From contig CAVTFE010000059.1 in NCBI GenBank assembly GCA_963733745.1, forward strand, positions 39,449-103,448: DNA of 64,000 bases, in the 5' to 3' direction. The position numbers were made by a program, and so were the translations under genes. The notes beneath the pieces were generated by a model. The model searched no databases and was not told where the DNA came from. It saw only the letters and a list, made by a program, of their open reading frames with translations. The stretch comes from an uncultured bacterium (GTDB lineage: Bacteria > Chloroflexota > Ktedonobacteria > Ktedonobacterales > JADMIN01). Positions 1 through 64,000 of this stretch are shown here, piece after piece; the stretch's first letter is position 1, and every line of letters begins with the position of its first letter.

Positions 1-422
1 AGCGCCTCGCGCACCGCGGCGTGCTCCACGATGCGCATCGCAGGATCGCTGGTCGCTGGCTCAGGGACGTTGGCGAGTGAGGTCGCCGATCGCTGGCGGC
101 CTTGCTCGGTCAGCGCAAGATTGGTCGCCACACGAAAGAGCCACATCTGCGGGCGTTCATAGGTGGTCACCTTCTCGAAGTTCCGCCAGGCGCGCAGGAA
201 GGTCTCTTGACACAAGTCATAGCCCGTCTGCTCATCACCGGTCATCCGCCAGAGATAGCTGAAGATCGCCCGCTGATGCTCTTGAAAAAACGCTTCAAAC
301 TCGTGTGAGGCGTTTGTCTCATCCGCCTGGCGAGCCGCCGAGAGGTCGCTCGCCCCCATACGCATGGCCAGGGCATCCAGCGGGATGCGCCACACTGGGT
401 GCGGCGCCCTCCACAGCGTCAT
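1..422 (-). CDS. ECF (sigma-70 family) RNA polymerase sigma factor, 5' part; runs off the window edge
   Basis: Manual translation from ATG at 422 (RBS GGAAGG): ...FEAFFQEHQRAIFSYLWRMTGDEQTGYDLCQETFLRAWRNF...WLFRVATNLA, a typical ECF region 2. Not in the ORF track because its stop is outside the window. Confidence 0.9.
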   Translation of the reverse strand, partial: MTLWRAPHPVWRIPLDALAMRMGASDLSAARQADETNASHEFEAFFQEHQRAIFSYLWRMTGDEQTGYDLCQETFLRAWRNFEKVTTYERPQMWLFRVATNLALTEQGRQRSATSLANVPEPATSDPAMRIVEHAAVREA

Positions 423-862
423 AAGCTACCTTCCATCTCATCGTGATCAGTGAGCCGCTTGATCACACAGGTAACACTAGGATGAGACGAAAAGGTAACA
501 ACGTCTCCACCACGTAGCACAGAGAGCGCGATACAGACTGAATCAGCGGATGCATAGGGTGCAGCAGTCCTTAAGCGCCATGAGCAAGGCCGCAACCGTA
601 CTGGTCCATGAATGCTCACCATCCTGCTGAGCTAATCGTGAGCGCTGAGGAGCGCCAACTCGACGTTGGCATACCGATGTAGTTCCACCGCAGCAGTGGA
701 ACAAACTGCTGTACCGTTCAGCGATAGCCTATCACTGAAGGCCGAGGTTGAGGCAACGAAGACACACCTGTGACCGAAGAGGTATCAGCTCTGTGCGCTT
801 GCTGCTGAGAAAGCCTCGCTTGCAAATGCAAACAGAATGCGTGTCGCATCTTTATTCATAAA

Positions 863-890
863 GGCCTGCTGCGATATATCGCAGCAGGCC
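863..890 (-). terminator. Perfect 28-bp palindrome, likely terminator of the excisionase-like gene
   Basis: GGCCTGCTGCGATA|TATCGCAGCAGGCC, followed by TTTAT on the minus strand, 25 bp past the stop at 916. Confidence 0.65.
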
Positions 891-915
891 GGCACAACCG
901 CAAGACCGACTGAGT

Positions 916-1113
916 CTAACTTCCATCTTCTGATGTGGTATTGCGCTCCCGCATGAATCTGTCTAGGGCCGAGCGCCGAATACGATACCCCGCTGGCCCT
1001 CCAAGGTTTATGGCCTCTAGTTCACGATTGCGAATCCACTTGCGCACCGTATCTGGATGCACAGCAAGTTCCTTTGCAACATCATCAACTGTGAGCAGAG
1101 GATCTTGCGACAT
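916..1113 (-). CDS. Excisionase-like helix-turn-helix protein (HTH_17/MerR-like), candidate recombination directionality factor
   Basis: MSQDPLLTVDDVAKELAVHPDTVRKWIRNRELEAI...YRIRRSALDRF; RBS GAGGGG before ATG 1113; divergent from the recombinase. Confidence 0.85.
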   Translation of the reverse strand: MSQDPLLTVDDVAKELAVHPDTVRKWIRNRELEAINLGGPAGYRIRRSALDRFMRERNTTSEDGS

Positions 1114-1267
1114 GGCGCTGCCCCTCGTTGCATAGTCAAGTTCGTCGTTGGTTGTCACTGTTTACTCATGTCTGCTGTTGATTGCGCCTATTGCAAAGTC
1201 TACCACGTCATTACCCCAAAGTCGATAGTCCTTAGCAACACTTCACCATCTTTAACATACACAGACC

Positions 1268-1296
1268 TTGACAGATCGTATCTAGCGTGTTATCTT
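1268..1296 (+). promoter_or_regulatory. Sigma70-type promoter facing the recombinase
   Basis: TTGACA (1268-1273), 17-nt spacer, TATCTT (1291-1296), with extended -10 TG. Confidence 0.7.
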
Positions 1297-1323
1297 CGTA
1301 ATTAGCGGGTCCGCCAGATTCGC

Positions 1324-1404
1324 AAAAAGGAAACGGCTCGAAGTGTTAGAGCACTTCGAGCCGTCGAACTCGCGCCGCTGGACAGCAAACACGAGGTCAC
1401 TTCC
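1324..1404 (-). ncRNA. Putative ~80-nt antisense RNA within the recombinase leader
   Basis: Minus-strand TTGCAA-N17-TATGAT promoter (1439-1411). It ends in the hairpin ACGGCTCGAAGTG/CACTTCGAGCCGT (1333-1364) followed by TTCCTTTTT. Confidence 0.5.
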
Positions 1405-1410
1405 GCCTCA

Positions 1411-1439
1411 ATCATACCGCGCATAGCTCGCATTTGCAA
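1411..1439 (-). promoter_or_regulatory. Sigma70-type antisense promoter
   Basis: TTGCAA (1439-1434), 17-nt spacer, TATGAT (1416-1411) on the minus strand. Confidence 0.55.
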
Positions 1440-1656
1440 GCTGCCGGCGGTAGTAGGGACGTCCAGCCGCGCTCATCAGACTGGAGCGCATTGTGGATCA
1501 GGAGTCGCAACCCAGTAACGACCCACCGCTTACAAGTTGTGACGCATCGTTTCCGTCAGCTGGCATTTGGTTCGGGCACGAGTCACTATTGGGCGTTTCT
1601 CGAAGCGTTGCTGATCGGGCTCAGCGCTTATGAAGCAGCTCATAGAGGGAGTTGCC

Positions 1657-3822
1657 ATGCGACGCAGCCGCTACCAGTCGCCTGAGGGTTCCCAATCAGA
1701 GCTTGATCAGCTTCCGCTCGACACCATCTGCACCGTGTTGGTGCGCCAAAGCAGCGTTAAGCAAACCGTGCAGAATACCTTCAGCGCAGAAGCAAACCCA
1801 AAGGATCTTGTGCGAGAAGCTCAGCGTCAGGGGTTCGCAGCTGAGCGCATCAAGGTGTTGGACTGGGACATGGGCATTGGCGCGTATAACACCACCATCG
1901 AGGATCGCCCAGCTCTCCATCACTGGCTCACCAAATTGCTGCCAGGCAAAGAAAGCCGCGTCGTCCTCGTCAGCCAGGAAGATCGGCTCTTCCGCGACCG
2001 CACCGAGATCCAGGTGAATCGGTTTATCGAGCTGGTGGCGCGCCAAGGTGGCTGGGTGATCTGTGGCATTGGTAACGCGCGCATTTACAACTTCCGGCGC
2101 GAGATGGACCGCGAATTGTTCCGCATGGCATGCAAGTATGGCCGCCAATACATCGAGTATCACATCAAAGGGAGGCTGCATCCGGCGATTCAGCGCACCG
2201 CCATGGCTGGCCGCTATTCTGGGGGCCCTGTGCCATGGGGCTACGTCGTCGATTATAACAGCCATAGCCCTTCCTACAAGCACTTCGTGCCCTATGAGCC
2301 CCATGCCAACCTCGTCACTGAGCATGTCTTCCAGGTGTTTGCTGCCATGCCATTCCCCTCAGTGGTACGAGGTCGCTCGTCACTGGGGCAGCCTCGGGTT
2401 GGTCTGGCCATTCTTTGGCCCAGACGATTGATCCGCGGCGTGTACGGCTGGTGGACGGTCATTGCACCCGCAACGAGGCGCGTGGGGGCTATGAGTTCCA
2501 CTTTCAACAGGCGCATCACATTCTGACTGATGTCGCCTACCTAGGCTGGCGCACGCGCTCCGGCCAGGTCGCCTGGGACGATGAACGTCAGAGCGCCACG
2601 CATCTGCCACCCGCCCCTCGTCGAGGAGGACGTCTTCTGGTGGTGCTATGATCAACTCCTCACCGAGCGTCCGCCCTGGGCTCCCCCGCGCCATACTCAG
2701 GTAGTTCAGACATTCCGCCCACGTCCTGCTCGTCGGCGTCACCCGGAGCGGATTGCATTCTTAGTTCCTGGCCGCATGCACTGTGCGCAACATGGCAACG
2801 TCATGGGCGTCATGGTCTATCCCGATGACAAACCCTATCTTCGTTGCCACGGCAATGATCGGCTGCGCCTCAAAGAGGACACGTGCTCAGCGATGCTTGC
2901 CACTTCCGTGGAGCATGCGGTATCGGAGACATTCCTTGCACAACTGACACTGGACGAGGAGGATGTGCGTAATCTGGCGCACCTTGCAGCGCAGCGGACG
3001 AGCGCTCAGGTTGATGCGAGGGATTCTCTCCAGCGCGAACTCGCCGAGCATCAGCAACGCTATGCACGCGCGAAACGACTGGCGCTTACGGCTGGCGACG
3101 AGGCGCTCGCGAATGATTTCTTTGCGGAGGCGCGCCAGACACGCAAGACCATCGCAGAACTTGAGCACCAACTGGCGACACAGGCTAAGCGCGCGGATGT
3201 GCCTCCTCCTGCGTGGGCGAAAGCGGAATGGATGGCCACGATTGCTGAACGCATCCGCTCCACCTTCCTTGAGTGGCCAAGGGCAGCGCAAGCACGAGTT
3301 CTCATGCTCGCGCTCCACGAAGGATTCCTGGGTCGGATCGATCGCCGGCGGACGGGGCTCCTGTTGCGCTGGCAAGGCGGCGCTGAATCGCGCCAAGAAC
3401 TCGTGAGTCGCGTCGGGTTGCTGGCTGCCTGGTCAAAAGAGGAAGAGCAGGCGCTTCGGACGTACTTTCACCAGTTGACCTGGGAGGCACTGCTTCGCAT
3501 GTTCCCATACCGGACGAAAGATGCGATCAAACGGGAGGCGTCGCGACTGGGGTTGCGGCGGCCACGATACGAGTTATCTGCAGCTGAGCCATACATTCTG
3601 GCGCAACCGGAGCCAGTCAACGTGATGGAGCCGTACGGATTCCCACTCGAATCCAGAATTCACGCGGCGGCAGGCAGTGTTGTGACGGCTGAGCTAAGCG
3701 TTGTTGCTTTGAGACACAGCACGCGCAACTGCTCCTGCGATTGGTATCCCAAGTCGAGCGCCAGTACGCTTGCGCCAGAACGTCATAGCGCTCCCGTTCA
3801 CCTACATTCATGCTGCCAGTGA
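1657..3822 (+). CDS. Large serine recombinase/integrase (frameshifted across ORFs 1630-2526, 2415-2651, 2581-3822)
   Basis: Resolvase motifs VRQSS (catalytic Ser), EDRPAL and SQEDRLFR; recombinase domain GGPVPWGY...HPPLVEED; Zn ribbon CAQHG...C...C; coiled coil. RBS GAGGGAG before ATG 1657. Confidence 0.88.
3711..3773 (-). mobile_element. att-like site: copy of an internal radC segment inside the recombinase 3' end
   Basis: 3711-3744 GAGACACAGCACGCGCAACTGCTCCTGCGATTGG matches 8164-8197 at 33/34. Weaker similarity continues to 3773 and encodes [21 protein letters not shown] versus Rad[22 protein letters not shown]. Confidence 0.8.
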
Positions 3823-4258
3823 AGTCAACGTCTCCGCGCTACCTGCTGTGACGACGCCTGTACGCGCAGCGTCAGTCTGCACGGGCACGTGAGGCGGCAA
3901 CCGACCGCCAGTGGACGTGGGACGACGCCCACCGATGACGAGATCTAGACTGTCGAGACGCCAAAGTGGCAAGCCTGCGCAACGTGAACACATTTGCGCC
4001 ACCAGGCGCCTTGAGGCATGCGCTCGTCCGTCGCAACACCTGACAGTGCAGGGGTTTGTTCCACCGCTGCAGTGCTGTGTGTCACACAGGACTTTGGCGC
4101 AGCGCTCATGGGCATCCGTTGTAGTTCTCCCCAAGCGGGAGGAGCATCTTTACGGCTGCCCGCTCGCATAGCGACGTGTAGTGCAACGGTGTAGACTGAC
4201 AAGCAAACCGCGCCACCGTAGGCGCCGGAGCCCACTGTCTGGGAGAGGATGCGGTTGT

Positions 4259-4575
4259 ATGGCGGTGAACCTGCTCGAACGCAAGCGCGAACTGACCGCG
4301 CTTGTCGCCTTGCTTGACGAGATCACTGCTGGACAGGGGCGGGTCGTTGTTATCAGCGACGAGGCTGGCACAAGGAAGACCCCCTCGTCGAACGCGTCGT
4401 CGCGCAATCACCTGCTGGCATGAGGGACCTACAGGGCGCGTGCGAAGCCCTCTTCACTCCACGCCCACTCTGCCCGCTCTATGACATCGCTCAGCAGACC
4501 ACATCGCCATTGCACGTCCTCCTTCAGGACGATGTGAACTGCGCGCTGCTCTTCTCTGCCCTCCTCGACGATCTC
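4259..4575 (+). pseudogene. Truncated N-terminus of an AAA-ATPase/LuxR (LAL-type) regulator
   Basis: MAVNLLERKRELTALVALLDEITAGQGRVVVISDEAGTRKT (decayed Walker A GEAGxGKT), then after a frameshift GACEALFTPRPLCPLYDIA; breaks off at the emfourin stop. Confidence 0.7.
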
Positions 4576-4867
4576 ATCTCCTCCTCACAAACGTGATGAG
4601 GGCTGCGAGCGCCGCGTCGGTCACCGGATCCGTCACCCGGATCGAATGGGACTGCTGCTCGCGCTCGACCGTGAGCGTGTAGGTCACGTAGTCAGCCGCT
4701 CCTTGCGGTGGGGTCGGTCCGTCGGCAGGCAAGTGAAAGAAGTCGCACTCAACAATCAACCGGTCTAGCTCGCGCTGCTGCTCCGGAGCGAGCTGTGCGC
4801 TGTCCACGACCAACGGCGGGCGTACCAGCCCGGCAAAGCCGCCCTCCTGATGTAAGACCACTCGCAT
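4574..4867 (-). CDS. Emfourin (M4in) protealysin inhibitor
   Basis: MRVVLHQEGGFAGL...FFHLP...GAADYVTYTLTVE...HSIRVTD; 97 aa; downstream of an M4 protease. Confidence 0.88.
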   Translation of the reverse strand: MRVVLHQEGGFAGLVRPPLVVDSAQLAPEQQRELDRLIVECDFFHLPADGPTPPQGAADYVTYTLTVEREQQSHSIRVTDPVTDAALAALITFVRRR

Positions 4868-5027
4868 GGTTGTTCCTGCTTTCTCGCATTGGTTTCTCGC
4901 ACTGGTTTCTCGCCCTCACTGCAGCACAGGCAGCCGACTCACCACGCCGCTCTCCACTTGCCCAGGCATGTTTCAAGCTTCACGTCCCGCCGCCCTGCTA
5001 GCGGCCTGCCCCTCACTGCGGGAGCCA

Positions 5028-6023
5028 TCAGAGCTTGCCGGGGACCAGCCCGAGAATCACGAGGATGGCGACGACCGCCCCTACGATCACGAGGATGGCG
5101 ACGACCACCACCACGATCTCAATGATGCGCGCGGTGGGGAGGCCCCCACCTGTGGGTGACACGGAGACTGTCGAGCGGATAGGGAAGGGATTGCCCGAGG
5201 TGGGGACGTTCAACTGGCCCCCTTGCGCTCTCGTCGCTAGCCGCCCCATGAAGTCCTGGTAGCCTGTCTGGGGGTCTTTGCCTGTGAGCTTCTGGTAGGA
5301 GTCGCCGAGGCTGGCGCCGCCGGTGGTGGCGATTTGGGTCCAGCTGAAGCCTAATTGGGTGTGCAGGTAGGAGAGGAAGAGGGCGCCACAGCCGTTGGCA
5401 TCCTCGTTCTGGTCTGTGGCGCTGTTGTCGTTGATGTAGTCCCGATGGCCGTTCCTCCACCAGCGCTGCTCCGTCGGCACAATGACGGAGGCCAGGGTCG
5501 CGTTGCGCTCGACGGCCAGGACGCGTGAGAGCGCTTCCCCATTGGTGTGGCCGCAGTCCCATCCATTGTCGATGGCGGCCTCAAACACCTCGACCACCTC
5601 GGCGACCACCAAGGTCGAGGCCTGAGTGGCAGGGACTGGCTCGATGTAGAGGTTGCTGCCAGCAGACGAGTAGTGGTAGGCGCCGCCCGCGTTGGGATCC
5701 ATCAGGACATACAGGGGTTGCGCAGTGCGCACGGTGGTCCGGTCGTCCCCGTCCTGCCCAGGAGGTAGGTCAAGGCCACCGAACCACACCTGTACAGCCG
5801 TGAAGTCGGCCTCGCACGCGGCCAGTACGCCCTGCGCCGCCACGTCACCCTCGACCATCCCATCAGAGTAGACGACGAAATGCGACGTTTGGCCGACGAC
5901 TGTTTCAGAGGTGAGGAGCTGACTGCTCTGGGCCAGGGTGTGCTGTTCCGCGCGGACCTTGCGCCCCGATGGGTTCGCGCGCAGGAACACACGGGCTCCT
6001 ACGCTGGGTCTGCCTGCCGTCAT
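5028..6023 (-). CDS. Uncharacterised zincin-like protein with C-terminal transmembrane anchor
   Basis: RBS GGAGGAGG before ATG 6023. GGAYH...LVVAEVVEVFEA...W..GHTNGEALSR resembles HExxH...W..EG spacing without the histidines. Hydrophobic C-terminus. Confidence 0.7.
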   Translation of the reverse strand: MTAGRPSVGARVFLRANPSGRKVRAEQHTLAQSSQLLTSETVVGQTSHFVVYSDGMVEGDVAAQGVLAACEADFTAVQVWFGGLDLPPGQDGDDRTTVRTAQPLYVLMDPNAGGAYHYSSAGSNLYIEPVPATQASTLVVAEVVEVFEAAIDNGWDCGHTNGEALSRVLAVERNATLASVIVPTEQRWWRNGHRDYINDNSATDQNEDANGCGALFLSYLHTQLGFSWTQIATTGGASLGDSYQKLTGKDPQTGYQDFMGRLATRAQGGQLNVPTSGNPFPIRSTVSVSPTGGGLPTARIIEIVVVVVAILVIVGAVVAILVILGLVPGKL

Positions 6024-6078
6024 CTGGGGACCTCCTCCTGTGCCAACAGGCGCGCGGCGCCATGCCAACACCCTCGCA

Positions 6079-7269
6079 TCACCGGCGGGGATGGCGTTGC
6101 GCGGTCACTCGTTCCCCGCTCACTCGCCAGGCCAGCCGCAAGGCTGAACGCGCGATCGTCAGCCGGTCGTCATTCCTGTCCGTGTCGGCACTGCCGACTT
6201 CGCTCCAGGCATCGGCGACCGCCTGGTGAATCTCGGGACTGCCCGGAAATAGCGTGGAGGCCGTGCGCGCGGTCAACGCCGCAAATTGCGCGAAGGTGCT
6301 GAGACGTCCCGCCTGCGGCAGCGCACTAAACCAGATCAACCCAGCCCGCTCCCAGGCGTACCCGCCCAGCTTGGTCGCCGCCAGGTAAAAAGCGCGATTG
6401 GGAATGCCAGAGTTAATGTGGACGCCTCCGTTGTCAAACTTCGTGTAGTCATAGTCGTCCATGTGGCCCGGTTGGGGGTCCTTGCCCATCAGGGGATTCC
6501 TGTACGCATCTCCCGGCTGTTTCATCCAGCGCAGCGCGGCGGGGTTGCTGGGCGCTGTATCCATCGCCTGCACCTGTGGAGTCAGCACCTCCGCCCCGAT
6601 CAGCCAATCCGCCTGATCGGCGGTTTGGCCCAGATGCTGCTGCTTGATCAGCGAGCCAAAGACATCGGAGATCGATTCGTTGAGGGCTCCGGATTGGTCT
6701 TGGTACACCAGGCCAGCCGTAAACTCGGTGACGCCGTGGGTTAGCTCATGGCCCACGACATCCAGCGAGCCAGCGAAGTTCTGGAAGATGTCTCCGCCAC
6801 CGTCACCAAAGACCATCTGCGTGCCATTCCAATAGGCATTGTCATAGCCATCGCCGTAGTGCACGGTGGCGACTAAGGGCATCCCGTGGTCATCGATGGA
6901 ACGCCACTGGTACTGGCTTAGAAAGAACGTATAGGTGGCGCGCAGATTGTCAAAGGCCGCGTCGGCGGCGGGATCGCCCGTGGCGGGGGTCTGGCCGACG
7001 GTCGGGGCGCTCGCCAGCAGCGTACCGGGAAGCTGCATCGTGTTCTGGTCGTCGTAAATCGTGCTCGTGACCTGCTGGACGTCGTCCACCGCGAGGGGCC
7101 GTGGTTGCACCGAGCGCAGCGCGCGGAGGGTGCGAATGGAGAAATCGCTGTTCAAGGTCAGGAGGGCCTGATTACTCTGGCCGGGCCGGCCATTCTTGAT
7201 CACTTCGTTCAAGATGTGCGGCGGAATGATCGTGCACCGTGTCCCGGTGCAGCACTGGTGCGACGCCAT
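6079..7269 (-). CDS. Protealysin-like M4 metalloprotease
   Basis: Short propeptide CTIIPPHIL; YDNAYWNGTQMVFGDG; HELTH; GALNES; DNGGVHINSGIPN. RBS AAGGAGGA before ATG 7269. True stop may be near 6160 if an indel is present. Confidence 0.93.
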   Translation of the reverse strand: MASHQCCTGTRCTIIPPHILNEVIKNGRPGQSNQALLTLNSDFSIRTLRALRSVQPRPLAVDDVQQVTSTIYDDQNTMQLPGTLLASAPTVGQTPATGDPAADAAFDNLRATYTFFLSQYQWRSIDDHGMPLVATVHYGDGYDNAYWNGTQMVFGDGGGDIFQNFAGSLDVVGHELTHGVTEFTAGLVYQDQSGALNESISDVFGSLIKQQHLGQTADQADWLIGAEVLTPQVQAMDTAPSNPAALRWMKQPGDAYRNPLMGKDPQPGHMDDYDYTKFDNGGVHINSGIPNRAFYLAATKLGGYAWERAGLIWFSALPQAGRLSTFAQFAALTARTASTLFPGSPEIHQAVADAWSEVGSADTDRNDDRLTIARSALRLAWRVSGERVTAQRHPRR

Positions 7270-7875
7270 GGGGTGGTCCTCCTTGTGGAACGGAGACGTG
7301 CTTGACCATGATCTCCGGATCACACACCGACCGTGCCTACTCGTGCATGCTCGTGCATGCTCCGGGCGAGCGCGGGGGGATGCACAGAGCTCCAGACGAG
7401 CCGTGTGCTACGGGCTCAGGCAACCAGAACCTATTATGTCACCTAGCCAGCTGATATGTCACTTGAAGCTGGTGGGCGACCACCTGGCGCTCTAGCCGTG
7501 AAGAATCTGGGCGAGACTCTTGAGCGCCTACGGTCCTGAAGGCACATCGTTCAACAGAGGCCATAGCAGATCGCCGACCGAGTACGCCGGCTTGAACTCT
7601 ACGGGCAGCACGCCTGTGGCGGAGCTCCCCAGCAGCATCTGCACCCGATGCTCAAGCTGTTTGGCGCGTGACAAGCGCTCGCCCATGCCGTGCTCGGCCA
7701 GTTACTACAGCGGTGTGTTCCACCGCTGCGCCAACTGCGCGCACCAGCCCCGGCATACATACCGACGCTGAAAGCGGTTGACACTGGCTTCTAGCAGTAA
7801 CGCCCTGAGCGGCCTTGACTGCCATGCACTGCGCGGCGCGACGGATGTAACGGACGACACGAGGATGAGCAACGC

Positions 7876-8587
7876 CTAGAAGCCGAGACCACGTTCTTTC
7901 AGGCTGACATAGCGCTGCTGCCCAAGGATGATGTGGTCCAGTAGTTCGATCTCCAGCGCCTCACCAGCGCGGCGCAACTGCTCCGTGGTGCGAATGTCCT
8001 CCGGCGAGGGTGTCGGGTCACCGGAGGGATGATTGTGGACGACAATGATGCTGGGACAGTTGCGACTGACGGCGGGGCGGAAGACCTCGGCGGCGCGCAC
8101 CACGCTGGCGTTCACCGTGCCCTGATAGACTGTGTGCTGCGCGATGACGTGGTTCTTGGTATCGAGACACAGCACGCGCAATTGCTCCTGCGATTGGAAG
8201 CCAATTTCGAGGGCCAGCAGTGTCGCCACATCGCCTGGACCAAGGATCTGCGGACGTTCGGTGGAATCGAGCAACGTCAGGCGGCGTCCGACCTCCAGCG
8301 CGGCCTTAAGGGTAATCGCCTTCGCGGACCCCAAGACCACGCTCAGCCCGTAGCACATCGAGATCCGCGCCGAGCAGCCCACCCAGCCCGCCATACTTGC
8401 GCAGCAGGCGCGACGATAGCTCGATCACGTTCTCGCCTTGGATGCCCACACGCAGGATGATCGCCAGCAATTCAGAATTCGTGAGCGAGGCGGCTCCGTA
8501 GCGCTCCAGCCGCTCGCGTGGCCGTTCTTCATTGGGGAGTTCACGCACGGTCGCATGGTAGCCAGTGTCGGATGTGCTTGTGACCAT
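7876..8587 (-). CDS. radC: RadC (JAB/MPN domain) protein, frameshifted near 8310-8390
   Basis: [28 protein letters not shown]...[14 protein letters not shown]...[14 protein letters not shown]...LLDHIILG. Confidence 0.93.
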
Positions 8588-8656
8588 GGCAAAGCGCTTT
8601 CTTCAAGTTGCTATGCAAGGCGCCAAGTCGCTATGAGAGCGGAAGAAGAGTGACGA

Positions 8657-9631
8657 TCAGACAGCGTCGCCAGCGGGCGCGCCTGATGGCGCCATCGCCA
8701 GGTATTCGGCGCGCATCCGCGCCAGATCCTTCGGGCTGACAAATCCTTGGTTCGGCGGGAGCTTCAGGCCGCGCCAGAAGCCGATCAGCCGGTCGCGCAC
8801 CCAGCCAAACTGGGTGGGACGGCGTCCCCGAACGACATTGGGGATAACCACAGTCAGAATATCTCCCGCCTGCTGGGCCAGGAACCGGGCGCCTGCCAGC
8901 AGATCGCCACGTCTGGTGAAGCGCCCATAATTGCCGCCAACCCCCCACTGGTAGCGTTGCAGCAGGGCGGTCCCGTCGGTCAACTGGCGGATGCCATTCG
9001 TGTGAATCACCTCGACGTTCGCGCTGGCCTTCCATTTCGCGCCGCTGCGCATGATGCGGAACGACAGATCGCCATCGTCGGACGCGCCGAGTCGGCTTCC
9101 CGGACCACAGAACTCGTCATACCCCCCTACCCGGTCGAAGAGCGCGCGCCGCATGCTGAAGTTGGCGCCCGCGGCAAAGATCGGCATGGTCCACTTGGTG
9201 AGCGGCTCGCTAGTGTTCTCGGGATCGAAAGTGGGCACATATTCTGTACGCCAGTCAAACGGCGGCGCCGTCAGCTTTCCACAGATGAACTGAAGGTCGG
9301 GATCGGCATCGAATTCGGCGACAATGTTCGCCATCCAGTCTGAGGGCGCCGTCACATCGTCGTCGAGGATCGCGACGATCTCCCCCTGGCTCATAGCAAT
9401 GCCCATATTCCTGGAACTCGCGGCGCCGACGCCAGGCTTATGGTTGCGAATATAGTGGAAGCGCGCATCGCCCACGAACGGCGCGAGCGCGTCATAGGTC
9501 TGGTCATCAACGCTCTGATCAATGACGAACACCTCGAATTGCTGATACGAGCCGCCAAACACGCTGCGTACACACTGCGCAACAGCCTGCGCTCGTCCCT
9601 TGGTAGGTATGATGACAGAAACAAAGGTCAC
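8657..9631 (-). CDS. GT2 family glycosyltransferase
   Basis: VSVIIPT, VIDQS, SRNMGI, ILDDD, GANFS, DDGDLSFR. Confidence 0.9.
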   Translation of the reverse strand: MTFVSVIIPTKGRAQAVAQCVRSVFGGSYQQFEVFVIDQSVDDQTYDALAPFVGDARFHYIRNHKPGVGAASSRNMGIAMSQGEIVAILDDDVTAPSDWMANIVAEFDADPDLQFICGKLTAPPFDWRTEYVPTFDPENTSEPLTKWTMPIFAAGANFSMRRALFDRVGGYDEFCGPGSRLGASDDGDLSFRIMRSGAKWKASANVEVIHTNGIRQLTDGTALLQRYQWGVGGNYGRFTRRGDLLAGARFLAQQAGDILTVVIPNVVRGRRPTQFGWVRDRLIGFWRGLKLPPNQGFVSPKDLARMRAEYLAMAPSGAPAGDAV

Positions 9632-9726
9632 CGACGTTCACTCCCCTACTGACGACACCCGAGTATTGATGGTGGTTTCGCGCCGTTGCGAAGCCACCAC
9701 TCCATGAACCACCATCCGATGAACAC

Positions 9727-10653
9727 CTATCGGCTGCGCAGCCTTCTAAAGTACTCGCCACCCAGGGTCACGAGTCCATTGTAGCGTATCAGGTTGCCCG
9801 CTACGTCCATGGCGCGCCGGAAGTCCCCCCGCGCGCTGTCTTTACGATAGACATAGAAAAACTCGATACGCCCAGCGGGATCGAAGCCACTCCAGGCCAT
9901 AGGTCGCAGCATGGGATAATGGTGCTGATAGAGATGCCACTGGTTCTCTGGAGCCTGTTGACGGGCATCGATGTTGAAGACGAACAGTCCACCCTCGCGC
10001 AAGGCGTGATGAATGCGCGCTAGCTGATAGCGCCAGTCACGGATATGCGCGACCACATCAACCGCAGTGATGAGATCGAATGCGTCAGCCGGCAGTTCCT
10101 GCTGCGTCAGTTCATAGAATGTGGCTGGGACACCATGCTGTTCGAGACGCCATTTGGCGAACTCTTGCATCGTCGTTGAGATATCGCCCAACGAGACCTG
10201 CCATCCGAGGTGATGGAAGTACATCCCCGTCGAGCCGGGTCCCGCGCCAAAGTCGAGCATAGCGCCAGGCCGGAGATGGCGCAGGCCATAGGCGATCGCG
10301 ACGCTCTCGGGAAACTGCTCGCCAGAGCATTGCTTGGCGTGATACCAGACGGTATCGTAGATCCAACTCTGCGTGGTCTGATAGAACTCCAACAAGCCCT
10401 CATCAGTGGAGCGGTCCTTCTGCTCCCATTCCACGACTGAATCCTGCTCCCAATGTTCGCAGCGACGGCGCGCCTCGTCCTTATCCACATGGAAGTAGGT
10501 CGAGAGTTCAGCCAAAGCTGATTCAATCGGATCGGTGTAGCCACGCAGCAACAAACTGTCTTGCCAGATCTGCTGCAGTCGCTCGCGTTCTGGGTCGGCG
10601 CCGACATGGCGATACCAGTCAAGCGAAGCAGAGGCGAGTTGCGGCTCGTTCAT
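9727..10653 (-). CDS. Class I SAM-dependent methyltransferase
   Basis: LDFGAGPG motif I; FDLITAVDVVAHI; LREGG. Confidence 0.85.
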   Translation of the reverse strand: MNEPQLASASLDWYRHVGADPERERLQQIWQDSLLLRGYTDPIESALAELSTYFHVDKDEARRRCEHWEQDSVVEWEQKDRSTDEGLLEFYQTTQSWIYDTVWYHAKQCSGEQFPESVAIAYGLRHLRPGAMLDFGAGPGSTGMYFHHLGWQVSLGDISTTMQEFAKWRLEQHGVPATFYELTQQELPADAFDLITAVDVVAHIRDWRYQLARIHHALREGGLFVFNIDARQQAPENQWHLYQHHYPMLRPMAWSGFDPAGRIEFFYVYRKDSARGDFRRAMDVAGNLIRYNGLVTLGGEYFRRLRSR

Positions 10654-10689
10654 GTCCAGCCTCCTCAAGCAATAGACCAATGTACGGTC

Positions 10690-11694
10690 TCATACTCCGA
10701 TTTCTTGCGCAGGCGCAGGTTTGCCCTGGCGCTTCACATATCCACGCACTGCGTTGAAGCCTCGCTCGCCAAGCGCTGTTCTGGCGAGGAGGATGGCGGT
10801 CTTCGGCTGAAAGATTGTCAGGAACGGGTGCTTTCGCAACGAGAAACTATACCCATACCATCCACGCCGCAGACGACCCGCGAAGATATCATCAGTCGGA
10901 ATAGCGATGAGTGCGGCCTGAATCGCGCGCAGGTGGAGCGACCCCGCCCCCTCGAGACGTCCTCCCAGGAGCGCGAACGAAGCATCAATACCGTCGAGCG
11001 TCTCGCGCAGGCTGGCCTGCATGGCGGCGCTGCTGTGCGACATATTGCTCTCGTGCATGCGGTAGGCGTACAACTCCTCCGCGCAGTAGGCGACCGGTCC
11101 CTGCGAGCAGAGGAGGAGCCACATCTTCACATCGATCGCATAGCGCGCTTTAGGGTCGTACCCACCTACCGCCTGATAGGCGCTGCGGCGGATAATCGCG
11201 CCAGAATGCAGGATGTAGGGGTCCAATACTAGCTCACTGAACTCATCGAGACCAGAACGGATATAGGAAGCGGGGTGTGTGCGACGGACGTAGCGACAGA
11301 CGCCATCGTCCCCATACTGTCCATAGGCGGAATAGGCGAAGGCAGGGGCGTCTTCCGATTCCATCATCTCAATGAGCCGCGCAAAGGCCAGCGGCGAGAT
11401 ACAGTAGTCGTCGGCAGAGATGACCGTCACATATTTGCCGCGCGAGAGATCCGTTCCCTCGATGAGGGAGGCGACAAAGCCCTTATTTACCTGATGATCC
11501 ACCAGGCGCACACGTGGGTCGGCGAGATAGGGCTGAAGAACCTCAAGGGAGTTATCTTTAGAACAATCGTTGATAATGATGAGCTCGAAGTCACTGAAGG
11601 TCTGGCCAAGAATCGAATCCAGACAGACAGGCAAATATTGAGCATAGTTATAGTTCAAGACCGTAACCGATAGCAGCGGCGTCGATGCGCTCAT
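10690..11694 (-). CDS. GT2 family glycosyltransferase
   Basis: LSVTVLNYN, INDCSKDNS, ISADD, VGGYD. Confidence 0.9.
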   Translation of the reverse strand: MSASTPLLSVTVLNYNYAQYLPVCLDSILGQTFSDFELIIINDCSKDNSLEVLQPYLADPRVRLVDHQVNKGFVASLIEGTDLSRGKYVTVISADDYCISPLAFARLIEMMESEDAPAFAYSAYGQYGDDGVCRYVRRTHPASYIRSGLDEFSELVLDPYILHSGAIIRRSAYQAVGGYDPKARYAIDVKMWLLLCSQGPVAYCAEELYAYRMHESNMSHSSAAMQASLRETLDGIDASFALLGGRLEGAGSLHLRAIQAALIAIPTDDIFAGRLRRGWYGYSFSLRKHPFLTIFQPKTAILLARTALGERGFNAVRGYVKRQGKPAPAQEIGV

Positions 11695-13100
11695 GTCATC
11701 CTCCGTATGCTTTGAGTTCTGACAAGATCAACGGTCCACTGCGCCACCGACGCTCGTATTACCCCAAATAGGTCACGCGCCGGCAAGCCTATGACGCCAA
11801 TCATTCTGCCAGCAATGATGAGCAGAATCAGGATCGCGACCATCGCGTAGAGGTAGGGAACAGCCAGAAACATGTACAGCCCGGTCAGAGAGGACTCCAG
11901 GCTCATGCGGTCCGCGAACATGAGCTCCACTTTGTAGAGCGGCAAACAGAGCAGCCCCCAGATCAGGGTGAGTGCGACGGCTAGGCCTTGGTAGGACGCC
12001 GTCTTGATCCCCTGACGTGAGAGGAATATATACAGGACGATCAGCGGTACCGTAAGCAACGTCGTGTAGATATATTCGGTCAGCGGACTCACCAGCAGCA
12101 TCCCCACCACAACCAGACCGACCTCGATCAGCGATCGCGTGTCCGATCCGATGCGCTGTGGACGCACACGCGCCGCGATGAACAAAGCCACCGCAACCGA
12201 GAAGAGCAGCCAGAGCGCCACCGCCAGCGCCGGAGCCACGAGCAGAGGCCGCACGTAGGGATTGACGGTGAAGAAATGCGCGAGGATACCGCGCACGGAC
12301 TCGTTATCATTGAACGCGGCATACTGGCTGGACCAAAAGCTCCAAATCGTAAACTGATCTCGCAACACATCGGCGCCCAGGAAGAAGAGTGGTCCGAGCA
12401 GCAGGAGGACGAATCCGCCCGCCACCGCCAGCGCGAAGCGATACTCACGCTTCCAGAGCAGGAAGGTCACAAGGATGAGCATTGGCGGTTTGATTACACA
12501 CGCCACCGCCAGCAGCGCGCCCGCCAGAATTGAGCGCCGCGCCCGGCCTGCCCAGAGCGCGGCGCAGAGAAGAAAGAGCAGAAGAATATCGGCCTGCCCC
12601 CAATAGAGTTCGAGCCGGACGACGCTGAACAGGGAGGCGGCGGTCGTCAGCAGGAGGATCTTCAGGAGCGTGACGCGCTCTTCCGCGAAGCGCAGGAAGG
12701 TAAAGATGGCGCCAAATAAGAACGCCGTATTCAGCAGCCCCCAGATCAGGTTGGCGGTCTCCACCGGAACCAATGTGAGTGGGACAAGCATCAACGCGAA
12801 GACCGGCGCATAGACGTAGTACACCGGCAGGAGGGGATCACCTGGCGCATAACCGTGTATCCAGGCGATCACCGGCGCAAAGGGATTGGCCCCACTGCGG
12901 ACGGCGAGCGCCGCCTGATAGTAAGTGTAAAAGTCGGAGGTGTCTGGGCTGAGATACTGCGGGTGAATCTGTTTATAGACGCCAACGGCGAGGACCAGCA
13001 GGCTCGCCGCCCCCACCACCAGACGCCAGAGTGGAATGCCCGCGACCGTCACGCGCACGGCTGGGCGCCACCATGGCGTGGTCTCCACTCTACTACTCAT
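11691..13100 (-). CDS. GT87-like (DUF2029) polytopic membrane glycosyltransferase
   Basis: DFYTYYQAA, YVYAP, GQAD, IKP motifs and about 10 TM segments. Confidence 0.8.
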   Translation of the reverse strand: MSSRVETTPWWRPAVRVTVAGIPLWRLVVGAASLLVLAVGVYKQIHPQYLSPDTSDFYTYYQAALAVRSGANPFAPVIAWIHGYAPGDPLLPVYYVYAPVFALMLVPLTLVPVETANLIWGLLNTAFLFGAIFTFLRFAEERVTLLKILLLTTAASLFSVVRLELYWGQADILLLFLLCAALWAGRARRSILAGALLAVACVIKPPMLILVTFLLWKREYRFALAVAGGFVLLLLGPLFFLGADVLRDQFTIWSFWSSQYAAFNDNESVRGILAHFFTVNPYVRPLLVAPALAVALWLLFSVAVALFIAARVRPQRIGSDTRSLIEVGLVVVGMLLVSPLTEYIYTTLLTVPLIVLYIFLSRQGIKTASYQGLAVALTLIWGLLCLPLYKVELMFADRMSLESSLTGLYMFLAVPYLYAMVAILILLIIAGRMIGVIGLPARDLFGVIRASVAQWTVDLVRTQSIRRMT

Positions 13101-13197
13101 GCCGCCGCCTCCGCATGTTCCGACCCAACCGCCCTTTGACCTACCGCTCAGGCATCCTTAGCGCACACACGAGATTCATCTGCGCCGACGCCATCTC

Positions 13198-13941
13198 TCA
13201 TCTGGCAGACAGTGAGATCTGCTCATCCTGATATGCCGGTATGCCTAACAGTTCAGGTATGGTGACGAACTGATAGCCACGCTCCTGCAGCGTTGGAAGC
13301 AGAAGCCGTAGCGCCTGAGCGGTCTCCGGCTTCGGATAATGATCCATATGCGCCGCGCCATCGTGAAAGACGAGGATCGAGCCTGGCCGCACGTGTGGCA
13401 AGGTCCACTCGGCGATCTGCTCGCCAGATGGGCGCGGGTCGAGCGAATCGGGCGTCTCGAAGTCCCAGCGAATGGCCGCCAGCCCCCTCCGGCGCAGACG
13501 CAGCAGTTCCCAGGGCGTCATCCAGCCCCAGGGAACGCGAAAGAGCGCAGGCGTTTTGCCAATGACCTCATGAATCGCGCGCAAACAGTCATCAATGTGC
13601 GCCGAGCCAAAGGGCGCAATACTGGTCAGACGGGAGTGGTTCATCGAGTGCGCCCCGATCACATGGCCAGTCGCGGCAGCCCGCCGCACGATCTCAGGGT
13701 GCTGGCGGACATTCGCGCCGACACAGAAGAATGTGGAAGGCGCCTGGTATTCCGCCAGCGCGTCGAGCGCCTCCTCCGTCCCTTCCGCAACTGGACCATC
13801 GTCGAACGTCAGCGCGACGCGCCGTTCGGTTCGCGTGCCATGGCGATGTGACAGGCCGAGATCACCCGCGCGCGACATCAGCACGGCGTTGCCGATGGGA
13901 TCGAGTATCGCCGAGGCAAGTTTGCGCGGGCTGACAGCCAT
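13198..13941 (-). CDS. Polysaccharide deacetylase (CE4/NodB)
   Basis: ALTFDDGP, HSMNH, FRVPWG, ILVFHD. Confidence 0.92.
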   Translation of the reverse strand: MAVSPRKLASAILDPIGNAVLMSRAGDLGLSHRHGTRTERRVALTFDDGPVAEGTEEALDALAEYQAPSTFFCVGANVRQHPEIVRRAAATGHVIGAHSMNHSRLTSIAPFGSAHIDDCLRAIHEVIGKTPALFRVPWGWMTPWELLRLRRRGLAAIRWDFETPDSLDPRPSGEQIAEWTLPHVRPGSILVFHDGAAHMDHYPKPETAQALRLLLPTLQERGYQFVTIPELLGIPAYQDEQISLSAR

Positions 13942-13961
13942 ACCAGTGCTCTTCTCGCAAA

Positions 13962-15143
13962 CTATTGGAGCGCGCGCCGCAGGGCGTCGATCACGCGGTC
14001 CTGCTCGGCGTCGGTCATCGTCATGTAGAGCGGCAGCAGCAACGTCTCGCGCGTCGCCGCCTCGGTCACGGGCAGCGAGACATGCTCAAAGCGCTCCACG
14101 TAGTACGGCTCCTCGTGAATCGCCATCACGCCCCGCCGCGTCGCCACACCATCGGCGAGCATGCTCTCCATGATGGCCTCGCGCGATGGAGTCACTGCGG
14201 AATCGAGATGCACGCAATAAGACTGATAGGTATGTGGCGCGTCGTCGGGCGCATACGGCGGCATGACGCCAGGAATCTCCAAGAGACGCGTGTTGTAGCG
14301 CTCGGCCAGTTCGCGTCGTCGCACGAGGATCGCGTCCAGCTTCTTCAACTGCTCGAGACCGATCGCCGCCTGGATATCGGTCATGCGATAGTTGTAGCCC
14401 AGCTCCTCGTACGCCTCGATGATGACCGACGTGGCGGAATGCCGCGCCAGATCGGAGACCGACGCGCCATGCGAGCGCAGCACGCGCGCGCGCGCCGCCA
14501 GGTCGGCGTCATTGGTCGCGATGGCCCCACCCTCGCCGGTCGTGATGGACTTGCGCGGGTGGAAGCTGAAGCAGGTGACGGGGCTGATCGCGCCGACCGG
14601 GCGGCCACGGTAGGTCGCGCCGAGCGCGGGCGCCGCGTCTTCGATCACGCGTCAGACGGTAGCGTTCGGCGATCTCCAGCACGGCGTCCAGATCCGCCGC
14701 CAGACCGATCTGGTCCACAGGGATGATGGCTTTCGTGCGCGGGGTGATCGCCGCCTCGATAGCCGCCGGATCGATGTTATAGGTGCGTGGGTCGATATCA
14801 ACGAAGACCGGGCGCGCGCCGGTATAGAGGACAGCGTTCGCAGTGGCGATGAAGCTGAACGATGGGCAGATCACCTCGTCGCCGGGGCCGACGCCAGAGC
14901 AGAGCAGCGCCACGTGCAGCGAGGTCGTGCAGTTGCTCGTCGCGACGACATGCGCCACGCCCAGCCGCGCCGCGATCGCCTCCTCGAAGCGCGCCACCAG
15001 CGGCCCCTGCGCGATCCAGCCCGTGCGAATGGCCTCGGCGGCGGCCTGCGCTTCTTCCTCGCCCAGATACGGCTTCGTGATCGGGATGAGTGGTGGTTGG
15101 ACGCCTGCGTCTGCTGTGATGAGCGATCTACCGTCTGGCTCAT
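13962..15143 (-). CDS. DegT/DnrJ/EryC1/StrS sugar aminotransferase (frameshifted)
   Basis: PITKP...GP.VARFE; SNCTTSLH; SFIATANA; IEDAA; FSFHPRKSITTGEGG; GYNYRMTDIQAA. Confidence 0.9.
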
Positions 15144-16123
15144 GCTGTCGCTCCCGTCGTCTTCAGCGTCTCGGCGCGCCACTTCACCAGTTCCGTCAAT
15201 CCCTGGCGCAGGTCCATGGTCGAGACAAAGCCGAGCTTCTCGTGCGCCAGCGCCGTCGAGCCAAGGCGATGGCGCACTGGATTGACCTTGCGCTCTTCGT
15301 GATACTCCGCCTTCAGGTCTGGCCGGCCCATCACCTCACAGAGTTGCTGGCTCAGTTCGGTCAGCGTCGTCTCGACCCCCGTCGCCACGTTGAAGACCGC
15401 GTCGGTCTCATCGGCGGAAAGCGCCGCGATGTTGGCGCGCGCCACGTCAGTCACATAGATGAAGTCCATCGACTGCGTGCCATCGCCGAAGATCAGCGGT
15501 GGCTGCCCCTGCTCGATACGATCCATCCAGCGGATCAGCACCTCGGTATAGACGCCGTGAATATCCATACGCGCGCCATAGACGTTGAAGTAGCGCAGAG
15601 CGACATAAGGCAGGTCATACATCTCGTTGAAGGCGCGCAGCATGTGCTCGTCGGCGATCTTGGCCGCGCCGTAGAGCGTGCGATTGTTGTAGGGATGCGC
15701 TTCATCAATGGGCTGGTAACTCGCCTCGCCATAGACCGACGCGCTCGACGCCGCGACGACCTTCTTCACCTTCGCGTCGCGCGCCGCCTCCAGCACGTTG
15801 AATGTGCCCTCGTACATCACACCAAACGCCTGACGCGGGTCCTCGGCGCAATGGGTGATGCGCAGCGCCGCCTCGTGGTAGACATAATCCATGCCATCCG
15901 TGAGTTGGCGCACAAGCGCCTGGTTGCGGATGTCGCCCTCGACCAGGCGCACATTGCCGCGCCGCATCGCCGGCTCCAGGTTCGCGCGCTGCCCGCGCAC
16001 CAGGTTATCGAGCGCGATGATCTCTGCCGCGCCCGCGTCCAGCAGCGCATCGGCGATATGAGAGCCGACGAAGCCGGCGCCTCCAGTGATCAGGATACGA
16101 CTTCCGGCGATTTCATAGGTCAT
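15140..16123 (-). CDS. NAD-dependent nucleotide-sugar epimerase/dehydratase
   Basis: ITGGAGFVGS, SSASVYG, YGAAK, LRYFNVYG. Confidence 0.92.
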   Translation of the reverse strand: MTYEIAGSRILITGGAGFVGSHIADALLDAGAAEIIALDNLVRGQRANLEPAMRRGNVRLVEGDIRNQALVRQLTDGMDYVYHEAALRITHCAEDPRQAFGVMYEGTFNVLEAARDAKVKKVVAASSASVYGEASYQPIDEAHPYNNRTLYGAAKIADEHMLRAFNEMYDLPYVALRYFNVYGARMDIHGVYTEVLIRWMDRIEQGQPPLIFGDGTQSMDFIYVTDVARANIAALSADETDAVFNVATGVETTLTELSQQLCEVMGRPDLKAEYHEERKVNPVRHRLGSTALAHEKLGFVSTMDLRQGLTELVKWRAETLKTTGATA

Positions 16124-16308
16124 ACGCGCGCAAGGCCTTTCTGTGGAATGATGGGAGGCAAAGAATGGGAGCGAACACACCCACCTGCTATTGTCTCACA
16201 TCCGACGGGCAAGAAGCGGGCGCATTGGTGTGAATCATGTCACACTATCGACAAGACGGTTGGCGCAACAACACAGTAGCAGGCGTATTTATGTCTGCTG
16301 GCGCCTCT

Positions 16309-16968
16309 TCACCGCACGCCTGCCAGCCGGTCCGCTTGCCGTGTTGGTTCCGGCAGCCGATAGCCATGTAACGTCCGCAGCACGAAGCTCGTCGCGGTCG
16401 GCAGGTCGATCAGGTGGCCAATCGAGATGAAGAGGGGATTCGTACGTGGCTTGCTACGCAGGACCACGCCGACTTGCTCGCGCCCCGCCATCAGCGGCGA
16501 CATATCGCCCGCATTTGGCCCTGGCTCCGTATAGCTGCCGGTCAGACGTGACTTGGCGCAACCAATGCTCGGCACACCAAGATAGACACCCATGTGCGCG
16601 GCGATCCCCAAACGGCGTGGATGCGCGATGCCCTGCCCGTCGAACATCAACAGGTCTGGGCGCGCCTTCAGCTTCTCCATCGCATCCAGCACGGCAGGCG
16701 CCTCGCGGAACGAGAGCAGGCCCGGCACATAGGGGAATGGCGTCTCTCGTTCGGCCACCACCTGTTCGACAACTTGAAGATCAGGAAGCGCCAGCACGAC
16801 GATGGCCGCATATGCCTTGTCACGGTATGATGCGTCAACCCCGGCGATAGTACGAACCTGCGCTGGGTCAAAGCCATTTTCCCGCACGACGAGCGTGCGT
16901 AAACGCTGCTGAATCGCCACCGCCTCCTCGGCGGACACATCCCAGGAATGCAAACGCGCGATCTCCAT
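16309..16968 (-). CDS. nfi: Endonuclease V
   Basis: AGVDASY, FPYVPGLLSFRE, DGQGIAHPRRLGIA, GCAKS, RLPEPTRQAD. Confidence 0.95.
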   Translation of the reverse strand: MEIARLHSWDVSAEEAVAIQQRLRTLVVRENGFDPAQVRTIAGVDASYRDKAYAAIVVLALPDLQVVEQVVAERETPFPYVPGLLSFREAPAVLDAMEKLKARPDLLMFDGQGIAHPRRLGIAAHMGVYLGVPSIGCAKSRLTGSYTEPGPNAGDMSPLMAGREQVGVVLRSKPRTNPLFISIGHLIDLPTATSFVLRTLHGYRLPEPTRQADRLAGVR

Positions 16969-17128
16969 GGCCCGGTCTCCTTCCGACCACTATAGTATCC
17001 GCAGTATCCTCATCGCCTGCTCAATTTACGTCCATGGTACACTGGGCTTACGAACGGCGCATGGATAGCATGGATTGATCCGAGTCGCGCGTGGTGTGGT
17101 GGAGCGCCGCTGGAGGAGGTCATGCTCG

Positions 17129-18067
17129 ATGGACCCGAATAATATCCCATTCGCGCGCAGCATGCCCTTGCGGGCGCGTATGGAGCCAGCCTCAGGCCCG
17201 ATGGACCCAGCGGACCAGCAGGGAGAGCAGACTGGCGTCAGCCAGCGTATGATGGTTCCGGGCATGCAGATGGGCGTCGCACAGCAGGGGCCACGTATGC
17301 CCAGCATGCCGTCGAATGGCCAGCAATACATGCAGGGCTATCCGCAGCAAGGTTTCCCAACTGGCGCGCAACCGGCTATGTCGGCCATCGCGACGATGTC
17401 CGCTGGCGGCGCCGAGGTGACGCTCAAAGCGGAAAATATCCTTCTCGAGGAATTCGAGCACGCCAGCGCCGCCGCCTATCAGGCGAAAGACTCCACCGCC
17501 AGTCTGCTCAACCTATATCTACTGGCCACCGCCGCGCTCGCCACCGGAGGCGGCGTACTTCTTAGCTCGTATTCAGCGGCGAACCGGCTTACCGTGACGC
17601 TCGTGATCGCGGTCGTGCTGGCGATCAGCTCGATCCTGAGCTTCGGCTTCTTCGTGCGCCTGCTGGACCTTGCGCGCGACTATCGTGACAACCTCATCAC
17701 GATGAACCTCATCAAGGAGTTCTACATCCAGCGCATCGGCCCACGCCTGCCGGAGTTGCCCGCCGCGTTTTACAAGCGGCTTGTGGATGTGCCACGCAGC
17801 CGAGCGCTGGGCTTCGGCATGGCGACGCTCAACATCACGGTTGCGCTGCTGACCAGCCTGGCTGTCGCCGGAGCCGTCGGACAGGCGCGCCAGCTCTGGG
17901 CGGTTTACACCACCACCTTCGCGCCCTACTCGCCAGAGGTGAATGTCGGTGGCGCAGGCATCCCCTACTTCTGGGAGTTGCTGGGCGCGGCGCTGACGCT
18001 GCTGATACTCTACGTCTATTTCCTCAGTGCGACGCAGCAGCGCCTGTTCCGCCGCCCGGCGCCATAA
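17129..18067 (+). CDS. Hypothetical membrane protein (about 4 TM) with Q/P/M-rich N-terminus
   Basis: Long ORF with RBS GGAGGAGG nearby and hydrophobic segments. Confidence 0.7.
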   Translation: MDPNNIPFARSMPLRARMEPASGPMDPADQQGEQTGVSQRMMVPGMQMGVAQQGPRMPSMPSNGQQYMQGYPQQGFPTGAQPAMSAIATMSAGGAEVTLKAENILLEEFEHASAAAYQAKDSTASLLNLYLLATAALATGGGVLLSSYSAANRLTVTLVIAVVLAISSILSFGFFVRLLDLARDYRDNLITMNLIKEFYIQRIGPRLPELPAAFYKRLVDVPRSRALGFGMATLNITVALLTSLAVAGAVGQARQLWAVYTTTFAPYSPEVNVGGAGIPYFWELLGAALTLLILYVYFLSATQQRLFRRPAP

Positions 18068-18220
18068 TCCTAACAATCCTCGTCGCCTGTTCCTCCTGCC
18101 TGAAGCGCAAACGCTTTCCGATTCACGCGCTTCACGGTACAATCAGGCCGGCCTGTCAACACGCCTTCATGACCCCACGATTCTCGCCCCTGATGCGCCG
18201 CCCTGTGGAGGTTGCTGGAC

Positions 18221-19494
18221 ATGCGAATAGCGCGACTAGCACGTTCTCACTCTCTTCCCGCGACAGTGGTCCTTGTGGCCGCGCTCATCTCGCTCTTCGC
18301 CGGATGCAGTCTGCCGTTTGGCGACGCCTCCAACACGCCGTCCTTGCCCACCGCGACGCCTACGCCACGCCCACCCACGCCCGAAGAGATCGCGGCGCAG
18401 ATGGTCAGCAAGATGTCGCTCGAAGACAAACTTGGGCAGATGATTATCATGCAGTTCTACGAGCCAACCTACACGCCAGCGCAACAGCAGATGGTCAAGC
18501 CTTTTCATCCTGGCGGCGTCATCCTCTATGGCTACTCGATGGGCACGGCGCAGCAGGTGAAGGATCTCCTGGCCGGCGGTCAGAAGGACAGCCCGATTCC
18601 GATGTTCACCTTCCTCGACCTGGAGGGTGGGGTTGTGGACCGGCTGGCGCAATATCTTGGCCCACGCATGTCCGCGCCGAAGATGGCCGCGTCTGGCGAC
18701 CCGCCATCGCCCGCGCCGAGGGAGCCAAGACCGCGAAGGATCTGCTCAGCTTCGGCTTCAACGCCGACCTGGCGCCAGACGTGGACATCTCTATCGTCTG
18801 TTCGACCGACCAGTGGGGACGCACCTTCGGCAAGACACCTGACGCGGTCACCCAGTATGCGAGCGCCTGGATCGACGGCTTACAGTCGAACGGCGTCGTC
18901 GGCGTTCCCAAACACTTTCCTGGACTCGGCGCCGCCGTCATCGACGCGCACAAGGGACTGCCGGTAATCAACCGGACCAAGGAGCAGCTCGAAGAGACAG
19001 AGTTCGCGCCATTCAAAGCGCTGATGGCGAGCGGCCAGATGCAGATGGTCATGTCCACCGACGTGCTCATGTCCGCGCTCGACCCTGATCTGCCCGCCGA
19101 GATCTCCAAACCCATCATCACCGGCGTGCTGCGCAATGAACTCGGATTCAAAGGTGTGGCGATCACCGACGCGCTCTACATGCAGGGCATCACCGATCGC
19201 TTTTCGTTCACCCAGGCGGCGATCATGGCCTTCGAGGCGGGCAACGATATGATCATGGCGCCCTGGCGACCCAATATGCTACAGGCTATCATCACCGGGA
19301 TGAAGGCGGAGCTACAAAATGGCAAGATCACCCAGGAGCAGATCGACGCCTCGGTGACGCGCATCCTGGCGCTCAAGATCCGCTACAACCTCATCTCTGG
19401 CGCGACTGGCGGGTCCACGCCAACTACCACGCCCTCCACCACCAAGACGCCCGCCACCACGCCGACCACCAGTAGCGCCGTCTGGTGCGGGTAG
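18221..19494 (+). CDS. GH3 beta-N-acetylhexosaminidase-like lipoprotein (frameshifted near 18705)
   Basis: Lipobox FAGC; SLEDKLGQM; DLEGGVVDRL; LAPDVD; KHFPGLG....DAH; ITDALYM. Confidence 0.88.
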
Positions 19495-19564
19495 ATCAGC
19501 GGGCGACGTGAGGGATTCCTGAACGCGGAATGTGGAGCGCCCTCACGCCGTCCCTCTGGCGCCA

Positions 19565-19858
19565 CTACGCCATCACCGCTACCTCAAATGCTTCCCGCGA
19601 CGGCTGCGCCGTCAGCAGCGGGCCGAACTTGGCGATTTGCTCCTGATAGTACCCGCTGCTCTCGCCAGCCTTCATCTCTGCCTCCGACGCCCAGTGGGTC
19701 AATGACAGGCCCTTCCCGGTCGCGCGGTCAACCAGCAGCGTGGCGCCACGAAACCCGGCCTGTTGTTTGGCGGCGGGAACGACGGATTCCTGAAAGATGC
19801 GAATGGCTTCATCAACTTTGTCCGGCTGGAGTTGTACAGTGGTCGCGCGAACGTGCAT
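19565..19858 (-). CDS. Antibiotic-biosynthesis-monooxygenase-like (dimeric alpha/beta barrel) protein
   Basis: MHVRATTVQLQPDKVDEA...GFRGATLLVDRATGKGLSLTHWASE. Confidence 0.75.
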   Translation of the reverse strand: MHVRATTVQLQPDKVDEAIRIFQESVVPAAKQQAGFRGATLLVDRATGKGLSLTHWASEAEMKAGESSGYYQEQIAKFGPLLTAQPSREAFEVAVMA

Positions 19859-19903
19859 AGTCCCTTCCCCTTCCTCCTGACCGCGCAGGAACGACTCACA
19901 GAT

Positions 19904-20797
19904 CTGACACTCCGCTGGGGCCGAGGCCCCGCGGGTTCTCGGACTACGCACAGCCCAACGGCTCACGTTGGCGTCCGAAGGCGGTATCCCCGCCTACTGC
20001 ACCTTGCCGTGCCCCAGCCGCAGGATGTTCAGCGCCGCGTTGTGGTCGCGATGCAGGCTGGTGCCGCACTCCGGGCAGAGATGCCAGCGGACGGACAAGC
20101 CCTTCGAGACGATCGCGCCACAGCCTGGCCCCGAACACCGCTGGCTGGTGAACGCGGGATTCACCGCTACCACTCGCTTCCCGGCGCTTGCAGCCTTGAA
20201 CGCGAGGATGGTCAGGAACGCGCTCCAGCCCGCATCGCTGATGCTCTTGGCGAGATGGTGGTTCTTGACCATATTGGCGACCCGCAGGTCTTCATGATAG
20301 ATCACATCGTACGCTTGGACGAGCTTGGAGCGCTTCCTTGTGGTGGAAGTCGCGCCGCTGCCGTGGCGATGTGCTGATGCGCTTTGGCCAAGAGGGCGAC
20401 GGCTTTGCGTCGGCGGTGGCTGCCCTTCTTGCGCCGGGCGACGCGCCGCTGGCAGCGGCGCAGATAGGCTTCGGCTTTGCGATAGTAGGCTGGGGTGAAG
20501 ATGGGCTGCTCCGTTGGCGAGCGTGGCGAAGGACTCCAAGCCCAGGTCGATGCCGGTCTCCTGTCCGGTGGATAGCAAGGCGTGTACCGGCACATCGGCG
20601 CAGGAGATGGCGACATACCACCCATCCGCCTCCTTCGAGACGGTGATGGTCTTGGGGGTTCCCTCAAGCGGACGCGACCAATGGACGCTGATGCGCCCGA
20701 TCTTGGAGAGCACCAGGACGCCATTGTCCAGCCGCGCGCCGTTGCCATACTCCTTGAAGGTGAAGGAGTGGTAGCGGTTTCTGCCCTTGAATGTCAA
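19904..20797 (-). mobile_element. tnpB: 5'-deleted IS200/IS605-family TnpB element with right end / omegaRNA region
   Basis: Starts at TFKGRNRYHSFTFKEYGNG; GIDLG, YHEDL, Zn finger and HRDHNAA present. Right end GAGAACCCG...CGGAGTGTCAG as in the copy at 58.4 kb. Confidence 0.88.
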
Positions 20798-20885
20798 ACA
20801 ACATCGAGAAACGTCAAGGCGGCTCCACCGCGCCTGCTCCAGTATGGCATATCATGTAGCCTGCTAGCTCAGGAGAGGAGATACG

Positions 20886-21725
20886 ATGAAGTACGGTCTG
20901 GATGTGCCAACCACTGGCGAGTACGCTGATCCACGTGTCCTGGCACAGTTGTCGAGCGAGGCCGAAGCGGCGGGCTGGGATGGCTTCTTCCTCTGGGATG
21001 TACTGCTCGGCGGCGCCGACATGATGACCGCCGTGCTCGACCCCTGGATCGCGCTCACCGCCGTAGCGCTGAACACGACGCGCATCAGGATTGGTACGCT
21101 GGCGACGCCGCTGGCGCGCGAGCGACCCTGGCTGGTGGCGCGCCGGATCGCCAACCTCGATCAGGCATCGAATGGTCGCGTGATCTGCGTCGCCGGGCTA
21201 GGATTCCGCGAGGCGGACTTCACCTCCTTTGGCGAGGAGGGCGATGCGAAGATTCGCGCGCAAAAGCTAGATGAAGGGCTGGCGGTCCTAGCAGGGTTGT
21301 TGACTGAAGAGCATTTTTCCTTCGCGGGCGAACACTATACTGTGGAGCAGGTCACGTTGCGGCCACAACCTGCGCAGACGCCGCGACCGCCGATCTGGCT
21401 CGCCGCTGGCTGGCCACGTAAAGCGCCGGTACGCCGCGCCGCGCGCTGGGACGGCATCTGCCTGAAGTCCTACCATCAAGATCGGCGTGAGCCGCTGACT
21501 CCGGCTGACGTGAGTGAAGCGCTGGCGTATGTCCGTGAGCGCCGATCATCGGATACGCCATTCGATGTGGCGGTGAGCGGCGAGTCGCCAGCGGATATCA
21601 ATATGGCGCGCGAGCAGGCGCAGCCTTTCTCCGACGCTGGCGCGACGTGGTGGATCGAGGAAGGGCTTGGCTGGACGCTCGATGAATTTCGCGCGCGTAT
21701 CCAGGCTGGCCCGCCGCGCAGGTAA
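20886..21725 (+). CDS. LLM-class flavin-dependent oxidoreductase
   Basis: AEAAGWDGFFLWD, DPWIALTAVA, TTRIRIG, PQPAQTPRPPIW. Confidence 0.9.
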   Translation: MKYGLDVPTTGEYADPRVLAQLSSEAEAAGWDGFFLWDVLLGGADMMTAVLDPWIALTAVALNTTRIRIGTLATPLARERPWLVARRIANLDQASNGRVICVAGLGFREADFTSFGEEGDAKIRAQKLDEGLAVLAGLLTEEHFSFAGEHYTVEQVTLRPQPAQTPRPPIWLAAGWPRKAPVRRAARWDGICLKSYHQDRREPLTPADVSEALAYVRERRSSDTPFDVAVSGESPADINMAREQAQPFSDAGATWWIEEGLGWTLDEFRARIQAGPPRR

Positions 21726-21813
21726 TCAGCGCACGCGCCATTTCTCCGCATTGGCTGGCCGTGTACAATGGCGCTGAAGCGAACGCCTGTGCGCCATGCG
21801 AGGGAGATTCACC

Positions 21814-22183
21814 ATGCGTACACTGCTCGATAAGCTTTTCCGGGACCGGGAAAACGTCATATGCGAAACGGCGCGCCGCTGGATCGTCGTCGTCATCGCG
21901 CTCGCGCTCGGCGGATTCCTGGTGCTCGCGCTCTGCGGGACAGGATGAGCGCTTAACCACGTCGCAGGCGTCATCTTGGTGGCGTTTGGCGGGCTTGCCC
22001 TTCCTCTACGCGCTCATCTGCGAAATTCTCGATCTCCGCGAAGGACACCTCTCGCCGGAGGAGTGGGACCGGCAGGAGCAGGAGCGCCGCGTGCGCGAAG
22101 GCGTCGAGCAGGCAGCCAAGATGCAGGCAATCTATGGCGCGCTCAACGCGGGTAGTTCGCCGGAACGCTCATGGTCACAATGA
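21814..22183 (+). CDS. Small hypothetical membrane protein (frameshifted)
   Basis: RBS GGAG then ATG 21814; MRTLLDKLF...WIVVVIALALGGFLVLAL joins ORF 21761-22183. Confidence 0.5.
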
Positions 22184-22228
22184 CAGCAGACAGTTCGCTG
22201 AGATCACATCACAGCGCTGTCACACAAG

Positions 22229-23660
<1,432 letters not shown>

Positions 23661-23717
23661 AAAGCATCGATAACGCTACGAACTGTCATATGCCAGAGTA
23701 GGGAGTAGACCATCCCC

Positions 23718-24663
23718 ATGAGCGAGCCGAATCTCGATCCAGCGTCCCAACAGACACCTGCCCAGCCGCCGCGCGCCGATAGCTCAACTAGCTCCGCGCG
23801 GCGTGGGACGGTACGCAGCATCCACTATGCTCTGAGCTACCTCGCGCAGAACCCTGAGCGCGGACCCCAGGGCGCGATCGTGCTGCTACATGACCTGCCG
23901 GGCGGCGCGTTCGCCTGGGAGGGTGTATTGCCTGGGCTGGCTGGAACGGGGCGCGCGGTCTACGCCTTCGACATGCTCGGCTACGGCCAGTCGGCGCATC
24001 CCTGGCCATCGGACACCTCGAACTGGGGGCAGGCGGATTGCCTCCAGTACGCCTTCGAAGCGCTGAAGCTGACGGACATCACGCTGGTCGGCGCTGGCCT
24101 CGGCGGCGCGGTGGCGCAGACACTCGCTACCCGGCTCTACCGTGACAAGGTCGCGCGACTCGTCCTCGATCAACTCGTATCTGTACACTGTCGCCTTCGC
24201 GCCCAACTGGCCGCTGACCGAGATGGTGAAGCGGCAAGACCCCGAGGCTCCGCACCATACCAAGCCGGAGGACCTGCTCGCCGATCTGCGCGCGACGCTC
24301 CCGAATGGCGCGGCGAAGGCGCTGCCCGACGCGCGGCTGGACGCCTACACCAACGAGTGGCAGGGCAAGGTCGGCGCTGAGATGCTCTTCCAGCACGTGC
24401 GCCTAATGCGCCCGGACTATGTCAACTCCGTCTCGACCGACGTGGAACTCTGGCCGAAGCCGATGCTGCTGCTCTGGGGTGATCAGGACAGTGTGACGCC
24501 GCTGAGCCTGGGGCAGCGTCTAGCCAACGCGAATCCCAACGCGCGGCTGGAGGTCCTGCGCGGTGCGGGCCACCTTACGCTGGATGATGCGCCTGGCGCG
24601 GTCGCGCAACTCGTCAGCGACTTCGTGAGCGACTTCGTGAGCGACTTCGTGAGCCAAGCATAA
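23718..24663 (+). CDS. Alpha/beta-fold hydrolase-like protein (frameshifted)
   Basis: IVLLHD, DMLGYGQS, GAGLGG (no Ser at the nucleophile position), LLWGDQD, GAGH. Confidence 0.8.
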
Positions 24664-24735
24664 CGGCGCAGCCGGAGCAGAACACGAGCCACTGCGGACA
24701 AACTCATCATCTAGCGGGAAATTGTGGTTTTAAGG

Positions 24736-24963
24736 CTACGCTGTGGCAAATACGTGTGGCTGCGGCAAGGGTTTGCCATCCTGCAGCGTCCATAGGATCA
24801 GCGAATCGATGAGATCACGCCCCTGCTTGACCGCTTCTTCATAGGTCGCACCATGAGTATGTTGCCCTGGAAACTCCGGCACTGATACTACAAACACATC
24901 ATCTTCTACCGACCACTCGATGATCATGGAATAGTGTGGATTATGTTCGGACGTATCGCTCAT
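24736..24963 (-). CDS. hicB: HicB-family antitoxin (short form)
   Basis: YSMIIEWSVEDDVFVVSVPEFPGQHTHGATYEEAV...GKPLPQP. Confidence 0.9.
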   Translation of the reverse strand: MSDTSEHNPHYSMIIEWSVEDDVFVVSVPEFPGQHTHGATYEEAVKQGRDLIDSLILWTLQDGKPLPQPHVFATA

Positions 24964-25175
24964 GGCTGCCTCCGTTGCGCATCTTGCAGTGTTTGTAGCG
25001 CTTCCCGTACTGCTCGCTCCTGATAAGATTTCGCGTCATCGCCGTCATGACCCGCAAGCGTCACTGGGTCAGGAACTAGAGGATGCGACCAGCGTGTGTG
25101 GCTGCCCTTTCCGGGACGCGCAGTTAATCCCGCTCTTCGCAGTTCTGCTTTCAACTGACGAAGTTTACGCGGCAT
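24960..25175 (-). CDS. hicA: HicA-family mRNA interferase toxin
   Basis: LRRAG...GKGSHTRWSHP; ATGA overlap with hicB. Confidence 0.9.
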   Translation of the reverse strand: MPRKLRQLKAELRRAGLTARPGKGSHTRWSHPLVPDPVTLAGHDGDDAKSYQERAVREALQTLQDAQRRQP

Positions 25176-25334
25176 TTTTCTTTCTCCGGCGCCATCATGG
25201 TAGCATACAACGCGGCGCTGCCTTTACACGCAACGCCAATACACGCAACGCCAAGCAGCGCCGCGCTCAAGATGTCCATAACAACAGCAAGGCGACCAGT
25301 TGGCCGCCCTGCACAGTAGTCGATGTTCGGTGTT

Positions 25335-27173
25335 CTACACTGTGGCTGCCTTGCGCGCGTCAGCCTGGGCGTAGAGCTGCTCGTAGAGGTCGCCGTACTT
25401 CTGGTAGATCAGCTTGCGGCGAATCTTCAGTGTCGGCGTCAGCAACTCGTTGACGACAGTGAAGTCCTCCGGCAGCACATCCCAGTACTTGACCGTCTCG
25501 TAGCTGGCGAGTTGGCTGTTGGCGGCGGCGACATGCGGCTCCAGGAAGGCGCGCAACTGTGGCGAGCGCGCGATCTCGGCGATGTCGGTCGTGCCGAGGC
25601 CGTTCTCCTGCGCCCACTTCGCCGCCGCCACTGGATCAAGTGTGAAGAGCGCGACTAGATACGGCTTGCGGTCGCCATAGATGCACGCCTGCGACATCAG
25701 CGGCATCTGCTTGAAGACATTCTCGATCTGCTGCGGGCCGATGTTCTTGCCGGCGGCGGTGATGATGAGGTCCTTCTTGCGGTCAACAATCTTCACGTAG
25801 CCGTCGTGGTCCACTGTGCCGATGTCGCCAGTATGGAACCAGCCGTCAGAGTCGAGCGCCTCGGCGGTTGCCTCGGCATTGTTGTTGTAGCGCAGGAAGA
25901 TCTCCGGGCCGCGCACCAGAATCTCGCCATCCTCAGCGATCCGCAGTTCGCTGCCGGGATAGACGCGCCCGACGGTGCCCATGCGGTAGTGGTCGAGTGA
26001 GTTCACCGTAAAGCCTGCGGCGGTCTCAGTCAGGCCCCAACCCTCGAGCAGCGTTGTGCCACAGGCGTTGAAGAACTCCAGAATTTTGATGTCCAGCGGG
26101 GCCGCGCCGGTCAGCGCCAGCCGCAGCCGCCCGCCGAGCGCCTGCCGCACTTTCTTGAAAACGAGTCGGTCGGCGACCGCATAGCGCATGCGCAGGCCGA
26201 GCGGGATGCCCTTGTGCGCCTCTTTGCGCTGGCTGACCTCACGTCCGACCTTCTCCGCCCAGGCGAAGATGCGCTGCTGTGTGTGCGAGCCTTTGTCCAC
26301 GCGCTCGCGTATCGTCCCATACACCTTCTCATACACACGCGGCACACTGAAGAGCAGATGTGGCCTCGCCTCGCGCAGGGCCTCCGGAAGTTGGTCAAAC
26401 GACTGCACATAGACCGTCTCGAAGCCGCGATCCACGCCGACGAAATGCTCCAGCCGGCCAAAGACGTGCGAGAGGGGCAGGAAGAGCGTGTCCACCATGC
26501 CCTGACTGAGTTCTGGGAACATTGCGTGCGCGCCCTTGAGTTGCGCCAGGAAGGTGCTGTGGCTGTGGACCACGCCCTTGGGCATGCCCGTCGTGCCGGA
26601 GGTGTACACCAGCGTCAGCAGGTCGTTGGGCTGGATCTCGCTGGCGCGCTGGGCCGCGAAGGCATCCTGCTCCTTGGGGCTGCGCTTGCTCAACGTCAGC
26701 AGGTCGGCGAGCGAGATCACCCAGGGATCGCTCACCTTTTCGGCGTCCTCGAAGATGATGACCTTTTTGACGTTGGGAATCTCGGCGCGAATGCTATTGA
26801 GCTTATCGTACTGTGACTTGTCCTCGGCGAAGACATAGCTCGCGCCAGAGTCGTTGAGGATGAACGAGTTGACGGCAGGCGTATTGGAGGGATAGAGCGT
26901 GACGGTCGCAGCGCCCAGGCCAATGTTCGCCCAGTCGGCCACGGCCCATTCCCAGCGCGTGCTGCTGGCGATACCAATCACGTCGCCGCGCTTGGCGCCC
27001 AACTCGTCTAGCCCGGCGATCAGGCTGTTCACCATGCGCTGGTTCTCGCGCCCAGTGGCCTGCCGCCAGGCGCCGTCGCGCTTCTGCCGCCAGCGGACCT
27101 TGCCGCCAAATTTCGCGGAGCGATTGCGAAATAACTGTGCGAAGTTCGTCTCGGTTATCTGGTTCGACGGCAT
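25335..27173 (-). CDS. Long-chain fatty acid-CoA ligase (AMP-binding)
   Basis: YTSGTTGMPKG, FLPLSH, GWGLTET, WFHTGDIG, DRKKD, TPTLKIRR. Confidence 0.95.
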   Translation of the reverse strand: MPSNQITETNFAQLFRNRSAKFGGKVRWRQKRDGAWRQATGRENQRMVNSLIAGLDELGAKRGDVIGIASSTRWEWAVADWANIGLGAATVTLYPSNTPAVNSFILNDSGASYVFAEDKSQYDKLNSIRAEIPNVKKVIIFEDAEKVSDPWVISLADLLTLSKRSPKEQDAFAAQRASEIQPNDLLTLVYTSGTTGMPKGVVHSHSTFLAQLKGAHAMFPELSQGMVDTLFLPLSHVFGRLEHFVGVDRGFETVYVQSFDQLPEALREARPHLLFSVPRVYEKVYGTIRERVDKGSHTQQRIFAWAEKVGREVSQRKEAHKGIPLGLRMRYAVADRLVFKKVRQALGGRLRLALTGAAPLDIKILEFFNACGTTLLEGWGLTETAAGFTVNSLDHYRMGTVGRVYPGSELRIAEDGEILVRGPEIFLRYNNNAEATAEALDSDGWFHTGDIGTVDHDGYVKIVDRKKDLIITAAGKNIGPQQIENVFKQMPLMSQACIYGDRKPYLVALFTLDPVAAAKWAQENGLGTTDIAEIARSPQLRAFLEPHVAAANSQLASYETVKYWDVLPEDFTVVNELLTPTLKIRRKLIYQKYGDLYEQLYAQADARKAATV

Positions 27174-27321
27174 AATCAGCGCCCTCCTCGTTCGCCTGCA
27201 ACGGCGATGGCGGCGTCCACCAGCGGCGCCGCTTCCCCTGCAAGATACCCTGCTTTTCGCATAAGAGCAAGTTAGCGCGTCAGACGCGCCTTGAATCCAC
27301 GGCTGGCGTGAGATGGCGCGC

Positions 27322-29449
27322 TTAGTGCTCGCGCGTCGCCTCCTGCCGTACGTCGAGCAACACCGCCGATGCGGCCACCTGCGTTCCCGGACGCGCGTGA
27401 ATCGCGGCGACGACACCATCGTGTGGCGCGCGGATGGTGTGCTCCATCTTCATCGCCTCCAGGATCACCAGCGGGTCGCCTGCCTGCACCTGCTGCCCCT
27501 CCGCCACGAGCAGCGCGATCACCTGCCCCGGCATCGGCGCCGAGAGCGAGTCGCCGGACCGCACGTGCGCATCTGGCTCCGGCAGCGGCGAGATCCAGCG
27601 CAACACGGCCGTCTCACCCTCACCCACCTGCGCCCACCATTCACCCGGCGTCGCCTCCAGCGCAGTGATGCGCCGCCGCAGACCACCTACGACCATCGTG
27701 AGATCCGGCCCCACGCGCTCGACGACGCTGACACTCACATGACTGACGCGTTCGCCATCGGTGATTGTCGCCGCGAAGGACTCATCCGCGCCAGGCAGCA
27801 GTTGAACCTCAGCAGGAGAGTTACGGGGACTATACCCACTTCCTGATGAGATTTCAAGTGGCGCGAATCGCTCGATCAGCGGGCGGTTGCGATTATTGCG
27901 CCAACCAGTAAGTGATAGCGAAGGCTCGCCGACATTGCGTTGCAGCGCGCAGGCTAGTGCGGCCATCTCCAGCAGAGATAGCCCAGCCTCATCCATCGAA
28001 GGCTTCTCTAGCTCCGCCACGTGGCGCTCCAGAAACGCCGTATTGGTCTCGCCAGCTACGAACGCCGGATGCAGCAACACACGCCGTAGGAACGCGATGT
28101 TGTTGCGCACGCCGAAGAGCGTCGTTTGCCCAAGCGCACGCTCCAGCAGGCGCACCGCCTCAATCCGGTCGGCTCCGTGCGCGCTAATCTTCCCCACCAT
28201 CGGATCATAGTAGATCGAGATCGCATCGCCCGTGCTGACGCCAGCATCCACGCGCACGCCTTGATCGTGCGGCTCGCGCCAGAGCGCCAGCGTTCCTGTC
28301 GCGGGAAGGTGATTCTGCGCGGGGTCCTCGGCGTAGACACGCGCTTCGATAGCATGCCCGCTGAACGTGACCTGCTCCTGCGTCAGCGGCAATGAGCGCC
28401 CCTCCGCGACCTGTATCTGCCAGCGCACGAGGTCCAGCCCCGTGACCAATTCTGTGACGGGATGTTCGACCTGCAATCGCGTGTTGACCTCGAGAAAGTA
28501 GAACTGGCCGTCGGGCGCGAGGATGAACTCGACCGTGCCTGCGTTGCTATAGCCAAGCTGCTGTCCGACCGTGACGGCAGCCTCGCCCATGCGCGCGCGC
28601 AACTCCGGCGAGAGCGCGATGGAGGGCGTCTCCTCGATCACCTTTTGATGCCGCCGCTGGATCGAGCACTCGCGCTCACCCAGATGAATGATGTGGCCCT
28701 GCGCGTCGCCGAAGATCTGAAACTCGATGTGGCGGGCTTGGCGAATCAGCCGCTCCAGCAGTAGACGCGCATCGCCAAAAGCTGACTGCGCCTCACGTCG
28801 CGCCGCAGCTAACGCCTCCAGTAGATCGCGCTCGCGTTCGACGACGCGCATGCCCTTGCCACCGCCGCCTGCCGCCGCCTTCACCATCAGCGGGAAGCCG
28901 ATCTCGCGCGCTGCCGCCGATGAGCCGACTATCTGATTGATCAGCATCATCATAGCCAGGAACGACTGGCACACCTGCCGCCGACATCAGCCGCCGCGCC
29001 GCGCTCTTATCGCCCATGCGCGCGATCACCTCAGGCGACGGCCCGATGAAGATGAACCCGGCGTCGCGACAGGCGGCGGCGAACTCGGCGCGCTCAGCCA
29101 AAAAGCCGTAGCCAGGGTGTATTGCGTCGGCGCCAGTGCGTTTGGCGGCGGAGATCAGCGCGGGGATGTTGAGATACGAGGCGCTGGCGGCGCTCTCGCC
29201 GATGCGAACTGCCTCGTCGGCCTCGCGCACGTGGCGCGCGCTGGCATCGGCGTCGGAATAGACTGCGACGGTGGCGATGCCCATCGCGCGGCAGGTCCGC
29301 ATGATGCGACACGCGATCTCGCCGCGATTGGCGACTAGCACCTTGCGTATCATACGCGGCATGGCGGGAACTGAAGCGGGCTGCGGAGCCTGAACTGGCG
29401 CCGCTTCCTGACTCGCGAGCTGAGTTGGTCGAGTGATGGTTCTGCTCAT
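27322..29449 (-). CDS. Acyl-CoA carboxylase alpha subunit (biotin carboxylase + BCCP; AtuF/LiuD-like), frameshifted
   Basis: [49 protein letters not shown]. Confidence 0.93.
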
Positions 29450-30237
29450 GCGTCGGGAACCCACGGCGCCGGCTTCTTCTGGAGAAACGCCAGAATGCCC
29501 TCGGCGGCTTCTTCGCTCATGCGCAGGCGGTCGAACGTGGCGACGCGCTCCTCCAGTGAGTCCGGTTGTGCCAACACAGCGAAGAGCAGGCGCTTGCACT
29601 CACGTAGCGCGTTCGGCGCGCACTTCAGGATGTCCGCGACCATCGTCTCCACCTGTATGTCAAGTTGTCCTTCGCCTGCAACCTCGGCGATCAACCCATA
29701 CTCCAGCGCCGCCGTCGCGCCGAAGCGTCTACCGGTGAGCATGAGTTGGCGTGCGCGCGTGAAGCCAACGCGCTGGATCACATAGGGCGAGATCACTGCT
29801 GGAGCGATGCCCAGCCGCACCTCTGGCAGGCCAAAGGTCGAGTTCTCGTCCGCGATGGCGATGTCGCTGACACAGACCAGCCCTAGCCCACCGCCCATCG
29901 CCGCACCCTGGATGCTCGCCACGACCACCTGTGGCGCCTCGTTCACCGCCCGCAGCAAGTCATCTAGCCGCGCGCCGATGCCTGCGCCACCCTCCGAGGC
30001 CGCGCTCATATCGCGCAGCTCACCCCCGGCGCAGAACGTCTCACCTGCCGCGCGCAAAACCACCACGCGCACGTCACGATACGTATCCTCGCTCAACTCG
30101 GTAAAGCAGCGCAGCAGTTCCAAGACCATCGCCAGGCTCAGGGCGTTGCGCGCCTCCGGCCGGTTCAGCGTGACCGTCGCCAACGGCCCCTCAATTGCGC
30201 AGGTGATCGTTTCAAAGGCATCCATCTTGCCGCTCAC
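29446..30237 (-). CDS. Enoyl-CoA hydratase (AtuE/LiuC-like)
   Basis: [32 protein letters not shown]. Confidence 0.9.
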
Positions 30238-30563
30238 TTCTCATCCACCGGCATGTACAACACCGCCCCGGCGAGCGATTTCCCTAACCCATCTAGCCGT
30301 AGCGCGCGCGTCGCACCGCCATCCAGCGCACCATGCAAAACAAAATTCAGCGCCTCGATATTGTCCAGGTCGTAGCGCTCAACCCGCCCTTGAACCAGCG
30401 ACCCCAGATGCTTCTGTACGCGCTCGGCGGTGATCTTCTCTTTGATCTCAACATACGCTTCGGGTGAGCGCGCGATCACGCTGACGTTGGCGATGTTCCC
30501 TTTGTCACCGGAGCGCCCAAAGGCCAGTTCGTAGAGCCGCCGAATTGGCTTCATCTTGGCCAT
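30234..30563 (-). CDS. AtuA-related small protein (stand-alone C-terminal ferredoxin-like domain)
   Basis: RSGDKGN, ALNFVLHGALDGG, LRLDGLGK. Confidence 0.85.
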   Translation of the reverse strand: MAKMKPIRRLYELAFGRSGDKGNIANVSVIARSPEAYVEIKEKITAERVQKHLGSLVQGRVERYDLDNIEALNFVLHGALDGGATRALRLDGLGKSLAGAVLYMPVDEK

Positions 30564-31928
30564 CAGGCCACCTCCGTCACCTTCACGCTGACCTGCGGCT
30601 CGACGGCCTCGCGCGCGACGAGCGCCGGCCAGAGACCCAGCAGCGGACGCGGATCGGCGCCGACCGACTGACCAGAGACCGACATTCCCGCTGGACCCGA
30701 TAGCCCCAGCGCCATCGCCCGGCGCACGGCTGTCTTCAGCGTCTCCTGGTCGCTGGCGGTAAACATGACGCGCACGATCAGTTCGATGGGGTCGTCTGGC
30801 GCAGGAACGAGCGGGCCAAAGAGGCTCTCCTGCCCCATACGCTGGAACTCGACACGCGTGATCGGCAGCCCCTCCCAGGTGGCGGCGAGCATACCACGCA
30901 TCTGCTCCTCTTTGCGGTAGACCTCCGGCCAGCCCAACGTAAAGATCAGCTCGCGGCTATAGCCCTCCAGCCGCGCGACGTTGACTTTGAGCGTCTCGGT
31001 GCGCGGTGCGCCGGAAACTCCGCTGACGCGCACTCGGTCGGGGCCGTCGTCCTCCAGCCGCAGCGTCGTGATGTTCGCCACGACATCCGGCGTGATGTAC
31101 GCGCGCGGATCGTGCATCTCGTAGAGCAGTTGCTCCTTCACTGTCGCCTGCGAGACGCGCCCAGGCGTTCCAGGCGTCTTCGTCACGACGAAGCTGCCGT
31201 CGCTCTCGACCTCGGCAATGGGATAGCCCAGCCGCGCCAGATCGCTGGACGCGATCTCATCCAGCAGCGCCAGACTGTTGCCACCGACGACCTGCCCCGT
31301 GCATTCCAGCAGATGACCGCAGATGATCCCGCTCGCCAGCCTGTCCCAGTCATCCCACGCCCAACCATAATGATGAATCAGCGGCGCGAGATAGAGGCAC
31401 GGATCGGCCACACGCCCGGTGATGACGATATGCGCTCCCTGCTCCAGCGCCTCTACGATAGGCCTCGCGCCGAGATAGGCGTTGGCAGTAACGATGGGCG
31501 GGCCATCCAGTGTCAGCGGCGCGCCGGTCTCCATCTTCGCCAGCGTCTCGCCCGCAGCCAGCAAATCACCCAGCCACGCAAGGAGATCGTCGCCAGTCAC
31601 AGTCGCGATCTTCAGACCATGCAGCCCGTGGCGCTCCGCCGCCTTGCGCACGACCTCCGCCGCGCTGGTCGGGATTCAGCCCGCCGCCATTGGTGATCAG
31701 CGGAATCTTGCGCGCGAATGCCAGCGGCAGGATGCGCTCAGCGATGACCTCGATGTCGCGCGTGTAGCCCCGGTTCGGGTCGCGCATCTGGTCGCGCCGC
31801 AGAATCGCCAGCGTCAGCTCGGAGAGCGCCTCGAAGCAGACGACATCCACATGCCCGCCCTCGATCATGGGCAGCGCGCGTGTCACATCGTCGCCGTAGA
31901 AGCCTTCCGCCGAGCCAATACGCAGCAT
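30563..31928 (-). CDS. atuA: Acyclic terpene utilisation AtuA family (DUF1446), frameshifted
   Basis: RIGSAEGFYGD, TNGGGLNP, ANAYLG, GRVAD, GHLLEC, EQLLYE, YITPDV. Confidence 0.88.
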
Positions 31929-32039
31929 CGCGTCTCTACTCCTGAACACGGCGGACGACGCAACCGTGGGCGTTTGCACGGACTTCAGTCCGCCGCCATC
32001 GTGCTCCGGCTCTTCAGAGCCGAGAGCGCGTTAGTCGGA

Positions 32040-33203
32040 CTACGCCTTTTTCTTCTTGCCGGGCAGAATGCCCTCCAGCTTGCAGATGATGCCGAGCATC
32101 ACCTCGTCGGCCCCGCCGCCGATGGAGAGCAGCCGCGCGTCACGATAGGCGCGCGAGATCGGCGTCTCCTCCATGTAGCCCATGCCGCCATAATACTGCA
32201 AGCAGCTATCGGTCACCTCGCGCGCAAGCCTCCCCGCCTTCAGCTTCGCCATCGAGGCCTCGCGGGTGATGTCCTCGCCATCCACCATCTTCTCGACCGC
32301 TGCGTAGCAGAACTGCTTGACCATCGCGATCTCGGTCAGCAGCTCGGCCATGCGGAAGTGGATCGCCTGGTTATCGATCAGCGGCTGGCCGAACGCGCAG
32401 CGCTGCTGGGTGTAGGCGATGGTGTCGCGCACGATGCGCTCCAGCGAGCTATAGGTCGTGATCGCGCCGACGAGGCGCTCGCGCTGGAACTGCTGCATCT
32501 GCAGGATGAAGCCCATGCCCTCCTGCCCGATGGTGTTTGCTTTGGGAACGCGCACGTTGTCGAGCATCAGCTCGGCGGTGTCGCTGGAGTGGTTGCCGAG
32601 CTTGCGCAGCTTGCGGCTGACGCTGAATCCTGGCGTGTTCGTTGGCACGATGATGAGCGACATGCCACGGAAGCCGCCCTCATCGCTGGTGCGCGCGAGC
32701 AGGCAGACCCAATCGGCCTGCGTGCCGTTGGTGATGTAGAGCTTGCGCCCGTTGATGACCCACTCGTCGCCATCGGATTCGGCGCGCGTGCGGATCGAGG
32801 CGACATCCGAGCCGGCGTCTGGCTCCGTCACACCGATGCAGCCGACCATCTCGCCGCGAATGGCAGGCGCGAGGAACTGCTGCTTCAACTCGTCGGAGCC
32901 GAAGTGCGCCAGCGCGGGCGTACACATGTCGGTATGCACGGTAATGCCCATCGGGACGCCGGAGGCGTTGGCCTTGCCCAGCTCCTCGCAGAGGATAGTT
33001 GTGTACCAGAAGTCCAGCCCCTGTCCGCCGTATTCTTCGGGATAGGTCAGGCCGAGCATGCCGAGATCGCCCATCTTCTTGAAGAGCTCGTGCGCGGGGA
33101 AGATGCCCGCCTCCTCCCACTCGTCGACGTGCGGGTTGATCTCCTCCTCGACGAAGCGCCGCACCGTCTGGCGGAACATCTCATGCTCTTGCGTGAACTT
33201 CAT
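32040..33203 (-). CDS. Acyl-CoA dehydrogenase (citronellyl-CoA dehydrogenase AtuD-like)
   Basis: TEPDAGSDV, NGRKLYITNG, FQRERL, CLQYYGGMGYM, IGGGADE. Confidence 0.93.
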   Translation of the reverse strand: MKFTQEHEMFRQTVRRFVEEEINPHVDEWEEAGIFPAHELFKKMGDLGMLGLTYPEEYGGQGLDFWYTTILCEELGKANASGVPMGITVHTDMCTPALAHFGSDELKQQFLAPAIRGEMVGCIGVTEPDAGSDVASIRTRAESDGDEWVINGRKLYITNGTQADWVCLLARTSDEGGFRGMSLIIVPTNTPGFSVSRKLRKLGNHSSDTAELMLDNVRVPKANTIGQEGMGFILQMQQFQRERLVGAITTYSSLERIVRDTIAYTQQRCAFGQPLIDNQAIHFRMAELLTEIAMVKQFCYAAVEKMVDGEDITREASMAKLKAGRLAREVTDSCLQYYGGMGYMEETPISRAYRDARLLSIGGGADEVMLGIICKLEGILPGKKKKA

Positions 33204-33320
33204 GGCGTGGCTCCTTTGCTCACGTGCGGCGTGGCGCGCATTTTCAGCGCGGTGGCGATGTCAGCATCATGCTACCGCACAGGAGCCATGGCATGATATG
33301 TAGCCAGTTGCGGGGCCTAG

Positions 33321-34236
33321 TCAGACGAGGATCTGGGCGGCCAGCTCACAGACGTGCTCGACCTTGCTCCAGTCGTAGTTCTTCTGGCGCGAGTAGACGC
33401 TGATGATGTAGGTTTCGCCGCTCGTCACGACGATGCCGGAGGAGCTTTGATACCAGAGGTCGTCTGGCCCGGTGACCCAACCATCCTTCATGTACACCTT
33501 CGCGCCCGCCGGCGCCTTGGTCCCCACGCCCCAGCGGCCAAGATCAACCCGGCCCAGCAGATCGAGCGCGAGCGCACGGTCGTCGGCGTTGAGCGTCTGT
33601 CCCGTCTGCAGCAGCATGAGCATGCGCACCATCGCGTTGGCCGAAAGCTGCGCATAGCCCCAGTCACGCTCTGACGTGGACGGCGCGACGTATCCGGTGA
33701 TACCCAATTTCTGGAGATACGCTTTCTGCCCCGTCACGCGACCAAGTTTGTCGAAGAGGTATTGCGCCGCGTTGTTATCCGACTGCGTAATCATCGCCGT
33801 CATCTCCGCGCGCTCTGTCGCGTTCGGCCCGCGCCCCTGCTGTTCGAGCATGTCCAGATAGGCGCAGAGGATGTAGACCTTCGACGAGCTGGCGAGGATA
33901 AAACTGGCGTCGCCGTTATAGGTGTACTGCCGCTTGCGCGTGAGGTCATAGACGGTGATGCCCATCGCGTTGCCCTGCTGACTCGCGTAGGCCGCCAGCT
34001 CTGGCGAGAGCGCCTCCAGGCCCTGAGGGCCAGATGGTGTAGCCGTCGGCGCAGGGGTGGCCGTATGCGCTGGCGTCGGCGTCTGCTTGCCGCTTGTCGC
34101 CGAGGACGGCCCGCAAGCGACAAGCGCTCCCAGCAGCAAGAGGATAAATAACGTGGGCAGCGAGCCACGCCAGAATTTCCTGAGCAGCGTAAGCGTACGG
34201 GAAGGGCTTCGGATGGTGTGAGGTTGTCGTTGTCAT
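33321..34236 (-). CDS. Serine hydrolase lipoprotein of the class A beta-lactamase/PBP fold
   Basis: Lipobox LVAC; SSSK, SDN and KDG motifs; probable 5' frameshift. Confidence 0.82.
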
Positions 34237-34349
34237 TGATCCAATCACAAAGAACACGATGAGACAGCCTCTGTAAGGCAAGTGCGACACCGGCGATCTG
34301 TCACAACTGGTGGCCCAGGGTATTGTTCCTTCAGGATACCAGCCCGTGT

Positions 34350-34868
34350 CTACTGACGCCGCGACGAGATGACGCCGGTGTTCAGTCCGTACCAGCGCAT
34401 GCGGCCCAGATAGCGCGCGTGCTCCACCTTCATGCAACGATCCATCACCACGTCCAGCCCACCAGCCTGCGCGATGGCCGCGCCCTCGGGACTGATGACC
34501 TCGAACTGGAGCCAGAGCGTCTTCGCGCCGATCTTCACCGCCTCCTCCGCGATGGCTGGAACCGCATCCGGACGGCGAAAAACGTCCACCACGTCCACCA
34601 GGAAGGGAATCGCGCTTAGCGAGGGATAGCACTTCTCGCCGAGAATCTCCTGCTCCTTCGGGTTAACCGGGACAATACGATAGCCGTGCCGCTGGAGGTA
34701 GTAGCCGACGAAGTAGCTCGCCCGTAGCGGATTCGGCGAGAGGCCGACGATAGCAACGGTTCTGCTGCCTAGCAGCGTGCGCCGGATCACCTGTGGATTC
34801 TGGTACTCGGCGATATCCGGCCCTTTGGCTTGCTGCGCCTTCCTGCCGTTCGGGCTATCCACGCTCAT
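34350..34868 (-). CDS. CoA-binding protein (YccU-like)
   Basis: VAIVGLS..P.RAS, PVNP, VDVFR, LWLQ, VMDRC. Confidence 0.9.
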   Translation of the reverse strand: MSVDSPNGRKAQQAKGPDIAEYQNPQVIRRTLLGSRTVAIVGLSPNPLRASYFVGYYLQRHGYRIVPVNPKEQEILGEKCYPSLSAIPFLVDVVDVFRRPDAVPAIAEEAVKIGAKTLWLQFEVISPEGAAIAQAGGLDVVMDRCMKVEHARYLGRMRWYGLNTGVISSRRQ

Positions 34869-36257
34869 GCGCGCGCCTCGACTTCCTCAGCCTCGCCGGA
34901 TTTCCGCGCCTGCGTGTCGAGACCTGCCTTCACGGCGCGCAGTCCCTTTTCCAGGTCCCACAGCAAGTCGTCCAGCGATTCCAGCCCCACTGAGAGGCGG
35001 ACCGTGCCTGGTGTCACGCCAGTAGCTGGCAGTTCCTCGTCGCTGAGTTGGCGGTGTGTCGTGCTCGCGGGATGGATCACCAAGCTCTTCGTATCGCCAA
35101 CATTGGCGAGATGCGTCCAGAGCGTCAACGCTTCGATGAAGCGCTGTCCCGCCGCGCGTCCACCCTTGAGGTCCACCGCGAAGACGGCGCCCGGCCCCTT
35201 GGGCAGATAGCGTTTCGCCCGCTCGTGGTACGGGCTATCGGGCAGGCCAGCGTAACGAACGCGCTCGACCATCGGGTGCTCAGACAGAAAGCGCGCCACA
35301 CCTAGCGCGTTGCTCACGTGCCGCTCCATGCGCAGTGGCAGTGTCTCCAGCCCCAAGCAGGTAGAGGAAGGCGTTGAAGGGACTGAGCGCGGCTCCGAGG
35401 TCGCGCAGCGTCTCGGCGCGCAACTTCATCAGATAGCCGTAGAGGCCGAACGTCTCATGGAACTCTAGCCCGTGATACTCGGCGGATGGCGCGGCGATGG
35501 TCGCGTAGCGTCCATTCGACCAGTTGAACTTGCCCGCGTCTATGACGATCCCGCCGATGCTCGTGCCGTGGCCATCGATGTACTTGGTCGCCGAGTGCAA
35601 CACGATGTCCGCGCCCCACTCGATCGGGCGGCACAGATACGGCGAGGCGAAGGTATTGTCGATCACCAGCGGCGCGCCATGCTCGTGCGCGATCTCCGCC
35701 ACCGCCGCAATGTCGAGGATATTGCCGCCGGGATTGCCGATCGTCTCGGCGAAGAGCGCCTTCGTCTCTGGTCGCAGCGCCGCGCGCCAGGCATCCAGGT
35801 CGTCGGGGTCCACCAGCGTCACGTCGAGCGAGAGCTTGGCGAAGGTGATCTTGAGCTGAGTGATCGTGCCGCCATAGATCGAACGCGAGGCGACGATGTG
35901 ATCGCCCGGCGAGAGCATCGTGAAGAACGCGCCGACCTGCGCCGCCATGCCGCTGGCGAAGGCCACCGCGCCGACGCCGCCCTCCAGATTGGCGACGCGC
36001 TCCTCGAACGCCGCGACTGTCGGGTTCATGATGCGCGAGTAGATGTTGCCGTACTCCTGGAGGTTGAAGTACGCAGCCGCGCTCTCGGTATCCTCGAAGG
36101 CGAAGGCCGAGCTTTGATAGAGCGGCGTCACGCTTGCCCCCGTGTATGGATCGGGGCGATGCCCGGCGTGGATGGCTCGCGTCTCGAAGCCAAACTGCCG
36201 CAGTGCGTCATCGCTGCTTACTGAACTCGCCGGACTCCCGCCATTCTCACTCGCCAT
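34865..36257 (-). CDS. metY: O-acetylhomoserine aminocarboxypropyltransferase (frameshifted)
   Basis: GNIYSRIMNPT, IDNTFASP, HSATKYIDGHG, ANVGDTKSLVIHPASTTH. Confidence 0.9.
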
Positions 36258-36457
36258 CTCGCTGACCCCTCATGTTGTACTTGTCCAGACCGTCTGAATT
36301 CTAGGGAAACGGGCGAGACAGGTCTCGCATCCGCAATAAATCGCCTATCCTCTGTAGAGGATGACGGATTTGGTAACACTCGCCGGTGATCAGCGCCACG
36401 CAAGCCGCAACTTCTCAGTTGGGAAGTGTAGCACAGCCCCAGGCGCCGTCCTCAAGC

Positions 36458-38222
36458 CTACCCCTTGCGCTCGTCATGTGTTGTCGCCGTATTGGCGACC
36501 AACTGTGGCGGAGGCAGCAGGTCAGCGAGCGGGCCAGCCTCCGCGCGCACGTACTTGTCGTAGGCGGCCAGCCGCGCGGCGCGTTCCTCGTCACTCCAGC
36601 CAAGCTCCTGCGCCATGAGCGCAGCTACCTCCGCCGCGACACCCAACCCGCGCGTACGATCCTCGACAGCAATGCGCAGGCGGCGGGAAAGCAGGTCCTC
36701 CAACATCAGCGCTATCTCCGCGCGGCAGGCATGGATGACTTCAGCGCGGAGATAGGGTAGATCGGAAATCAGGCGCTCGCCCAGGGATGGCTCTGCGGCA
36801 ATCAGGTCCAGGATTTCCAGCGCATCGTCGCCGTAGGCGTGAACAAGGTGCTCGGCGACCGTCGCGTCCAGACGCGCCTCAGCTGCGCGCTGGAAGAAGC
36901 GCTCACGGGACTCCGGCCAGCGAGTCGCGCCCTGAAGTCTTAACGTACTCGTCGCCGCTGGTTGGCTTTTGCCCTCGCGCGCTTCCAGATGATCCACCAC
37001 ATCCTCGGCCATTTGGCGGTACGAGGTCAGCTTGCCACCGGCGACCGTCACCAGCCCATCCTCGCGCTCGACGACTTCGTGCGCGCGCGAGAGCTTGCCC
37101 GTCGCCTTATGCTTTTTCAATTGCAGCAGCGGGCGATAGCCCGCATACGTCGAGACGATATCAGCAATGGAGACCGGCTCGCGCAGGTAGCGGTTAAGGT
37201 GCTTGAGCAGGTACGCGATATCATCCTGCCCAGCGATGGGTAGGGAATCCAGAGATGTTTCGGTATCGGTGGCGCCGACGAGCGCGCGCGAGAGCCACGG
37301 GACGACAAAGATAATGCGACCGTCGTCGGTCTCCGGTAGCACAATCGCCTCGTCGCCCAGACCCAGCCGCTCGCGCGTGAAGACGAGGTGCGCGCCCTTG
37401 CTCGGCGCGATATGCAGATGCGACTCGCCGCCGGAGAGATGGTCGTTCGCCTCGGCCCAGACGCCGGTGGCGTTGACCACGTGCCGCGCGCGAATCAGGC
37501 GCTCGGTTCCGATCGCCGTCTAGCGTGTCACGCACATATGCGCCAGTGATGCGCCCGTCCTCGCTGGCGTAGCGCATGACTTCGACGTAGTTTGCGACCA
37601 GCGCGCTATGCGCCGCCGCTGTGCGCAGCACCGCCACCGTCAATCGCGCATCGTCGGTCAGGCCATCATAGTAGAGGAAGCCGCTCTTGACGCCCTTTTC
37701 GATCAGTCCTGGCATCCGGCTGACTGTCTCCGCGCGCGAGAGCCGCCGATGCGGCGCGATGCTCCGTTTCCCCGCAAGCCGGTCATACAGCCACAGTCCA
37801 ATGTCGAGGATCATCGTCAGGCCGATGCCATAGGGCGGCGCGACCGGCAGGCCCACCGGCTTGCGCGAGGAGTCGTAGAGCGGCAGCAGGAAGGCCAGCG
37901 GACGCGCGAGGTGTGGCGCATTGCGCAGCAACCGACCGCGCTCATGCAGCCCCTCGCTCACCAGGGCAATGTCGAATTGCGGCAGGTAGCGGATGCCGCC
38001 GTGGAGCAGTTTGGTCGAGCGGCTGCTGGTCCCGCTGGCGAAGTCGGCGCGCTCGACCAGCCCCACGCGATAGCCGCGCGTCACCGCGTCCAGGGCGACG
38101 CCCGCGCCGGTGATCCCGCCGCCGATCACCAGCACGTCAAGCGGCTCATGCGCCATCGCCTCCAGGTGCGTGCGCCGCGTCTGCGCGTTCAGATGCGCAT
38201 CACCCCGCGCATTGGCGTCCAT
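36458..38222 (-). CDS. glpD: FAD-dependent glycerol-3-phosphate dehydrogenase (frameshifted)
   Basis: IGGGITGAG, DFASGTSSRSTKLLHGGIRYL, NATGVWA, GGKLTSYRQMAE. Confidence 0.92.
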
Positions 38223-38486
38223 TTCCTGCTCCCTGGCATATTGTCAGCCTCATCTCACATCCTTGTGAAAGCGGTTGTTCTCTCATGATACATCGTAGCG
38301 GATCACGGCTTATCAGGACAGCATGACCGCTCTAGTGGGCTGCGGTGATATACTCGATTGCCCGAACGGTTGACCTGTTCGGCGTGTCACATCCCCCTGC
38401 TCTCGAAGGATTCGCATGACCTCGCAGCATACCGCCGATCCAGCCACCCGCGCGCATTCTCTTTCGGGCTGCCTGAAAGGCCACCG

Positions 38487-39796
38487 ATGGAAGAGATTAT
38501 CGGTCGCTATCACGCGCGCATCGAGCGACTGGATGCGGCGGGCCTGGCGCACGGCGAGATCGTCACGACAATCGTCGCGCCTGACTGGAGCGTTGCGGAG
38601 GCGCGCGGAATTGAACCGCCTGCGCCGCTAGCGTATATCGCCGTCGTCGGAGCACTGCCTGGTGAGGTGATCGAGGTCGAGGCGCGCTGGCGGTTGCCCT
38701 GGCCGGGTCGCGACGCAAACGGATCAAGCCGCCCACGTTGCGCGTCACGCGTGTGATCGAGGCGGCGCCTGAGCGCGTTGCGGCGCCCTGTCCCGTCTTC
38801 GGCGTCTGCGGTGGCTGCCAGTTGCAGCACATGCATTACACCACGCAACTTGCCTGGAAGACTGAACGCATGCGCTCACTGCTCGTCGAGGCCGGTTTCG
38901 CCCACGCTCGGTGCAGGATGCGATTGGCTGCGATCCGCCATGGAATTACCGCAACCACATGCGCTTCTCGGTGGATCGCGCTGGCCACGTAGGGTTGACG
39001 GCGCGCGGGACCTCGCGCGTGCTGCCGCTGACTCGGTGCGACATCGCCTCCGAACGCATCAACGACGCGCTGGCCATCCTCGCGCGCCACGAACTGCCAC
39101 GACCGCAGGCGCTCGTGCGCTACGGCGCCAGCACAGGACAGATGTTGCTCCAGCCTGCGCCGTCAGAGGAGTTGCGCGAGGAACTGAGACACTCGGCGTT
39201 GAGTTGCGCGACGAGGAATTCGAGGAGGAGCTGGCAGGACACCGTTTTCGCATCCGCCCCAGCTCGTTCTTCCAGACGAACACCGCACAGGCGAACGTCA
39301 TGGCGCGTCTCGCGCTGGAGGCGTTACCATCAGGCGCAGGCATGACGCTGGTAGACGCCTACTGCGGCGTGGGAACCTTCGCGCGACTGATGGCTGGGCG
39401 CGCCGCGCGTGTTCTCGCCATCGAGGAGTCAGACAGCGCCATCCGCGACGCGCGCGCGAATCTGGCTGACGCGCCGAACGTCGAGATCATGCAAGGGCAA
39501 GGTCGAGGAAATGCTGCCGAAGCATGAGCGAGCGGCTGGACGGGCTGGTGATCGATCCGCCGCGCGCTGGATGCCAGCGTCCCGTTCTCGACGCCCTGAT
39601 CGCCCGGCGCGTCCCGCGCGTCGTCTACATCTCCTGCGGGCCGGAAAGCCTGGCGCGCGACCTGGCGATTCTCTGCCTGGAGTCAGGCGCATACCGCCTC
39701 GTCTTGCTCCAGCCGCTGGACATGTTCCCGCAGACCGCGCACATCGAGAATATCGCCGTTCTGGAAGCCGTGGAGGCGATGCATGACCGATTCTGA
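38487..39796 (+). CDS. rlmD: 23S rRNA m5U methyltransferase RlmD/RumA family (several frameshifts)
   Basis: CPVFGVCGGCQLQH, YRN, SFFQTN, DAYCGVG, DPPRAG, YISC, DMFPQT. Confidence 0.88.
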
Positions 39797-40481
39797 CACA
39801 CTCTATCTCGCCTCGACCTCGCCGCGACGCCGCCAGTTGCTCGCCGAGGCGGGAATTGCTTTCGAGTTGTTCGCCGTCTCGGTGGACGAGGAGGCGCTGA
39901 CTGAGGCGTATCAAGGACCGCTCAACCGGCTGGGCGAATATCTGGCGCGCGCAGAAAGCGCTGGCGACATATGCCGCGCTCCAGGCGGCAGGCAAGCCGG
40001 GACGCGCGCTCGCGGCGGATACGACGGTCCTGCTGGGGGAGACGCATCTGGCCAAGCCAGCCGACTTCGACGAAGGCCGCCAGATGTTGCGCATGTTGCG
40101 CGGACGCGAGCACTCGTCGCCAGTGGCGTTGCGCTGGCTCGGGCCGGAGCCAGGGCGCATCGCCTCGGCCACCGCGATTACGCGCGTGCTGATGCGCGAC
40201 TATACCGACGACGAGATCGAGGCGTACGTCCTGACCGGCGACTCGCTGGATAAGGCAGGCGGATACACGATTCTCTCCACCACCTTCGCGCCGGTGGAGC
40301 GCATCTACGGGTGCTATCCGAGCGTGGCGGGATTGCCACTGTGCCTGGTGGATATGCTCCTTGGCTACACACGCGAGCCGATGGGCGAGACGTGTCCCTG
40401 GTCGGACCATTGCCGGCCGCCGCTGCCCGTCCCCGCCGACATCCATCCGGCGAGACGGATGAGTTCGAGCGCGAGGCGTAG
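39783..40481 (+). CDS. maf: Maf nucleotide pyrophosphatase (frameshifted; end approximate)
   Basis: LYLASTSPRRRQLL, AADTTV...KP, DKAGGY, GLP. Confidence 0.88.
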
Positions 40482-40486
40482 AGATC

Positions 40487-41469
40487 ATGCGCCGCGGACG
40501 CTACGCGCCCTCGCCCACTGGCGTCCTGCATCTTGGCAACCTGCGCACGGCGCTGCTGGCCTGGCTCTTTGCCCGCTCTTCTGGTCGCAACTTCACCTTG
40601 CGCGTCGAGGACCTTGATCGTCCGCGCGTGCGGCCAGGAGCGACAGCGCGTATACTCGCCGACCTGCGCTGGTTGGGGCTGGACTGGGATGAAGGGCCGG
40701 ATGTGGGTGGTCCACTCGGCCCCTATTTCCAGAGCCAGCGCGAGGCTCTCTACGCCGCTGCGTTCGCCCAGCTGCGCGACGCTGGCCTTGTCTATCCATG
40801 CTACTGCGCGCGATCAGAACTGGCGCGGATCGCCAGCGCTCCGCAGCAGGATGGACAGGGCGAGAACGCACCGCGCTATCCAGGAACCTGCCGCGACCTG
40901 ACGCCCGCCCAACGCGCCGAGCGCGAGACGGCGGGAAGGCGTCCCTCGTGCCGCTTTCGCGCGCCGGGGCGAATCATTACCTTCACCGACGTACTGCATG
41001 GTGAGGTCAGTCGAGAACGTCGGCGGCGACGGTCGGCGATTTCATCGTGCGGCGCAGCGACGGTGTCTTCGCGTATCAGCTCGCCGTCGTAGTGGACGAC
41101 GCGCTGATGGGCGTGGATCAGATCGTGCGCGGCGATGATCTGCTCGGCTCGACAGCGCGGCAACTGGCGCTCTACGACGCGCTGGGCTATCCGAGACCCA
41201 CCGAGTGCGCCCATGTCCCACTTGCGCTGGATGCGATCGGAGCGCGTCTGGCGAAACGTGAGGCTGCGGCAGGGCTGGATGCGCTTAGAGCGGCTGGCAG
41301 GACGGCTGAGGAGATCGTAGGCGCGCTCGCGGCGAGTTGTGGACTCTGGCCGGAGGCAACGCCCGCAACGCCTGCGCAAGTTCTGAGCGGTGTCCGATCT
41401 GGCGAAGTTCACGCGAGAGCCATCGGCAATCGTACTGTGAGATCAGGTCGCGATTGCTTGCCAGAATGA
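40487..41469 (+). CDS. gluQ: Glutamyl-Q tRNA(Asp) synthetase (frameshifted)
   Basis: GRYAPSPTG.LHLGN, LRVEDLD, CYC...YPGTCR, YQLAVVVDD, RGDDL, RLAKR; no anticodon-binding domain. Confidence 0.9.
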
Positions 41470-41498
41470 GACACGCGCTTATACAATAGCCGCGCGGA

Positions 41499-41591
41499 CC
41501 TCCCCCAACCCCTCCCCTGCGAGAGTAGGGGAGCTTGACAACGGCAGAAAGTATGGTTCACCCTGCTTAAGGAGGAGGGTTCGGGTTAGGT
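41499..41591. repeat. REP-like/BoxC-like palindromic element
   Basis: CCTCCCCCAACCCCTCCCC...GGGGAG...GGAGGAGGGTTCGGGTTAGG; same family as 44621-44731. Confidence 0.6.
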
Positions 41592-41599
41592 TTGATCGT

Positions 41600-42859
41600 T
41601 CTACGCTCTGCTGATGGCGCTCGATAGCGCGCTAACTGCGCTGTAGCAGGATGCGCTTACCATCCCGGTGGCGACGCGTTAGCGTTCCTGCGCGATGGCA
41701 AACTCTACACCATCCAGCCAGGACGGCGCGAACCTTCATCAGATCGCTGGTGATAGCATCGTGAGTTATAGCTGGTCGCCCAGCCGCCAACAACTCGTCT
41801 ACCATATGGCGTCGCCTTTCCCCTCCAATCGCGGCCAGTCGCCGCTCGAGAACACGCCAGATCTGAGCGGCAATCTCTCCGTCGTCGAGCGTCAACGGCG
41901 GCTCGACGCTCCCAATCACCCCCGACGCCTCATCGCTCGTACGGAGCGACGCCTGGTGGAACGCCGACGGGAACCGGCTGCTCTATGCCGAGCGCTTTCC
42001 CACGACGGACGGGCTGGACAGCGCGACCGAGTACGTCGTCTCGCAGGCCGATCAGCCTGTCGGCATCGCCAGTAAGTCCGTCTCCGACGCAGCGGCGTTG
42101 CCCACTCTCTCAGCAGATGGCGCGCAGATAGCGCGGATCAACACGAAGGGTGATCTCCTCGTCGGCGCGCCGGGAACGAGCGGCAAGTCTGTGGCCAGCG
42201 GCGTGTTGCGCCAACTGCCCGATACCTCGCGCGCGGGACGCGTCCTTTGGCGGCCACGGACAGATGACCTGCTCTATGCGGTGACGGCTGAGAACAACGC
42301 GGTTCAGTTCATCCTGCGCTCGGGAAGCGGCGCGACACGCTCGCTCGGAATCGTGAACGGATTGCTCGACGCATGCTTCTCGCCCGATGGCGCGTGGCTG
42401 CTCATCCGCACGACGGAGCGCTTCGCTGTCTGGGATGTTCGCTCGCCTGGCAACGAGCGCTATGAGTGGGCGAATTCCGATCAGACCGCGATTCCCTACT
42501 GGTCGCCAGACAGTCAGCGTCTGCTCGTCTTCGACGCGGCTGGCGCGACACTGGTGGATCTGGAGAAGAAGACGACATCACGCGCGCTTGACTATGCTCA
42601 GCCCTATCAGGCACGGCAGGGCGCGCCACATTGGCGTCCGGCTCCGGGCGGTCCCTGGAGCCCCGATAGCGGGAGCGTTGCCTTCGTGGCTGCGGCAGGG
42701 GATAGCTGGAACGAGACGCAACTCACGACGGCTGGGCTGTATGTCGCCAGCGTCAGCGCGTCTGGACCCGGAAACGCGCGCCTCATTGACAGCGAGGCAG
42801 ATGAGGCGCCACTCTGGAGCTATCTCGACCCATCGGCCAGCTTTCTCCTGCCATCCTGA
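41600..42859 (+). CDS. TolB/PD40-like beta-propeller lipoprotein (frameshifted; start approximate)
   Basis: VAGC lipobox in one frame; repeated WSPS/WSPD/FSPDG motifs. Confidence 0.7.
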
Positions 42860-42860
42860 C

Positions 42861-43145
42861 ATGAGCGACCGTGACCACGCGAGAAAGGGCGAGTATGAAC
42901 TCGAAGAACCGAAGAACTCGAATCGCAACGACAACGAGCCTGCCTCCCATCATCCCGCCAGGACGACGAGGAGATTGGATGAGCAAGAGGACACGGCCTT
43001 CGATCCCGCCGAATATGACTCCCTCCTACAACTGGAGCGGCTGGAGAGCCTGGAAGAGGACATGATCGAGCTGGGCGTGACGACGCTGGACGAGGTGCGT
43101 GAGCGCATCGCCGCGCTCCACCGCGAGGTGGACGCAGAAGAATAA
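42861..43145 (+). CDS. Small acidic hypothetical protein
   Basis: MSDRD...LERLESLEEDMIELGVTTLDEVRERIAALH. Confidence 0.6.
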   Translation: MSDRDHARKGEYELEEPKNSNRNDNEPASHHPARTTRRLDEQEDTAFDPAEYDSLLQLERLESLEEDMIELGVTTLDEVRERIAALHREVDAEE

Positions 43146-43147
43146 CC

Positions 43148-44578
43148 CTACTCTACGTTCGCCGTGACAGGCCGCTGCGTCGCCGTCTGCCCTGGCGCGG
43201 AGGCTGCCGGGCCGATCCAGACCGTCTGGACGTTGACGAACTCGCGGATGCCGACGAGCGATAGCTCGCGTCCGTAGCCACTGCGCTTCACTCCTCCAAA
43301 TGGCAGGCGTGGGTCGGAGGCCGTCATGCCGTTGATGAAGACGCCGCCGGACTCCAGCCGCCGCGCCAGCTCACGCGCACGGACGAGGTCGCGCGTCCAC
43401 AGGTTGCCGCCGAGGCCGAAGTCGAGTCGTTGGCCAGCTCGACGGCATGCTCGGCGTCGCGCGCGCGGATCACCGCCGCCGCCGGGCCAAACGTCTCCTC
43501 GCGGAAGACCGGCATCTCGTCCGTCACCTGCGTGAGAATCGTCGGCGTCGTAGAAATAGCCCTTGCCGCCAGGACCGGCGACCACTCCCCGCCGAGCGCG
43601 ACCTTCGCGCCCATCGCCACGGATTGACTGACCTGATCCGCCAGGGCCTCGCGCAAATCGCCGCGCGCCACCGGGCCGATCTGCGTCGCACGGTCCAGCG
43701 GGTCGCCCGATCTTCAGCTTCGCCGCTGCTTCGACGAACTTCTTCTCGAAGTCTTCGGCGACGCTCTCGACGACGATGAAGCGCTTGGCGGCGATGCAGC
43801 TCTGCCCCGTGTTCTGGAAGCGCGCCTTCACCGCCATCTGCGCCGCCGCGTCCAGATCGGCGTCCTCCAGCACGATGAAGGCGTCTGAGCCTCCTAGTTC
43901 CAGCACGGTCTTCTTGAGCGCATGTCCCGCCGCGCTGGCGACCGAAACGCCCGCCGCGTCGCTGCCAGTCAGCGTCACCGCTGCGATACGCCGGTCGGCG
44001 ATCAGCGCTTCCACCTCCGCGCCAGGCGCCACAACCGTGCGGAAAATGGTATCAGGCGCGCTATCGGCGAAGAGGCGCTCGATGTGCAGCGCGCAACGGG
44101 TCACATTCGAGGCGTGCTTGAGGACAACGGCGTTGCCCGCCATCAGCGCGGGAGCCGCCGCGCGGAGCGCCTGCCAGTAGGGAAAGTTCCACGGCATGAT
44201 CGCCAGCAGGACGCCCAATGGGCGATACGCGACGTAGCTCTCGGTCGCGGTAGAGGGCGCGGTCTCGTCTGCGAGGAAACGCTCCGCGCCCTCAGCGTAA
44301 TACTCGCAGACCCACGCGCATTTCTCGACCTCGGCCTCAGACTCAGTAATAGGCTTGCCCATCTCGCTCGTCGCGGCGCGCGCCAGCTCGTCCTTGCGCT
44401 CACGTAGCAGCGCCGCCACCTGGCGCAAAACGTCCGCGCGCTCGGCGAAGGAGCGGTCGCGCCAGCGTTTCTGCGCCGCGGCGACGGTCGTGAGAATCTC
44501 GTCGATCTGAGCGGCGCTATACGGCTCGAAGGTCTCGATGACCTCCTCGGTCGTGGGATTGATGGATTGTATCGTCAT
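43148..44578 (-). CDS. NAD(P)-dependent succinate-semialdehyde dehydrogenase (Sad/GabD1-like), frameshifted
   Basis: IMPWNFPYWQ, LKHAS, LELGGSD, GQSCIAAKR, EETFGP, PFGGVKRSGYGREL. Confidence 0.9.
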   Translation of the reverse strand: MTIQSINPTTEEVIETFEPYSAAQIDEILTTVAAAQKRWRDRSFAERADVLRQVAALLRERKDELARAATSEMGKPITESEAEVEKCAWVCEYYAEGAERFLADETAPSTATESYVAYRPLGVLLAIMPWNFPYWQALRAAAPALMAGNAVVLKHASNVTRCALHIERLFADSAPDTIFRTVVAPGAEVEALIADRRIAAVTLTGSDAAGVSVASAAGHALKKTVLELGGSDAFIVLEDADLDAAAQMAVKARFQNTGQSCIAAKRFIVVESVAEDFEKKFVEAAAKLKIGRPAGPCDADRPGGARRFARGPGGSGQSIRGDGREGRARRGVVAGPGGKGYFYDADDSHAGDGRDAGLPRGDVWPGGGGDPRARRRACRRAGQRLDFGLGGNLWTRDLVRARELARRLESGGVFINGMTASDPRLPFGGVKRSGYGRELSLVGIREFVNVQTVWIGPAASAPGQTATQRPVTANVE

Positions 44579-44620
44579 GGCGTTCCTCCTCGCGTGAGAC
44601 ATACTGGTGAACTGGTGTGA

Positions 44621-44731
44621 CCTCACCCCCCAGCCCCCTCTCCTCGTGGGAGAAGGGGTGGCAGAGGCGCGGCAATTTTCCCGGTGTGTGGTTCCCCCTT
44701 CCTTCTTAGGGAAGGGGGTCAGAGGGTTAGG
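44621..44731. repeat. REP-like/BoxC-like palindromic element
   Basis: CCTCACCCCCCAGCCCCCTCTCC..GGGAGAAGGGG and an inverted CCCCTTCC..GGGAAGGGGGTCAGAGGGTTAGG. Confidence 0.7.
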
Positions 44732-44878
44732 TCAAGGGTTGCGCCTCATTCTATCAGCCACAACTCAAAGCCGTTTTCGACAGGCTGGCCAAAAGACAAC
44801 GGTGAGTGTTGGTCAGGCCGTCCGTTTACGGTTCTACAGGTATACAGTAGAGTGCCAGATGGTCAAAGGAGGTCGAAG

Positions 44879-46270
44879 ATGACAAAGCACGGCGCACAGA
44901 ACGGCGCGAAGAAGAATGGCGCAAATGGCGCGCATCATACCCATAAGACAAAGACAGAGGCAATCCAAGCCGACCGCGAACGCTACCTGCCTCGCGGCGT
45001 CTATACCTATCATGACGTCTTCCCCGCCTCCGCGTCGGGCGCGCGCATCACCGACGTGGATGGCGCGACGTACCTCGACTTCGCCGGTGGCATCGGCGTG
45101 ATGAACGTCGGGCATAGTCATCCTGCCGTGGTCGCGGCGATCCAGGAACAGGCCGCGCTGTACACGCATACCTGCGCGCATGTCGTCACGCCACCACCCT
45201 ACATCGCGCTGGCCAAACGCCTCGCCGAGATCACGCCGGGCAAATACCCCAAGAAGACGCTGCTGGTGAACAGTGGCGCCGAGGCAGTGGAGAACGCGGT
45301 CAAGATCGCGCGCGCCGCGACTGGACGCACCGCCATCATCTCATTCGAGAACAGTTTCCATGGGCGCACGAATCTTGCGCTCTCACTGACCGGAAAGGTC
45401 CGCCCGTACCGGGCCAACTTCGGCCCCTTCGCCAACGACATTCACGCGATTCCCTATCCCTACTGCTACCAATGCGCGCATCACGACGACTCATGCTGCC
45501 GCGAGTGGGAAACGGCGCTGGAGCGCGCCTTCCTGACGCGCATCGCGCCGGAGCAGGTGGCAGCGGTGATCGTCGAGCCAGTGCAGGGCGAGGGTGGCTT
45601 CATCATCCCGCCAGCGGACTTCCTGCCGTCGCTGCGCGCGATCTGCTCGCGCCACGGCATCCTGCTGATCGCCGACGAGGTGCAGACCGGCTTCGGGCGC
45701 ACCGGACGCATGTTCGCCGTCGAGTATTACAGCGTCGAGCCGGACTTGATGCTGATCGCGAAGTCGCTCGCCGGTGGGATGCCGCTCGCGGCGGTCGTCG
45801 GCAAGGCCGAGATCATGGACGCGCCGTTGCCCGGTGGGCTGGGCGGCACCTATGGCGGCAATCCCGTCGCCTGCGCGGCGGCGCTCGCGGTGATCGAGGT
45901 CTTCGAGCGCGAGGGGCTGGTGGAGCGCGGGCAGCGGCTTGGCGACAAGGCGATTGAACGCATGCGCGAGTGGCAGCGTGAGTTCCCGCTGATCGGCGAT
46001 GTGCGTGGTCTGGGCGCGATGGTGGCGATGGAGCTGGTGAGCGACCGCGCGACTCGCAAGCCCGCCAGCGCCGAGGCCGCCGCGATGCTGAAAGAGGCGC
46101 GCGCGCGTGGGTTGCTGCTCATCAAGGCGGGCCTCTACGACAACGTGATCCGCCTGCTCATGCCGCTCGTCACGACCGACGAGGAAATGGCGCAAGCGCT
46201 GGACATCCTGCATGATTCGCTCGCGGCGGTGAGCGCCGCCTCGCCCGCCGAGTTGGCCGCCGCGCATTGA
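44879..46270 (+). CDS. gabT: 4-aminobutyrate--2-oxoglutarate transaminase
   Basis: DFAGGIGV, NSGAEAVENAVK, FHGRT, EPVQGEGG, DEVQTGFGRTG, AKSLAGG, GGTYGGNP. Confidence 0.92.
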   Translation: MTKHGAQNGAKKNGANGAHHTHKTKTEAIQADRERYLPRGVYTYHDVFPASASGARITDVDGATYLDFAGGIGVMNVGHSHPAVVAAIQEQAALYTHTCAHVVTPPPYIALAKRLAEITPGKYPKKTLLVNSGAEAVENAVKIARAATGRTAIISFENSFHGRTNLALSLTGKVRPYRANFGPFANDIHAIPYPYCYQCAHHDDSCCREWETALERAFLTRIAPEQVAAVIVEPVQGEGGFIIPPADFLPSLRAICSRHGILLIADEVQTGFGRTGRMFAVEYYSVEPDLMLIAKSLAGGMPLAAVVGKAEIMDAPLPGGLGGTYGGNPVACAAALAVIEVFEREGLVERGQRLGDKAIERMREWQREFPLIGDVRGLGAMVAMELVSDRATRKPASAEAAAMLKEARARGLLLIKAGLYDNVIRLLMPLVTTDEEMAQALDILHDSLAAVSAASPAELAAAH

Positions 46271-46382
46271 GGCGCCTCCTCCTTGCGCGCGACGAGCGAA
46301 GCATGATACGCTGACGCTCAATATAGGCCATACTGTACAAATCGGATGCGGTGGCCTGACGGAGAAGTGGCGGAGGCGCGTC

Positions 46383-48020
46383 ATGCTCACAGTGCGGCAG
46401 TTGCTCGCGCTGGACCTCTTCGCGCAGAGCCGCCTCGTGGCCGGCGAGGGTGGACTTGACCGGCAGATCCACTGGGCGCATGTCGTGGACATCCCGCAGG
46501 CGCACGATTGGGTGCGGCGCGGCGAGTTGCTGCTGACGACCTTCTACGTCCTGCGCGACGACGAGGAAGCTCAGGCGGCGCTCTGCGCACAGCTGGCGGC
46601 GATGGGCCTCGCGGGGATGGTCGTGGCCACCGGCAAGTATGTCGATCACGTGCCGGATGCTGTGCTGGCGGTGGCGAACGCCGCGAATTTCCCGATTATC
46701 GAGCTGCCATGGGAGATACCATTCGAGGATGTGGTACGCGCCGTCTCCGAGCACAGCATCAACGACCAGTTCCAGCTTTTCAAGCAGTCGCTGGCGATCC
46801 ACCGCTCGCTGACGCGCGTCGTCCTCAATGGCGGCTCGCTCAAAGATGTCGCGCGCGAGTTGTGCTCCCTGCTGGCGCGGCCGGTCGAGATTGACGACCT
46901 CTCCTTCGGCGTGCTGGCAGAGGCGGCGCAGACCGGCGCGGAGCTGGACGATGTACGCCGCGCGGCGATCCGCGACGGGCGCAATCCGCCGCAACTGCTC
47001 GCCTGGCTGCGCGCGTCGGGCATCCTGCGCCGCGTCTCGGCCACAATGGCGCCGGAGCGGCTGGACGTGACGCCGGAAGGGCAAGCGCTGGGCATGACGA
47101 TGGCGCGCATCCTCGCTCCCATCGTCGTCGCGCGGCGTATCTACGGCTACGTCTGGATCATCGCAGGCGACCGCGAGCTAGAGCCGCTGGACGCTCACGC
47201 CATCGAGCATGCCGCCACCGTCGCCGCGCTGATTCTCTTCCGCGAGAAGACGGCCCACGCCGCCGACGAGCGCGCCGAGCGCAACCTGCTCAACCGGCTG
47301 CTCGAAGAGGGCGTCGCGCAGGAGAGCGGACTACGCGAGCAGATGGCGCGCTTCCGCCTGCGCCCGGACGCCCCCCATGCGGTGATCGCACTCGACCCCG
47401 GCGCGAACGACCTGCGCGTCGTCGAGTTGGTGGCGCGCAACGCGGCCCGCTACAAAGGGCTGAATACGGCGCTCGGCGAGCGAGCGGATCGCTGCATCGT
47501 GATCCTGGAGGCGGCGCGGCAGGAGCAGGTACAAACCTATTGCCAGCACCTCCTGGCGCAGGCGGGGACTCTGGACGACTCGCTACGCATCGGCGCGAGC
47601 GGGCTGGAGGGCGACATACGGCTGCTGCACCGCGCCTATGAACGGGCAATCGAGGCGCTGGAGGCCCTGCCCGCGCTTGGTGATGACCGTCGCATGGCCT
47701 CGTTCGAGGAGTTGGGACTGCTGCACTGGCTGCGCGCGCTGCCACAGGAATTGCTCAACGAGAATATCTATATTCAGCGGTTGCAACGACTGGCCGAGCA
47801 CGACCGGACGCACGGCAGCCAGCTCACCCAGACGCTCGAAACCTTCCTGGAGAACGACGGCAATGGCGTGCAGACCGCGCAGCAGCTCTACATCCACCGC
47901 CACACGCTCAAATACCGCCTCCAGCGTATCTACGATATCAGCGACCTCGATCTCGACGACTCGCTCTGCAAGCTCAACCTGCGTGCGGCGCTGCTGCTCT
48001 CGCGCATGCGCGCTCGCTAG
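46383..48020 (+). CDS. PucR-family transcriptional regulator
   Basis: N-terminal LVAGEGGLDRQIHWAHVVD...GELLLTT; C-terminal HTH LYIHRHTLKYRL. Confidence 0.93.
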   Translation: MLTVRQLLALDLFAQSRLVAGEGGLDRQIHWAHVVDIPQAHDWVRRGELLLTTFYVLRDDEEAQAALCAQLAAMGLAGMVVATGKYVDHVPDAVLAVANAANFPIIELPWEIPFEDVVRAVSEHSINDQFQLFKQSLAIHRSLTRVVLNGGSLKDVARELCSLLARPVEIDDLSFGVLAEAAQTGAELDDVRRAAIRDGRNPPQLLAWLRASGILRRVSATMAPERLDVTPEGQALGMTMARILAPIVVARRIYGYVWIIAGDRELEPLDAHAIEHAATVAALILFREKTAHAADERAERNLLNRLLEEGVAQESGLREQMARFRLRPDAPHAVIALDPGANDLRVVELVARNAARYKGLNTALGERADRCIVILEAARQEQVQTYCQHLLAQAGTLDDSLRIGASGLEGDIRLLHRAYERAIEALEALPALGDDRRMASFEELGLLHWLRALPQELLNENIYIQRLQRLAEHDRTHGSQLTQTLETFLENDGNGVQTAQQLYIHRHTLKYRLQRIYDISDLDLDDSLCKLNLRAALLLSRMRAR

Positions 48021-48172
48021 CCGGAGCGGATCGAGCTTATCCACTGTGGCGTATGGAGGATGGACAGTCTGAGCATGGCGCGCGCTTGAGTGAGAAGCGC
48101 CGCTGCTTCTATACTGATGGCGCTGGGAATCAGACACAACGACCATTGAGACCGACGTAAAGGAGCGCGCAG

Positions 48173-49681
48173 ATGGCGGTCAAGACGCAGAAGCAACAGA
48201 AGATGCTCGTGGATGGCAAGCTGGTAGCGCCAACCGCTGGCGCGGAGCGGACGCTGGTGAACCCGGCGACGGGCAAACCGGCGGATGTCGTGCCGGAGGG
48301 CAGTGCGAAGGACGTGGAGCTGGCCGTCGCTGCCGCCAAGGCCGCCTTCGAGGATGGCCGCTGGTCGCGCATTGGGCCAAGCGCGCGCGCCGCCGCGCTC
48401 TACAAGCTGGCCGACCTGCTGGAAGAGCATCTGGACGAACTGGCCGCGCTGGAGTCGCGCAACGTCGGCAAGCCGATCAAGCTGGCGCATGACAGCGATC
48501 TGCCCTTCACAGTGGACAACCTGCGCTTCTTCGCCGGGGCCGCTCGCACGCTGGATGGGCGTGCTTCGACCGAGTATGTGCCTGGCTATTCGAGCATCGT
48601 GCGCCGCGAGCCAATCGGCGTCTGCGGCCAGCTTGCGCCATGGAACTATCCGCTGATGATGGCGATTTGGAAGATCGGCCCCGCGCTCGCCGCCGGCAAC
48701 ACCGTCGTCCTCAAGCCAGCGCCGGAGACGCCGCTCACCGCGCTGATGCTAGGCGAATTGGCGCTGGAGGCTGGCATCCCCGACGGTGTGCTGAACATCG
48801 TGACTGGCGGCGATGCGGTCGGCGTGGCGCTCGTCGCGCATCCCGATGTGCGCCTGATCTCGCTCACCGGCGCCAGCGAGACCGGCAAGGCGGTAATGCG
48901 CGCGGCGGCTGGCACGCTCAAGCGTGTCCACATGGAGCTTGGCGGCAAGGCGCCCTTCATCGTCTTCGACGACGCCGACATCGAGGCGGCGGCGCAGGGA
49001 GCCGTCTGCGCGGGCTTCGTCAACACCGGGCAGGACTGCACGGCGGGTACCCGCATGTACGTCCATGAGTCGCGCTTCAAGGACTTCACGGATCGCTTCC
49101 TGGAGTTGGTGGGGCAGATTCGCGTCGGCGATCCCGCCTCGCAGCAGACGGATATGGGGCCGCTGGTCTCAGCGGCGCAACTGGAACGGGTCGAGAAGCT
49201 GGTCTCCACTGTCGGCCCGAAGGGCAAGTTCCTCACAGGTGGCGAGCGCGCCAAGGTAAAGGGCATGGAGGATGGCTACTTCTTCCAGCCGACGGTCATT
49301 ACCGACGTTCCCGACACGGCGAAGGTCGTCACCGACGAGATCTTTGGCCCGGCGGTCGTCGTCCTGCCCTTCAAGGACGAGGCCGAGGTCATCGCGCGCG
49401 CCAACGCCGTACGCTACGGGCTGGCTGGCTCGGTCTGGACGACGAATGTGCAGCGCGCCATGAGGATGAGCGCAGCACTGGAGTTCGGCACAGTCTGGGT
49501 GAACGATCACCTGCCGATCACTGCCGAGATGCCTCACGGCGGCTTCAAGGAGAGCGGCTTCGGCAAAGACATGTCGCTCTACGCGCTCGACGACTACAGC
49601 CAGATCAAGCATGTGATGCTGGAGACCGAGGGCGCGCAACGCAAAGGGTGGCACTACACCATCTTCGGCGATCCCGACTGA
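48173..49681 (+). CDS. Gamma-aminobutyraldehyde dehydrogenase (PatD/Prr-like)
   Basis: PWNYPLMMAIWKIGPALAAGN, ELGGKAP, GQDCTA, AEMPHGGFK.SG.GKD.S. Confidence 0.88.
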   Translation: MAVKTQKQQKMLVDGKLVAPTAGAERTLVNPATGKPADVVPEGSAKDVELAVAAAKAAFEDGRWSRIGPSARAAALYKLADLLEEHLDELAALESRNVGKPIKLAHDSDLPFTVDNLRFFAGAARTLDGRASTEYVPGYSSIVRREPIGVCGQLAPWNYPLMMAIWKIGPALAAGNTVVLKPAPETPLTALMLGELALEAGIPDGVLNIVTGGDAVGVALVAHPDVRLISLTGASETGKAVMRAAAGTLKRVHMELGGKAPFIVFDDADIEAAAQGAVCAGFVNTGQDCTAGTRMYVHESRFKDFTDRFLELVGQIRVGDPASQQTDMGPLVSAAQLERVEKLVSTVGPKGKFLTGGERAKVKGMEDGYFFQPTVITDVPDTAKVVTDEIFGPAVVVLPFKDEAEVIARANAVRYGLAGSVWTTNVQRAMRMSAALEFGTVWVNDHLPITAEMPHGGFKESGFGKDMSLYALDDYSQIKHVMLETEGAQRKGWHYTIFGDPD

Positions 49682-49710
49682 GCAATTGGGCCTGTACTCG
49701 CTCGTAACCT

Positions 49711-49745
49711 CTGCGCTCCATATGACCTGTGGAGCGCAGTTGTTT
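49711..49745 (+). terminator. Intrinsic terminator
   Basis: CTGCGCTCCA...TGGAGCGCAG followed by TTGTTT. Confidence 0.7.
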
Positions 49746-49846
49746 GCGCGCAGTCTGGCGACGCAAAACGCTGTACCCGGCGCGCTCTTGCTATAATGAC
49801 TGAAAATGTACTGCCAGGTAGCGTCTCACGCAGCGCCGCGTGAGGA

Positions 49847-51847
49847 GTGATGTTGATGGATGTTCGTCATCTGCAAGGAGGGTCCGCCTCCACGTCGGGG
49901 GATGACACGCTGAGCGCGCTCACAACGCGCCAGCAGTTGGTGATGAACGTTCTGTGGTTCGCACAAAACTTCCAATCCGCCGCGCTGCTGCCCATCGTCA
50001 TTCCGGTGCAGATCGCGCTGTGGATCACGCCCGGCCAGATCGGAACCGCTCCGCAGGCCGCCGCGCTCGGCTGGATCTCTACGATCGGCGCGTTCATCGC
50101 GCTCTTCGCGCCGCCCATCGTCGGCGCGCTCTCTGACCGCACGACCAGCCCCTGGGGACGCCGCCGGCCCTGGATCGCGCTGGGCGTGGCGCTGCTGCTC
50201 GTCGGAACATGGCTGCTCGCCATCCCCAACGGCCTCGTCGCGCTGATTGTCGGTTTGCTGATCTTCCAGCTCGGCGGCAACACGGCGACCGCGGGCTATC
50301 AGGGCCTGATGCCCGACCTCGTGCCACAGGAACAGCGCGGCGCGTCATCTGGTTATCTCGGCATTATGACGATTCTGGGCAACGCGGGCGGCCTCGCGCT
50401 CGCGGCCTATCTGCTGGGCGATGTCGGCGCGACGACTCCACGCGACACGATCACACACGGCCTGTCCCTCTTCTATGCGCTCACCGGCGTCGTCCTCGTC
50501 ATCGGCGCGGGGATTACGCTGCTGGGCGTCCACGAGCGGCCGCTCGCGCCTGGCTCGCTCCCGGAGCCATCAACCCGGCTGCGGGAGCGCCTTGCTGGCT
50601 GGCTCACACCCTGGCGCATGCGCGGCTTCCGCTGGGTCTTTCTGACACGCAGCGCGGTGATGATGGGCCTGAGCCTCTTCATGACCTTCATCGCCTACTA
50701 CTTCGCCAACGTCGCGCATATTTCCAATTTTGTGGAAGCGACGGCCGTGCTGGCGATCCTCGCGCTGATTGGGGCTGCTGGCAGCGCGCTGACACTTGGG
50801 TTGGCCTCTGACCGCATTGGACGCGTCCCCCTGGTCTGCGGCGCGACGGTCTGCATGGCGACCGCGGCGGCTTCGTTCGTGATCCTGCCACAGGGGACAC
50901 CGCTCTGGCCACTGGGCCTGCTCTTCGGCGTCGGCTACGGGGCCTACACCAGCGTGGACTGGGCGCTCGCGGTCGATGTCTTGCCCTCGCCCGAGGCGGC
51001 TGGCCGCGACATGGGAATATGGAGCATCGCCACGTCAGCGCCGGCGATCCTGGCGCCGCTGGTCGGGGGCCTGGTCATCAGCGCTGCGGGTACGCTGGGC
51101 GATACGACGACTGGCTATCGGGTCGTATTTGGCCTCGCGGTCGTCTTCCTGCTGGCAGGCGCGTTCTTTATCCTGCGCGTGCGCGACCAATTCGCACGGG
51201 CGCCCAGCGCGCCCGTCGAGCGCAAGCATCCCGGATTTGGCTGGCGGTTGGCGCGCAGATCTGGTGGTGGGAAGGCGCGCGGCTTCCTGCGCTTCTGGCC
51301 GGTCTGGGAGCGCATCTGGCTCACGCTCTTCCCCGTACGATCCATCCCCGGCGCGCCACACGATTTGCTGCATGTGCGCTTCAGAATCTATCGTGGTAAG
51401 CCGCTCACCTTGCCGGGTGGTGTCGAGATCAGGAAGGGCGCGCGCCTCTGCGAGCTGCATTTCAACAACGCGATCATGGGTCGTCTCGCAGCCGAGACAA
51501 CCACGTGGGCGCTGATGCGCGTGCTGCGCGAGGACTTCGCGGCGCTGGCGCGCTGGTCTCGCCAGCCGGACTTCCCTGATGGGATACAGGCGCTCTTTGG
51601 CTACACGCTGCTCAACGAGCCGGCGCCGCGGCTCGGCTTCACGGTGCGCGAGCGCCCGCACACGCTTATCACCTGGCTCGACCGCTTGTTCATGACGGGG
51701 CTGCTAGCGTTGTATAACCCGCATGGCCGCGCACGGCTGGAGCAAGGAGATACCTACGGCGCGTATCCGGCGGAGGTCTGGATGCCGGTGGGCGAGTTGC
51801 GGCGACGTTTCGATCCGGCTAGCTCACCACCATCCGGTGCGACGTGA
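49847..51847 (+). CDS. MFS transporter fused to a C-terminal YkoP-like domain
   Basis: About 12 TM with SDRTTSPWGRRRPW and SDRIGR; C-terminal YRGKPLTLPGGVEIRKG..ELHFNN...LGF..E.W. Confidence 0.85.
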   Translation: MMLMDVRHLQGGSASTSGDDTLSALTTRQQLVMNVLWFAQNFQSAALLPIVIPVQIALWITPGQIGTAPQAAALGWISTIGAFIALFAPPIVGALSDRTTSPWGRRRPWIALGVALLLVGTWLLAIPNGLVALIVGLLIFQLGGNTATAGYQGLMPDLVPQEQRGASSGYLGIMTILGNAGGLALAAYLLGDVGATTPRDTITHGLSLFYALTGVVLVIGAGITLLGVHERPLAPGSLPEPSTRLRERLAGWLTPWRMRGFRWVFLTRSAVMMGLSLFMTFIAYYFANVAHISNFVEATAVLAILALIGAAGSALTLGLASDRIGRVPLVCGATVCMATAAASFVILPQGTPLWPLGLLFGVGYGAYTSVDWALAVDVLPSPEAAGRDMGIWSIATSAPAILAPLVGGLVISAAGTLGDTTTGYRVVFGLAVVFLLAGAFFILRVRDQFARAPSAPVERKHPGFGWRLARRSGGGKARGFLRFWPVWERIWLTLFPVRSIPGAPHDLLHVRFRIYRGKPLTLPGGVEIRKGARLCELHFNNAIMGRLAAETTTWALMRVLREDFAALARWSRQPDFPDGIQALFGYTLLNEPAPRLGFTVRERPHTLITWLDRLFMTGLLALYNPHGRARLEQGDTYGAYPAEVWMPVGELRRRFDPASSPPSGAT

Positions 51848-51961
51848 CGCGTCTGTAGCGCCGTGGCGCCTCACTGTGTCGCAGGTGTGATGCGCCGCGC
51901 ATACGCTTTCTGCACAGAGGCGCGAGGAGCAACCCTCTGAATAGAAAGCGAGTGGAAGACC

Positions 51962-52342
51962 ATGACGACATTCATCCCAGACACACCTGATACCGCCTCC
52001 CCCACGATGAACGGCAAACCAGAGACCCTGATTGCGGAGACGCCAACCATCATCGAGCTTGGCGACGCCACAAAAGAGCGCACGCCGCTCCTAGATCGTC
52101 TGCCGCAGCGCTGGGGGTTGATCGCCGGACTGATAGGCGCATCCATCGCATTGGCAACCACAGTGACGGTGGTGACGAACGTTATTGTGCGGCGGCGTGC
52201 AGAGACCAGTCGGATAGTTGGCTTCCGGCCTGTCCGTCGCTACGGCATGCGCCGTGTAAAGACGCCACGTGGCGGCGCGGCATGGGTAGCCTATCTCTAT
52301 CGCACACCTGACCTGCGCATGCGACTGCCAATCCATAAATGA
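51962..52342 (+). CDS. Small single-TM hypothetical protein
   Basis: One hydrophobic helix, basic C-terminus, followed by a terminator. Confidence 0.6.
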   Translation: MTTFIPDTPDTASPTMNGKPETLIAETPTIIELGDATKERTPLLDRLPQRWGLIAGLIGASIALATTVTVVTNVIVRRRAETSRIVGFRPVRRYGMRRVKTPRGGAAWVAYLYRTPDLRMRLPIHK

Positions 52343-52388
52343 CGCCCAAAGCGCTGATCCAATAGCGACATTGGTCGCCTGCCCAATG

Positions 52389-52415
52389 GCCCTCTCCTGT
52401 ATAGGAGAGGGCTTT
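52389..52415 (+). terminator. Intrinsic terminator between convergent genes
   Basis: GCCCTCTCCT-GTAT-AGGAGAGGGC-TTT. Confidence 0.65.
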
Positions 52416-52464
52416 CGCCGTTGATCAGCGGAGCGCGCTTTTCCAGGCTGGATATAGGCTCACT

Positions 52465-53013
52465 TCAGGAGACTGCGGGAGGCGTATTGCGTGCGCGCCG
52501 GAGCCGCAGTAGTGTGCTCCCGTCAGTAAAGCCTAGCGGCAGGAATGCGCCAAGCGTGAAGATCAGGAAATTGTCGAGAACAGCGAAGACCGCGATCCAG
52601 GTGTAGGGACCGCCTGCGGAACTCATAAGCCACGCGATCACCCCAGCGACGATGGTAACGATCAAGCTCATGACCGGCCCGCCAAGCGCGCGGCGCACAT
52701 GGGTCCTGGCGGGCAACTCCGGCTCGTCGAGGGGATAGAGGCCAGAGCTGAGGAGAAACCAGAGGCGCAAGCCCGACATCGGGTAGCCGGTCGAGCGCGC
52801 GGCGATGGCATGTCCGGCCTGATGCAGCAGGTCCGAGAGCCAGTGCAGCAGGACGATAATCAGCCCTTGGACGATGCCAGCGGCGACCGACGCATGGAAG
52901 AAGGCGGTGGCGACCTCGGTGGCTACGGCCCACAGCGCGATTGAGGCGATGATCGCCGAGGGCCGCGCGGTGATCTTCACGCCGTAGATGGTTCCCAGCC
53001 GGTACGCCGACAC
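52465..53013 (-). CDS. Site-2 protease (M50)-like membrane protein
   Basis: LLHQAGH, ALGGP, FLPLGFTDG. Confidence 0.75.
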   Translation of the reverse strand: MSAYRLGTIYGVKITARPSAIIASIALWAVATEVATAFFHASVAAGIVQGLIIVLLHWLSDLLHQAGHAIAARSTGYPMSGLRLWFLLSSGLYPLDEPELPARTHVRRALGGPVMSLIVTIVAGVIAWLMSSAGGPYTWIAVFAVLDNFLIFTLGAFLPLGFTDGSTLLRLRRARNTPPAVS

Positions 53014-53113
53014 GACACGCCTCCTCCGTCATGCGCGGCTCACGCGCATGGAGGCATCGTAGCAGAGGCGCGTCCCGCCTGCAATGAGACCCAGCACGAA
53101 GTGGTCTTCCAGC

Positions 53114-55729
53114 CTACGGTCGCAGGAAGAGATCTTTGACCGGGGTAAACGCGACGACGTGAATCGAAACGCTATTGGTGTAGTGCCACCCAGGATATCC
53201 GTCCTGCGACTGCGTCTCCCAGACTGGAACATAAACATAGCCTGCGGGCGCATAGGCAGTGAACTGGCCCTTCGAGTCGGCCACGGCTGCCACCTTAAAG
53301 AGGCTGGTGTCTTCCACACGGTCCTGGTGGAAAGCGTCCGCCTGGGCGTCTGTCTGGAAGCCAAAGAGCAGGAGGTGCGTTGTCGCCCCATAGAGGTATG
53401 ACGAGACAATCTGCCCGCTCACCGGCTCCGAGAATGCGGTCGCCATCGCGGCGTCAACTGAATCTGCCTGCGAGTAGGCAACCTGCTGGAGAATCAGGTT
53501 CATCGCTGTGATGTCTCCGCTCTTTCTGGCCGCCAGCGCGGGAGCCAGACCTTTGCCAGCGGCGTCCAGCACAGCCTTAGCGGAAGCCGCCGCCTTCGTG
53601 TCGGGATACGCTCGCGTCAGGGTCTGGAGCTTCGCACTCGCCTCATCTGGATGCTTGGCGACGATGAGGTCCTGCGCCCAGCCGATATACGCGACGCCGC
53701 TCGCCTCTTGTAGCGCCGCAGGGCATTCCGCGACGCAGTCACCGCTCGTTAGCGCAGCCTGGTATACCGCGATGGCCTGGTCAAAAGCGTGCGCGTCGAC
53801 GAGATGATCGCCCCATTCCTGGGTGACCTTGAAGCGCGCGGCGCGGTCGCTGTCGGCCATGGCGCGGGTTGGCGCGACCGTGATCGCCTGATGATAGCTC
53901 GCCACAGCGGTGGCGAAATCTCCATCATTGCGCGCCGTTTCCGCCAGGTCCACCTGCGTCCGGTGTAGGTCGGCGTTGGGAGCCGAGGCGTCGCGCAGTG
54001 TTGAGTATGCCAGCGTATAGGCGCCCTTATCCTCAAACCACCGCCCCTGTGTGGCGCCAACGCTCTGCCCATCGAAATATGCCCAACCGGCGACGACCAG
54101 CAACACGATGAGGACGGCGATATGCGCGCTCGGATTGCGATAGGCGCGGAACGCGCGCCAGAGGAGCGCGCCGACGGCGACGACCCCGACGAGCGCCATT
54201 ATGGCCGCCGCGAGATAGGCGTGCCGCCACAGTTGCGCGCCATCCAGGCGTGTCTCCAGCGCGCCAACCGCAAAGATGAGCGGAGGAAGCAGGACGAACA
54301 CGATCAGGTCCCATACTCTGGCGCCCGCGAGCCTGCGACGTCGCGGCGGAGCCGGATCGTTGAGAGGTACCGTCACTGGAGCGGCTACGCCCATAGAAGG
54401 CGCCGCTGTGGAAGGCGCCTGCGGCTCCAGATACTCCACAGGTTGCAGAGGCTGCGTCAGCGGCGCTGGCGCGCCCGCAGGAGCCGGAAGAGCTAGCGAA
54501 GCGGCGCGCTCGCCGCGTCGCGCCTGTCTTTTGCGCAGCCCTCGCAGCGAAATCTCGATGATCGCCACGATCATCGCCAGCAGGCCAAGCAGGATAGCAA
54601 GCTTGACCATGGCGTCAAAGAGAACGGCTTCACCACCTTCCGCGGCGAATGGTCGCGTCTGCGTCGCCAGGCCGCTGAGCTTGCCGGGCGTAAAGGCTTG
54701 CGGTGTGGCGAGGGTCGGGAACGTCGCTTTCGCGTGCGCGGACGCGCCAATTTTCAGCGAGCCTAGCCACTGGGATTTCAGGGTCTCCAGGTCCACGCCG
54801 AAGTTATTCATCGCGGCGTAGTCAATCTCGCCATCTAGGGTGTCATGCACGAAGCCCTGGAATTTGGCCTGTCCGTAGGTGGCCAGCATGTATTTGAGGA
54901 ACGCGCGCGACTCGGCGTAGCAGAGGTTGTCGGTGTCCGGATTGCGCGGATACTCCCAGTGGAAGAGCGTGAAGATGTCGACGAAACGACCAGAGGCAAG
55001 CGCGTTCCGGACGGCGGCGCTATCGTAGGAACCGTAGAGGCCATTGTCAGGAACATTGCTCTCGGCCAATCCTTCTGAGAGCCAGAGAGGGTAAAGGCGA
55101 TAGGTCAATTGTCCTCGCTCGTAGTTCTGGCTCACCAGCACGTGAGTGAGTTCGTGCGAGAAGACGGAGGTCGCGTCTGAGCCTGCGTAGACCGGCATAT
55201 AGACGGCAGAGCCATCATATGTGGTATAGGCGCCAGTGTTCTGCGGGCTATCTGGGGCCGCGCAAGCCAGGAATTCCGGCCGGGAGTTATAGATCCAGAT
55301 GTCTACATTTCGCTTGAGTGTCAGGCCAAGGCGCGCCTGGAGAGTATCGCGCAGGATACCCCCAATCTGGCCAAGGAGGCCATTCGCGCTCTCGCCCGAC
55401 CGGCGGTAGTAATGGAGCGTCACGAGATGGTCAGCTGATGTGGCGGTCTGAAATGGAAAATTACCGGGAGGCGAGGCGTTTGTCGTCTGGCGCATAGCGC
55501 TAGTGAGCGGCGACTGGAGGCGCGGACGCGGCAAGAGAACATTGCCGGCGTCAGCGGGCGGAGCGGCAGCTTCAGCCGCCACGGGGGCGGAGATTGAAGC
55601 GCTGGATACGCGCGCCGGAGAAACTGAGCGCGTGGGAGAGGATAGAAACTGCGCTGCCAGCCCCATAACCACGATCAGCAGCGACAGCGCAGCCAATCCA
55701 ACGAAAGCCTTCTTTGCGCAACTAAGCAA
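53114..55729 (-). CDS. Peptidase MA-like domain / TM / TPR-like multidomain membrane protein
   Basis: N-terminal signal/TM; HELTH...PLWLSEGLAE; 4 central TM helices; TPR-like helices (FATAVASYHQA, FDQAIAVYQAA, YPDT). Confidence 0.8.
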   Translation of the reverse strand: MLSCAKKAFVGLAALSLLIVVMGLAAQFLSSPTRSVSPARVSSASISAPVAAEAAAPPADAGNVLLPRPRLQSPLTSAMRQTTNASPPGNFPFQTATSADHLVTLHYYRRSGESANGLLGQIGGILRDTLQARLGLTLKRNVDIWIYNSRPEFLACAAPDSPQNTGAYTTYDGSAVYMPVYAGSDATSVFSHELTHVLVSQNYERGQLTYRLYPLWLSEGLAESNVPDNGLYGSYDSAAVRNALASGRFVDIFTLFHWEYPRNPDTDNLCYAESRAFLKYMLATYGQAKFQGFVHDTLDGEIDYAAMNNFGVDLETLKSQWLGSLKIGASAHAKATFPTLATPQAFTPGKLSGLATQTRPFAAEGGEAVLFDAMVKLAILLGLLAMIVAIIEISLRGLRKRQARRGERAASLALPAPAGAPAPLTQPLQPVEYLEPQAPSTAAPSMGVAAPVTVPLNDPAPPRRRRLAGARVWDLIVFVLLPPLIFAVGALETRLDGAQLWRHAYLAAAIMALVGVVAVGALLWRAFRAYRNPSAHIAVLIVLLVVAGWAYFDGQSVGATQGRWFEDKGAYTLAYSTLRDASAPNADLHRTQVDLAETARNDGDFATAVASYHQAITVAPTRAMADSDRAARFKVTQEWGDHLVDAHAFDQAIAVYQAALTSGDCVAECPAALQEASGVAYIGWAQDLIVAKHPDEASAKLQTLTRAYPDTKAAASAKAVLDAAGKGLAPALAARKSGDITAMNLILQQVAYSQADSVDAAMATAFSEPVSGQIVSSYLYGATTHLLLFGFQTDAQADAFHQDRVEDTSLFKVAAVADSKGQFTAYAPAGYVYVPVWETQSQDGYPGWHYTNSVSIHVVAFTPVKDLFLRP

Positions 55730-55925
55730 GTCGCCTCCGCCTCCCCATATTCACGCCTGCTCGAACGCCTCATCGCGTCCCACTGGCGGCGCCAGTATAA
55801 GGGTGCGGAGTAGAACTGGTCAATACGATCTTGTCGCCCTGCGGCAACCGGCCCCACACTGGTGCGACTCTCGTCACTCCTACTTCCCGCGTAAGCCCAG
55901 AGTCTGTGCGTGACGTGCTGGACGT

Positions 55926-57018
55926 TCAAGTCGTCAACCGCAGTCGCTCCATGGGTTTTTTGGGCACATCCAATGATATCCACGGACAGGATTTCCAACG
56001 CCAGCCTCTGCCTACCAACTGGAGTACAGGATGGCGTAATACAACGTGAAGATCGAGTGCTCGTTGCTGTTCCCCGAATACCAGATCCCGCCGTCGTTGT
56101 CGCTGTAAGCCTCGGTGGCGTTCCAGACGGTGTTCGTATCGGTGAGATAGCAACCGTGGCAGTAGTTCGGGGACGAGCCGGGATAAACGACGAAGTGCGT
56201 GGCGCCGGGCATCAAACCGCAGACCGCCGAAGTGGAGACGCTACTTGGCGCGCCCTTTCTTTCGCTGGAAGAGGTACACCCGTTGGACAGCAGTTCGTCG
56301 TTGTTGCTCGACATGGTGGTCCAGTCGGTGCCACCGTTTCCCTGGGGATTGCGCGCGAAGCCGGCGCGGAAACTCGTCGAGTTCATGTTGGACATGAGCG
56401 CGTTCGCTCGCTCCATCTGGCTGACCTCAACGCAATTGCCTGGACAACCCTGAAAATGGCTCCAGACCCAGGCGGAACCAGACTGCAGCCCTTGATGCGG
56501 GGCGCCTGCCGTCGCGACATCGCTCACCAGGAGGTATGGCGGGAAATAGCCGACATAGGGCGTATCGTTCATCGCCTGCCGGATGAGGATGCCGCCCATG
56601 CTGTGGCCCATGACCGCGACGGTCGTTCCGTACTGTGAATAATGGTCCCAGATATACCAGGCAAGAAGACACGTCGTGTGCCGGATGTCTTCGTTCACCG
56701 TGCCGTCGTTGCTCCCACTGTCGTACCAACTGGTACAGTGGGAGCTTTCCTGGCCGACGATAGTCGCCGCAGTTCGAATCGCCTCGATAGAACCCCACAC
56801 TGCGGACATTGGTATAGCCCTGATTACGGAAGTAGGTCTCGATGGTTCCCCCACATCGACCCGGTGTCGCAGTTCATTGCGGAACCGGTATTGAATCCAT
56901 GGATCAGTAGGACAGTCTGATTGAATGTACCTGCGCGCGCTTGTGGCGGACGCACGAACAGCAGACCAGCGCTGAGGAGGACGATGGCGACAAGCGCCAG
57001 AGCAAGACGTTTCGACAT
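55926..57018 (-). CDS. Secreted lipase/esterase-like alpha/beta hydrolase (frameshifted)
   Basis: Signal peptide ..QARA; VLLIHGF; GHSMGG; GAPHQG. Confidence 0.78.
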
Positions 57019-57083
57019 ATGGACGCCTTTCTTGTGTTCCAACGACGCTCCTCGCGGAGGAGGAGGAAACTCGTACGCACTGC

Positions 57084-58253
57084 TCAGTCGTCGAGCCAGA
57101 TGACCTGGCCTTGCGTGTCATATGCCCATAGCCGCGCTCCGTTCGCAGAGCCGTTATCGGAGAGGTTGGCGGCTGACTTGCTCGTGATCCTCGTCCACTT
57201 GCCGTTGTTGACCGCATAGGTCCCGTTGTCGAGCGAGACAATGGCCTTCTTGCTCTTGGCCGTCACATAGACGGCAGCGTTGGCGTTCCGCGCGTGCCAG
57301 CGAAGGTTGTGCCGTCCAAGTCGCGCCGCCATCGGTGGAGAGGGCGATCTGCTGGTTGTCGGCCGAGGTGGCGACCACGCGCGTTCCCGTCATCGCTGCT
57401 CGCGGTCGGGCCCAATTTGCCGCCGGGAGTGGAATTTGGGGAGACGCCCAACGATCTTACCTAGTCCGTGGTGGCCAGTCCGGTGACGTGCTGCGCCGCC
57501 GAGCCATCATCGCCCCAGGCCACGATCTTCTTGTTGTGTCCTGTCAGCAGGCGCAGATGCTTGATCGCCTTGCCGTTGAGCTTGCCATCTACGTCGAGAT
57601 GGGCGCTTGGCTGGCCCTTGGGGAAGGCGATCACCGCCGACGATCCTTGTAATTGGGCATCCAACTGGATGCCGAGGAGAAACGTCGAGTTAGACCAGCC
57701 AATCTGCGACACCTGGCCGGTCGTCGTGAGCGTCGTGGACTGGGTGGACCACGTCTTGCCGCCATCGAGCGAGCGTTGGAACATGTACTCCCCAGGCGTG
57801 GGCGCATACGCCGACAGCACGACGACATCCTGCGTATCAAGCGGATCGGTGGAGAGGAAGTCGCCCACTGGGCCGTTGAGCGTTCCCGCCTGCTGCCAGG
57901 TCACTCCGCGATCTGCCGTGGTGTAGATCGTCTGCGATTGTTTGTTGACGAACGCCACCGCATAGCCCTTGGCAGCCATCGGAGTTAGAGAAGGCAAAGC
58001 GCGTCACTTTGGTGGGCAGACCTTTCGCCACTGTCCACTTTTCGCTCGTGGGCGAGTTATCGGTCTTGTTCCCCTGGGGTTTCGTCGGCTCTGCTCCGGG
58101 TCCACCAGGGGAAGCGTTACCGGACGATTGCGCCAGCAGGAAAATGATGAGAAACGCCGCGACGACAATCAGTACGGGACCAAATAGAAAAATACGCGAG
58201 TAGGATGGAGCAGCCGTTGCTTTTCGCCTGACGTTCGCCTTCGAACGACGCAT
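57084..58253 (-). CDS. Membrane-anchored BNR/Asp-box beta-propeller protein (frameshifted)
   Basis: N-terminal TM; TADRGVTW, SLDGGKTW, STDGGATW Asp-boxes. Confidence 0.75.
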
Positions 58254-58396
58254 CACGCACCTCTTGCTTTCTCCCCCAGACCTTTCGCTACACGACGTTG
58301 CGGAACGAGCGGAGCGCCAGCAAACCTCTCCCGATTCCCGCTGGTTATGACAAGTTGGAGGGGCGAGCGCACACATCCGTTGTGAGCAGTTTACCG

Positions 58397-59575
58397 CTGA
58401 CACTCCGCACGGGCTAAAGCCCGACGGGTTCTCGGTTCTCCGCGCGGTTACTAACGTAACCCCTCCCCGAAGGGCCTGCCCGCGCCCGCTCTACGTTCTT
58501 GGCGGCGTTGTGGTCCCGATGCAGGCTCGTGCCACAATCCGGACACGAATGCCAGCGGACGGATAAGCCTTTGTGAACCATAGCGCCACAGCCAGAACAT
58601 CTCTGGCTGGTGTATGCGGGTTTGACCGCTTGTACTCGCTTCCCGGCGCTTGCAGCCTTGAAAGTGAGGATGGTCAAGGAACGACGCCCACCCTGCATCG
58701 GAGATGCTCTTGGCAAGGTGGTGATTCCTGACCATGTTGGCGACCCGCAAGTCTTCGTGATAGATCGTGTCGTACTGGCGTACCAGATGGAGCGCCGTTT
58801 TATGGTGAAAGTCCTGCCGCTGGCGGCGCACCGCCTGATGCGCCTTGGCGAGCAAGACCACCGCCTTGCGTCTGCGATGACTTCCTTTCTTACGCCGTGA
58901 GACACGCCGCTGGCATTTCGCCAGATATGCCTCTGCTTGGTGATAGCAGCCAGGAGAGAAGATGCGCGATCCGTCTGACAGCGTGGCGAACGCCTCGATG
59001 CCAAGGTCTATGCCCGTCTCCTGTGCGGTGGGTGGCAGTGGATGGGTTGGCACATCGACGCAGGAAATGGCGACATACCAGCCATCGGCTTCTTTAGAGA
59101 CCGTGATGGTCTTAGGCGTTCCCTCAATCAGGCGGCTCCAATGCACACTAATACGGCCAATCTTCGACAAGACGAGGACGCCATTATCCAGCGTGGCGCC
59201 GTTGCCGTATTCCTTGAAGGTGAAGGAATGGAAGCGGTTGCGCCCCTTGAAGCGGGGAAAGCCGGCCTTCTCGCCCCGTTGGACGCGGCGAAAGAACGCC
59301 TGATACGTCTTGTCGAGCCGAGCCAACACATCTTGCAGGATATGCGAGTGAATGGCGGCGTAGTCTGGAAACTCCGCGCGAATGGTTTTCAGCTCGGCTT
59401 CCTGCTCGTAGCGTGAGATGGAAACACAGTGACGCTGCCATGCGGTGATGCGCTGCTCTAACGCGGTGTTGTACAAATCGCGGCAACGCCATAGGACGTG
59501 CTCCAACACACGCTCTTGCACTGGTGTGGGACGCAGTTTCTCTTTGAATGTCCTGCGCACGATCTCCTGCTTCAT
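58397..59575 (-). mobile_element. tnpB: IS200/IS605-family element encoding full-length TnpB (no tnpA adjacent) with right end / omegaRNA region
   Basis: RTFKEKLRPT, PRFKG, RuvC GIDLG / YHEDL / HRDHNAA, CxxC..CxxC; one frameshift near 58680. Right-end hairpins end in CGGAGTGTCAG. Confidence 0.93.
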
Positions 59576-59749
59576 AGCTCCCTATTCTGCCTGATCGGCA
59601 TCGTAATGACAAGAGGGAAAGTCACAAGATCCTTACCGTGCGGGTGAACCTCAGCGGCTTGCGGCGGGCGAAAGCCCTTTGCTGCCAAGTATCCAGAGCG
59701 ATAGGTAAAATAAGTCGGCGCCTATGGGCAGGAAAGATGCAGGCAGATA

Positions 59750-59786
59750 AAGAAGCCCCATCCAGCCAGGGGAGCCAGATGGGGCT
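59750..59786 (-). terminator. Intrinsic terminator after the E1 gene
   Basis: AGCCCCATC...GATGGGGCT followed by TCTTT on the minus strand. Confidence 0.65.
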
Positions 59787-59806
59787 ATCGTGAGGTGTTT
59801 CGTCGC

Positions 59807-61914
59807 TCAGTCGCGGGCGAGATGGATCAGCGCGTCCTCGATGTCCTTCGCCGTCGGATAGAAGGCGGTCTCCTCCGGGCCATTGTAGGGCGCGGCGGGC
59901 GCAGCGATGGCGCGAATCAGGACCGGCGCGGCGTCAAGGTCGAAGAAGCAATTCTCGGTGATCCACGAGTGGATGTGCCGCCCGAAGCTCGTGAAGTCCG
60001 CCTCCTCCGTCACGACGACCGCGCGATTTGTCTGGCGCACCGAGGCCAGGATCGCCTCCTCGTCGAAGGGCGCGAGCGTGCGCAGGTCAATCACGTCCAC
60101 CGCGCCGCCCTGGTCCTGGGCGAAGCGCGCCGCCGCGATCGCCGACTCCAGGGCCATCATGCCCCAGCTCACCACCGTCGCGATGGGCTTGCCTGAGCCG
60201 ATGCGAATCGTGCGCGCCTTGCCAATCGGCTCAGTGTAGTAGCCCTCCGGCACGTTCCACAGCGCGGCAAGCTCCTCGATGGGCGCGCCGCCCTTCTGGG
60301 CGGTGGGCGCGTCGGCGCGATAGAGACCGGCCACGCTCCAGGAAGACCACCGGCGACTGCGAGCGCGACGCCTCGATCAGCAGGCCCTTCGCGTCGTACG
60401 GATTCGAGGGGCAGATGGTGATCAGGCCGGGGACATTGGTGAACCACTGCTCGCCTGCGTTCGAGTGGCCGAAGGCGCCGCCGCCAGAGCCGCTATCAGA
60501 GATCGGGCCGCCGCCGCCGGAGCCAGCTTTCATGCGCAGGAGCATCGGGCAGTTCCAGTCGCCGAAGGACTGGTAGTAGATGCGCGCCGCCAGCCGGATC
60601 GTCTGCGTGGCCGACTGGTGGTAGTCCACGAACTGAATCTCGCCGCAGCGCGCCTTGTCGTCGGCCATGCCGCAGCCGGCGGCGATGCCGGCGATGAGTT
60701 GCTCGTTGAGCGCGCTGCTGATCGCCGTGCCGGGATATTCCTTGACGAGCCGCGCCGTCGCGTTGAAGACGCCGCCAGTCGAGCTGCCGACATCCTGCCC
60801 GTAGACGAAGAAGCCAGGGTCGCGCTTGACGATCTCGACCAGCGCGTCATTGATCGCCTCGACCATCAGCGTCTTCTTCGTGGCGCCAGTGGGCCGGCTG
60901 CGGCTGGTACGCAGGAATCTGGATCACGCGCTCGATGACACGCGACTGGCGGGAACCTCAGGCTCGGCGAGGACCTCTTCTTCGGCGGCGTCGATGCGCG
61001 CCTTGATCTCGTCGCGCATGCGCTCGACCTCGTCTTCACTGGCCAGCCCGCGCTCAAGCAACATCTCGCGCAGGCGCTTGACGGGGTCTTTCGTGCGCGC
61101 CGTCTCCTCGATCTCCTCGCGCGTGCGGTAGCGGCGGATGTCGGTGCTGCTGGAGTGCGGATCGAGCAGGCCGCCGTGCAGGTGCATGAAGGCGGGACCT
61201 TCGCCCGCGCGCAGCCGCTTCGTGAGCGGACTTCGCGGTCTCGTAGACCTCGAACGGATCGACGGCGTTGACATCAACCGCGATGGCGTCCATCGCGCGG
61301 ACCTGCGCCGTGAGGTCGCCAGCCCACTGCGCCTGCTGCTCGGTCATGATCGCCCAGTGATTGTTCCATACGGTGATGAGGACGGGCAGCTTATGCACCG
61401 TCGCCTGGCGCAGCAGCACATTGAAGTCGTTGGTCGCCGCGCCGCCGTCGCCGGTGGAGAACATGACGACACGCCGTGTGCCGTCACGCTTGAACGCCCA
61501 GCCGACGCCGCCCGCGAAAGGCGCGAGGCCCGAAACCTCGCTAAAGGTGGGCAGGATATGGTGTTCGCGGCTGCTGTAGTGCGACGGCATGTTGCGCCCG
61601 GAGCACATCGGGTCGGTGACGCGCGAATAGGCGGCGCGCAGGACGCCATGCACGTCGTCGGTGCGCTGGAGCCAGCCGGCCAGGTCGCGGTAATAGAAGG
61701 AGAGCCAGTCCTCGCCGTCGAGCGCGGCAACCACGGCGGCCATCGACTCATGCCCCGCGCAGCCAATATAGAACGGGAACTTGCCCTGCGTCTTGCGCGC
61801 CTTGAGCGTGTCGTTCATCACGCGCGCGGTCAGCATCGTGCGATAGAGCGCGACCGGATCGAGGGCTGTCTGTGTTCCCGCGCCGACGCCCGGCGCCGTG
61901 ACATTCGTCGTCAT
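59807..61914 (-). CDS. 2-oxoacid dehydrogenase E1, fused alpha+beta subunits (several frameshifts)
   Basis: GHE, YYRD, GDGG..NN TPP motif, HSSSTD..YR, DP; then INDAL, GQDVG..GGVF, EIQFVDY, DAKGLL, DLRTLAP. Confidence 0.88.
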
Positions 61915-62108
61915 CGTCGAGACCTCTCCCTTGAGTGTCCTTGTGAATCTGTGATGGGGCTAGCTTTCGAGGGCGCCATGATGTATCGCATCCCCGCCAT
62001 TATAGTGGCCGCCCCGCCGCGAACGCAAACGGTCAGAGCGAGCGCAATATGGCAACGCCTTCACTTATGACGGCTGATGCCAGGGGAAAAGATCATGGAT
62101 AGACAGAA

Positions 62109-62794
62109 TCATGGTCTGTTGGCAAGGCCTGGCCCTCTTGGCGCAAATTCAGGGCAAAGAAACGTCTCTTGAACAATCAGCGCCTGTGGGTCGATCTCCT
62201 TCTTTATCAGATCGCCTTTACTCCTGGAACGCATGGCGTAGCGCAAACGCATGGCGTAGCGCAGCGTCATCTCTGAAGCAAAATAGACCACCATATAGCG
62301 GAGATCCGAGGGATCCATAATTGGCGCAAGCGCAGTAGTGACAGCAACGCAAGTACATGCCTTCAGGCAATGCAGTTTCGATCTCAAACAATTCATCGTC
62401 AAACCAGCCGTGCTTCCCACATGAGTGAAATGTCCGCTCTGCGACTGTCAAGACCAACTGTACCTCTTCTCGATCTATGCCTCCCCTCTTATCCAGCCTT
62501 GGGTCGCCAAGCTCTAAATGCACATGGGGCAGTCCGTCCAGCACTTCGTCGCCAAAGGCAACTGGCAGCGGTATATCGCATTCGATTTATGCACGAACAT
62601 AATGAACCGCAATACAAGGAAAATGGCGCGAGGTCCGGATCATCCTGGGCGATTGATGGCTCGAAGTCGTCGAACATCGTACCCGTGAACTCGACGCCGC
62701 GCACGACCATTCGCAGCGTCTTGCCGTCGTTCTCGATCACCGTAGCCTCTTCACCGTGCGCGTCGCGGTAGAGAGCAGGATAGCGCGTGATCAT
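62109..62794 (-). CDS. DUF6304-like hypothetical protein (frameshifted)
   Basis: YPALYRDAHGEEATVIENDG..RGVEF.G..FD; WFDDEL..I...LPEG..LRCC..C. Confidence 0.65.
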
Positions 62795-63300
62795 TCGTCA
62801 TGCTCCATCTGGTCGTCGTATGTCGCCACGATGACCCGCGCGCCGGTGACGGCCAGCAGGTCGCTCACGCGCAGGCGCAGGTTGACGCCGCGCTGCCCGC
62901 CGTTGATATAGAGTTCCTCCAGTTGCGCCGCCGGTGCGTCCACATAGACCTCGAAGCGCTTGTCGAGCAGAGCCAGCGGCGAGATGCCACCCACCTTCAG
63001 TCCCGTCAGCCGCTCGGCGTCGCGTTGCAGGGCCATATGCGCCGACTTCGCGCCCACCGACTTCGCCACCAGTCGCAGGTCCAGCTCACGGTCGCCGGGC
63101 GTCACGACGAGCAAATGGCGGCGCTCGTCGGCGATCACCACCAGCGTCTTGAAAACCTGCCCCGCCGGAATCCCTAATAGCTCTGCCACCTCCGTCGCCG
63201 AATGAATCGTGTCGGGATAGGTGAAGGTCGAATAGGGTATGTGACGAGCGTCCAGCGCGCGCATTGCGTTGGTCTTGGGCGTCCGATCCGACTTCGCCAT
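62791..63300 (-). CDS. ybaK: YbaK/EbsC aminoacyl-tRNA deacylase
   Basis: KTNAMRALD, VFKTLV, ELDL, TGLKVGGISP, GGQRG. Confidence 0.9.
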   Translation of the reverse strand: MAKSDRTPKTNAMRALDARHIPYSTFTYPDTIHSATEVAELLGIPAGQVFKTLVVIADERRHLLVVTPGDRELDLRLVAKSVGAKSAHMALQRDAERLTGLKVGGISPLALLDKRFEVYVDAPAAQLEELYINGGQRGVNLRLRVSDLLAVTGARVIVATYDDQMEHDE

Positions 63301-63306
63301 CGCAAA

Positions 63307-63738
63307 TCACCTATTGCTCGCAACTTCGTGGCCCGCCAGAAAAACGCCAGTTCTGTATGGGAACAGGCGCGTCTCCGACCAGAGCGCCATCTTCAGGGCG
63401 CCAGGCTCCCACTGATAGTGATATGTATCGTTGCGTGACGTATATAAGTGAACATGCGCGCCATCGCAATAGAGCGAATGGAGGAGCGTTTCAAATTTGG
63501 CGAGCCAGCGATCCCAGACATATTCCACTCTGTTGTGGGTCGCGCCGAAGACGATGATCTGCGCCATATACAGACTCGACGGCTGAGGAATGTGGAACAT
63601 GTCGCGTGTCATGGCTGGCCGCGTATCAGACTCCGGCAATTGTGCAATACGCACGGCGTTCTGTTCAGCCATCCAGATGTCTCGCTCGTAGAATGATGGG
63701 CCGATGATGCACCCGTAGACTTCTGTAATGTCGCCCAT
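63307..63738 (-). CDS. Hypothetical protein
   Basis: RBS AAGGAG before MGDITEVYGCIIG...WLAKFETLL. Confidence 0.6.
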   Translation of the reverse strand: MGDITEVYGCIIGPSFYERDIWMAEQNAVRIAQLPESDTRPAMTRDMFHIPQPSSLYMAQIIVFGATHNRVEYVWDRWLAKFETLLHSLYCDGAHVHLYTSRNDTYHYQWEPGALKMALWSETRLFPYRTGVFLAGHEVASNR

Positions 63739-64000
63739 ACACACGCTCCTTTGCCACGCATCATATGCGAATCTCGTCGTATAAGGCAAAGGGGCCAGAG
63801 GCGCGCCACCAGCCCATTCGTGCACGTAAAGTGTAGCGAGTTGCGCCCCTGCACGAGCAATGCTAGAATAGTGCGGATAGCGTACAGCACGAGACGTCAG
63901 ATGGGGAGCGATTCCCGCCACCCGCACACGCCCCGAACGAAATTCTGGACGGAAATGAGGTCAGCCACGTGGCCACGTTCACACCCTATCGCATCTATTT

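Follow-up and report, generated by a model that had tools for sequence, protein, structure and literature searches.

A direct repeat at a Ktedonobacterales radC locus is probably the right-hand junction of an 11.3-kb serine-integrase element

Results

Features of the radC locus

The locus lies on contig CAVTFE010000059.1 (C59) of an uncultured Ktedonobacterales bacterium, within a 64,000-nt stretch that we analysed as a whole and refer to as the window. C59 coordinates run on the whole contig, and others run on the window. From left to right, the locus comprises the end of a putative mobile element (E1), a protease-bearing segment (E2), and a full-length radC gene. The genes and segments are:

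3..422, minus strand: 5' part of an ECF sigma-factor gene (whole gene L001:15275-15871; Pfam Sigma70_r2/r4_2)
916..1158, minus strand: excisionase-family HTH gene (Pfam HTH_17, E 3.6e-14; TIGR01764; phrog_66)
1657..3822, plus strand: putative large serine recombinase gene of E1, from profile, alignment and fold evidence, with three 1-nt insertions
3711..3764, minus strand: middle fragment of radC copy (b), 18 residues (tblastn 76% over 21 aa; 47/54 nt)
3765..7875: E2, without an integrase (Pfam; repeat copies)
4181-4596, plus strand: AAA_16-type regulator fragment (weak Pfam match)
4574-4867, minus strand: emfourin gene (Pfam)
5028-6071, minus strand: ORF without a name (no match in PHROGs, NCBIfam or Pfam)
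6079-7323, minus strand: M4 thermolysin/protealysin-like protease gene (Pfam)
7565-7729: dispersed repeat (repeat copies)
7876..8587, minus strand: full-length radC copy (a), with UPF0758_N and the RadC JAB domain and a frameshift near 8328-8331

Further left, the E1 cargo includes an anti-sigma-like protein fused to a beta-propeller (a weak NCBIfam anti-sigma match, below cut-off) and a second leftward protein with a PQQ/BamB-like beta-propeller (Pfam PQQ_2). Most E1 cargo ORFs received no name from PHROGs, NCBIfam or Pfam. The protein encoded at 916..1158 scored 49.1 bits against the TIGR01764 'excise' model (cut-off 28.8) and matched the PHROGs excisionase family phrog_66. From its position alone, we consider it a candidate recombination directionality factor (RDF) of E1.

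The locus had drawn attention because of two direct repeats, 3711-3744 and 8164-8197, which the first-pass annotation reported as 33/34 identical and 4,453 bp apart, with the left copy in the 3' end of the recombinase gene. Re-alignment within the window confirmed this description, and the left copy falls inside ORF 2581..3822 (plus strand), the 3' part of the integrase. The in-register match extends to 54 nt (47/54; 3711-3764 versus 8164-8217) and then fades, while no similarity was seen between the repeat flanks left of 3711. Both the abrupt end of identity on the recombinase side and the imperfect inverted repeat described there are present, the latter at 3705-3711 and 3715-3721 with 6/7 positions paired. 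When the whole 6,124,539-bp assembly was scanned with up to 3 mismatches permitted, the 34-mer occurred at these two sites only, which is far beyond chance.

Three pieces of radC occur on C59: copy (a) at 47327-48035, residues 57-77 at 43159-43221, and residues 72-172 at 31534-31836. Copy (a) matched the Pfam RadC (1.1e-41) and UPF0758_N (1.2e-22) models. It had been described as uninterrupted and is indeed full length, but a 1-nt frameshift splits it into two ORFs (8587..8306 and 8394..7876). The other two pieces form copy (b), which resumes past E1 at C59:31534-31820. This far-left fragment is 91% identical to (a) at the amino acid level and 85% at the nucleotide level, with homology running past the stop. 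Overall, copy (b) is a 5'-truncated gene of ~380 bp, spanning from ~nt 371 of the gene to ~45 nt beyond its stop. The integrase was said to lie outside the repeats, which holds for the two copies within the window but not when the third radC piece, left of the window, is included.

Limits of element E1

The middle and far-left radC pieces share exactly 2 nt (GA, plus strand) in radC coordinates, and therefore flank the 11,340-bp E1. The first-pass annotation had advised a search for a radC 3' half to the left of the window, and one was located 11.3 kb leftward, at C59:31534-31820. The 18-mer of the repeat, for which it had also advised a search, is not repeated there, although the GA is shared. 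Judged from the junction sequences, the insertion site of E1 is a GA/TC dinucleotide in the radC codons for ...RVLCL|DTKN. The element and its sites are:

C59:31821-43160: E1, 11,340 bp counting one GA (from the 2-nt overlap of flanking radC pieces and a joint that skips 11,340 bp)
1..3710: right-hand 3.7 kb of E1, the left 7.6 kb being outside the window
3687..3737: attR, crossover GA 3711-3712; left arm from the element (P), right arm from radC (B')
8139..8190: unoccupied attB-like site in copy (a), GA 8164-8165 (bridged intact by run X1 contig L036:16909-17190)

Joining the sequence left of 3711 to that right of C59:31820 rebuilds a dyad-symmetric attP, whereas the sequence right of 3712 and that left of C59:31819 form continuous radC. 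Because its left side rebuilds attP and its right side rebuilds radC, position 3711 is a hybrid attR. With GA as its centre, the dyad symmetry of the rebuilt attP reaches 12/18, as compared to 0-7 of 18 for centres moved by 1-6 nt. Hybrid attL and attR sites with only a 2-nt core, together with a dyad-symmetric attP, are characteristic of large serine recombinases (LSRs). Over the 42 positions within ±20 nt, 5 differ between the unoccupied site in (a) and the rebuilt (b) site.

Contigs from other sequencing runs captured alternative states of the locus. In run X5, position 1319 of L036 is followed directly by 12660 on a 345-nt contig, so that 11,340 bp are absent. The placement of 2 nt at this junction is ambiguous, and the alignments on either side of it contain 0 and 1 mismatches. 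The presence of E2-specific sequence identifies the contig as the empty (b) site rather than copy (a). E1 is therefore subject to natural presence/absence polymorphism. The attR junction is bridged by a 209-nt contig of run X1 (L036:12582-12790). The records listed for the four runs contained neither the attL junction nor the attP junction of an excised circle; these records are contigs, in which rare forms may be missed. Separately, a second X5 joint (L036:1253 to 17228, shorter side 29 letters) could come from a relative's single-copy radC, and was too weak to use.

These junctions bear directly on the interpretation originally offered for the repeat, in which attP (the left copy) and attB (the right copy) lie unrecombined in cis. 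The integrase would then delete a 4,453-bp circle and truncate radC as a one-way developmental switch. Direct repeats of 33/34 identity beside an integrase gene are what such a switch would display. Yet the anatomy of the junction contradicts the assignment of the left repeat as attP: this copy forms arm B' of a hybrid attR whose attL partner lies 11,340 bp leftward. The site pairs used by serine integrases are attP x attB and attL x attR; attR x attB is not among them, and no 34-nt identity is required. Moreover, the form that exists is the 11,340-bp excision or empty site of E1, and no joint between 8164 and 3711, which had been proposed as a check, was reported in contigs of the four runs, where rare forms may be missed. 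We regard the deletion switch as almost certainly incorrect.

Another concern was that the contig is chimeric across repeated radC, making the two-copy layout artefactual. The assembly is a metagenome-assembled genome with 68.65% completeness and several 1-nt indel errors, which lends this concern some weight. Against it, contigs from other runs bridge attR (X1), the intact (a) site (X1), and the empty (b) site beside E2 (X5), and at 85% identity the copies are too divergent to collapse. The same layout also recurs in the related genome G282, where a 46%-identical homologue of the E1 integrase adjoins a radC fragment (residues 57-83) and a piece with residues 79-172 lies 16.7 kb off. An assembly artefact is thus highly improbable.

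We conclude that the left repeat very probably marks where an ordinary mobile element of 11.3 kb ends on its right-hand side, within a truncated second radC, and is not part of a built-in deletion switch. The right repeat is the corresponding stretch of the full-length copy (a). Among the observations that count against this explanation, one that it leaves unaccounted for is the similarity of the 33/34 block, which exceeds the 85% average of (a) versus (b) (Poisson p ~0.03 by our own estimate). E1 would have integrated by recombination of attP with attB, and would excise by recombination of attL with attR, helped by the adjacent excisionase-family protein. Both attP x attB catalysis and RDF-dependent excision are predicted activities of the E1 integrase. 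What looked like a deletion switch becomes a clearly bounded element of a serine integrase. Its attL, attR, and reconstructed attP, together with two naturally occurring attB variants, make up a set useful for collecting integrase/att pairs.

The E1 integrase

As assembled, the integrase frame is interrupted by 1-nt insertions at three places, near 2362-2367, 2424-2430, and 2598-2604. The first of the three, and only the first, is contradicted by an independent contig of run X2 that lacks one base at L036:11316 (window 2367). Assembly error is the probable cause of these insertions and of the radC frameshift.

Standard profiles recognised this protein poorly. The Pfam Resolvase model aligned over profile positions 5-144/145 with 22.6 bits, below its cut-off of 23.3, and the PHROGs integrase family phrog_95 matched with an E-value of 1.1e-8. 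Pfam Recombinase and Zn_ribbon_recom were undetected in the window's integrase pieces and in the homologues P0001, P0005, P0008, and P0009. The consensus of a 20-sequence family alignment retains R-Q-S and EDRLFRD, which we take to be the resolvase catalytic motifs.

Fold comparison was based on P0008, a family member 36-59% identical to the window's integrase pieces, with an AlphaFold model of pLDDT 76.9. A sequence search of P0008 against the PDB returned nothing at E ≤ 0.01, so the fold search was needed. The model matched the catalytic domains of TP901-1, Sin, and gamma-delta, and aligned over 600-670 columns with the full-length integrase/DNA complexes 9dxd, 9y66, 9rah, and 9iu2 (E 1e-18 to 1e-14), as well as with 4kis. 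TM-scores were low (0.15-0.38), as is usual when chains are flexible and have several domains. The family accordingly has an N-terminal resolvase-type catalytic domain with a nucleophilic serine, and the recombinase domain and zinc ribbon with embedded coiled coil were recognised on the homologue P0008 rather than on the frameshifted window protein. C-terminal extras comprise a beta-sheet and a three-helix Myb/SANT-like module. The best reading, as part of the explanation favoured above, is that the window encodes a divergent LSR that would mobilise E1. An LSR lineage missed by standard domain models implies that its islands go unannotated.

Homology between the integrase and its relatives stops near 3655, and its last 36 codons are antisense radC. 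Such tails were present in 4/13 aligned family proteins: the window's own, P0001, P0006, and P0007. In P0001 (72% identity) and P0007, the C-terminal ends are antisense-radC tails of 14 letters. This result supports the radC target as a property of this integrase clade. A profile search of genome_contigs with the family alignment gave one locus, L039, which has a dprA-like gene. The same search found no related loci in metagenome_contigs, and a single-protein query found no relative in genome_contigs.

Origin of the second radC

Between copies (a) and (b) there are 39 synonymous and 5 non-synonymous differences, and for this reason one of them should be foreign. Nucleotide identity of (a) to radC of relatives was 70-74% in a DNA search and 74-79% in a later comparison, in which (b) reached 72-77%, so that (a) was not less alike. 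Synteny did not tell the native copy apart, as radC alone was matched both when 31 genomes were searched at the DNA level and when 7 radC loci were compared by tblastx.

Genome G282 offered a possible source for the arrangement. There, a canonical LSR (LSR2; Resolvase, Recombinase, and Zn_ribbon) adjoins a radC N-terminal fragment ending in ...DVANLL, and the DNA inserted at this junction carries a complete, divergent radC. The LSR2 junction in radC coincides within a few nt with the start of fragment (b). Because a canonical LSR crosses over at the 5' border of (b), E2 together with the 3' part of radC (a) may be what remains, without its integrase, of a second serine-integrase island, which would have entered radC ~50 bp upstream of the E1 site and brought its own radC. 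This reading requires an unobserved deletion, since E2 lacks an integrase and has no radC N-terminal fragment to its right. Likewise, tblastn queries with LSR2, PrimPol, and adjacent genes of G282 matched nothing in the C59 region around radC (a).

Alternatively, (b) could be a truncated paralogue from segmental duplication or rearrangement, with E2 being ordinary chromosomal DNA. This possibility concerns only the origin of the spare copy. It would explain why Pfam revealed no recombinase or other mobility gene in E2, why the G+C content of E2 (0.632) equals that of the genome (0.63), and why, of the sequences compared, (a) and (b) are most similar to one another (84.7%). It fits less well with the pattern of substitution: dS is ~1, dN/dS is 0.024, and (b) contains no stop, implying that both copies remained functional over almost the entire course of their divergence. 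A duplicate formed in situ that had lost its 5' half would not evolve in this way. In addition, the 5' border of (b) coincides with a serine-integrase crossover point in G282. We therefore consider a paralogous origin rather unlikely.

The evidence instead points to a second radC island, of which the 4.45-kb protease segment would be a remnant without an integrase. The first-pass annotation had listed an integrase-less cassette in a tandem radC island as its alternative; this fits better than the deletion switch, with the second island itself only partly supported. We tentatively raise the possibility, itself somewhat doubtful, that two unrelated serine-integrase lineages have specialised on radC sites ~50 bp apart. 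The radC of upstream islands would keep the host served, leaving the truncated native copy as a harmless landing pad for elements that use the downstream site. The lineage invisible to Pfam, marked by its Myb-like C-terminal module and by an ORF whose tail is altered on integration, would be a distinct LSR subfamily aimed at DNA-processing genes (radC, and dprA-like in L039). Stacked islands with an element-borne spare radC can mimic attP/attB pairs when a locus is only partly viewed.

Comparison with known systems

E1 resembles phiC31, Bxb1, A118/LI, TP901-1, and LSR-borne islands in several respects. The modelled fold of P0008 points to the same catalytic, recombinase, and coiled-coil-bearing zinc ribbon domains. 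E1 also has a 2-nt crossover core, a dyad-symmetric attP, little identity between attP and attB, and an integrase gene at the element's end beside an att site. In contrast, its integrase family is only 11-17% identical to solved LSRs, is silent to Pfam Recombinase and Zn_ribbon_recom, and adds the C-terminal beta-sheet and Myb/SANT-like module. The cargo of E1 is regulatory (ECF sigma) rather than phage or conjugation genes.

Insertion hot spots in radC have been described for Tn554 (att554), an optrA element, and Mesorhizobium ICEs/IMEs, which leave 3' remnants (bioRxiv 10.1101/2020.09.30.320143; PMC8627217). In the available portions of these sources, the elements use other recombinases or transposases than E1. 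Among the titles and abstract openings listed by full-text searches, none described a serine integrase targeting radC.

Developmentally excised elements, such as skin in sigK, SPbeta in spsM, and the nifD element, interrupt a gene and carry a serine or tyrosine recombinase. E1 likewise interrupts a gene. However, its excision rebuilds only a 5'-truncated radC (~370 nt of the 5' end missing), and a full-length radC is always present. Nor is the 4.45-kb segment flanked by a recombinase's own sites, given that 3711 is attR and 8164 an empty attB-like site.

The integrase gene of myxophage Mx8, intP, reportedly spans attP such that integration alters its 3' end. The E1 integrase ORF similarly crosses the crossover, with 36 codons after GA when integrated and 28 in the rebuilt excised form, and predicted proteins of its relatives have antisense-radC tails. 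Unlike intP, family homology of the E1 integrase ends ~18 codons before the crossover, so the tail swapped on integration may have no function.

An 11,340-bp element splits a spare copy of radC

The repeats on which the first-pass annotation was built are real: positions 3711-3744 and 8164-8197 are identical at 33 of 34 positions, lie 4,453 bp apart, and are the only two occurrences of the 34-mer in the metagenome-assembled genome (97 contigs, 6.12 Mb, completeness 68.65%), with up to three mismatches permitted. In register, the match reaches 54 nt (47/54) and fades beyond, with no match left of 3711. The left copy falls within an ORF (2581..3822, +) and the right copy within the full-length radC (a) (7876-8587, -). 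Using the radC C-terminal ORF as a tblastn query against the whole assembly, we found matches in three places, all on contig C59, of which the window covers 39449-103448.

Features of the radC region (bare positions are window coordinates; E1 is the serine-integrase element that ends at 3710)
916-1158, excisionase-family HTH gene of E1 (TIGR01764, 49.1 bits)
1657-3822, + strand, large serine recombinase gene with three frame changes, one extra base each
7876-8587, - strand, radC (a), full copy matched by tblastn, with UPF0758_N and RadC JAB domains, in two ORFs from a 1-nt shift near 8328-8331
C59:43159-43221, middle fragment of radC (b), 21 aa (aa 57-77), at the left repeat, tblastn
C59:31534-31836, far-left fragment of radC (b), 101 aa (aa 72-172), 91% identical, tblastn

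The far-left fragment, which lies 7.6 kb to the left of window position 1, is the radC 3' half that the first-pass annotation had proposed to seek there. It matches copy (a) at 277 of 327 nt, with homology continuing about 45 nt beyond the stop codon. In copy (a) coordinates, the end of the middle fragment overlaps the start of the far-left fragment by exactly 2 nt; the split dinucleotide, TC (GA on the + strand), lies at C59:31819-31820 and C59:43159-43160 (window 3711-3712). This overlap implies one continuous partial radC (b), split by the 11,340-bp E1. The 33/34 block is somewhat more alike than the 85% average between (a) and (b), as about 5 differences would be expected (Poisson p ~0.03 by our estimate).

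Natural contigs show the site with and without E1

Contigs from four public sequencing runs, labelled as soil or unlabelled, were compared with C59:30500-48999 (locus L036). One 345-nt contig from run X5 joined L036:1319 to 12660, skipping 11,340 bp; the joint has two ambiguous letters, and the parts on either side of it have 0 and 1 mismatches. To the right of the joint the contig includes sequence specific to the DNA that follows the left repeat on the right, and it thus represents an empty (b) site rather than copy (a). Run X1 contributed a 209-nt contig spanning attR, the right hybrid end of E1, as assembled (L036:12582-12790), and a 282-nt contig spanning the intact site in radC (a) (L036:16909-17190). 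E1 is therefore a discrete element that occurs in both states. The proposal that the two repeats form attP and attB of a deletion switch in cis is thus wrong: the left copy is the chromosomal arm of the attR of E1, given the 11,340-bp split of (b) and the empty site in X5. No circle junction or joint between the repeat copies was listed among the contigs of the four runs, which, being contigs, are uninformative either way.

Rebuilding attP in silico from the ends of E1 gave 18-nt arms that were complementary at 12 of 18 positions about GA, with an inverted AGCGTTGT common to both; centres moved 1 to 6 nt either way gave 0-7 of 18. The short inverted repeat described earlier at the boundary is a half-site likeness across the hybrid attR. 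Within 20 nt of GA, the rebuilt (b) site differs from the copy (a) site at 5 of 42 positions.

The recombinase is divergent and its gene is frameshifted in the assembly

When read against the family alignment, the integrase shifts frame near 2362-2367, 2424-2430, and 2598-2604. A contig of run X2 has one base fewer at L036:11316 (window 2367), and contigs of X1 and X3 have one base fewer at L036:15141/15142 (window 6192). No single-base insertions relative to the assembly were listed among the run contigs compared. Malate synthase (L001:3380-5138) is split between two overlapping ORFs, as is radC (a), whose shift we read as one extra base. Given these absent bases, the lack of insertions, and the other split genes, we attribute the frameshifts to assembly errors, the first integrase shift alone being directly contradicted by another run's contig. 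The assembly seems to hold single extra bases at window 2367, 6192, and ~8330 and in L001:3380-5138. Such errors may account in part for the low completeness (68.65% for 6.1 Mb).

Pfam placed Resolvase below threshold on the window recombinase (22.6 versus 23.3 bits) and gave a weak Myb-like match, a stretch that in the HMMER search proved to be a repeat recurring in many unrelated proteins. The full-length relatives P0008 and P0009 had no convincing Pfam match. PHROGs assigns the N-terminal piece to the integrases (E 1.1e-8). The C-terminal ORF, used as the query of an exhaustive HMMER search, returned 200 proteins with E <= 1e-3, including 14 with E <= 1e-30. We modelled P0008 with AlphaFold from an alignment of 20 family sequences (mean pLDDT 76.9). 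The model matched, over ~600 columns, the serine-integrase/DNA complexes 9dxd and 9y66, as well as PhiC31 (9rah), Bxb1 (9iu2), and the C-terminal domain of LI integrase (4kis), with E values of 1e-18 to 1e-6 across all five structures. The modelled fold thus identifies the E1 enzyme as a genuine large serine recombinase, though a divergent one. The model also has an additional C-terminal beta-sheet and three-helix module (residues 555-632).

Integrase family homology stops near residue 358 of the 413-aa ORF, which is antisense radC from there on. The closest relative, P0001 (72% identical), has the same antisense-radC tail, P0006 likewise runs into radC, and the P0007 tail reads ...RQRTRNCSCG. 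In G282, a genome of the same family but another genus, a 46%-identical homologue adjoins a radC fragment (aa 57-83), with the piece covering aa 79-172 lying 16.7 kb beyond. Next to the other paralogues (two in this assembly, three more in G282, one in the genome G030), radC was not found. The single locus L039 of the species collection (a Chloroflexia MAG) has a 47%-identical homologue adjoining, by translation, a putative dprA/smf-like gene on the opposite strand (11090-11500, -), which suggests that other family members may target other DNA-processing genes. The present genome is rich in serine recombinases, with two paralogues of the divergent lineage (C74:66150-67022 and C50:3034-4108, one of them frameshifted as well) together with many genes resembling canonical LSRs, the canonical LSR of G282 having matches on 14 contigs.

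Cargo of the two segments

E1 (G+C 0.613 versus 0.63 for the genome) carries a PQQ/BamB-like beta-propeller, an anti-sigma-like protein fused to a propeller, an ECF sigma factor, several ORFs without a family match, the excisionase-family HTH protein, and the integrase. Pfam, PHROGs, and NCBIfam revealed no phage or conjugation genes in it. A perfect, terminator-like 14+14-nt palindrome (863-890) closely follows the excisionase-family gene.

E2, the 4.45-kb segment between the repeat copies, contains a weak AAA_16 fragment, an emfourin gene, an unnamed ORF, an M4 protease, and a dispersed repeat; a Pfam search detected no recombinase in it. The emfourin gene (4574-4867) lies near the M4 protealysin-like protease gene (6079-7323), a known inhibitor/protease pairing. 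The base absent from other runs at 6192 sits ~113 nt upstream of the protease ORF's stop codon; the true C-terminus of the protease may therefore differ and might extend towards ORF 5028-6071. The dispersed repeat (7565-7729; ~60-165 nt, 68-83% identity) has 19 further matches on 9 contigs (C59, where one lies inside E1 at 37287-37451, C2, C74, C61, C69, C78, C80, C25, and C92), clustering on C2 (6) and C74 (4, a few kb from an integrase paralogue). Shorter motifs at 682-717 and 4043-4074 resemble it.

Origin of the two radC copies

Past the crossover the two copies share 95 codons, over which 39 synonymous and 5 non-synonymous changes separate (a) from (b) (dS ~1.0, dN/dS 0.024), and (b) is without a stop. 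Each was thus a functional gene for almost the whole time since they diverged, so one must derive from another lineage. Their identities to relatives do not single out the native copy, and no flank synteny of radC was found in the relatives compared.

G282 offers a model. There, a canonical LSR (Resolvase, Recombinase, Zn_ribbon_recom) adjoins a radC N-terminal fragment ending ...DVANLL, followed by an insert of ~22 kb that includes a PrimPol/AAA_25 gene and a divergent but complete radC (63-68% nucleotide identity to all other radC). Native radC resumes, within a few nucleotides, where fragment (b) starts; the G282 fragments are closest to radC of the same-genus G017 (79%), which marks them as the native gene. 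Two different serine-integrase elements thus cut native radC in G282:C12:87645-127168, at points ~50 bp apart; the element at the upstream point also carries a Ser/Thr kinase, an acetate-transporter-like gene, and acetyl-CoA synthetase. With this layout as the model, E2 and the 3' part of radC (a) would be the remnant of an upstream-site island, its integrase perhaps lost when, for example, the island's own radC recombined with the native 5' fragment. A tblastn search near copy (a) found neither a radC 5' fragment nor a homologue of the canonical G282 LSR. The alternative of a tandem radC island is the better frame for the locus, although its integrase-less second island, at E2, is one that we infer.

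Comparison with known radC insertions

E1 is a well-delimited serine-integrase island of a poorly annotated lineage, seated in a spare fragment of radC next to an intact copy, and is probably still mobile. Among the papers listed by full-text searches, none describes, by title or opening lines of the abstract, a serine integrase directed at radC. The gene appears only as a phage gene in PMC9203015 and is missing from the main text of PMC8407400. It is counted among Mesorhizobium ICE/IME sites in PMC8627217 and is presented as the Tn554 site and an insertion hot spot with 3' remnants in bioRxiv 10.1101/2020.09.30.320143.
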